DNA of 63,892 bases, the filler included, from Octopus bimaculoides (taxonomy: Eukaryota), in NCBI RefSeq assembly GCF_001194135.2. It is 10 parts of 10 records of this genome, joined end to end, with 100 filler letters (N's around TTAATTAATTAA, not from the genome) between each part and the next. Parts side by side here need not be neighbours in the genome. Positions count along the whole stretch, not along the records: positions 44,065 to 49,545 come from NW_026327745.1; 9 more parts are not named here. One strand, written 5' to 3'. This document shows positions 1-63,892 of this stretch, in pieces. The number at the start of each line of letters is the position of its first letter. Position 1 is the first letter of the stretch. The notes under the pieces were generated by a model. The model ran no database searches. It was given only the letters and a program-made list of their open reading frames with translations, and was not told the origin of the DNA. A program made the position numbers and the translations under genes.

Positions 1-1249
1 ATATATATATATATATACATATATAGAGAGAGACAGATAAATAGATATAGATACTTACATATATATACACACATATGTATATATCTATATAAGAAATTAT
101 GTACCTATACATAATTATACATACTTATATATGCATGTATAAGCGCGCGCACATTCACACACATTCACACACAGATACATACTACAATCTTAGTGTCGCA
201 TACGGTGTCCGCAATATCTACCATTTCATGAGGCTGCGTGTCATTTAATCTTCACCGTCAGTATTCGTTTTATTTTTGTCGAAACTTTTCTGTCCTTTAA
301 TCACGTTCAACTTTCTCAGTCTCCGTGTCTAACACATTTGATATGAAATTAATAGTATATTAGGGATTTGTCAAGGACGAGAATACTGGGTTACCTACAT
401 ATTTCTGTATTACCCCTGCGTTGAAAAGCAAATTATTATAAGTTTACAGTCTTTTATACACTGGGAATATGACTCAAGTTCGGTTGGTAAATCAAATATC
501 AAACATATATAAACTTAACGGTTAACCATATACACCAACCATGGAATAAATAATCAACATTTCTAACCAGAATTCATACATTTAGCTTTGGTAAAGTTTT
601 CAGCAAAAGAAAATTTTAAAATTCTTTTCGGACTTTTGGGGGAATTTCCCGTCAGATGGCTCTATGGCGTATACCCTTACCTAATTGTCGTTGTTTTTAT
701 GTAATCTGATGCACAGACATCCATCTCTGGGTGTTCATCCATATTTTCTTCTTTTAGTCATTAATCATCGTACAAACTGACCGTCAATGATTGAATCTAA
801 AGACTAATAAATGGTTTGGATAATTCACAAATATGTATAAAATTCGTTTGTATGTTATTAGCACGTGTATGAAACAAGAGAGATGTTTACTCACAATTAT
901 ATTTCCTGCTATTCTGATGAAAGTAGCAAGAGATAACGCAAAGGTAATTTAGCAACACATTATAACAACAAAATGTCTTTTCAGTATGTTTCTCGTATAT
1001 CTTTCAATATCAAACTACCAAAACCAGTCCATTCTCTTTGAGATCCTTCTTCTGTATTCATTACTATACTCTACTCACTAAATACTCGCAATATCTAATT
1101 TACTTACAACTTAACATCCAAGGGCTACAATCCCACAGGACCCAGTATTCTGGAAATGTTGCCTAAAGCCCGCAAAAAAAAGTAAGAAATTTATTATAGA
1201 AATTGAATGCAAGAGTTTCATACTTTCATGCTGGAGCATAGCCTTTTGC

Positions 1250-1615
1250 TGGAGGAGCAATGGCCTAGTAGTTAGGGAAGTGGACTAGCGGTTTCGATTC
1301 CCATACAGGGCACTGTGCGTGTTTATTGAGCGAAAGCACCTAAAGCTCTACGAAACTCCGAGAGTGGTGGCGAACCCTGCTGAACTCTTTCGCCACAACT
1401 TTCTCTCAACCTTTCTTCTTGTTTCTGTCGTACCTGTATTTCAAAGGGCCAGCCTTGTCACAGTCAGTGTCACGCTGAATCTTCCCGAGAACTACGTTAA
1501 GGGTACACATGTCTATGGAGTGCTCAGCCACTTGCACATTAATTTCATGAGCAGGCTGTTCCGTTGATTGGATTAACTGGAAACCTCGTCGTCGTAACCG
1601 ACGGAGTGCCACTGC
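1250..1615 (+). mobile_element. tRNA-derived SINE, near full length (family C)
   Basis: Starts with a pol III A-box-like TGGCCTAGTAGTTAG and a B-box-like GGTTTCGATTCCC, followed by a non-coding GC-richer body of about 350 bp. The overlapping short ORFs have no recognisable motifs. Confidence 0.65.
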
Positions 1616-3301
1616 CTTTGATTGAGTTTTAAGTAGCTTATCTTCCTTGAGTGGGTAAAATCGTCGCAAGGATTTTACCCAATGATTTTTAATGTTTCAC
1701 TAGAATTCCCTTTCATATTTCTGATGCTTTTGTTTTTAGGTAGGCATTTTAACAACTCCGAACATTTAAATATGAGAATGATACAATAAATTGTTTTTGC
1801 ACGTAATTTCGAAGATGGTGTATTTGGAAACAGCGAGTGCCTACTAGTTTCTCATGCTGATGTTTCGAACGCGCCCTCTGGATTTTCGATACGTATATGA
1901 CAGTATATCTCTCTCTTATGCGTTTAAGAGAGTAGAGACGCATAAATTTCAGACGTTCTCAGTAATTAAGCCTTTTCGACAAAATTATTTTGCTGGTGAA
2001 CGTTATTTGTAGCACTTTAATCTGTTCTATGAGACTGGATGAGATTGGAGACAACACCTATGAGTAGTAATCTTATCTTTACAGATATATGTTCTCAGTC
2101 ATTTAATATCTGATCTTGTGTTGGTACCTAAAACTTTGCATCGCGGCAGGTCTCTGGTGAGAAAATACTCATACGCACGTTGAAATTCAACACATTAATT
2201 ATATCATAATTATAGTGGAAAGTAATGAAATTTCTCATTTACCTCAATGATATCCTACATAGTCGCTGCTCTACTATTTGATTCAGTTAACTACACTGGA
2301 ATATTAGTTACTTTTATATAAATATGAAACAGAATCGAAATTACAGAATATTTTCACTAGTATTTGGCCTATTGAACCAACATTCATTGATCGCGGTAGC
2401 AGTAAGAAAGCATTTCGCGACAAGTGTATAATAAATTTCTTGAGTTCTATTATTTTATATAAAACACGCTTCCTCATCAGGAGCATTGCGCAAGTAGAAT
2501 ATTCCTGGCAATTATTTATTTAGGTATGTCATTCCGACAGTCACTCTGACACAGTTTACTCATGACTGGTAAAAATGCTGAGCATGAGCCATCTCTTTAA
2601 TAAAATAGACACATACACTTATACACACATGCACACATTAAAGTACAATACGACAAGCTTATTCTCCAAACTTACGTGTCATGTTTCAAATAAAATTCAG
2701 ATAGAGGCTATTTAAAAGAAAGCCGCACGAATTCGAGCAACTTAGGCTATTGGAAAGCGGAGGTTTTCGATTATGATGTATTAAACAATACCATACACTA
2801 CATCTGTACTAAGCGCTGAAATTTACTACTTATGGTTAAACAACAGAGATTTATATATATATATATATATATNNNNNNNNNNNNNNNNNNNNNNNNNNNN
2901 NNNNNNNNNNNNNNNNNNNNNNNNNNNNNNNNNNNNNNNNNNNNNNNNNNNNNNNNNNNNNNNNNNNNNNNNNNNNNNNNNNNNNNNNNNNNNNNNNNNN
3001 NNNNNNNNNNNNNNNNNNNNNNNNNNNNNNNNNNNNNNNNNNNNNNNNNNNNNNNNNNNNNNNNNNNNNNNNNNNNNNNNNNNNNNNNNNNNNNNNNNNN
3101 NNNNNNNNNNNNNNNNNNNNNNNNNNNNNNNNNNNNNNNNNNNNNNNNNNNNNNNNNNNNNNNNNNNNNNNNNNNNNNNNNNNNNNNNNNNNNNNNNNNN
3201 NNNNNNNNNNNNNNNNNNNNNNNNNNNNNNNNNNNNNNNNNNNNNNNNNNNNNNNNNNNNNNNNNNNNNNNNNNNNNNNNNNNNNNNNNNNNNNNNNNNN
3301 N

Positions 3302-3337
<36 letters not shown>

Positions 3338-3547
3338 GTGTATATGTGTGCGTGCGTGTGCGTCTGTATGTATGTATGTATGCATATATGCATATATGTA
3401 TGTTTGTGTATAAGTACAAAACCTGCGATAAAATACGTTTAGTGTCAGGCAAAATATCACTGTACAAGATTAAAATTAAATGCCAAAAAAAAGACAACGA
3501 GTTATATTGTGAAGTAATATAGGGCAATGAGTGTGTGGGTAGGTATG

Positions 3548-3609
<62 letters not shown>

Positions 3610-4711
3610 ATGCTGTTTGAACTTATCTGAGTTGTATATTTTCTGCATCAATATTAACGTTTTGTAGGCACACAATATTTCCTTATGCAACCATAATATG
3701 CTGCAAGTATATTAAACTCTTCTAGAAGACAATATCGTCTTCAATTGTGTTTTCTGTGCACTTAAATCGCGTACGAATGTCATTTGTACAGAACTTCTAT
3801 AGAAATCGTAGCCATCACTGATTCTGTTACGATGATCCGTATCGGAGGCGTGAGATGTTAACAAAAATGAAAAATTGAGTAATGGGCATATATACGATAT
3901 CTCGGATACGAAACGCTATAAAATAATCAGTGGCGCCTATAATTTCTATAGAAAATCGATGGAGATGAGCGTAACCCTTGTTTTAAGTACACTGGTAACA
4001 CAGTAGTACACGGTTTTGACATATTTAAATGTTTAATATACCATGTGCATACAAGCCATTAATATTTACGTATCAGCTCCCAGGAATGTGTTTCATATGT
4101 AAAAAGGTATATTCAATAATGAGACAGTGCTAGATATAGTGGCTTTTTAAGCAATGAGTTAGTGAATGATTAATGGGTTAGATGGGCACTCATGAAGGAG
4201 AAAAATAATCCCGCAAAATGGTATATACACCCATTAGACATTTCTCATCTTCGATCTCATTGTTTGTATATATATCTGACGTCTCGGATAGGAGAGGTTG
4301 TAACAAAATCAGTATTGGCTATGATTTCTATAAACAATCTGCAAAGATGACCTTAACACGTAATCTACAGTAATATAGCCATCTCAATAATAATGAATAT
4401 ATGGGGAGATAACTAGAAAGCTTTTCAGGTTGTACTAATGCTGATTGTGATAATGACTTTGAGAAGATATGAATTATCTAGGTATTACTTTATACAGATC
4501 ATACTTTTTGCATAGGAAGACGGAAATCGTTTGGTTCAAATATTAACTAAGTCTCCATAGAGTAAATTATATGTATATTTACAACAGACTATCTCTCTCT
4601 TCCTCTCCCTCTCTTTCTCTCTGTCTGTGTATGTCTCTCTCTCTATCTATCTATCAATCTATGTATGTATGTATGTATGTATGTATGTATGTATGTATGT
4701 ATGTATGCATG

Positions 4712-4777
<66 letters not shown>

Positions 4778-4814
4778 AACACAGGTACTTATACAAACGC
4801 ATATATGATATATA

Positions 4815-5691
4815 TTGTGTTAGCAACTACGTTCCCGCCGTTGTTTTAAATTTTTGATTGGTATGCCAACTTCAAAAATGGAAATTTTGACCTCAACGAC
4901 GGATCTCGTTCTGGCCGTCCAGTTGCGTTCGATGAAGTGCGATTAAATGGAGAAAATGGAATGCTCCCACAAAAATCAACGAGCCACACTCTCCGCTGAT
5001 TTCCTTGCTCGTCACCGCTCAACTCATGGACAGAAGCAACGATCTCTTTACCGAATCGTTACTGGCGACGAAAAATGGTGCCTGTACATCAATATGAAGC
5101 AGCGTAAGGAATTGCTTAGCCCCGGTAAACAAGCGACACCGCGCGTGAAACAAGATCTTCATCCACGTAAACCGATGTTGTGCGTATGGTGGGACTGGGA
5201 AGGGATTATCTATTACGAATTGCTCGAACGGAACCAAACGGTCAACGCGGAACTCTATGTTCAACAAATGGAACGACTCAACACGGCTATTCAAGAGAAA
5301 AGGCTTACTCTGCTGCACGAGAACGCCCGCTCTCATATCACCAATATGACCAAGGAAGCCATTGAAACACATGGCTGGGAAGTGCTGCGACACCCGGCGT
5401 ACTTTCATGATTTAGCACCAACGGATTTCTACCTATTTCTATCTCTTTCAAATACTATGCGAGGAATTTCGTTCAATACTGAAGCAGAATTGAGAGCTTG
5501 GTTGGCTCAATTTTTCGAGACAAAATCGTGTGATTTCTACCAACGAGGTATTGAAAATCTGGTTGAACGTTAGGAAGAAGTTGTAAACAACAAGGGTGAA
5601 TACATTATTGATTAATTAGTTGTTAATTTTTATTAAACCTTTTAAAAAATTGCAATTTAAAAAAGCGACGGGAACTTAGTTGCACACCGAA
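4815..5691 (+). mobile_element. Mariner (Tc1/mariner) DNA transposon, internally deleted, both TIRs retained
   Basis: The 5' TIR ttgtgttagcaactacgttcccgccg (4815-4840) is an imperfect inverted match to the 3' TIR cgacgggaacttagttgcacaccgaa (5666-5691), with TA on both flanks. Transposase motifs: WYANFKNGNFDLNDGSRSGRP, IVTGDEKW, HPRKPMLCVWWD, LLHENARSH, HDLAPTDFYLF. The HTH/WVPHEL region is deleted near 4950 and the second catalytic Asp is changed to Glu. Confidence 0.93.
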
Positions 5692-5774
5692 TATAACTAC
5701 AAAAGATATTTACATGGAGTCCATAAAATGCAAAATTTTCGGGGAGATTGTAGTTCGTTGATTTTTGTTGTTGT

Positions 5775-5850
5775 CTCAGAAAGTAAAGATAGACGAAATA
5801 CCGCTAAGCATTTCGCCCGGCGTGCTAGAGTTTCTGCTAGCTCACCGCCT
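5775..5850 (-). mobile_element. SINE family A, tRNA-like head only
   Basis: Matches the head of the copies at 56340-56580 and 62215-62433 (gacgaaataccgctaagcatttcgcccggcgtgcta). Confidence 0.8.
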
Positions 5851-8186
5851 TTCATCAGCTATTTCTTGATAAAGCGGTTACCTCCAGCTGGGTTGTAGAC
5901 GCTACTTGAAATATGAAATAAATGACTCTTAGATTATCTTATACTCTCTTAAGTAAAGTAACAATATCGTTATTTTTAAAGTGACGAAACAATCATACCT
6001 GAAATATCATCAACCCTATAACTATTAGATTATAGCTTGGTCGTCAATATTAGCAATGTAATCCAATATTAGTTCGAGCCATACTTTATTCGTCCTATTT
6101 CCTTTCCAATCATGTTTATGTACAGTAATCTAATCCAATTTACGATTATTACTCAAACATAGAATTTAATGTGTATTGGAGAACATCGAGAAGTACAAAT
6201 ACAATCAATAAAAACTGGCTAATAGTGCTGCTGGTTGAGAGGGCAAGAAAATTCATTTAAAATTAAATTCACCAAATGGGTACAACAGTACGTATGAATG
6301 CCTTTGCGCAAATATATACGGGCAATTGAGACGTGTAAGCTATATACAAGTCTCACTTTTTATATCAAACTATTGGACACTAATTGGACAGACTCAATTA
6401 GTTATTCTTTTGATTTACACTCATCTGTTTCGATAACAGTTACTGCAGCTCCGTAAAAACGTAATACTACAAAATATGTGAGTGTATTAGACCCGGTGTC
6501 TTACTAAGAGACAGGTGTTAGTGCATAGTGCATCACAGGTTTCATTAATCTAATTATTAGTGTTTAATTGAATCAGTATGATTCAATGTAGAAGATAGCT
6601 GTTGATTGATTTGGGCGTAATCTAAATAGTTTAATGATTTTCTTATCAACAACGTTCATACAATATTCCAGCAAATATAAAACGATGGTTACATCCCATT
6701 ACTCCGATTGACAACGTAAAATGTTGAGCAAAATTTTTAACCCTTGTTAAAATAGCATTTATAAAATTCGAAATCTATATTATGGCACAAGGTGTTAATC
6801 GGAAGATATAACAGCGTTCCTCGTACTGAAGGTTTCATTTACCTTTATTTTGTCAACTGTATTTGAAACGTTACCATGAATCAGGTGCCTAACAGCATAA
6901 TATGCGAATGAGTAAAGATAGGAAAAGGAACAGTAAAAAGATTAGATTGCTTCGCTTGTGTGCAAATATGTATATACTGGAGAGGAGGAAGCGTTATGAA
7001 GTTTTGAATACGCTCGTCTACATTCCTTAGTATTTTACACACAAATTCTATTGTACAGTGTTGGAAGTAAAGTTCATTATTTATATATATTGAAGTAGGT
7101 TTTCAACTGGAATACGTCTATTCGTCACAGTCTTATATTATCGTTTTAATGACTTCATATACAACTGAACAATTATTTATTCATCTTAAGAATATAGATA
7201 CAACAATTTACCTTGGACATTTACATGCATACACACATATACACGCTCCCCACCACATTTATCAAATAGATGTCTTATAACACTATTACACATATACAAT
7301 AACAGCTATACCAATAATCCAACATACCTCCATCATCAGCTGCCCCACGGATATCGCTATAGCTTCGACAACTGGGCAGTACCATTCACTCCAGCGGTGT
7401 CAACAGCACTAAAACACGCCTTGTGTTGGAACAAACATACCTTAGATATCACCACATTCATTCAGTCTTAATTCTAGGAAGGATTAAACGCTAACATTAT
7501 TAATTAAACTACAACAAAAAACCACGTTTAACCTATGTACAAAAACAACATCGGTAAATTAATAATTCTATACGTAAACCTATAACTGACTCCTAAAATA
7601 TCTAACTGAATAGTAACTTAAAGCTTGAATTTTATGCAGATAATAATCTCACCAGTTTACCATAGATATTAATATAAAAGTGACAGCTTTTATATTCTAT
7701 TCTTTCCAAAACAAAACAAACTAGATTGAACTTAACTAAAAATATAATTCTAAGAGAATTAAACTATTTCATATCCTAAAATTTAATAATTAAAACATAC
7801 CGATTAAATATTCGTTATCCTTACATGCTTTTATGTTAAACTTATACCAGTAATTTAATAGATAATACTAAAATACCGTTATTAAACCAGAAACTAATAA
7901 AAGAATACACATAATTAATTGTTATCAGAACCTTGTCAGGATTAAAAGATAATATAAAATAAATTATTACCACTTACATTGTATCTGGACATACGAGAGT
8001 CAAGTCAATCAATTTCTCATACGACTTTAACCTTTAGGTGCCGTGGTGCGTAGTCCACTACTTTCTCAAATGTCTTTAACTATTTTGGTGGCGTAGAACG
8101 CAATTTCTACTAAATGCTTCAACAGTTAATTTATTCTTGCCAAAGAGCTATTAGTCGCATATCAGTAACAGACGTACTTGAGGACT

Positions 8187-8239
<53 letters not shown>

Positions 8240-8289
8240 TAGGGAGAGAGAGAGAGCGATTTAAATTATATATAAATATATAAAATCGC

Positions 8290-8585
8290 AATGAAGGGTA
8301 CGTGGAGAAAGTAACAACATGCTAGAAATAAACGTTAAAAATACTTTAGACTACCTATTTCACTTGCTCAAGTGAATGCAGGGAAATACGCAAAATAAAT
8401 TTCGCCTACGTTTAATGGATAAACAGATGTGTAGATGAGACTATCTGTTTATCCATTAAAAGTAGGCTAAATTTATTTTGCTCATTATTTCGCGTTCACC
8501 TGTGTAAAATAGAGAAATAGGTTGTTCAGAGTCTTTTTGACTTCCATTTCTAGCATGTTGTTACTTTTTCCAAGTACCCTTCATT
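8290..8585. repeat. Foldback inverted repeat, arms of about 140 bp, 14-nt loop
   Basis: Left arm aatgaagggtac...ggataaacagat (8290-8428) pairs with right arm atctgtttatcc...gtacccttcatt (8443-8585). The loop is gtgtagatgagact. Confidence 0.9.
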
Positions 8586-8659
8586 ATGATTATATATACT
8601 TCCATATATAATTATAAATCAATATTAATTTTTACCTTTATGGTTATAAAATTGCATTC

Positions 8660-8669
8660 TAGCAACTGA

Positions 8670-8738
<69 letters not shown>

Positions 8739-8770
8739 CATTATTATTGTTGTTGTTGTTGTTGTTGTTA
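8660..8770. repeat. (ATT)n/(GTT)n microsatellite
   Basis: Seen directly in the sequence. Confidence 0.95.
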
Positions 8771-8831
8771 TTGTATGATGATTTTTAATATTATCATAAT
8801 AATATATTAAGAAAAAATAATATTAATCATG

Positions 8832-8869
<38 letters not shown>

Positions 8870-9380
8870 CACATGTTTTTTTCATATATATATATATATA
8901 TATATATACATGCATACATATTAACACTCATATATATTCACACATAGATATAGCTATACATACATGCATACACAGACGTATATATTAAATTATACAAGAA
9001 AACGTTCACAGTGCCCCGCGTAGTACATTGCACAAGCCTCTTCTACTATAGCCTCGGGGGCTATGGTAGATTTGGTAGACAGAAAATGGTTGAAACTGGG
9101 CGTATATATATGTGTGTGTGTTTGTGCCTGATCACCACCATCATTGCTTGGGATGCGTTTTGCCAACATAATGTGACATTATTCAAAAACTAGAAATATT
9201 ATGATTTCTAAATCTCTCAAAGAGAGACATTCGGTATCAGTTCTTTAACATAAATACTATTTGCCAACATAATATGGCTTTCCTGAAGGGGACGATGTTA
9301 CTGTTGTTATATATCCGAGAAACATCATTTCTCGCTGGCTATATGACAGAGTACTCTGTCCATATATTTTCGAACAGCGT

Positions 9381-9501
9381 TCTTCTTCTTCTTCTTCTTC
9401 TTCTTCTTCTTCTTCTTCTTCTTCTTCTTCTTCTTCTTCTTCTTCTTCTTCTTCTTCTTCTTCTTCTTCTTCTTCTTCTTCTTCTTCTTCTTCTTCTTCT
9501 T
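9381..9501. repeat. (CTT)n microsatellite running into an N gap
   Basis: Seen directly; it is the source of the poly-L/E/K/R ORFs in the track. Confidence 0.97.
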
Positions 9502-10278
9502 NNNNNNNNNNNNNNNNNNNNNNNNNNNNNNNNNNNNNNNNNNNNNNNNNNNNNNNNNNNNNNNNNNNNNNNNNNNNNNNNNNNNNNNNNNNNNNNNNNN
9601 NNNNNNNNNNNNNNNNNNNNNNNNNNNNNNNNNNNNNNNNNNNNNNNNNNNNNNNNNNNNNNNNNNNNNNNNNNNNNNNNNNNNNNNNNNNNNNNNNNNN
9701 NNNNNNNNNNNNNNNNNNNNNNNNNNNNNNNNNNNNNNNNNNNNNNNNNNNNNNNNNNNNNNNNNNNNNNNNNNNNNNNNNNNNNNNNNNNNNNNNNNNN
9801 NNNNNNNNNNNNNNNNNNNNNNNNNNNNNNNNNNNNNNNNNNNNNNNNNNNNNNNNNNNNNNNNNNNNNNNNNNNNNNNNNNNNNNNNNNNNNNNNNNNN
9901 NNNNNNNNNNNNNNNNNNNNNNNNNNNNNNNNNNNNNNNNNNNNNNNNNNNNNNNNNNNNNNNNNNNNNNNNNNNNNNNNNNNNNNNNNNNNNNNNNNNN
10001 NNNNNNNNNNNNNNNNNNNNNNNNNNNNNNNNNNNNNNNNNNNNNNNNNNNNNNNNNNNNNNNNNNNNNNNNNNNNNNNNNNNNNNNNNNNNNNNNNNNN
10101 NNNNNNNNNNNNNNNNNNNNNNNNNNNNNNNNNNNNNNNNNNNNNNNNNNNNNNNNNNNNNNNNNNNNNNNNNNNNNNNNNNNNNNNNNNNNNNNNNNNN
10201 NNNNNNNNNNNNNNNNNNNNNNNNNNNNNNNNNNNNNNNNNNNNNNNNNNNNNNNNNNNNNNNNNNNNNNNNNNNNTG

Positions 10279-10312
<34 letters not shown>

Positions 10313-11432
10313 AATACATATATATATATACACATACACATATTTATATGTATGTATGTATGTATGTATGTGAGAGAGATCTAAAATTTTTGTACAGAGA
10401 ATTCTTGCAATGTTAATAGTATTCTCTTCGAGCATAAACTTGAATGTATTTTCTGGAAATCCCATTTTCGAGTGAGACATAATTATATTTTAAAGAAAGA
10501 TTAACGAACTTTTGAAATTACATTTCGTTCACTATATTCAGCAAATCGAATTTTTTTCAGTGTTCCGATCACATTGCTGTACAGGTATAAATTGGAGTAT
10601 TATATAATATAATATGTGGTTTTCATCATTTTGGAACAGAGAACACGATCGAAAGAGTCTCCAGTTAAATGAAATACAGTTCATTGCATATTAGCTGATT
10701 TATAAAAGTAATTCATCATTTAAATATGAATTTCAAAGCGAGTCACAAATTAAGGCGAAATACAAGGCAACATTTCATATCGATTAAACGTCCATAGTAA
10801 TTTATTGGCATATTAATTGATGCAACTGAGAAGGATAAAATATTCCATTAACTTGGTAGAGGTCTGAAGCCAGAATGTGAAAGAATGACACGTTACAGTG
10901 GTCTATTTTACGAAATTTCTGGTGATACTCTCATGCACCAATGTTATAAACAAGAACGAGCAATTTAGTCTGTGGTTGGTTCCATATGGTCTCCTTATTA
11001 TATATTTGCTCGTTGTTGTTTCTCTTGTTTCTGTCAGTAATTACTCCACATGCACTAAATAAACAAACATTGACCAAATTATTTCGGCTATTACACTACC
11101 GTCTTATTTACCGATAATAAATTCAGCATTATCTTATTCCATGTGCTGTTGTATTTTGAACGTAGAAAAAAAATGGCTGTAATTTCTATCACTTCAAACA
11201 TGCGTATGCAGGCGTAAATCGTTTGAAAAGAAGCATATTGAAAATAAGGCAGAATAATCTTGTACTTAAGAATTATTTTGCTGATATTACCGCGCTTTGA
11301 AGCCAAATGAATGTATATTATTGTAAATATCTTTTGCCTTGGAAACATTTCATGACAACATGATGGCTAAGAATTCTTGGGAAAATATCGCAGTTTGTAA
11401 TTTACACTTTTCTGATTCGTTATGATTAGTGT

Positions 11433-11483
11433 CATCATCATCATCAGCATCATCATCATGACCATCATCATCATCATCATGAC

Positions 11484-11543
<60 letters not shown>

Positions 11544-11545
11544 GA
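11433..11545. repeat. (CAT)n microsatellite
   Basis: Seen directly; it is the source of the poly-D and poly-M ORFs. Confidence 0.95.
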
Positions 11546-11911
11546 TTATGAGTAACGTCTTGACCACCATATAAAACGCTCATATTATGTTCACGTAGAT
11601 TATCAGCAGCAATTTTGTCGACAAAGAATAAAATGTTCGTTTATTTTAGCTACCTAATGTGACATGATACGCTGGAAAATCTGTATAGACAAAGTTTACT
11701 TCGTGATCATCTGTTTAGAATCCAGTGCATTAAAATAAGTGTGTGTATATATAAAAACACACGCACTTTTGTATGAGCAGATAATATCGTTACATTTCAG
11801 ACGTTATCAGATTAAACGACTCTGGTCGACACTAGATGCATTTAGTGGCATCCATTGTTGAATGCATCTGCAACATGCGTTCCGTCTGAGGATAAATCCA
11901 GTTTTATACAT

Positions 11912-11978
<67 letters not shown>

Positions 11979-12359
11979 CACATATATAAATATATATATT
12001 ATTATATTATATAGATATATATTGTATATATATATNNNNNNNNNNNNNNNNNNNNNNNNNNNNNNNNNNNNNNNNNNNNNNNNNNNNNNNNNNNNNNNNN
12101 NNNNNNNNNNNNNNNNNNNNNNNNNNNNNNNNNNNNNNNNNNNNNNNNNNNNNNNNNNNNNNNNNNNNNNNNNNNNNNNNNNNNNNNNNNNNNNNNNNNN
12201 NNNNNNNNNNNNNNNNNNNNNNNNNNNNNNNNNNNNNNNNNNNNNNNNNNNNNNNNNNNNNNNNNNNNNNNNNNNNNNNNNNNNNNNNNNNNNNNNNNNN
12301 NNNNNNNNNNNNNNNNNNNNNNNNNNNNNNNNNNNNNNNNNNNNNNNNNNNNNNNNNNN

Positions 12360-12423
<64 letters not shown>

Positions 12424-13969
12424 TTATATATACATACATATACACTTATTAAATTGTTGCTGTGTTAAAAGTGGACTCGCTAACAGATAAAGGATAAGTA
12501 TTGCTATTAAGGACACTATCTGTAAACATCAAATTTCATATAAACATCAAATTTCATATAAACATCAAAACCACAAAATGAAAATTGCAAACATAAATAT
12601 ATCTATAACTATAGAAAGTAAAAGTAATAGTGAAGGATACACAATAGCAAAGTGTAGATAAACAAAATCACATACATTTCAAAATAGATACAGCCACAGG
12701 TGCTATAAAACATAGGGAAACTGAATACGTATCAGAAAAAAATATATATTGCAGCCAGACCATAATATAACACAACTTGTAGTTTATTTAGAATATTCCA
12801 AATCCTCAACACAAATCGGGTCTGAGCCTTTCGAATATGTGGACTTATAGATTGCTTCTCTAAGTCCAATCATTGAGACTCGTGCTTTGCTTTTACTCCA
12901 TCTGTGCTGACAGGGACCGCAAAAGTAAAATAATAAAGCTCAATGGCTATTAGCGGAGCCTCTACAATGACAGTCATTAATACAGATTTATAAAAATATA
13001 TACCAGCATCTCGATACCAAGAATAACGCCACAGTCAAAAAAAGAAGGAAAAAAACAAACACAAGAAAATACAACAAATTTTTTTCAATGTCTAAATTAA
13101 CAAGATAACATAATCGGAGCAAATTTTGCGTTGTATAATACCCAAAAAATATTAGTCATTACATTATGTACGCACTTAATTTCGGTTCGGTGAGATCTAA
13201 GAGGAATAATAACAATCAAGTATTATGAAGCGATCGATTGAATATTGATTATAGTTTGTCTACATACGATAAAGACAACCTCGCATGAGAAATGCGTCAT
13301 ATAAAGATATAGACTTACAAGATAGCTGTTTCTCTTTGTACGTTTATATCAATTAATTACATTGTGTCGCTACGCCCTCACAAATAGTCTGTCTCTATCT
13401 CAATCTAAATCGATATTAACGAATTGTAAGTGCGCACACTATTTCATAAGCACACGCACGCACTCACACACACACACACACACACACATACACACACACA
13501 CACACAAACACACACCAACCTAGCGTCTCAATTGATCTCTCTCGGTCTATTTTGTCAGTATATGAAAATATTTACATATATACTTGTGTATGTATATTTA
13601 TATGTAAATATCTCTCTCTCTCTCTCTCTCNNNNNNNNNNNNNNNNNNNNNNNNNNNNNNNNNNNNNNNNNNNNNNNNNNNNNNNNNNNNNNNNNNNNNN
13701 NNNNNNNNNNNNNNNNNNNNNNNNNNNNNNNNNNNNNNNNNNNNNNNNNNNNNNNNNNNNNNNNNNNNNNNNNNNNNNNNNNNNNNNNNNNNNNNNNNNN
13801 NNNNNNNNNNNNNNNNNNNNNNNNNNNNNNNNNNNNNNNNNNNNNNNNNNNNNNNNNNNNNNNNNNNNNNNNNNNNNNNNNNNNNNNNNNNNNNNNNNNN
13901 NNNNNNNNNNNNNNNNNNNNNNNNNNNNNNNNNNNNNNNNNNNNNNNNNNNNNNNNNNNNNNNNNNNNN

Positions 13970-14000
<31 letters not shown>

Positions 14001-14666
14001 CATATGCTTATACACATACTTACACGCACATACGTATATCTAGGTAAGTAGATAGGTGGGTAACTGTTCATTTATAGCTATATATGCATCAACGTATACG
14101 TATATTCGCTTATGTTCCTGTGTGTGTGTGCGTGCGTTTGAAATTGTGTGTGTATGTCTGTTGCTATTTCTTCCCAAATCGTCCTGATGAACTGTTCAAA
14201 GTGTAAATTAAAGTGGGTTATGCGGAAATTAACTGGAAGCTAACTTTGAAATAACCAATTTATTATCCTCTTTACTGCACTTAGATTTTAACTTAAAGGG
14301 TGTTATCATCGATATTGATTAAATAGTAAGAAAAAAACCCAACAAAAGGCAAAAAGAAAACAAATATTGATAGATGCCGATTGATATCGTGTTAAATTAG
14401 CAGAAATATGCAATTAGTTTATAATTGGTGATGTTTATAATGTTTATAATTTGCTCTCTACTTTCCCTGTGCTATTAATTTTGACAAAATAATATCGAAT
14501 ATTTGTTTGACGTATACATAAATACATGCAAATATATATACATATATATACATTCATATATAAATATATATATGTATACGTATATATGTATATATATATA
14601 TACTAATATATACTTTTGTTATTTACACCACCTGTCCTCGTCTGTTGTTATTTTTTGTATATTCTC

Positions 14667-14719
<53 letters not shown>

Positions 14720-14932
14720 CATGTATATATGATTTTGTGTGCATTTATATGTATATATATATATTTATATGCTTGTATGGATACATAAATAAATACACAC
14801 ACACATATATATATNNNNNNNNNNNNNNNNNNNNNNNNNNNNNNNNNNNNNNNNNNNNNNNNNNNNNNNNNNNNNNNNNNNNNNNNNNNNNNNNNNNNNN
14901 NNNNNNNNNNNNNNNNNNNNNNNNNNNNNNNN

Positions 14933-14965
<33 letters not shown>

Positions 14966-16048
14966 ACGCACATACACATACACCTGCGCACACACACACG
15001 TACCAACACACACACGCGCAAACAACACTCACACAACCACATACATATATATAAAGCTACATGTACACACATATACAGACACATCTATACGTGTGTGTGT
15101 GCGCGCTTAGTTCTGTGTGTAGTTATGTATATTTTATGATATGATATTTTTTGTTGAATGTGTTTTGCTTGTTACCTTTACTCATGACCTCATAATTATA
15201 GTTGTATTTAAAAGTGTGCTTAACTATCTGTGTGTAACTATCTGCGTTATTTTACGGTGTTATTAATAACAATAGGTCATCATTATCGTTTTATATTTAA
15301 CACTAACACGTATAAAACTCTTTAGGGCGTGGTCATCTTAAGATCTTTCGGTTTATATGGATATTTTTTGCATATTCTTATATTTTCATACATTTAAAAT
15401 TGCAAGTATAGCTTACTACATGAGAGAATATGGCATGAAATATCCGTTGTTGTTTATTTAGCTCAGACGACTTCTCGATCAGGTGTGAGGGAGGCTATAA
15501 CGAGAACAAAGTTCTAATTCATCTAAGCTCTATGTTCCATGTTTTTAATAGTGTTTAACCGCTAATAAATTATCCAGTATGTCTTATAATAATAATAGTA
15601 GTAGTTGTTGTAGTAGTAGCAGCTGCAGTAGTAGAAATAATAACACCGTCTAGTTGAAATAATATCCAGTAATGCTATGAAAAATATACGTTCTTGGTAA
15701 GGCCATAATAATGTGGAAAGTATTAGGTAGTTGAAAAGAACAGATAGCATGGTACCATAGGCTGCAGGCAATAAGTTGGCTACGCATGCAAGACTCCAGG
15801 AGTTCTAACCGATCTCCCGAAATTAATAATAACAATAATAATTTCTGCCCTAGGCGTACGGAAAACACTCGGCGAGAAATGGAAGAAAATTTGAAGAAAG
15901 AAGGAAAAAAAACAACACAATAATAATAATAACAACAACACTAATGTAGATTATTGCATATCTCTCATGCGTTCGCTCCTCTGCTCTACTCTTTCAATCT
16001 TTGTAGTGTAGTGGCATTGGAGTGCTTAAAGCTGCGCTGTTCGTTTGG

Positions 16049-17290
16049 CACTATGTGGTGACCATGACTGAGAGCAGTAGTCCAAACTCTGAGTCACGCT
16101 TTCTCATATATTTTAACTCGTATCGATCGTTTCTCCCGTTGGCCGGAGGCCATTTCTATAGTAGACATTTCTGCTGAAACTGTTGCAGAAGCATTCGCGT
16201 CTAGCTGGATTTCTAGGTTCGGTGTACTGTCCTTTTTAACCATAGATCGTGGTCGACAATTCGAAGCTGTTTTATTTCGTGAGTTATCAGGAATCCTGGG
16301 GGTGCATCATATACGCATCACTAGTTATCATCCCGCTTCTAATGGGATGGTGGAGCGTTTCCACAGGCAACTTAAGGCCGCGTTGCGTGCCTCGCCGAAT
16401 CCACAGTCGTGGACTGAATTTCTTCCTATCGTGCTGATTGGATGTCGGGCTGCGGTTAAACCAGACATTGGTCGTTCTTCCGCCGAGCTCTAGTATAGCA
16501 GCACACTGGCATTGCCTGGTACGATGTTGGTGTCAGACAAGTCAAAGTTTCTTAATCTAGAGTCTTATGTTGCTCGACTACGCAGTTATTTTTCTGCCCT
16601 TCCTCCTATGGGTTCCCGGCACCAAAATCCTCCTTCTAATGTGCCATCAGATCTTGACTCTTGGACACATGTTTTTATTCGAGATGATTCTGTCAAAGGA
16701 CCTCTAGTTTCTCCTTGTAAAGGACCTTTTTGTGTGCTTTCCCGCACGCCGATAATATTAAAACTTCACGTTAATTGTCGTTCGGAGACCGTCTCCGTAG
16801 ATCGTCTTAAAAGGGCATATTTTGAGGTGTCCACATCTTTTGATGACACCACTGCCACACCCATCTTTCAACCTTCACATGATCCTTTGACAACACCATC
16901 ACTTACACATGCACCTTTGTCAATACCATCACATTTACGTGCATCTTTATCAACACCAACATAGGCAACACCACTTTCGTTGTCGCAGCCTGCCTCGAAC
17001 AAACCTTATCTTACGAGGTTAGGTAGAACTGTACACTGGGCAAAGAGACTTACAAAGACTATTTATGTTTGACATTCTCAATTGTGTTTCCAGTGACAGT
17101 TACAATACTTATTGAACTTTGTTTTTTCTCTTTCTTTGGTGCATGCTTATTTATATTGTAAATTTTATTTTGAATTGTCATATTGTGTACCACATTTGTT
17201 TGGTGATTTGGTAACCATCTTATTTTCTGGAGCCACTACAATTTTTTCCGTGCTTCCGCACTCGAGGGGGATCCTTGTAGTGACGTCATC
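16049..17290 (+). mobile_element. Ty3/Gypsy LTR retrotransposon remnant (integrase; gag-RT-RH deleted)
   Basis: Frame 16101-16964 reads [15 protein letters not shown]...IDRGRQFE...[17 protein letters not shown] with exact D(35)E spacing, one in-frame TAG at 16491, then KGPFCVLSR and TVSVDRLK. A PBS-like TGGTGACC (16056-16063) follows cactatg. A purine tract gaggggga (17264-17271) precedes a TGTAGTG LTR-like start at 17276. Confidence 0.9.
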
Positions 17291-18188
17291 TTGAGAGTCT
17301 TAAGTACGCATGCGCGTGGATGGAATCTTCTGGAAGGCCTGCGGAAGTTCCCTCATGCGCATACACTGAAAACCGCCGGTACAAGTCCTATCGCGTTCCC
17401 TGCTTGCGTCTCTAACTCGAGACGCAACTGTTGAACATTGCAGACGTGTTTTTATTAGCAGTTCGCCTACGCTCTTGTCCCAGATGCATGGAATTGACCA
17501 GCTCTATTTGTTACTGAAGTTTGTGTGAAATTATTTTCACATATGTCTAATTCGCTCCAGTTTTGCTGTTTTAATTACCAAACTTGTATCTCCAAGATGT
17601 TCCAAGTTACATTAATGGTTTTCAGGGAAATGATTAACTCCAGATTTGCTGTTTATACACCAAACCGTGGGTGCTGACTAACCAAATGTACATTTTATAT
17701 ACACCCGAACACAGAGTGTTATATGTTCGTGGTTATTGACTGTCCGAATGTACCTTTTATATATACAAGAACAAAAGAGTCTTATATGTTCGTTATTGCA
17801 TTTCATATCCAAAATAGTATATTCAATATATTTTATATACTTAAAGTGTCTAATTTATTTATCGGTATAACTGCCTCTTGATCCGTCTTGTAGCCTTTCT
17901 TTACCGTATCGAATCAATCTTATATAAATGCATCGAAGTTTAAGTTTGAATCTCTTGATCACTACTAAGTGCCGTCAATACGGAGAATCTTCGGATTTCA
18001 TCTGTGGATATATATATATATATATACCAGAGCAATCACATAAATGTGAAACAAGGTGGAAACAAAATAGTACTTGAATACCGGAGGTAGAGTAATATGG
18101 TTTATTAATAAGGCAGCAAAAACTTCACAAGAACTGTTACTCAAAATTTCACGTATATAAGTATTTCATGTATATAGGTATACATATA

Positions 18189-18477
18189 TGGGTACAGGTC
18201 GTCACAAAATGTTAACAACATGAAATACAAAAGTAACGTTGGGTGTGCAAAGAACGAGAGAAACAAATGGAAAACTAGACAAGTAACATGAAAAATGAAC
18301 CTTCAGGAGTAGTCTGCTGTCTGGCTCGAAATAAGGAGTAGAAGGACAGCCGACAACTGATGACGGGACATTTTTCATTTTACTTGTCTTGTTTTCCATT
18401 TATTTCTCTCGTTCTATGCGTACTCAACGTTATTTTCGTATTTCATGCTGTTTACGTTTTGTAACGTCCTGTACCCA
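18189..18477. repeat. Foldback inverted repeat, arms of about 110 bp, loop of about 63 nt
   Basis: gggtacagg...catgaaaaatgaacc (about 18189-18301) pairs with gggacatttttcat...cctgtaccc (about 18365-18477). Confidence 0.9.
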
Positions 18478-18528
18478 TATAGTCTTACCTATATACATAC
18501 ATATGTGTATTCATATATGGACATATGG

Positions 18529-18573
<45 letters not shown>

Positions 18574-21514
18574 NNNNNNNNNNNNNNNNNNNNNNNNNNN
18601 NNNNNNNNNNNNNNNNNNNNNNNNNNNNNNNNNNNNNNNNNNNNNNNNNNNNNNNNNNNNNNNNNNNNNNNNNNNNNNNNNNNNNNNNNNNNNNNNNNNN
18701 NNNNNNNNNNNNNNNNNNNNNNNNNNNNNNNNNNNNNNNNNNNNNNNNNNNNNNNNNNNNNNNNNNNNNNNNNNNNNNNNNNNNNNNNNNNNNNNNNNNN
18801 NNNNNNNNNNNNNNNNNNNNNNNNNNNNNNNNNNNNNNNNNNNNNNNNNNNNNNNNNNNNNNNNNNNNNNNNNNNNNNNNNNNNNNNNNNNNNNNNNNNN
18901 NNNNNNNNNNNNNNNNNNNNNNNNNNNNNNNNNNNNNNNNNNNNNNNNNNNNNNNNNNNNNNNNNNNNNNNNNNNNNNNNNNNNNNNNNNNNNNNNNNNN
19001 NNNNNNNNNNNNNNNNNNNNNNNNNNNNNNNNNNNNNNNNNNNNNNNNNNNNNNNNNNNNNNNNNNNNNNNNNNNNNNNNNNNNNNNNNNNNNNNNNNNN
19101 NNNNNNNNNNNNNNNNNNNNNNNNNNNNNNNNNNNNNNNNNNNNNNNNNNNNNNNNNNNNNNNNNNNNNNNNNNNNNNNNNNNNNNNNNNNNNNNNNNNN
19201 NNNNNNNNNNNNNNNNNNNNNNNNNNNNNNNNNNNNNNNNNNNNTATATATATATATATATATATGCGTGTATGTCATACACACTATCCATTCATGCATG
19301 TACGTAAGTATATAAATAAATGTGTAAATATATACATTTATATGTCATACTAATAAGTGCATGTGCGTGCTTTTGTATGTTTTTACACAATCCGTCATAG
19401 CTACATACATAAATACTACTAAATTAAAAACGGACACATTTTTGTGTGCATAATTCTGTGTATATGTTGGTATGTGTGTGTGTTCGTGTGTCTGAGAGAG
19501 AAAGAGAGAGAGTGAGTGAGATGGGGAGAGTAACAGATAAAGAAAGAGACTTTGTGTGTCCGTCGTTTTCATAGATATTACATTATATTATAATACAGTA
19601 TATTTCACTATATTGTCTTTATTAGTGACGGTATTATGTCTATCAAAGATTGTCTGTGAGATGCTAAATTGATTAAGTAACATTAGTGTTGAAGTAGTTA
19701 TACCGAATATTTAATGAACGAGATAAGTATTATCGCCGAATTCTGCAAGTGGTTTTAAGTACATGGGGCATTTATCTATACAATCTATTTCAATATCAAT
19801 GTCCTTCTCTAAGCGATATGCTTGAGAACATTTATATAATAGTAATACATTTCCCATTAAAGATTCTGCCGAAACGTTGCAGATTATACTTTAAAAGTTA
19901 AGATTATATTTAGGTGATCTAAAGACTTAAATGCCAACATTACAGAAACTGAAGCATTATTTAACTGTTTATGGATTCATCAAAGGATTACAGTACACTG
20001 GACACATACAGTGTCTTAGTGACTGGTAGATGGAAGGTGGGAATTCATTCCTAGATATTACACCAAACACCATTGTTGGCAGTGTGGATTTAAATGTAAT
20101 CTTAAAATGGACGAGCAACTTTAGAACGGCAAACATTAATGCTAACATAAAAAACAAAATAGGACTGGCTTTTTCACCGCCTACCAGTATTTCAGTCACA
20201 AGTATGGGTTCGAAACGATGCCAAAAACATTCGACAATTTTACCGTACAAAAGAGTCGAACCCCAAAATGGATATGTACATTTACAGCAGAAAGCGAGAA
20301 TGTGTCAATTCCATATACTGTATAGCTACGTTTACGTGCTCGAGAGATACATTAAAGATCTGTTAATTATATAGGAAACAGTTACGAAAAGAGATGAAGG
20401 ATTTACATGCTATTAATGAAGTTTGCCATTGATTATTTAGTTTCTGGTATGTATGCGACAAAATTGTTATTGTTAAAATAAATTATCTATATCACACTTG
20501 CTCTTTCTCGCTCTAGCTCACTCGCACGCTCGATCTTTTTGAGTACGTGTTCCAGTCGAAGATGCATCTAATTTTACTTTATGAATTGTCATCTACAAGA
20601 CATATTTTTTGTTATATTTTAAATTATGGAAATAGCTTTTCTATAAGTAAAAGCCTATTTTACTGATCGCAATGCGTAATTAGATCGTATAAATGTAATG
20701 AGCTTATTAGATCGAATTATTTGTCAGAAGTGGTTCCTGACGTACAAATGAGATCTGGTTAGAATTCTCAGAAACCTGAGGTGTGAGGTGTATTACAAAG
20801 AGAACATGCTATAAAGGAGGATAAATGGGGGAGTCTAACGAATTAATCAGTTAAATTTGAACACTTTAGACTTGTACATTTGCTGAAAAGGGTGAATTTT
20901 TACTTTTATAACGTCGGTGAAAGAAGGACGAAATGATACTACCATTAATGCTATTTCTTACGTAAGGGGAGATATAAACCTGCAAATTTTGAATTGAATT
21001 AGATGATGGCGCAAGAAATGTTTCGAATTAAAGTAAAATAGTGTAGCCGCTAGAAGAGTGTCACAAAATGTAGTACTTAGGAGGGAAGGAGGATAGGATT
21101 TTAAGTGGTGGTATTAAGCCTGAAAACAATCCATATTGAGAAATAAAGCTCCGAAACCAAAGAATTGAATAGTGTCACACAACGGACACACAGACAGAGC
21201 GTTAAAATGAATACGCTCACACACACATACACACAAACATAAATACACACACATAGACACATACACGTACATACATGCATGCATGTACGCATACATAATG
21301 CATACTTACATGCATACATACATACATATATACATACTTACATACATACATACTGCACTTTAAGCTACGTCAGAATTCCGAGAGATGCATTCCAGAAGAT
21401 TCAAACTTTTAGTAGGAATGGTTATAACTGCCCAAGAGTATTTTGAATACATTATGTCATTACTATGCATATAAGAAGCTGACCTGCCAAACTTTTTTTT
21501 TTTACCAGATTGAA

Positions 21515-22170
21515 GGAAACAGCCGCAAAAATACGTTTATTACTGAAGAATTCTACACGTTGTAACTTACCACAGATTTTTTGGACATCCTCCTTTAGTT
21601 CTTGGTGCCTGACTATTCGTGTAGGTGTAAATTTCAGTCCTTTTGACAGAAGTTGGATATCGTTATTGTCAAGATCTCTTTTGGATAAATTATTTTAGGA
21701 TCTATATGTCTAGTTGCTTTGGATATGTTTCCTCTTGGATATTTTCCTTTTGAGGTGTTTGTTTTCCTGACATAAAGAAAGATGGATTATTCTCTGTTTA
21801 TGGTTTATGTTCCTGTTGATGTTTGCTTAATAAACTTTGTTTGGTTTCGTTATGTTTTCTGTCCTCTTTTGGCGTTATACATATCCTTTTTCAATATCTG
21901 GTTAGTATTGTTTTTAACAACCTAGGGGAATACTCTAGGTTTACTTCCAGATCTAGATAGCTTTTTAGCCCAGGTTTTTGTAGGTAATATCTGCCGAGGT
22001 CTTGAGAAAGATCTGTTATTTCTAATCTTATGGTCTGACCAAAGGAATATCTATCCCGTTTGCACTTTTTGTTCACAGTGTGTATATTAGGGTGTTTGCC
22101 TACAAAAAGGGAAGATTTCTTACCGTTGTTCATCTTCAATTCACTGTGAAACGAGTGTTCATGTTGCAAA
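21515..22170 (-). mobile_element. Penelope-like element, N-terminal ORF region, inverted 5' segment
   Basis: Minus-strand translation at about 21690-21530 gives NLSKRDLDNNDIQLLSKGLKFTPTRIVRHQELKEDVQKICGKLQRVEFFSN, the NLS...LxKGLxFxPT motif found upstream of the RT core in Penelope-like elements. Confidence 0.75.
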
Positions 22171-22179
22171 AAATAGACG

Positions 22180-23420
22180 CATTAATGTTAGGCCAAACAT
22201 TAACAGACCAGAGATGTTTGCTTTTAAACGTGTACAAAACGATCAAACAATAATAATTAAACAAGGTGGTGCAATTGTTATTATGGATGCAGAATGCTAC
22301 AAAATTTAGTTCAGGACCAACTGAAGGACATAACCTTCTATTGTGAAATACCTTCAAATATAGACCAACACATCATGAAGAAGATCAACAACCTGGTTTC
22401 AAAACACCACAACTCACTTACCGATAATGAAAGAGACTACATCACCAATTTCGAGCCAAAACCTAGCAACTTCTACGGCTTACCGACAATATATAAATGA
22501 AAAGACATTAAACGTGCAGTAAAAGAAAAAGAAAGTACATAATATTACAACTTTCAAAACTCTTGAAACTATTATAGCTGGTCCAGCATGCCGGACCCAC
22601 CATCTAAGAACATTTATTGACATTATTTTGAAACCACTATCTACCTACATACCCAGTTTCATGCGGAATGATATCGTCTTCCTGCCCCACCATTCCAAAC
22701 CAACTGAAATAAATTCATTTCTACTTAGTTTTGATGTGGTAAGCCTTTACACAAATATTCCACATGATTTAGGAATAAAGACGATTAAATACTGGGGAGA
22801 AAACAGAGAAATAATTCCCAAATAGGTTCACAATGCCAGTTATATTAGACACAGTCATACTTATTCTAGAAAACAACACATTCTTCATCAATGGAAAGAA
22901 TTATATCTCGTTTACGCGAAGTAGAGGAAGACTATAGCACTGACTTTAGAAAGTATATTGAAAAGGCATGGACAAGAAACCTCGACAGAACCTCTAAATA
23001 CGCTGGAAGAGTTCAATATCCCCCTGAATAGCTTACACCCATCTCTCCAATTTACAAAGGAGATGATTAGTACCAAATTAACATTTCATGATATAATGGT
23101 AATTAAAAAGGACACCACTATTACCAAAGATATATACTATAAATAAACGGACACAAATCAATACGTGAATTTTAAGTCGTGCAATCCACCACATACAAAA
23201 CACAACATCCCAAACTGCCTAGAATTTATACCATTGTAGAAGATGCGAATATCAGGAACCAACGCCTAACTGAACTAAGAGAATTTTTGTTCAAACAAAA
23301 ATACCCTTCTCCTCTTATATAAAATGGCATACAACGGGCTATAAAAATACCCATACAACAAGTGAGCATAACCCAAAGAAGAGGAAAACAAGAAAAAGTC
23401 ATACCATTTATAGTGAATAA
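22180..23420 (+). mobile_element. Penelope-like element reverse transcriptase, degenerate (frameshifts, stops, internal deletion)
   Basis: Motifs in order: TIIIK..GGAIVIMD, PSNFYGLPTIYK, IIAGPAC, LLSFDVVSLYTNIPH, ILENNTFF, SLHPSLQFTKE, DIYYK.TD...Y, HTKHNIP, KQKYP, VIPFIV. Confidence 0.9.
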
Positions 23421-23694
23421 TTAGAACATAACAATGGTGTTGCCATAGTGTGCAAACCAGCTGGGAAAATATTTATCAAAATCGATTCACAGAAAACCGA
23501 GAACACTTAAATTTCACTCCTAAGCTATTAGCGCCTTTCTGTGTATGTGCGTGCGTGTGTGCGTGTGCACGCGCGCGTGTTTAATTTACAAGGAAAGATC
23601 CAGGGTAGCCAAATGTCACATAAGCGCCTAAGAAATTAGTAACCACGCACGCATAGGTGGTAATTACGAAGAGAAGTGAGACGTATTTTGGAGA

Positions 23695-23886
23695 ACATAA
23701 GAGAAATGTAAAGTAGATACAAATACACATGATGTTATTTAAATCATTTATATCACAGTATCACTAACATGTTTCGTCCGATGCATTAAAATTAATCCGA
23801 GAGCTGGAATAAGTCAGTGATATGGTGATATAAATGATTTAAATAACATCTTGGACGTTTGTATCTATTTGTTATTTCTTTTATGT
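23695..23886. repeat. Foldback inverted repeat, arms of about 73 bp, loop of about 46 nt
   Basis: gatgttatttaaatcatttatatcac is a perfect 26-bp inverted match to gtgatataaatgatttaaataacatc, and the match extends imperfectly to about 73 bp. Confidence 0.9.
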
Positions 23887-23973
23887 ATGTATGTATCTAT
23901 GTATGTATGTATGTATGTATGTACGAATGTATGTATGTATGAATTTATGGATGGATCGATGGATGGATCGATG

Positions 23974-24022
<49 letters not shown>

Positions 24023-24354
24023 GATTTGGACGGATGCTAGTCACATCGGCTCGCAAGTAAGTTGGCCTTTTATATGTCAAAACTTTTGCAGTTTTAAAAT
24101 ATTTTTTGTGGAAGAGGTGTATAAGTCTATACACTTCGACCCTATTAGGTTTTTGTAATAGGAAGTGGCTCCTTCTGGAGTTTATTTCCAAAAGTTTTTG
24201 ATTTTTCTCCGGCTTGTTTGCCATATTTCGTAAAAGAAATATGGCTAGGCCTTCACACGTGGTCGATTTGCCTCTAACAGCAGGCAAGGAGACTGACCAA
24301 CAAGTCGTTCCGCATGAACGAACACAAGACGTAGAGACCAGGAATGCTGCGTTT

Positions 24355-24454
24355 NNNNNNNNNNNNNNNNNNNNNNNNNNNNNNNNNNNNNNNNNNNNTT
24401 AATTAATTAANNNNNNNNNNNNNNNNNNNNNNNNNNNNNNNNNNNNNNNNNNNN
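24355..24454. other. Artificial scaffold join N44-TTAATTAATTAA-N44 (one of nine)
   Basis: Identical 100-nt structure at 24355, 27920, 39841, 43965, 49546, 52283, 58130, 60091 and 62469. The 12-mer is palindromic and places TAA in all six frames. Confidence 0.97.
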
Positions 24455-24483
24455 TATATAACATGCGTTTACTCCATTCCTTG

Positions 24484-24529
<46 letters not shown>

Positions 24530-24699
24530 GCGTATGTGTTTGCGTGTGCATGTGTATATGTATGTAATTGAGTGGAAGACTGTGTCTGGTGCATATGTGC
24601 GGGTTTCATGCACACGCCCCCTTCATTTATATGGATATGCATATAATTGTATATATGCGGGAGTGTGAACGTATGTCTGTATATATATACGTATATTTA

Positions 24700-25584
24700 G
24701 AAGTATAAATCTCCTACATATGTGGGAAATTCTGTCTGTGGGTGTGTTTGAGGAGTTGTTAGCAAATTCCTCCAACGTCGTTTTGTCGATTTTGATGAAA
24801 CTTGACACGTGAGTGAACGCATATCTGGAAACCTCATGGCATACTCAGATTGTTGAAAAAAATCGATAATCGGTCCCTGGAAGGAATCCTTATATATATC
24901 TAATATATTTTATTTTTAAAACCAAGGGAAATAACCCATTCACTCTTGGAAAATCTCCGTATATATAGCCAAGGGAAATAACACATTCATTTTCATAAAT
25001 TATTTCGTAAAAACGAAATCGAGTATGCTTATTTCTTAGTATTTGAACTGTTAGGACAACGCTTAAACAAGTAAATAATATTTTCCTAAACAATAGATCC
25101 ATTTATTTCAGTTAGTGATTTATTCACTAGCGGCCTCTGTGGGTAATATTCTCTGGGAGCGCACAAAAACCCACTTCAGAGTTATTTACTTTCAATTGTT
25201 ATTATCTCATATCGGATTAGCCTGTTGTTACGTAACATGCTTCATGATTTTAGTATACATACATTATTAGTATTTCTTCCTATCTTCTATATGCTCTGGG
25301 AACGCATTAAAACCCTTTTCGGGGCTACTTTATTTGAATTCTATCGGGTAACGAATTTCATGTTATTACATAACTGAGTTCACAATTTGGGCATTCATAA
25401 CTTATTAGGAATTCCTAAAAACAAGATCCTGTGAAAGACAGTTCGGTATTCTCTGTAAATGCACAAAAACAGTTTTATGGGCTACATACTTTGTATGGCA
25501 GTTATTGGATTAGCGAAACAATTAGAGAACGGAACCAAGGGATAAACCCCGCTTTTTCGGGAAATACCGCGTACGCCAGCTAGT
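24700..25584 (+). mobile_element. Putative non-autonomous Helitron/Helentron-like element with internal tandem subrepeats
   Basis: Ends in a GC-rich ccgcgtacgccagCTAGT (25580-25584). Contains cgattttgatgaaacttg, a 42-bp duplication (ccaagggaaataac x2) and three imperfect subrepeats starting at 25147, 25290 and 25447. Confidence 0.5.
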
Positions 25585-26066
25585 GTCTAAATATATATGT
25601 ATTATGTTACGTGTAAGCACTTATATCCTATGTGTATATGAAGATGAGGTTGCGTACACATATACACACACATATATATATATATACATGTGTGCGTGTG
25701 TGCGGATATGTGTGTATATATGAGTACGTATATACATATATGTATATACGCATGAACATGTACATGTTTGTGTGCGTACGTATGTGAACACAAGTGGTTA
25801 ATGTCTATGTATTGTGATAATATGGTTGAGTGTATTTTTATTTTTCCTCTTTTTCTACCTATTAGAGCTATTTCCCTTATATTTAACGGTTTTTCATAGG
25901 GTCTGTTGCCATTAATAGCCGACGAGAATGTATCGTAGCTCTTCGCTCCGACATTCGAAACTCCGAGTACAATAATGACAATCATTCGCTGTTTGTTCTA
26001 AATTATAACATATATAAATAATCCTCTATTTATCTAATATCTTGTTACTTTTTAATATTACTGTTC

Positions 26067-26105
<39 letters not shown>

Positions 26106-26724
26106 AAAATGAAAGATGGAAGATGAAATATACGAGAATTTATTATATATATATTTATGTAAGTTCTCATACATACACACATTTCCACACACATGCACAC
26201 ATGTATATNNNNNNNNNNNNNNNNNNNNNNNNNNNNNNNNNNNNNNNNNNNNNNNNNNNNNNNNNNNNNNNNNNNNNNNNNNNNNNNNNNNNNNNNNNNN
26301 NNNNNNNNNNNNNNNNNNNNNNNNNNNNNNNNNNNNNNNNNNNNNNNNNNNNNNNNNNNNNNNNNNNNNNNNNNNNNNNNNNNNNNNNNNNNNNNNNNNN
26401 NNNNNNNNNNNNNNNNNNNNNNNNNNNNNNNNNNNNNNNNNNNNNNNNNNNNNNNNNNNNNNNNNNNNNNNNNNNNNNNNNNNNNNNNNNNNNNNNNNNN
26501 NNNNNNNNNNNNNNNNNNNNNNNNNNNNNNNNNNNNNNNNNNNNNNNNNNNNNNNNNNNNNNNNNNNNNNNNNNNNNNNNNNNNNNNNNNNNNNNNNNNN
26601 NNNNNNNNNNNNNNNNNNNNNNNNNNNNNNNNNNNNNNNNNNNNNNNNNNNNNNNNNNNNNNNNNNNNNNNNNNNNNNNNNNNNNNNNNNNNNNNNNNNN
26701 NNNNNNNNNNNNNNNNNNNNNNNN

Positions 26725-26885
26725 NGACGCAGGCGTTGCTATGCAGTAAGACGCTTGCTCCCGAACACATAATTCCGGGTTCAGTCCAATTGCGTGACAC
26801 CTTGGGCTCGTGTCTTCTACTACAGGCTCAGGCCGACCAAAGCCTTGTGAGTGGATTTGGTAGACGGAAACTGAAAGGAGCCTAT
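26725..26885 (+). mobile_element. SINE family B, 5' part (tRNA head plus CORE-like segment)
   Basis: ccgggttcagtcc..tgcgtgacaccttggg...gccgaccaaagccttgtgagtggatttggtagacggaaactgaaa, nearly identical to 39565-39720. Confidence 0.85.
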
Positions 26886-28141
26886 AACCAGTATACCATC
26901 AGGGTATAAAATATACATCCTCAACTATCTCTTAAGTTAAAATTGAAATTATAAATTATGAAGGAACTACACGTGTTTCAGTATTGGAAGATTATAATAT
27001 ATATACATATACATGCATATACACTTGTAAATATATATATATAGGCAGTCATCATATTTACAATTCTACCAATACATCTTCAGATTCTATTTCAAAATAT
27101 TGTTAATGTAATTTCAAATCAACTTGAAATTAAGTGTTAAATTAAAACTTAAATTAAACATTAAAAATTATACTTTATAAAGTTAAGAATTAAAAATTAT
27201 AAATTATAGTTTATACATTATAAAGTTGAATTAATATACATATATCAAACTTATAATGTCAAGTATATAATATCAAATGCAAGATATAAGATGTAAAATA
27301 TACTTGAGAATAAAAATGTCGGTGATTAAATGTGAAACATAACATAAAAAATGCAAATACATATCCTCCTATGGTGGAACCAAGAGGTCTTTCCAAATGG
27401 TGATTATAGGAAATGAAGATAGCAGAGTACTATGGGAATTCATTGGTGATTAGTATCAAGGAGGTTAATTATACTATACATAGCTTAATTTAAATCATCT
27501 ATTATTATCTTCAATCTGACTATGTTGAGGAGTATATATATAATTTGTTATACTATAATTTCTAGTAATATTTAATTAATTAATTTATTTAATTATTTAT
27601 ATAATCTATTCAAGTACTGTAGAACTCAAAAGTGTATGGTTGTTAGATTCAATGGGTGTTCAGTATTTCATTTTATTAAAAGTAAAATTACTTTTGTAGT
27701 TACATTTAACACCTCGTTCATCGTATGTGTGTAGTAATTTATCTCTAGATAAGTTCCTAACTTTATAAAGTATGATTTCTATTATATATTTTGTATATTT
27801 CCAGATAAATATATAAATATATAATAAGCAAGACCCCACTGTAAGATATGCAGATGCATGTAATGCTAAAGGGTTGTACCTGATTGATTTGGAAATTAGT
27901 TTACATATATATATATATANNNNNNNNNNNNNNNNNNNNNNNNNNNNNNNNNNNNNNNNNNNNTTAATTAATTAANNNNNNNNNNNNNNNNNNNNNNNNN
28001 NNNNNNNNNNNNNNNNNNNCATATAAATATATATATATATGTTTACATGTACATACATACATATGCATGTGTGTGTATGCGTGGTTAGAGACATATAGAG
28101 GAAGTTTAGAGAAAGAGAGAATGAGAGAACAGTGCTCTCAC

Positions 28142-28371
28142 CACAAAATATTTGCTAATGATCTTCACCCTCTTTGGTCCGCACACAGCCGAGGCATTCG
28201 AACAACATCCGGTTACATTACGGCATCGATGGATGACTGTGCATGATGGGAAATAGACACGATTTTTAGCTTCGTTGTCTTGAATATAGACAATTTCTGG
28301 TCGAGGATGTTTACATCTATGCAACGGCGATGATGACATCTCTTGAACATGAGACAACGCTTTGTCCAGTC
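28142..28371 (-). CDS. PDGF/VEGF-family growth factor (PVF), exon carrying most of the cystine-knot domain
   Basis: Translates as (G)LDKALSHVQEMSSSPLHRCKHPRPEIVYIQDNEAKNRVYFPSCTVIHRCRNVTGCCSNASAVCGPKRVKIISKYFV, containing the PxCxxxxRCxxxxGCC...C.P signature (6 of 8 knot cysteines). Acceptor ttttctttcatttcag/GA (phase 1); donor GTG/gtgaga (phase 0). Confidence 0.92.
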
Positions 28372-28929
28372 CTGAAATGAAAGAAAATAGACAACCTTTA
28401 GCCAATAGGAACAAGACTACAAAGATCGTCTCTTGCATCTGACTAACAAACTGAAAAGAATACGTACCGAAAAATAAATGGAAGTTTTAATAACACTTGA
28501 TCAAGATCGTATAAAGATTAAGCTACCTATTAATTCGATATCCAAGCTTATCTATCATCGATTGTGTCTGATATCAAAAATTCCTTTATGCAGTTAATGT
28601 CCTTCAGGAAGGTAAGACATTTACGACAGCCATTTTCCTCTGACTGCAAACAGAGAGAAAATGATGTCCAAATGATGGATACAGCATGTCCCGAAAGAGA
28701 CAGCAAGTGTGTGTGGAGTAAATGTATGTTATTAATATTTAGATTAGATTGAAGCCATGCGGAGGTATCAACTTGAGGAATTTTAGTCGAATGACTCGAC
28801 CCCAGTACTTATTTTTTAAGCGTGGTATTTCATTTGCTGAACCGCTAAGTTGTGGGGACATAAACACACCAACACCGGTTGTGAAGCTGTGGTTGGGGGA
28901 CAAATACAGACACACATATACGCGCGCGC

Positions 28930-29113
28930 AAGCTGGGCTAAATGCTTAGCGGCAATTCGTTTTCTAGTTCTGAATCCGAAATTCCGCTGGGGTCGATATA
29001 ATACCTTTCATCCGTTCGAAGTCGATAAAATAAGTACGAATTGAACTCTGGGGGGAGATATAATCGACTAACCCACAGCCCCGAAGTTGCTGGCCTTGCG
29101 CTAAAATGTGAAA
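28930..29113 (+). mobile_element. SINE family A copy, antisense to the PVF transcript
   Basis: aaatgcttagcggc...gtcgataaaataagtac...ttgctggccttg. Confidence 0.8.
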
Positions 29114-30538
29114 TTAAATATATCGTTTACACAGAGACTTGAATCTGTGCTGACACAAGCACATACATACGCATATACACAAACACGGACACCTCTCTTC
29201 CCCTCTCCCCCTCACACGCATTCAGAAACCGACACGACGATTGCTTCGTCCGATATTGATAATGTTCAATGAACTTCAAAATGATCGGTGTGACAATTCC
29301 TAAATAAAAATAGCTACATGAAACTCTACATTTGTGTCGAGCAATACCTCTGAATGTAGGCCACTCCAACTGACCCAATTTCAACAGAGATAATATAATA
29401 TAATATAATATAATATAATATAATATAATATAATATAATACAATATAATGTAATAATAATAATAATAATAATAATATATATATATATATATATATNNNNN
29501 NNNNNNNNNNNNNNNNNNNNNNNNNNNNNNNNNNNNNNNNNNNNNNNNNNNNNNNNNNNNNNNNNNNNNNNNNNNNNNNNNNNNNNNNNNNNNNNNNNNN
29601 NNNNNNNNNNNNNNNNNNNNNNNNNNNNNNNNNNNNNNNNNNNNNNNNNNNNNNNNNNNNNNNNNNNNNNNNNNNNNNNNNNNNNNNNNNNNNNNNNNNN
29701 NNNNNNNNNNNNNNNNNNNNNNNNNNNNNNNNNNNNNNNNNNNNNNNNNNNNNNNNNNNNNNNNNNNNNNNNNNNNNNNNNNNNNNNNNNNNNNNNNNNN
29801 NNNNNNNNNNNNNNNNNNNNNNNNNNNNNNNNNNNNNNNNNNNNNNNNNNNNNNNNNNNNNNNNNNNNNNNNNNNNNNNNNNNNNNNNNNNNNNNNNNNN
29901 NNNNNNNNNNNNNNNNNNNNNNNNNNNNNNNNNNNNNNNNNNNNNNNNNNNNNNNNNNNNNNNNNNNNNNNNNNNNNNNNNNNNNNNNNNNNNNNNNNNN
30001 NNNNNNNNNNNNNNNNNNNNNNNNNNNNNNNNNNNNNNNNNNNNNNNNNNNNNNNNNNNNNNNNNNNNNNNNNNNNNNNNNNNNNNNNNNNNNNNNNNNN
30101 NNNNNNNNNNNNNNNNNNNNNNNNNNNNNNNNNNNNNNNNNNNNNNNNNNNNNNNNNNNNNNNNNNNNNNNNNNNNNNNNNNNNNNNNNNNNNNNNNNNN
30201 NNNNNNNNNNNNNNNNNNNNNNNNNNNNNNNNNNNNNNNNNNNNNNNNNNNNNNNNNNNNNCAATTGTTATTAACAGAAAACTAATCAACCAAACTGAAA
30301 ACAAATTTGGCTCCAGACTGATGATTCCTCTTCCATTCATTCATCTTACATCCGCCTTCATTTCCTGAATGCATTACTAATTTCTTTTTCTTCTTTTCTG
30401 CACACTCACATATTTACACAGAATGTCGGAATGTAGGCTATAGGAATTATGTAGGGGGCTGCCTGACTACCTGTCTGCACGCCGATAGCATTTTTATCTA
30501 TCTGACCTATCTACCTACCTACCTACCTACCTACCTAC

Positions 30539-30576
<38 letters not shown>

Positions 30577-30711
30577 GTTTTTATCTGTCTGTCTGTCTCT
30601 CTCTATCTATCTGTCTCTGTCTCTCTGTCTCTCTCTATCTATCTAACTGTCTCTCTTTCTATCTATCTGTCTATCTCTATCTCTATTTATCTATTTTTGT
30701 GTCTGTCTCTG

Positions 30712-30748
<37 letters not shown>

Positions 30749-30979
30749 TACTTTAAATTTTTTAATTGTTTCGGCTTCAAAGCAGCAGTCGTGCTGGGAC
30801 GGGAATTACTAAAAACCAGTCACGACTTATCAACTGATCAATGTTGTCATCCTGTGCTAATGAATGTAAAATGTGATCGGGTTGGAAAAAGAAGAAAAAA
30901 AAAAAACGAGGTTTTCTCAATTAATGATGTGGCAACAGATATCAAAACTCAAATTTTCTCTGGGTTGCTATTGTTCTCT

Positions 30980-31738
30980 GAATGGATGAAAGGCAAAAAT
31001 TGACCTCTGTAGAATTTGAACTCAGAACGGGAAGACGAACGAAATGCCGTTATGCATCTTGTCCTGCGTGCTAACGGTTCTGCCAGCTCGCTGTCCCAGT
31101 ATAAACGTAGTAATAACAAAAAATAACTTTAACATATACAATTATTTTTCTCTAATATATACACAAGTACCGGTACTCCAAAAGGATGAACGACAAATTC
31201 GACTTTGAACGCAGAACGTAAAACCGGAAGAAATGTTGCTAAGCATTTTATCCGGCGTGCTAACGATTCTGCCTGTTAGCCGCCTTAAAAATCTATAACA
31301 TGTTTTGGTTTAAAATTTTGGCACAAGACCAACAAGGGAGTGGTAGGGGCTAAGTCGATTACGGAGACCCCCCAGTGCTCAACTGGTACTTATTTTATCG
31401 GCCCCCGAAAAGGATGAAAGGCAAAGTCGACTTCGGCGGAAGTGGAACTCGGAATGTTAAGGACGGATGAAATGTCGCTAAGTATTTTGTTCGGAGAACT
31501 AACGATCCCGCATGCTCACTATTCTTAATGCTAAAGCAATAATGGCTTCAAATTTTGGCACAAGGTAAGTCGGTTCCACCGAGCCCAGTGTTCAGCCGGA
31601 AGTCATTTCATTGACCCCCAAAAAGGATGAGAAGCACAGTCGACTTAGGCGGAATTTGAACTCAGAACGTAAGGACAGACGAAATGCCGCTAAGTGCTTT
31701 GTCCAGCGCGCTAACTGTTCTGCTATTTCACCTCCTTA
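30980..31738 (-). mobile_element. Cluster of four head-to-tail SINE family A copies
   Basis: Copies at about 30980-31094, 31178-31286, 31310-31527 and 31546-31738 share ggatgaaaggcaaagtcgac...gaactcagaacgtaa...gacgaaatgccgctaag...gctaacg. Confidence 0.85.
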
Positions 31739-31857
31739 AAAGATCGTTAACATGTATGTAAGATTAAAAAAGTAAAAAAGAAAGAAACAAGCAAGCAACA
31801 GCATTACTAGAAAGTAAAATCAGTGGAAAGTCCAAGTGACAAGGGTTCAATCCTCAC

Positions 31858-32068
31858 CTGATATAACATCATCGTAGCCACTCATCATGCGTGGAAACCG
31901 TCCTCTGTCTGAGTATGTGCGTTCTAGCTCGTAGCCGAGTAAGCGATCAATCTGTTCCCTGGTGGCGTCCTTGCCTGCAAATAGTCGTATCAACTCTCGG
32001 GCTGTGTGTGTGGTCTTGATAGCTTTCTTGAACTCAGAAACCAGTATGGAATTGAGACGCGCTGATTC
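31858..32068 (-). CDS. PVF upstream exon (putative propeptide)
   Basis: Translates as ESARLNSILVSEFKKAIKTTHTARELIRLFAGKDATREQIDRLLGYELERTYSDRGRFPRMMSGYDDVIS(G). Acceptor poly-T...ttaatgcag/GAA (phase 0); donor TCAG/gtgagg (phase 1), which joins in frame to the phase-1 acceptor at 28371 to make Gly. Loosely resembles the PDGF propeptide helix and carries an RFPR (RxxR) convertase-like site. Confidence 0.8.
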
Positions 32069-33696
32069 CTGCATTAAACGGCAACAAAAAAAAAAAAAGA
32101 AANNNNNNNNNNNNNNNNNNNNNNNNNNNNNNNNNNNNNNNNNNNNNNNNNNNNNNNNNNNNNNNNNNNNNNNNNNNNNNNNNNNNNNNNNNNNNNNNNN
32201 NNNNNNNNNNNNNNNNNNNNNNNNNNNNNNNNNNNNNNNNNNNNNNNNNNNNNNNNNNNNNNNNNNNNNNNNNNNNNNNNNNNNNNNNATTCTAAGCGTT
32301 AGAAAAAGAAATTATATATGTTATTATCTCTTTATTTCGTATACTTTCTTTTAAAATCACAATTCTATGGTGTTTAGTCAAGATGTCATCACGAGGCAAT
32401 TTCTCTATATAATCATTTTTTTTTTCATGTTTATATATTTAATTATCGTCACTAAAATTCATTTACTCTCGTAAACTAAATTATACTCCATCGCTTTCAT
32501 CGTAGTCGTCATGATGATGATTACGATTATCACTATCATCATCGTCGTCATCGTCATCATCATCGTCGTCATCGTCATCATCATCATTGTCGTCGTCATC
32601 ATCATTATTATCATCAAACTTTGTCTATCTGAGCACAATAGGAAACTAGAGTTCTACTCTGTGTCATAACAAGTCCTTTCGTTTTTTTTTCGTTTTTTTT
32701 CCCAGTTTTATTCTGTATCAAATAAAACAAAAGGACAAACGATTTGATAAAAAAAAGTTAATAAATAATAAATAAAACCAGCTCGGATTTCGTTTCGCAA
32801 AGGATTGAATTTTGGTCAGTTGAAAAAAAGTGTAACTTTTTAAACCGTTTGGCCCTGAAAGAAGTTGTCTACGGTAAGATTTTATAGTAAAACATTAACA
32901 TTAATTACCTCCAAGATATCAAGTACAGTACTCCGTCGCCATATTTTCTTCCTTACACATTGATAATGAAGACAGCTGAGTGTAGTTTCTAGTTGTCGTT
33001 CATCTCAATGGGCAAATATTTCACTGCAATGCAGGGCTGAGTTCAGTCTTTATCACGAGAAATGTGGCCTGATTAACATTCTTTTCAAAGAATCACATAT
33101 TTTTTTTTTATCGCGAAACGTAACAAGAACCAAAAGTAAGAACCGATTTTTATAGCCCTTTTAGTTTCGGAACACAAGCTCAGGAACAGGGGTTGCAAGC
33201 GCTACCCCTAAAATGTTTTTTGGTGGAGTGGAGCAATGAAAATGCTTTGAACATCTTGGGTTGGACCTAGGCTTGCACCCACTCAGCAAACTTCGTTCCC
33301 GCACTTAGGAACACAAATATAAACTAATCAGAAATTGTACATTCATATTTTCCACGAATGATAAAATCGAAAGCAAATCCGACTCGCGAACTCGGTTTTA
33401 CAGAAATTTAACTCATCTCGTTAAACATTGGAACAAGGTAACATATTTGGGGAGTGGGGCACAGTTGATTAATATATCCCTCAGTATGTCACTGTTCCTT
33501 ATTATATTAGTCCTTGAACAAAAAAGGTAAAGTCTTTCCCAATGGAATAAACATCGAAATAATAAGCCAGTTTTTGCCTAAATAAACTAGAATACTGAAC
33601 AAAGGTCTTGCGTAAAGGCCATATATTTACAAGGTATAAAGGCGGTGAGATGGAAGAATTGTTTGCATGCCGGACAAAATGCTGCTAATCACCGAT

Positions 33697-33818
33697 ATCG
33701 ACTTTGCTTTTCATTCTTTCGGGATCGATAAAATAAGCACCAGTTGAGCACTGGGGTCGATGTAACCGACTTCCCCCCACACCCCGAAATTGCAGGCCTT
33801 GTACCATAATTTGAAACC
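33697..33818 (+). mobile_element. SINE family A, central and 3' part
   Basis: actttgctttt..ttcgggatcgataaaataagcaccagttgagcactggggtcgatgtaaccgactt. Confidence 0.8.
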
Positions 33819-34884
33819 AATAATTTTACAAGATTTTGCAGGCACGTGTAGAAAATGAATTTATAGTTCCTTAATGTGCCGTAGTGCACCTTTTGAATGT
33901 GCCAGTGTGCCGCAGGACAACCCTCAACTCTAAGCAATAACTATTGACGAAAGAAAAGAAATCGCTATGATCAATCTACTTGTCTACCCTTTTTTTTTTT
34001 ACTTTTCTTTCATTCCTAAAACCCTAACATATTTTACATAGAAAAAAAAAAAAAAAACCCCAATAACAACAAAAGCTCANNNNNNNNNNAGATAGTTAAG
34101 ACAGGAAATTGATATTTTATGAATTACATGTTTTTTTCTTCTTCTTTTTTTTTTCTCGGGGGTACTAGTAAGGTGAAGGAAATTGAAATAGAGCTGAAAA
34201 TCAAAACAATCTCGACTTTGATTCCCAACTCGCCTCTGCCATTTATCACCACTCAAACTAAAGTGAAACAGGAAGAGGTTAAACAGGAAAACTAGTTCTT
34301 TACTTTTCCACAACCACTTTTGTTTATTCTGCAATGTATTCTGTTATTTTTCTGGCGGAATGGATGCTTGTCATTGAAGATAAGGAAATCTTAATAAATG
34401 GAGCTCAGGAAAATTAAAATAAAATCTGTTCCAGGAATAGTTGTTATTGTTAAAAGTAGACAAATGATAGTTTTGTCAGATGTGGACAGCGTCGTGTTGA
34501 AACGCGCTCGAGGTTGGCGATGAAGTTTTACTGACAGCTGGGGATTATAGGGGTCAGTTCTATTAAACATTATTACCCACAAAGGAGATCTACTTTTCAA
34601 GCCAGAAGTGCAATATAAAGGGGAACAGAATAAAATTAGATGACTGAAACAACAAAATATCCTGATTAATCAGAAATAAATATGGAGGCGAAATGAAAAT
34701 GTAATGAGAAAAAGAAAAAAACGAAGACTAACAAATAGGAAAAGCGGCAGATTACAAGGAAATAATATTGTAATTTCTTTCTAGGATTTTACACTGATTG
34801 ATGAGCAATTGAAGTCTACTTATGACTAAACATTCGTTGTTTATAGAAAGGTTGGTTGAATATTTGATATCAATGTTAAAATAT

Positions 34885-35100
34885 TGGTTTCAAATTTTGA
34901 CAAAAGATCAGCAATTTCGGGGGTTGAGGGCTAGTCAATTACATCAACTTCAGTGTTCAACTGGTACTTATTTTATTGACCCCGAAAGGATGAAAGGCAA
35001 AGTCGATCTCAGCTGAATTTGAACTCAGAACTTAATGACGGTCGAAATGCCGCTAAGCATTTTACCCGGAATGTTAACGATTCTCCCAGCTCGCTGCCTT
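34885..35100 (-). mobile_element. SINE family A copy
   Basis: aactggtacttattttattgaccccgaaaggatgaaaggcaaagtcga...aatgccgctaagcatttt. Confidence 0.85.
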
Positions 35101-37366
35101 ACATCAATGTTGAATATTAAAGTATTGTTTTTAACATATTCTTTTTTGTCTCCGTTCAAAGTTTATTTTAAGGAAGTGGATGTGGATTCATGCACTTTTA
35201 AAGGTTACTTTGTGACAAAAGCCAAGGTTTGAAATCAAATCGCAATCTTCACTCACCAAACACCATCCATACCTCTTGAACTACAACGAGTGACATTTTT
35301 CATCCAAGAGATATCGATTCATTTCTACATGTGTTTGTCAGAGGAGGAACAACAATGCCAAAGACCTTTTTGAGGGACTCCTACTAAACGGAAGGACACA
35401 ACCCTCCTTACAATCCCAAATAGAAAATAGAATGAGATGGTCATGATTGGAACGCTTAAAACCCAAACTGAAGCTAAATAAGAAGTTTTTTTCATAAAAC
35501 AAATACTGGCGTCGAACGGCTCCAATTTTTATAGGAATAAAAGTATCGTTTTTAAATCCAGTTCTCATTTTGTAGATCCAAGAACGAGGAACGATATTTT
35601 CGGTTCTGGTAAAATTTGAAATCCAGCCTTAGGGGGACGAAACTAACTTCTAAATGTATATTATCAATATTGATGCGCAGCAATGTTTGATATATCCTAT
35701 TACTTGACAGTGCGATTGTGAAGATCAGCACTTGGCTGCTGTGGCTCTTGTCAAAGGATGGTAGAGTCTCATTCCCCATAAAAGTGGAGCTTAACAACAA
35801 ATGCGTCTTTCTAACAATCCTATTTTTATGTTGCACAAATATGGAATTTGACGAAAGACCCCAAGAAATCAAGCTTAGAAGAGCTGACGAACGCATTATG
35901 CTTGGCACAAAGTAAGAAGAAAATAAAACAATGAATTCAAGTTCGTAAAATCACAGAAATGGAGTTGGGGCGGACGTTCTAGAAGAAGACAGTTAGAATG
36001 TTGATAATGAGAGGTTGCAAAAGAAACAGTGGGCGAAAATGAACAAAATGGAGGAGGGACCTGGATATATTTAACAATAATTTGAGATCGATTAACCAAA
36101 TTCGAAGGTTATGAGAATAAAGGTGAAGGCCTTTACCTAACAGTGGGAAAGTAATAACCGATTCGATTGATTGATTACTCTAGCAAAACTCATTGAACCA
36201 TCGGTAAAAATATAACCTATTTTAAAATAAATTTGATGTTTCGATCTTTTTTATGTTTTTCTCATTTGGCCAATTAAGAGATAGTCTCAACGGTTGAACG
36301 TGAAAGTTATGTACTTTCTACGGCGATTCATATCAACTACACACTAAGAATATACAAGCGGAACTAAGTACAATTACATGTCTTCGCTGGAATTTATACA
36401 ATACAAACATTGAAAAAATATATTCAATCCCATTAGAATTAGTTTGAAGGAAAGATTCCATGTTTTGTTTTTTTTTTTAATTTTTGTCCCCGGGGTATCA
36501 ATTAGGTAGATGCTTGACAGATAAGTTATTATAAACAACTTTCTGTGTTTCTTTCGTATTTTGCTTCTCCGGTTGATACGTGCCCAACCAGGCACACATT
36601 GTACAAATAGTTTTAACCAATCGTTTTCTGTATATATAATGCGCCTCTTAAGTATAAGGCAGCAAAAAACGTTTTAAGACTGAAAACTGAAATTCTGCGA
36701 TTTTCTGATGGCCATCGTTATGCTCTTATATTGTAACATTTTGTGTCAGCATTAACAAAGAAGAAAGAGAAAAAAAAGAAAAAGGAAACAAGTCTGACTG
36801 AACTGCAGTTCTCCTTGTCTACAGAACTCTATGTAGTAAGACACAGTGTATTGACAAAGCTTTTTCACAAGGCTCTCTATCTAATAATACTGCTTCACGA
36901 GCCCTTAACTAGGGACACATCTGAGGACTTACAACACAGCTTCGTAGGAGCCTGTCTTGTGACACCGCTTCGTAAGACTCTAAGCAGCATCACTGCTTCG
37001 AAAAACTCAATCTATTAACACTGGTTCACAACACTCTATCTAATAAAACTGATTCTCAGAACGCTATTTAGTGGCACTACTTCACAAGACATTACCAAGT
37101 GACTTCTGCCCACATTCCCAACTTTGGGAGAATTCGCAGGCTAGACAACATGTGCTACAGACATTAACTTCTTGGGATCTTATCATTATTATTATTAGAC
37201 ATATTTCATTGAAGCGAAGTAGATAGAGTAAATAAACTTTGTCAGACTGGTCAAGCTGGGCCGTCATTAAGTCATTAAATCAACGAAGACGTATCTCTAA
37301 CATGTTCCCCCATCACCTACCGCACACGCTCACGTACATATATGCACACGCATGTATATACGTACA

Positions 37367-37412
<46 letters not shown>

Positions 37413-37419
37413 NNNNNNN

Positions 37420-37422
37420 NNN

Positions 37423-37462
<40 letters not shown>

Positions 37463-37652
37463 TCCCCAACCAGTGTTGGTTGGTTTCGGTTCCTGTAACT
37501 TAGCAGTTCGGCAAAAAATGAAAAAGAAACCGATAGAATAAGTACCATGCTTTAAAAAATAGTCCTGGGGTTGATTTGTTCGACTAAAAGACACTTCAAG
37601 GCGGTGCCCCAGCATGGCCGCAGTCAAATGACTGAAACAAGTAAAAGATAAA
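37420..37652 (+). mobile_element. SINE family B, 3' part following an internal (TG)n tract
   Basis: gtaacttagcagttcggcaaaa...accgatagaataagtac...cagcatggccgcagtcaaatgactgaaacaagtaaaag, shared with 39770-39806, 43404-43448 and 59560-59779. Confidence 0.85.
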
Positions 37653-37874
37653 GAAACAAAATGAAATCGTGGGTGAAGATGGGTGAATGGAAGCAGATTG
37701 ACATGCCTGAGTAATAGCTTATCTTTAGTGATTAAGATATAATTAATTATGGGACGCTGGTGTCATATTAATTCATTAAAATCTAATCACATTTATTACA
37801 TTTTCGTGTGAGCCCAGTGGTACAGAGTGCTTAGCTAGCGTCCCAAGTCTGTTTTAGATAGATTATGTGAGTAA

Positions 37875-37932
<58 letters not shown>

Positions 37933-38743
37933 GAGAGAGAGAGAGGGAGAGAGAGGGAGAGAGAGTATCATTAAATGGGAATGAGTGAATGAGAGAAAGA
38001 GAGAGAGAGAGAGTCAAAGAGAGAGGGAGAGGGTGAGAGTGGATAAGCTACAACGCTAGAATAGAGAACATTTTTCTATTCCTCCACCTCCCCTCGAAAC
38101 GTTAGTCTCTATTTCATCTGACGTCATACCAACAGACACACCTCTTCTGTTTATATTTTCGCATCCGATTCACTTCGACTCACATCATCATCATCATCAT
38201 CAGCTAATGGTTTGCTATTTCTGGGGATTATCCTTGAACAGAAATTTCATTTCAGCCCCCTCTCCTTCAGCCCCCCCGAGAACTTACTTTCATCATATTT
38301 CATTCATTTGTTGATTCATATTTTAATAAATGTCTTCTTTATATTGTCTCAGCATCTCTTTGTCTCCCTGTTTCTGATTCTGTTCTGTTGTTATCGTATC
38401 TGTCTGTCTGTCTCTGTGTCTATCTGTCTGTCTGTCTATCTATCTANNNNNNNNNNNNNNNNNNNNNNNNNNNNNNNNNNNNNNNNNNNNNNNNNNNNNN
38501 NNNNNNNNNNNNNNNNNNNNNNNNNNNNNNNNNNNNNNNNNNNNNNNNNNNNNNNNNNNNNNNNNNNNNNNNNNNNNNNNNNNNNNNNNNNNNNNNNNNN
38601 NNNNNNNNNNNNNNNNNNNNNNNNNNNNNNNNNNNNNNNNNNNNNNNNNNNNNNNNNNNNNNNNNNNNNNNNNNNNNNNNNNNNNNNNNNNNNNNNNNNN
38701 NNNNNNNNNNNNNNNNNNNNNNNNNNNNNNNNNNNNNNNNNNN

Positions 38744-38804
<61 letters not shown>

Positions 38805-39166
38805 TACACATACATTCCCACACACACTGACAAACACGCACACACAGAGATTTATATATATACATATATATATATTAGCTATTATACTATAAAGGCTCCC
38901 AAATACAATTTCCGTTAGAGATTGTAAACGTATTCAGACTAAACTGGACAACAGCAATAAAAATAATAAAAAAACTAAGAAATCACCGGTTTTGAAAGCT
39001 AGACCAAACATACTATCATCATCCATACCGTGCTTTATCATCAATGGAATCCAGCCAGAGGAATATCATATTCTTGATTCTACTTTAGTTATTTTCTTTT
39101 TCGAGTAAGATGTACTTTTATGTCCGTCTAGCGATTTGTGAGGCTTGAAGTTGCGGAGGCGCGTTC

Positions 39167-39272
39167 ATGGCAGACATGTTTGTTATCAGTAGTCGCCGAA
39201 GCTGTAACCCAAACAACACTAATTGGCATTTCGTGTTGGGTAGGCAGATTAAGAACGTCAAAGATATCCTAC
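39167..39272 (+). CDS. Candidate first coding exon of an unidentified gene
   Basis: ATG in gttcATGG context inside a locally CpG-rich patch. Reads MADMFVISSRRSCNPNNTNWHFVLGRQIKNVKDIL, then a consensus donor C/gtgagt (phase 1). No family recognised. Confidence 0.3.
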
Positions 39273-39323
39273 GTGAGTCTGGAGTTTGCGCAGTTACGCT
39301 GGGAGGGAGGGGAGAGAGACAGA

Positions 39324-39357
<34 letters not shown>

Positions 39358-39564
39358 TTGAAATACAGAGAGCGGAGAACGGGCAAAGGAAGAGTATGTT
39401 TGGAAAAGAAAGAGAGGGAAAGAGGAGAAGGGAGAGGAAGAAATAAAGAGACGAGGTAGAGAGAGAAAGAGAGAGAGAGACGGAAAGAAAGGGTGAGAAG
39501 GAGAATGGGATAGGGGAAGAGAGAGAGAGGATGAGAATGAGTAAGAATAACAATTTCATTATAT

Positions 39565-39806
39565 AGAGGAGTGGCTGTGTGGTTGCTTCCCAACCACATG
39601 GTTCCGGGTTCAGTCTCACTGTGTGGTATCTTGGGCAAATGTCTTCTGCTATAGCCTCGGGCCGACCAAAGCCTTGTGAGTGGATTTGGTAGACGGAAAC
39701 TGAAAGAAGCCCGTCGTATATATATATATATATATATATGTTTGTGTATCTGTGTTTGCCCCCCCCCCCATGGTCGCAGTCAAATGACTGAAACAAATAA
39801 AAGAGT
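39565..39806 (+). mobile_element. SINE family B, internally deleted copy
   Basis: gagtggctgtgtgg...ggttccgggttcagtc...cttgggcaaatgtctt...gaagcccgtcg(TA)n, then the tail gcagtcaaatgactgaaacaa. Confidence 0.85.
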
Positions 39807-39940
39807 ATCTATCTATATATATATATATATATATATATATNNNNNNNNNNNNNNNNNNNNNNNNNNNNNNNNNNNNNNNNNNNNTTAATTAATTAANNNN
39901 NNNNNNNNNNNNNNNNNNNNNNNNNNNNNNNNNNNNNNNN

Positions 39941-41120
39941 TCGTCTGTCAAAGAGTGAGTACATCTTTTTGGGACACCCTGTATTCTCAGAGTGGTTGGT
40001 GCTATGAAGGGCATCCAGCCATACAAACCATGCCAAGTCAGACTAGAGTCTGGTGTAGCACCTCAGCTTACCAGCCTTGGCCAAGCCGTTCCAACCCATG
40101 CCAGCATAGACAATGGATGTTAAATGACAATGATGATANNNNNNNNNNNNNNNNNNNNNNNNNNNNNNNNNNNNNNNNNNNNNNNTCCGTTTTCCATGCT
40201 GGTATAGGATGGACAGTTTGACAGGAGCTGACTAGCAGAAGGGTTGTTCAGGTTCCAGTTGTCTGTTTTGACATGGTTTCTATGGCTGGGTGCCCTTCCT
40301 AACGCCAACCACTTTACGGAGTGTACTGGGTGCTTTTACACAGTATCAGCATGGGTGCTTTCTACGTGGCACCAGCGCTTATGAGCCTGCAAGATTAGGG
40401 ATGCTGGTGGTGGTGTCACATAAAAAGCAACCACACTGTAAAGTGGTTGGCATTTGGAAGGGCATCTAGCTCTTTAAAAACAATGTCAAAATTGACCTCA
40501 CCTTTGTTTGTGCCATGTGAAAAGTACTCCACTGTGTGGGGTGGCTGGTGTTAGGAAGGGCATCCTTGCCAAAACAGATAGCAAAGCATGGTGCAGTCTT
40601 CTGCCTTGTCAGTTCCTGTNNNNNNNNNNTGTCAAACTGTCCAACCCATGCCAGCATGGAAAGCAGACATTACATGATGGTGATGATGATGATATCATTG
40701 AAATCTTGAAGCTACAATATAAGCCATAATTAATTCAAGACAATGTGAATCATCACCATCATCGTTTAACATCTGCTTTCCATACTGGCATGGGTTGGAT
40801 GGTTTGCTATGGAGCTGGCTATCAGGGAGCTCTCCAGACCCCCAGCTGTCTGTTGTGGAATGGTTTCTACAGCTGGATGCCCTTCTTCATGCCAATTACT
40901 TAACAGAGTGTGCTGGGTGCTTTGTATATGCCACCAGCATGGGTGTGTTAATGCAGCACCGACATGTGTGCATTTACACAATGCAGCCCTGACATGGATG
41001 TGTTTACACAGTACCAGCAGAGATGCTTTTATGCGATACCGCACTGGCTTGGGTGTGCTTATGCTGCACCGGTATGGACGCATTTATGCAGTACCGGCAT
41101 GGGTGCTTTCTAATAAAGAA
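39941..41120. mobile_element. Pile of retroposon fragments (family D) in both orientations
   Basis: Recurrent aagggcatccagcc, ccaacccatgccagcat and (GAT)n tails at about 39990-40137 (+), 40187-40500 (-), 40530-40695 (+) and 40750-41110 (-). Confidence 0.75.
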
Positions 41121-41260
41121 GCATCACAGGTGACTGAGTAACTTGTTTACTAAAAGGATTGAAATATTCTTTATTGGTGTTTAGAATGTGTTTAGAATTT
41201 CTTTGTCATAGAACTGAGTCTCTGACATTATTGGTTAACCTCTTGGTACTCTCATTGTAG

Positions 41261-41389
41261 TATTACCGATCTGAAAGAATCAACCACACTGTCTATTATT
41301 GGTGCCTTACTCACAGAGAGTGAATCTTCTCCCTTCTATCAATCATTAATCGAAGCCAATTTAGGTTCTGACTATTCTCCCGGCACTGG
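41261..41389 (+). CDS. PITRM1: Presequence protease (pitrilysin metallopeptidase 1, M16C), internal exon
   Basis: Translates as (x)ITDLKESTTLSIIGALLTESESSPFYQSLIEANLGSDYSPGT(G), matching recalled human PITRM1 [43 protein letters not shown]. Acceptor ctcattgtag/T; donor GG/gtaagt (phase 2 to phase 2). Confidence 0.92.
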
Positions 41390-42219
41390 GTAAGTATCTA
41401 TTCTGTTTTGTTTTATTGAGATGTGTTTGTATAGGGTTATATGTGTGTGTGTATATAGCATATATCCGTATCTTTGGATGTTTAGTTTCATGGAGGTGGT
41501 GACAAGTGATTACAAAACACTTCATTTCACGTTGCTCCAGTCCACTCAGCTGGCAAAAAGNNNNNNNNNNNNNNNNNNNNNNNNNNNNNNNNNNNNNNNN
41601 NNNNNNNNNNNNNNNNNNNNNNNNNNNNNNNNNNNNNNNNNNNNNNNNNNNNNNNNNNNNNNNNNNNNNNNNNNNNNNNNNNNNNNNNNNNNNNNNNNNN
41701 NNNNNNNNNNNNNNNNNNNNNNNNNNNNNNNNNNNNNNNNNNNNNNNNNNNNNNNNNNNNNNNNNNNNNNNNNNNNNNNNNNNNNNNNNNNNNNNNNNNN
41801 NNNNNNNNNNNNNNNNNNNNNNNNNNNNNNNNNNNNNNNNNNNNNNTTATTAATTACCTCTCCATTTTCTCCTTATTCTTTAAATATATAAATATAGGAA
41901 CCACGTTTTATATGGTTACCTCATTGTTGAACTTTCTCTAGATTGGTAAGTAACCAGTATTTTCATTGGGTCTATGATCCCTTAATGAGGTTTATTACCT
42001 TTACTTGATTATATGTATGTATATATGTATGTATGTATGTATGNNNNNNNNNNNNNNNNNNNNNNNNNNNNNNNNNNNNNNNNNNNNNNNNNNNNNNNNN
42101 NNNNNNNNNNNNNNNNNNNNNNNNNNNNNNNNNNNNNNNNTATATATATATATATATATATATATATTGATGATAAAATACCTGTATGTCCTCTCTCTCA
42201 TCTTTCTGCCTCTTTACAG

Positions 42220-42333
42220 GTATCAGGGTAACACATTGGACAGTTCATTCTCTGTTGGTCTTCAAGGAATCAGTGAAATTGACATTGAACGCGTCACAAA
42301 TATCATCGAAGAGACTCTGGNNNNNNNNNNNNN
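42220..42333 (+). CDS. PITRM1: PITRM1 next internal exon (last 13 nt are N)
   Basis: Translates as (G)YQGNTLDSSFSVGLQGISEIDIERVTNIIEETL, matching recalled human YNGYTREAYFSVGLQGIAEKDIETVRSLIDRTI. The acceptor tctttacag/G completes the phase-2 Gly codon, and gtgagt follows the N13 gap. Confidence 0.92.
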
Positions 42334-45105
42334 GTGAGTTTCACACCTGTCTGATTTTCTTAGCCATCCCGATCATCATGATCATCATGATCATCACCAT
42401 CATCATTGTTATCACTAACACCATCACCATGTTGAATAAAATCATGATTAATTGATCCTCCTGTATTTTGTTTTACCCAAAGCCAGAAACTTTTCAGCAC
42501 CCCACCTGTCTATAGATAGATGGATAGATANNNNNNNNNNNNNNNNNNNNNNNNNNNNNNNNNNNNNNNNNNNNNNNNNNNNNNNNNNNNNNNNNNNNNN
42601 NNNNNNNNNNNNNNNNNNNNNNNNNNNNNNNNNNNNNNNNNNNNNNNNNNNNNNNNNNNNNNNNNNNNNNNNNNNNNNNNNNNNNNNNNNNNNNNNNNNN
42701 NNNNNNNNNNNNNNNNNNNNNNNNNNNNNNNNNNNNNNNNNNNNNNNNNNNNNNNNNNNNNNNNNNNNNNNNNNNNNNNNNNNNNNNNNNNNNNNNNNNN
42801 NNNNNNNNNNNNNNNNNNNNNNNNNNNNNNNNNNNNNNNNNNNNNNNNNNNNNNNNNNNNNNNNNNNNNNNNNNNNNNNNNNNNNNNNNNNNNNNNNNNN
42901 NNNNNNNNNNNNNNNNNNNNNNNNNNNNNNNNNNNNNNNNNNNNNNNNNNNNNNNNNNNNNNNNNNNNNNNNNNNNNNNNNNNNNNNNNNNNNNNNNNNN
43001 NNNNNNNNNNNNNNNNNNNNNNNNNNNNNNNNNNNNNNNNNNNNNNNNNNNNNNNNNNNNNNNNNNNNNNNNNNNNNNNNNNNNNNNNNNNNNNNNNNNN
43101 NNNNNNNNNNNNNNNNNNNNNNNNNNNNNNNNNNNNNNNNNNNNNNNNNNNNNNNNNNNNNNNNNNNNNNNNNNNNNNNNNNNNNNNNNNNNNNNNNNNN
43201 NNNNNNNNNNNNNNNNNNNNNNNNNNNNNNNNNNNNNNNNNNNNNNNNNNNNNNNNNNNNNNNNNNNNNNNNNNNNNNNNNNNNNNNNNNNNNNNNNNNN
43301 NNNNNNNNNNNNNNNNNNNNNNNNNNNNNNNNNNNNNNNNNNNNNNNNNNNNNNNNNNNNNNNNNNNNNNNNNNNNNNNNNNNNNNNNNNNNNNNNNNNN
43401 NNNCATGGCCACAGTCAAATGACTGAAACAAGTAAAAGAGAGTAAAAGAGTACGAATTCATATTTCAACAAAATGACATCTAGAGTTATTTCTCCTGCTT
43501 ATTGTTTATGCATATGTAACACGGAAAAGACAAAAAACNNNNNNNNNNTTGATTCATCCGTCCACCAGTTTGGAAGATAATCAAACCAAAATTTAATGAG
43601 TTCAAGCTACTCACTCAATGAATATTTCTGCCGAATTTGGTGAAAATCTGTTTAGCTATTTTCCGGTAATTTTGCAAACACACTGTCAAGCAGATGAAGT
43701 CAAGCGACTACAATAACTCTATTTCGCTTATGTGTGCAGGGTTAATAAAACATTGTTATTATTATATTCGTTACGAGTGACAGAAACGATATTAGTTCAA
43801 AATAGCAACCTGTATATCATTCTTAAAGCAGATATATTATTGAAAGCCTGTTAAGCTGCAGTATTTGTTTCAAGAAAGCATCTCTTATAAACGTATAGTG
43901 TAACACACTATGTCTATAAGAGATACTTTCTCAAGACTAAAACTACTGTTTAACAGGCTTTCTANNNNNNNNNNNNNNNNNNNNNNNNNNNNNNNNNNNN
44001 NNNNNNNNTTAATTAATTAANNNNNNNNNNNNNNNNNNNNNNNNNNNNNNNNNNNNNNNNNNNNATATACAGATATATATTTATAAAGCTAATTATGTGT
44101 GTATGTGTGTGTAACGTGTGTGTACTTCTGTGTATGTGTTTGTATGTGTGTGTGTGTGTGTTTGTATATGTGTGTGTGTGTGTGTGTGCGTGTGCGTGTG
44201 TGCGTGTGCGTGTGTGTGTGTGTGTGTGTTGTTTCCTGCATGAATGCAAAGCATGCAATGCATGCCTAAGTTATATAAATGAATGTAAATAGGAGATCCT
44301 TTTTCACTATGAATGTTTCATTTTTATGAGAGACAGCTGGAAAGGCGATGAGGGACATGCCGTCTTTGCCTCTCACTGCCTCAATTATATGGCTTTGAGT
44401 TTGGAAACTGCATGCTCTGGTTTAACTACCTACAGTCGAGGGAGACAGACTGACAGAGTAACAGAGCGAGGGAGACAGACTGACAGACAGATGGACAGAG
44501 GGTGAGACAGATAATTAGACAGAGAAAGACATTTAGATAAATATATATACGCATACATTATATATATGTATGTACTTATCAATGTTTCTCTGTATCTTCA
44601 TCCCTCTCTCTCTCTCTCTCTCTCTCNNNNNNNNNNNNNNNNNNNNNNNNNNNNNNNNNNNNNNNNNNNNNNNNNNNNNNNNNNNNNNNNNNNNNNNNNN
44701 NNNNNNNNNNNNNNNNNNNNNNNNNNNNNNNNNNNNNNNNNNNNNNNNNNNNNNNNNNNNNNNNNNNNNNNNNNNNNNNNNNNNNNNNNNNNNNNNNNNN
44801 NNNNNNNNNNNNNNNNNNNNNNNNNNNNNNNNNNNNNNNNNNNNNNNNNNNNNNNNNNNNNNNNNNNNNNNNNNNNNNNNNNNNNNNNNNNNNNNNNNNN
44901 NNNNNNNNNNNNNNNNNNNNNNNNNNNNNNNNNNNNNNNNNNNNNNNNNNNNNNNNNNNNNNNNNNNNNNNNNNNNNNNNNNNNNNNNNNNNNNNNNNNN
45001 NNNNNNNNNNNNNNNNNNNNNNNNNNNNNNNNNNNNNNNNNNNNNNNNNNNNNNNNNNNNNNNNNNNNNNNNNNNNNNNNNNNNNNNNNNNNNNNNNNNN
45101 NNNNN

Positions 45106-45145
<40 letters not shown>

Positions 45146-45749
45146 TATATTATATATTATATATTATATATTATATATATATTACATATATGTATGTATA
45201 TGCGGATGCATGAGCAAGGCAAATCCTTAGTAATTAGTTAAATTAGACATGTAGTACATGCGTGCGCACGCATACAAAACTTGCACGCACACATACACAC
45301 ACACGCATATGTATGTATATACATACACACGTGAACGCATTTCCGTGTTTGTAAGACGATAGATAAATAATTAGAAGGGAGATTATCTACAAGGATCACA
45401 CACATAGTAAATACATATTGTCACCAAGCAGGACGTCTACTATACATAGATATACATACATAGAAAGAAAGAAACAAAAAAACAAAGAAAGAATGAATGA
45501 AAGAAAGGTGGTGGGATGCGATGGGAGAGGTGGAGTAAGAATTGGAAGATAATTGCTGGTGTTAATGAGACAAATAGAGAAAGGTAGCGATGTCTGCTGT
45601 AAACGACTTCCATCCTACCTGGTTTTTATGCCACACTGTCAGTCCAGGTCGTTTTTTATTGAAGGTGTAATTGGATGTGCAATCAAGCGAAAACAGTGCT
45701 TACAAACAACTCGCCCACCCTTCCATCTCACCTTCTTACCCTTCTCACC

Positions 45750-46916
45750 TTTTTTACCTACCTACCTACCTACCTACTTACCTTCTTACCTGCCTAAATT
45801 ACTTACCTACTTACCTGCACCCTTACCTCCTTTCCTACCTAACTGCAGTTCTTACCTCTTTTACATTTTACTTAAATTAGTTTGCTACTTACATACCTAC
45901 CTACCTACCTACCTATTTTTCTTACCTGCTTACCTTTCATCTTACATTGTTACTTACCTTCTTATCTATCTGCTGTTCTTACCTTTTTACCCACCTGCCT
46001 AAATTACTTTTCTACATAGATACCTACCAACTAAAGTATTAATCTACCCATCTTCTTATTTACTCACTCAGCTTATATTTCCTCCTGCCGACCATTCTAC
46101 CGACCCACCTTCCTTCCTACCTACCTACCTACCTACCTGCCCACCTATTTATCTACATACATCAGAGCCACCGACTTACAAACATACAAACTTACAAACG
46201 CTTACAAACTTTCTAGTTACCTACCTACCTCCTTCCCTACATACATGCATGCATACATACATAAATACATGCATACATGCATGCATACATACATATGCAT
46301 GCATCCATACATACATACATGCATACATACATGCATACATACATGCATACATACATACATACATAATGTACATACATGCATGCATACATAATACATACAT
46401 ACATACATACATTTATACATACCTCCATTCTTACCAACCTAGCTAAGTTACCTTTCTGCGTTCATACCTACCTACTAAATTATCTGTCGATCCACCTACC
46501 TGTTTGCCTTATATTTGTACTTATCTATCTTCCCAACTCTCTACGTATCTACCTTTCTAATCTATATACCTATCCTCCTACCTATTTACCTACCTGCCTA
46601 TCTACCAACCTACCTACTATATTCCTATCAACCTCCATATCTACCTATCTAGCTACTTATCTATCGATAACAATCTACCTACCTACCTACGTATCTCTCT
46701 ACCTCTCTTCTTACCTACCTGTTACTTACCTATCTAAATTACTTTTCTACCAACATATCACATCAACAATCTACATACCTGACCATCTACCGACTTACTC
46801 AATTTACATTTCTACCTCCCAATTTATCAACCTGTCTACCAAATTATTCGCCTACTAACTTATCTACCAATCCGATCAACTTACACACTTTATCCAGCTA
46901 CCAACTTGTCTACCTA
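45750..46916. repeat. Degenerate (CCTA)n/(CATA)n/(CATG)n tetranucleotide low-complexity field
   Basis: Seen directly; continues at 47660-47850 on the far side of the hammerhead array. Confidence 0.9.
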
Positions 46917-47657
46917 GAATGATGTGGACGCCTCTGATGAGAACCTAATTAGGTTCGAAAATCGATTAAGGTTGTTCATCATTTTTACAGTCTGCAGAGA
47001 AATGGTTAAAAATTTGCCCTCTTTATAATTATACCATATGTTACATATATATTATATCTCATACCTTGATACTGTGTGGACTGAGACCTCCGTTGACAAG
47101 TTGCTGGTATTTATAGAGTGCTAAACATTTTCGGTATGCAAATTAAGAACTCCTTCATAGAATAACTGCTGCATTTGTTGTGTATATTAACAGTCTGGCT
47201 ACGTGTTTCTTTATTTATTGATTGTCAAAATGATGTGGACGCTTCTGATGAAAACCCGATAAGGTTCGATAATGTATGAAAGTTTTTCATAATTTTTTTT
47301 TTCTCATAGTCTTCGGAAAAATGGCTAAAATTTGCCCTGTTTATAATTATACCATATGTTACATATTTATTATACCATACATTGATACCGTGTGGACTAA
47401 GATACCCATTGACAGGCTGCTGGTATTTATAGAGTGCTAAACACTTTCGGTATGCAAATTAGGGACTCCTTCATAGAGTAACTGCTGCATTTGTTGAGTA
47501 TATAAACAGTTTGGCTACTTGTTTTCCTAGAGACTGTCAGAATGATTTGGACGCCTCTGATGAGAACTCAATAAGGTTCGAAATTCGATTAAATTTTTTT
47601 TTAAAAAGGGATAAAATTTGCTCTGTTTATCATTATACCATATGCTACATATATACC
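46917..47657 (+). repeat. Tandem array of about 311-bp units (about 2.4 copies), each with a hammerhead motif; retrozyme-like
   Basis: CTGATGA cores at 46934, 47245 and 47557 (periods 311 and 312). Units 1 and 2 align along their length (ttgccct.tttataattataccatatgttacatat...gctggtatttatagagtgctaaaca.tttcggtatgcaaatta). Confidence 0.92.
46919..46982 (+). ncRNA. Type I hammerhead ribozyme (complete minimal fold)
   Basis: Stem I 5' atgatgtggacgcct; core CTGATGA; stem II gaacct-aatt-aggttc (perfect 6 bp with G10.1-C11.1); GAAA; short stem III a-TCGA-t; U16.1 and A17 (UUA triplet, predicted cut after 46968); stem I 3' aggttgttcatcat. AATCGATT is self-complementary. Confidence 0.85.
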
Positions 47658-47876
47658 TTCTGAGTTACCTGCCCACCTTCCAACCAACTTGCCAACCTTC
47701 GAGCTTACTTGCTCGCCGACTTACCAACCTGCCTACTAACTTACCTACCTACATTCCTACCAACTTAACTACCTGCTAACGTACCTTCCAATCGACTTGC
47801 CAATCTACATACCGACTTACCGACCTACCAATCATATTCCTACCTACCTGCATAAAGTTATCCTTTCTACTACAGG

Positions 47877-47951
47877 CACAAGGCCTGAAATTTTGGAGGA
47901 GGGGGTATTTATTTTATCGACCCCGAAAGGATGAAAGGTAAAGTCGACCTC
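47877..47951 (-). mobile_element. SINE family A fragment cut by a gap
   Basis: ttattttatcgaccccgaaaggatgaaaggtaaagtcgacctc. Confidence 0.8.
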
Positions 47952-48884
47952 NNNNNNNNNNNNNNNNNNNNNNNNNNNNNNNNNNNNNNNNNNNNNNNNN
48001 NNNNNNNNNNNNNNNNNNNNNNNNNNNNNNNNNNNNNNNNNNNNNNNNNNNNNNNNNNNNNNNNNNNNNNNNNNNNNNNNNNNNNNNNNNNNNNNNNNNN
48101 NNNNNNNNNNNNNNNNNNNNNNNNNNNNNNNNNNNNNNNNNNNNNNNNNNNNNNNNNNNNNNNNNNNNNNNNNNNNNNNNNNNNNNNNNNNNNNNNNNNN
48201 NNNNNNNNNNNNNNNNNNNNNNNNNNNNNNNNNNNNNNNNNNNNNNNNNNNNNNNNNNNNNNNNNNNNNNNNNNNNNNNNNNNNNNNNNNNNNNNNNNNN
48301 NNNNNNNNNNNNNNNNNNNNNNNNNNNNNNNNNNNNNNNNNNNNNNNNNNNNNNNNNNNNNNNNNNNNNNNNNNNNNNNNNNNNNNNNNNNNNNNNNNNN
48401 NNNNNNNNNNNNNNNNNNNNNNNNNNNNNNNNNNNNNNNNNNNNNNNNNNNNNNNNNNNNNNNNNNNNNNNNNNNNNNNNNNNNNNNNNNNNNNNNNNNN
48501 NNNNNNNNNNNNNNNNNNNNNNNNNNNNNNNNNNNNNNNNNNNNNNNNNNNNNNNNNNNNNNNNNNNNNNACAGGGAAGGGTGGAGGAAAGAAAAAAAAG
48601 ACGGAAGGGAGAGAAGAACTAGGGCGACAACAGATGAGGTGGGGGAGGTTAGAGTAAGCGGCAGGGGAGAGGCGAAAGTGGAGGGAGTGAGAAGAAGAGG
48701 AAGAAGAGAGAAGAGGGTGGAGGGGGATAAAAGATAGAGGGAGGGGTTAGAGAAAGAGAGGGAGGGGAGAGTGGGAGAGAGGAAAAAGAGAGGGTGGGCA
48801 ATGTTCAAATACTGCTAGCAGTTGCTCTTTAGCCCTAGGCCAGATCTAGTCGACCAGGCAGACTTATGATCAAAGGCGTTCCAA

Positions 48885-49528
48885 CTGTAACGAATTGAAG
48901 AAGGGCGCAGTCAGAATGCTTCTCAGAAACCCTGGATCAGCCAAGGTTGTGCAAAGGTACATGTATGGTTGTGACAGAACCACAGCCTTACATTATCGAA
49001 GCAAAAATCCTCACTAGATGTGGTAAGGGAGACATTGTATTTATACCTAGAGTACCACTAATACCAACAGATGTCCCCTTTCGTTTCAAACAATTGCATT
49101 TCCCAATAAGAGTCAGTTATGCCTTGACCATTAACAAGTCCCAAGATCAAACACTGCAGATTGTCGGTCTCCATCTAGAAGAGGGCTGTTTCTCACATGG
49201 TCAGTTGTACATAGATTGTTCCAGAGTAGGAATCCCACAGAAACTCTTCATAAATGCTCAAAGAAAAAAGTTGAAAACATTATATATACAGAAGTTCTGT
49301 AAATGTTTTATAATTTTCGAACAATAAATTTCTCTATTATTATTTATATTACTTTCTATGGTTAGATATTCTAAATAAATTCGTAAAATTATGTTATGCA
49401 ATATTTAAATAGTTTTTAACAATTTTTATTGTCAGAAAAATGGGCATCGCGGTAGGGGCCAATATGTGCCCTATGAATGCATTTCAACACTGTACTGACT
49501 GGGCTGAAGGCCGAGAGGCCTGCTTGTA
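48885..49528 (+). mobile_element. Helitron 3' end (Pif1-like helicase C-terminus plus 3' terminus)
   Basis: MLLRNLDQPRLCKGT...VFIPRVPLIPTDVPFRFKQLHFPIRVSYALTINKSQDQTLQIVGLHL..CFSHGQLYIDCSRVG (SF1B helicase motifs V and VI). Terminal hairpin ggcc-gaga-ggcc followed by a CTAGT-like cttgt at about 49523-49527. Confidence 0.9.
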
Positions 49529-49645
49529 TATATATATATATATATNNNNNNNNNNNNNNNNNNNNNNNNNNNNNNNNNNNNNNNNNNNNTTAATTAATTA
49601 ANNNNNNNNNNNNNNNNNNNNNNNNNNNNNNNNNNNNNNNNNNNN

Positions 49646-49676
<31 letters not shown>

Positions 49677-50237
49677 CTTTAGAGAGTCATTCTCTTTTAA
49701 TGCCTTACTATTTAACACACTCACCGGTAAAGTTTTCACACATTTACTTATTTTTCCAAAAGTTTTTGTTACGTCTTGCAACCTGTTCAATAGTCATTGA
49801 CTCTGTCCGTTATCCGATCTGCGTTCTTTATGTTTGTTTGCATATATCTGTGTGTGTCATTGTGTGTGCCCATACATATGTATGTACGTATGTATATATA
49901 TATATATGCATGCGTGTGTATGCGTGTATGTGTATATGTGTACGTATATATGTAAGTGTGCATGTCTGAATCTGTTTGTGTATGGGTTTTGTGACTATGT
50001 ACTGTGTCTATGTGCATGGATGAGCGCTATCATATGTGTCTTTGTGTAAAAGTGTGTGTATATATGGTCACGTGTTCAAGTCTTCATTTGCGTATGCATG
50101 TCTGTATGCATGCTTGTCAGTTCGTATTACCTATGTAACTATCCGTCTGTGTGTCTATCTACTTACCTACATACATATGCATATACATAAACGTATACAT
50201 ATATATACACACACATACATACATCTACATAACAACC

Positions 50238-50279
<42 letters not shown>

Positions 50280-50289
50280 NNNNNNNNNN

Positions 50290-50329
<40 letters not shown>

Positions 50330-50399
50330 TGTGGGTATGGGTATATGATTACCTACTATGTATATTTCCTATCTAGTAATATACATGTTTCATATATGA

Positions 50400-50656
50400 G
50401 GACGTATTTGTCATGGTGTTGGGTCCTTTGTTTGCCTTGACAAAATGCAGATGTAAAGTTAACCCCGTTTGCATCCATGTTGGTTCTTGGTATATTGTTA
50501 AAGTATAGAAGACTATTTTTTGTCGTCATATTGTCTCAAATGTTCATTTAGTCCTTCCGCAATGCTCCTAGATGTCTCTCCTATGTATGTCATGTTCTTG
50601 TCTTTACAAGCACCTTCTATGCACCTTATACTGTGGATAATGTAAGAGATAATGTT
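50400..50656 (-). mobile_element. GIY-YIG endonuclease remnant of a Penelope-like element
   Basis: Minus-strand translation NIISYIIHSIRCIEGACKDKNMTYIGETSRSIAEGLNEHLRQYDDKK*, then a decayed ...HG...ILSRQTKDPT segment. YIGETSRS..E..H is the GIY-YIG signature. Not in the ORF track. Confidence 0.8.
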
Positions 50657-51262
50657 GCCTGTCTCTCATTTACATATAGTAAACATTTTAACACTTTATA
50701 AAAGTTTGTTGAAAACACTCTGTATGTCGGCGTGTTTGGCAATGTGTGTGCGTATGCATCTCAGTAAGGTATTTCATTAGTGAGGGGATGATTTAAAACA
50801 CTGTGTAAAATACTTGCTTTACTAGTATAATTTAATATTAATAATAATGATTTTTCTTACACAAATATAGACACATCAACAAACACATAGACGCCCACAA
50901 AAAATGCAAAATACATAATCACATGAAATCACGCTCTCACGCATAAAATACCGAAAACACGTTAAAGAGAGAGGGAAAGAGAGACAAAGACATAGACATA
51001 CACAAGTAGGAATATGAAGATGTATAATCTCTAGTGATATTACGTTAATGAAATATTATTAAAAATATTGAACTCACAACATCCGTAAACTGGTAAGGCT
51101 GTGAAAGATTCCATGATCAATATTCTCGACCATATTAAGACTCAAATCTCTGTAACATACAACAAAGTATAAAGAAAATGGTAAACGAAAGTTTTCTTAG
51201 AAAATATTTAACATTTAGTTTTAAAATCAGATGAAAAACAGAATACAATGAAAGACAAAAGC

Positions 51263-51279
51263 CTAATGATGATGATTAC

Positions 51280-51351
<72 letters not shown>

Positions 51352-51467
51352 GGTGGTGTTGATGATGATGATGATGATAATGTTGATGATATGTGATATA
51401 GAAGCAGAAATTGATGGCAATATCAGACATGGTAAAGGAGTCATTCATAAAAGGTATAGAAAAAGAG

Positions 51468-51538
<71 letters not shown>

Positions 51539-51707
51539 TCAAGGTCGTTGTGAATTATTGGCGAAGAAGAAGAAGAAGAAGAAGAAGAAGAAGAAGAAGA
51601 AGAAGAAGAAGAAGAAGAAGAAGAAGAAGAAGAAGAAGAAGAAGAAGAAGAAGAAGAAGAAGAAGAAGAAGAAGAAGAAGAAGAAGAAGAAGAAGAAGAA
51701 GAAGAAG
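51263..51707. repeat. Compound trinucleotide microsatellite (GAT)n-(GGT)n-(AGT)n-(AAG)n
   Basis: Seen directly; it is the source of the poly-M/V/S/K/H ORFs. Confidence 0.95.
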
Positions 51708-52382
51708 CGGAAATCCCCTTTGAATGGATTGTTTATAATGTTAGCGTAGGTGTTATTCTGAACAGCAGTAGAAGTAATAAAGGTGGTGGAAAGGAAGATG
51801 ACGACCTAGAAAATGACGGAGAAGTAGAGGGTTGGGGAGAAGAAGAGAAAGAGTAATAATAGAATGCAGGATAGTGTGATAGTAACTAGTCGAGTGAGCA
51901 GTGATTAGGATTGTTTTTTTATATTTTTAAAAAATGTTTATACTTCCTTGAGTATCTCTTTGGAGTTTATTATTTTTAACATGTGCATGTGTATTATTCT
52001 AATGTCGTGGTGGATTTGCCATTTGTTGAAGATGCGTTCAGAAAGGGTCTGTATTTTGTGATAAAGAGACAAACATTATAAACAATACATTCAAAAGGGA
52101 TTTCTCAAGATTTCAAATCACTACTCCCGTCAACAGCAGGTCATTGTCACTTAACCAATCAATTAACACTCTGCTACTATCATAGCTCTTCTTCTTCTTC
52201 TTCTTCTTCTTCTTCTTCTTCTTCTTCTTCTTCTTCTTCTTCTTCTTCTTCTTCTTCTTCTTCTTCTTCTTCTTCTTCTTCTNNNNNNNNNNNNNNNNNN
52301 NNNNNNNNNNNNNNNNNNNNNNNNNNTTAATTAATTAANNNNNNNNNNNNNNNNNNNNNNNNNNNNNNNNNNNNNNNNNNNN

Positions 52383-52416
<34 letters not shown>

Positions 52417-63892: not shown

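What the first reader, a model, noticed from the sequence alone, without database searches (positions are those of the whole stretch)
46917..47657. Tandem hammerhead-ribozyme array of about 311-nt units: candidate cephalopod non-LTR retrozyme
Seen: three CTGATGA cores spaced 311 and 312 bp apart in near-identical units. Copy 1 folds as a complete minimal type I hammerhead (stem I, CUGAUGA, perfect 6-bp stem II, GAAA, 2-bp stem III capped by palindromic UCGA, UUA cleavage triplet, predicted cut after 46968). Copy 2 has GATA instead of GAAA and an A10.1-C11.1 mismatch. Copy 3 keeps the core and stem II but loses the 3' strand of stem I. The array sits inside a (CCTA)n field. Established: metazoan type I hammerheads in 150-450-nt tandem repeats, with a palindromic stem III that cleaves as a dimer, are the hallmark of newt, schistosome and cricket satellites and of non-LTR retrozymes, which give monomeric linear and circular RNAs and are thought to be mobilised by Penelope-like elements. 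Inference: this is a decaying copy of such a family. Penelope RT and GIY-YIG remnants in the window show that a candidate helper class exists in this genome. I cannot tell from the sequence whether this family has already been reported.
Basis: partly seen in the sequence, partly recalled or inferred. Interest (0 to 1): 0.88.

Follow-up and report, generated by a model that had tools for sequence, protein, structure and literature searches.

The report
Decayed hammerhead-ribozyme tandem repeat insertion
A 745-bp insertion of about 2.4 head-to-tail copies of a 311-bp unit carries one intact and two broken self-cutting hammerhead RNA motifs, and is most likely a dead copy of a known kind of small parasitic element (a "retrozyme"), so it is a modest new example, not a new phenomenon.

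Summary
CTGATGA occurs at 46934, 47245 and 47557, spaced 311 and 312 nt, in a 2.4-unit tandem array (about 46916-47660).

**What supports a hammerhead:**
- Copy 1 is a complete type I hammerhead, cutting after 46968.
- The three-copy consensus is also complete, so the lesions in copies 2 and 3 came later.
- A formal descriptor hit 1 of 3000 shuffles.
- A covariance model built only from four published retrozyme hammerheads ranks copy 1 first in the piece (15 bits, E about 0.003).

**What fits the retrozyme class:**
- Unit length (311 nt), GC content (34%) and the AAUCGAUU palindrome at helix III match metazoan non-LTR retrozymes.
- The array sharply interrupts a G-poor (TACC)n-like field, which is what an insertion looks like.

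**Caveats:**
- Rfam's curated hammerhead models do not match, even on 85 nt.
- The motif has GAAAA and a UUA triplet, outside the usual GAAAY/RUH filter.
- The predicted circle is not unusually self-paired.
- Only one hammerhead is intact, so the locus cannot release monomers.
- No other copy, the organism, or a Penelope-like helper could be checked with these tools.

**Verdict:** probably a decayed member of a known class. Interest is modest.

The parts
46916..47226 (+). Repeat unit 1 (311 nt), the best-preserved unit. It carries the only complete hammerhead.
   Evidence: Unit alignment; TRF array; 34% GC.
46918..46983 (+). Hammerhead copy 1, complete, type I. Distal stem I is 46918-46924 paired with 46977-46983. 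Proximal stem I is 46930-46933 paired with 46969-46972.
   Evidence: Descriptor hit; pair table; top hit of independent model R1 at 46924-46977, 15.0 bits, E 0.0034.
46934..46940 (+). Catalytic core strand CUGAUGA (C3-A9) of copy 1.
46941..46956 (+). Stem II of copy 1: GAACCU / AGGUUC, 6 bp, with loop AAUU.
   Evidence: The MFE fold also predicts this hairpin.
46957..46968 (+). G12-A13-A14, then the 8-nt palindrome AAUCGAUU (15.1 to 16.1, at 46960-46967), which forms a 2-bp stem III with a UCGA loop, then A17. The predicted cut lies between 46968 and 46969.
   Evidence: Palindrome test; descriptor places H17 at 46968.
47227..47538 (+). Repeat unit 2 (312 nt). Its hammerhead is dead: G10.1>A at 47252, A14>U at 47270, U16.1>G at 47278, and the palindrome is lost.
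   Evidence: No + strand R1 hit. The fold is no better than shuffles.
47539..47660 (+). Repeat unit 3, truncated. The core and a 5-bp stem II are kept, but A15.2>U at 47584 and the 3' strand of stem I is deleted. Homology to the other units ends at 47655-47660.
   Evidence: R1 gives 6.0 bits, E 1.4.
45700..46915 (.). Upstream part of the G-poor (TACC)n-like low-complexity field that the array interrupts. It includes a (TACA)n block at 46238-46422.
   Evidence: GC skew -0.7 to -0.8; TRF rows.
47661..47850 (.). Downstream continuation of the same G-poor field.
   Evidence: GC skew about -0.5; TRF rows; shared 8-mer ACCAACTT at 46900 and 47683.

Best explanation
This is an old, inactive insertion of a hammerhead-bearing short tandem repeat of the metazoan non-LTR retrozyme type. 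It is possibly a non-autonomous derivative of a Penelope-like element.

**Shown by the sequence.** About 2.4 head-to-tail units of 311 nt sit inside a low-complexity field. The ancestral unit carried a complete type I hammerhead, and only unit 1 still does.

**Inferred from the published biology of the class.** In an intact master copy:
1. A transcript spanning two or more units folds so that neighbouring hammerheads pair through the AAUCGAUU palindrome into an extended helix III (a double hammerhead).
2. [quoted passage not shown]
3. A host RtcB-type RNA ligase circularises the monomers.
4. The reverse transcriptase of an autonomous element (Penelope-like elements are the leading candidate) copies the circle round and round.
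5. The resulting cDNA, with a non-integer number of units in arbitrary phase, is integrated. Here it starts 53 nt before a cut site and ends about 64 nt after one.

**This locus.** It can no longer release monomers. If transcribed, at most one cut after 46968 is possible.
For: - **Complete hammerhead in copy 1.** It meets a formal descriptor, and 1 of 3000 shuffles gave any hit.
- **Complete ancestral hammerhead.** The three-copy majority consensus keeps the whole core, a 5-bp stem II, the palindrome and both parts of stem I.
- **Independent model.** A covariance model built only from the published coral, mussel and axolotl retrozyme hammerheads (PMC7229834 supplement) ranks copy 1 first on both strands, with all elements and the cut site aligned: 15.0 bits, E 0.0034.
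- **Helix III palindrome.** Positions 15.1-16.1 form a perfect palindrome, as in all four published ribozymes.
- **Class features.** Unit length 311 nt, 34% GC and the tandem arrangement match the published definition of 150-450 bp units with GC below 45-50% (PMC7229834).
- **Insertion signature.** GC skew jumps from -0.8 to about 0 and back at sharp homology boundaries.
- **No poly(A) tail at the 3' end of the array**.
- **Neutral decay.** The hammerhead is no better conserved between units than the rest, 81% against 87%.
- **Hammerhead architecture.** Helix II is long (6 bp), proximal helix I is short (4 bp), and helix III is small and palindromic. This resembles the variants associated with Penelope-like elements (PMC4209133).
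- **Microsatellite insertion.** This is a reported bias of Penelope-like elements (PMC8557442).
Against: - No Rfam hammerhead family matches at E <= 10 on 5.4 kb, 801 nt or 85 nt.
- The motif has A15.2-U16.2 (GAAAA) and a UUA triplet. This satisfies the NUH rule but falls outside the GAAAY/RUH filter used to define published families.
- The predicted monomer circle is no more stable than shuffled sequence (z = -0.17), whereas published retrozyme circles are described as highly self-paired.
- The monomeric catalytic fold (-10.5 kcal/mol) is less stable than an alternative fold (-18.6 kcal/mol).
- No second locus of the family was found, though the collections searched hold essentially no DNA from this organism.
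- No target-site duplication stands out beyond a 5-nt TACCT in a TACC-rich field.
Confidence: 0.62

Rival explanations
1. This is not a separate retrozyme family. It is a fragment of an autonomous Penelope-like element: tandemly reiterated pseudo-LTR or 3'-terminal sequence carrying that element's own minimal hammerhead, left behind by a truncated or rearranged insertion.
For: - The architecture is closer to the variants associated with Penelope-like elements than to the canonical 6-bp helix I and 4-bp helix II type: 6-bp helix II, 4-bp proximal helix I, and a small palindromic helix III.
- The array sits in a microsatellite-like field.
- The 2026 preprint finds that retrozyme consensus sequences are sister to pseudo-LTRs of Penelope-like elements, so the two readings overlap.
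Against: - The piece holds no RT or GIY-YIG reading frame, only low-complexity ORFs and a helicase remnant.
- The period is 311 nt, not the several kb expected between pseudo-LTRs of one element.
- No inverted truncated copy lies next to the array.
- The unpaired base 5' of stem II described for Penelope-like minimal hammerheads is absent.
Confidence: 0.15
2. This is an ordinary local tandem duplication (a minisatellite) in which a hammerhead-like motif arose by chance. There is no ribozyme activity and no RNA-mediated mobility.
For: - Rfam's curated models do not recognise it.
- The independent model's score is modest: 15 bits, with a rough E-value.
- No other copies were found.
- The conservation of the core across the three units is only what a tandem duplication gives.
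Against: - 1 of 3000 shuffles of the piece yields any hit to the relaxed descriptor, and none with a stem II of at least 6 bp together with a stem III of at least 2 bp.
- The motif also carries the class-specific perfect palindrome at 15.1-16.1, which the descriptor did not require.
- It sits in a tandem repeat of the class-typical length and GC content.
- The array is foreign to its flanks in composition, which points to insertion and not to local slippage of the surrounding field.
Confidence: 0.17
3. This is a SINE-like, Pol III-transcribed hammerhead element of the schistosome Sm-alpha kind, mobilised by a LINE.
For: GGTTCGAAA in stem II/GAAA loosely resembles a tRNA B box (direct reading). 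That Sm-alpha is SINE-like is from my own knowledge, not checked here.
Against: - No tRNA-like structure (ARAGORN found 0).
- No A box at the right distance, and no poly(A) or simple-repeat tail at the 3' end of the array.
- The copies are strictly head to tail, not dispersed monomers.
Confidence: 0.03

Closest known systems
Metazoan non-LTR retrozymes (Cervera & de la Pena 2020, PMC7229834), especially mussel Mg353 and axolotl Ax353 (HHR_Amex2)
   Same: - Type I hammerhead once per unit, in head-to-tail repeats of about 300 nt.
- Low GC and no coding capacity.
- Helix III of 2 bp capped by a tetraloop, so that positions 15.1-16.1 form a perfect palindrome (AAUCGAUU here; ACACGUGU in Ax353; ACGCGCGU in Mg353).
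- A17 at the cut site, as in Ax353.
   Different: - Helix II is 6 bp (5 bp in the consensus) against 4 bp.
- The 15.2-16.2 pair is A-U, not C-G, giving GAAAA and a UUA triplet.
- There is no detectable sequence similarity outside the core.
- The predicted circle is not unusually self-paired.
- Only one intact ribozyme is left, and copy number and expression are unknown.
Minimal hammerhead variants in pseudo-LTRs of Penelope-like elements (Cervera & de la Pena 2014, PMC4209133)
   Same: - Long helix II and short helix I.
- Small palindromic helix III, implying action as a dimer.
- Association with tandem arrangements and with insertion into simple repeats.
   Different: - No RT or GIY-YIG ORF within the accessible DNA.
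- The period is 311 nt, not about 3 kb.
- No unpaired base 5' of stem II.
- A proper distal 7-bp closing stem on helix I.
Newt and salamander satellite 2 hammerhead repeats (about 330 bp). Dimer-dependent cleavage is cited from Forster et al. 1988 through PMC4209133 and PMC7229834.
   Same: - Unit size.
- Type I topology.
- A weak helix III with a palindromic loop that needs a second copy for efficient cleavage.
   Different: - Unrelated sequence.
- The salamander arrays are highly abundant (about 126,000 hammerhead motifs in axolotl) and transcribed.
- Here there is a single 2.4-unit decayed array of unknown family size.

Membership tests
Hammerhead ribozyme, type I | Catalytic core C3 U4 G5 A6 N7 G8 A9 and G12 A13 A14 | tested here: met
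   Intact in copies 1 and 3 and in the three-copy consensus. Copy 2 has A14>U.
Hammerhead ribozyme, type I | A15.1-U16.1 pair and H17 (not G) at the cut site, with three helices around the core and helix I open | tested here: met
   Copy 1 has stems of 4+7 bp (I), 6 bp (II) and 2 bp (III), with A17 at 46968. 1 of 3000 shuffles hits the descriptor.
Hammerhead ribozyme, type I | Match to the curated Rfam hammerhead covariance models | tested here: not met
   No hammerhead family listed at E <= 10 on 5481, 801 or 85 bases.
Hammerhead ribozyme, type I | Match to a covariance model built from experimentally cleaving retrozyme hammerheads, excluding this locus | tested here: met
   R1 was built from 4 sequences, one with a single loop-II A removed to keep the alignment in register. 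Copy 1 is the top hit at 15.0 bits, E 0.0034, with a rough calibration. The score is modest.
Hammerhead ribozyme, type I | GAAAY / RUH filter used by de la Pena's group to accept motifs into families | tested here: not met
   The motif reads GAAAA and UUA. The filter is quoted in the PMC7229834 supplement. The broader NUH rule is met.
Hammerhead ribozyme, type I | Mg2+-dependent site-specific self-cleavage | not testable with these tools
   Needs in vitro transcription of monomer and dimer constructs.
Metazoan non-LTR retrozyme | Type I hammerhead within head-to-tail repeats of 150-450 bp | tested here: met
   Units of 311 and 312 nt, 2.4 copies.
Metazoan non-LTR retrozyme | Low GC (below 45-50%), non-coding, no LTRs | tested here: met
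   34% GC. The longest ORFs are 34-54 aa, with no homologues found for the two stop-free frames I probed. The flanks are simple repeats, not LTRs. PBS and PPT motifs were not searched for specifically.
Metazoan non-LTR retrozyme | Multi-copy family dispersed in the genome | not testable with these tools
   No eukaryotic genome collection is available. Pattern scans and protein-proxy probes found only chance hits.
Metazoan non-LTR retrozyme | [quoted passage not shown] | tested here: not met
   Only copy 1 is complete. The locus is a decayed copy.
Metazoan non-LTR retrozyme | Unit-length RNA predicted to be highly self-paired | tested here: inconclusive
   The circular MFE is -58.6 kcal/mol with 61% of bases paired, but z = -0.17 against shuffles. 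The unit has diverged 13-19% between copies, so the ancestral fold may differ.
Metazoan non-LTR retrozyme | Expression as linear and circular monomeric RNA | not testable with these tools
   Needs RNA data from the organism.
Penelope-like element (autonomous) | ORF with RT and GIY-YIG endonuclease flanked by pseudo-LTRs | tested here: not met
   No such ORF in 44065-49545. The only coding remnant is a PIF1-type helicase.
Penelope-like element (autonomous) | Minimal hammerhead with helix II of 6-8 bp, helix I of 4-5 bp, small or absent palindromic helix III, and an unpaired base 5' of stem II | tested here: inconclusive
   Helix II is 6 bp, proximal helix I is 4 bp and helix III is palindromic, all matching. 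The unpaired base is absent and helix I has a 7-bp distal extension.

The most novel reading that the evidence does not exclude
Its ribozyme would be intermediate between the minimal hammerheads of Penelope-like elements and the canonical retrozyme hammerheads: 6-bp helix II, an A15.2-U16.2 pair and a UUA triplet. Intact master arrays elsewhere in the genome would still produce 311-nt circular RNAs. That would give a natural intermediate supporting the proposal that retrozymes derive from pseudo-LTRs of Penelope-like elements.
Probability: 0.3. Interest if true: 0.45.

Novelty: new member of a known kind. Interest (0 to 1): 0.3.

Why it matters
If the family is real and still active elsewhere in this genome, it would do three things:
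- extend hammerhead retrozymes, and their abundant small circular RNAs, to another animal lineage;
- add a ribozyme variant that curated Rfam models miss, which is useful for improving descriptors;
- offer a test case for the proposed descent of retrozymes from Penelope-like elements.

This locus alone is a dead copy with no expected function. Its practical value is as a seed sequence for a genome-wide and transcriptome-wide search.

Tried and rejected
1. **Rfam 15 at three scales.** It found no hammerhead family. The matches were microsatellite-driven miRNA and snoRNA noise, all far below gathering scores.
2. **Protein databases as a proxy for other copies.**
   - The 57-aa stop-free frame through the hammerhead of a pristine dimer had no word matches.
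   - The 54-aa ORF of unit 2 had 0 hits among 1.84 billion representatives.
   - These negatives say little. The collection does not even contain this piece's own helicase-remnant ORF, so it covers this genome's repeats poorly.
3. **Exact-pattern DNA scans.**
   - L001 is a GC-rich bacterial contig in which the 20-mer lies in an open frame reading VDASDEN.
   - L002-L004 share only the 21-24-nt seed.
   - Viral contigs gave nothing.
4. **Finding the source contig or cephalopod DNA by exact protein lookup.** Nothing was on record, so the organism remains unverified.
5. **First version of my descriptor.** It missed copy 1 because it extended the stems into the palindromic loops. It was fixed.
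6. **MFE folding as a test.** Copy 1 folds better than shuffles (z = -2.6), but the MFE pairs CUGA with the UCGA loop and does not form the catalytic core. Nearest-neighbour folding cannot confirm or refute a hammerhead.
7. **tRNA/SINE-like origin.** Rejected.
8. **Target-site duplication.** Only TACCT (5 nt) flanks the array, which is not diagnostic in a TACC-rich field.
9. **Literature search for the motif's own sequence.** It returned only unrelated primers.

Full report
**Observation.** The piece (44065-49545, with two runs of N) contains CTGATGA exactly three times, at 46934, 47245 and 47557 on the + strand, spaced 311 and 312 nt. Tandem Repeats Finder reports one long-period array: 46918-47581, period 316, 2.1 copies, 82% matches. 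Aligning the units shows that homology starts at 46916 and ends at 47655-47660. That gives two full units (46916-47226 and 47227-47538) and a truncated third.

**Is copy 1 a hammerhead?**
- Read against the standard numbering, copy 1 has:
  - C3-A9 (46934-46940);
  - a 6-bp stem II, GAACCU/AGGUUC, with loop AAUU (46941-46956);
  - G12 A13 A14;
  - A15.1-U16.1 and A15.2-U16.2 closing a UCGA loop;
  - A17 at 46968;
  - a helix I made of 4 proximal pairs, an internal loop and 7 distal pairs.
- A descriptor with these rules found this one site in the piece. It found 1 relaxed hit, and none with comparable stems, in 3000 dinucleotide-preserving shuffles. An earlier version of the script had a bug.
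- I wrote that descriptor after seeing the sequence, so I also built a covariance model from four published, experimentally cleaving retrozyme hammerheads: coral Amil224, mussel Mg353, and axolotl Ax353 and Ax330 (supplement of PMC7229834). One A was removed from Ax330's loop II to keep MAFFT in register.
- Searched with filters off, this model ranks copy 1 first on either strand: 46924-46977, 15.0 bits, E 0.0034 with rough calibration. The core, stem II, GAAA, stem III and cut site align as predicted. Copy 3 scores 6.0 bits (E 1.4) and copy 2 has no + strand hit.

**Evidence on the other side.**
- Rfam 15 lists no hammerhead family at E <= 10 on 5481, 801 or even 85 bases. I count that as a failed membership test against the curated models.
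- The failure is understandable, because the motif departs from the common consensus. The 15.2-16.2 pair is A-U, not C-G, giving GAAAA and a UUA triplet. That is inside the NUH rule but outside the GAAAY/RUH filter used by de la Pena's group. Helix II is also longer than the canonical 4 bp.
- Nearest-neighbour folding predicts stems I and II (z = -2.6). It prefers to pair CUGA with the UCGA loop (-18.6 kcal/mol) over the monomeric catalytic fold (-10.5 kcal/mol). That fits a ribozyme that is poor as a monomer, but it proves nothing.

**State of the three copies.**
- Copy 2 has G10.1>A, A14>U and U16.1>G, and has lost the palindrome.
- Copy 3 has A15.2>U and a deletion that removes the 3' strand of helix I.
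- The majority consensus of the three copies keeps the whole core, a 5-bp stem II, the palindrome and both parts of helix I. The ancestral unit was therefore a complete hammerhead, and the lesions came later.
- The hammerhead region is no better conserved between units than the rest: 81% against 87% for units 1 and 2. This locus is decaying neutrally.
- One stem I pair is G-C in unit 1, U-A in unit 2 and C·A in unit 3. With three sequences this is an anecdote, not covariation evidence.

**Surroundings.**
- The array (GC skew about 0, 34% GC) interrupts a strongly G-poor (TACC)n-like field that runs from about 45700 to 47850, with skew -0.7 to -0.8 upstream and -0.5 downstream. The homology boundaries are sharp. 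This is what an insertion into a pre-existing simple-repeat field looks like, not local slippage.
- There is no poly(A) tail. The only candidate target-site duplication is TACCT, which is not diagnostic here.
- No inverted partner copy lies nearby, there is no tRNA-like structure, and no other fragment of the unit occurs elsewhere in the piece.
- The array starts 53 nt before a cut site and ends about 64 nt after one, so its phase is arbitrary relative to the ribozyme.
- The piece contains no RT or GIY-YIG frame. Its only coding remnant is the C-terminus of a PIF1-type helicase, of the kind I know from Helitron transposons.

**What it most likely is and how it works.** The features match the published definition of metazoan non-LTR retrozymes: a type I hammerhead once per unit, head-to-tail units of 150-450 bp, low GC and no LTRs (PMC7229834). 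Positions 15.1-16.1 form a perfect 8-nt palindrome, AAUCGAUU. All four published ribozymes show the same pattern: ACAGUACUGU, ACGCGCGU, ACACGUGU and ACAUGU. This is the basis of the double-hammerhead, in which two copies pair to form an extended helix III (PMC4209133).

The life cycle is inferred from that literature, not shown here:
1. Oligomeric transcripts self-cleave after position 17.
2. [quoted passage not shown]
3. The RT of an autonomous element copies the circle into tandem cDNA, which integrates.

Penelope-like elements are the favoured helper. A 2026 preprint finds that retrozyme consensus sequences are sister to their pseudo-LTRs. Those elements also tend to insert into microsatellites, which agrees with this locus, though only weakly given how repeat-rich the piece is. 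The hammerhead here has a long helix II, a short proximal helix I and a small palindromic helix III. That is closer to the variants associated with Penelope-like elements than to the canonical form with a 6-bp helix I and 4-bp helix II, so a derivative of such an element is a live reading. By the preprint's operational rule (at least two consecutive complete hammerheads) this locus is not active.

**What could not be done.** The decisive test is whether other copies exist, and it is out of reach here.
- The DNA collections are prokaryotic, viral or metagenomic. They returned only chance hits.
- Probing protein databases with ORFs of the repeat found nothing. Those databases do not even hold this piece's own helicase-remnant ORF, so the negatives are uninformative about copy number.
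- The organism could not be verified. The helicase remnant's best hits are unnamed, at 64-74% identity, with one Octopus bimaculoides protein at 60%.
- In the searchable literature I found no report of hammerheads or retrozymes in cephalopods and no printed instance of this motif. The 2020 paper covers a mussel and mentions many invertebrate phyla.

**Verdict.** This is probably a decayed member of a known class with a somewhat atypical ribozyme. It is a useful seed for a genome-wide search but is not surprising in itself. Confidence in the retrozyme-type reading is 0.62. The rivals are a fragment of a Penelope-like element (0.15), a chance motif in an ordinary tandem duplication (0.17) and a SINE-like element (0.03).

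Noticed in passing
window 48872-49327 (+): C-terminal remnant of a PIF1-type helicase (...ALTINKSQDQTL...GQLYIDCSRVG...), of the kind I know from Helitron transposons, with an in-frame stop near 48896. There are 355 database homologues at E <= 0.001, the best at 64-74% identity and many named ATP-dependent DNA helicase PIF1. The remnant itself is too short to pass Pfam.
   Followed up: partly
window 46238-46422: A (TACA)n/(TGCA)n microsatellite produces a pile of spurious Rfam miRNA matches (mir-297, mir-466, mir-5014 and others; E down to 6e-9). All are far below gathering scores. These families are themselves microsatellite-like.
   Followed up: yes
window 45700-47850 (excluding 46916-47660): About 1.4 kb of degenerate (TACC)n/(CTAC)n-like, almost G-free sequence (GC skew to -0.84). 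It gives long artefactual ORFs rich in YLPT on the + strand.
   Followed up: partly
window 47868-47951: A non-repetitive block (GGCACAAGGCCTGAAATTTTGGAGGAGGGGG...TCGACCCCGAAAGGATGAAAGGTAAAGTCGACCTC) abuts the assembly gap. It could be the edge of an interspersed repeat. It was not identified.
   Followed up: no
window 44096-44229, 44438-44511, 44604-44626, 45106-45201, 48571-48800: Further simple repeats: (TG)n, a 30-nt GAGGGAGACAGACTGACAGA-type repeat, (CT)n and (TA)n bordering the assembly gaps at 44627-45105 and 47952-48570, and a purine-rich (GGGAGG/AGAG) tract. The gaps sit at simple repeats, typical of a short-read scaffold.
   Followed up: no
L001 921-940: The 20-nt stretch TGGACGCCTCTGATGAGAAC (stem I plus hammerhead core) occurs by chance in an open frame of a GC-rich bacterial contig, where it reads VDASDEN. 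It is a reminder that short hammerhead-core patterns hit coding DNA.
   Followed up: yes
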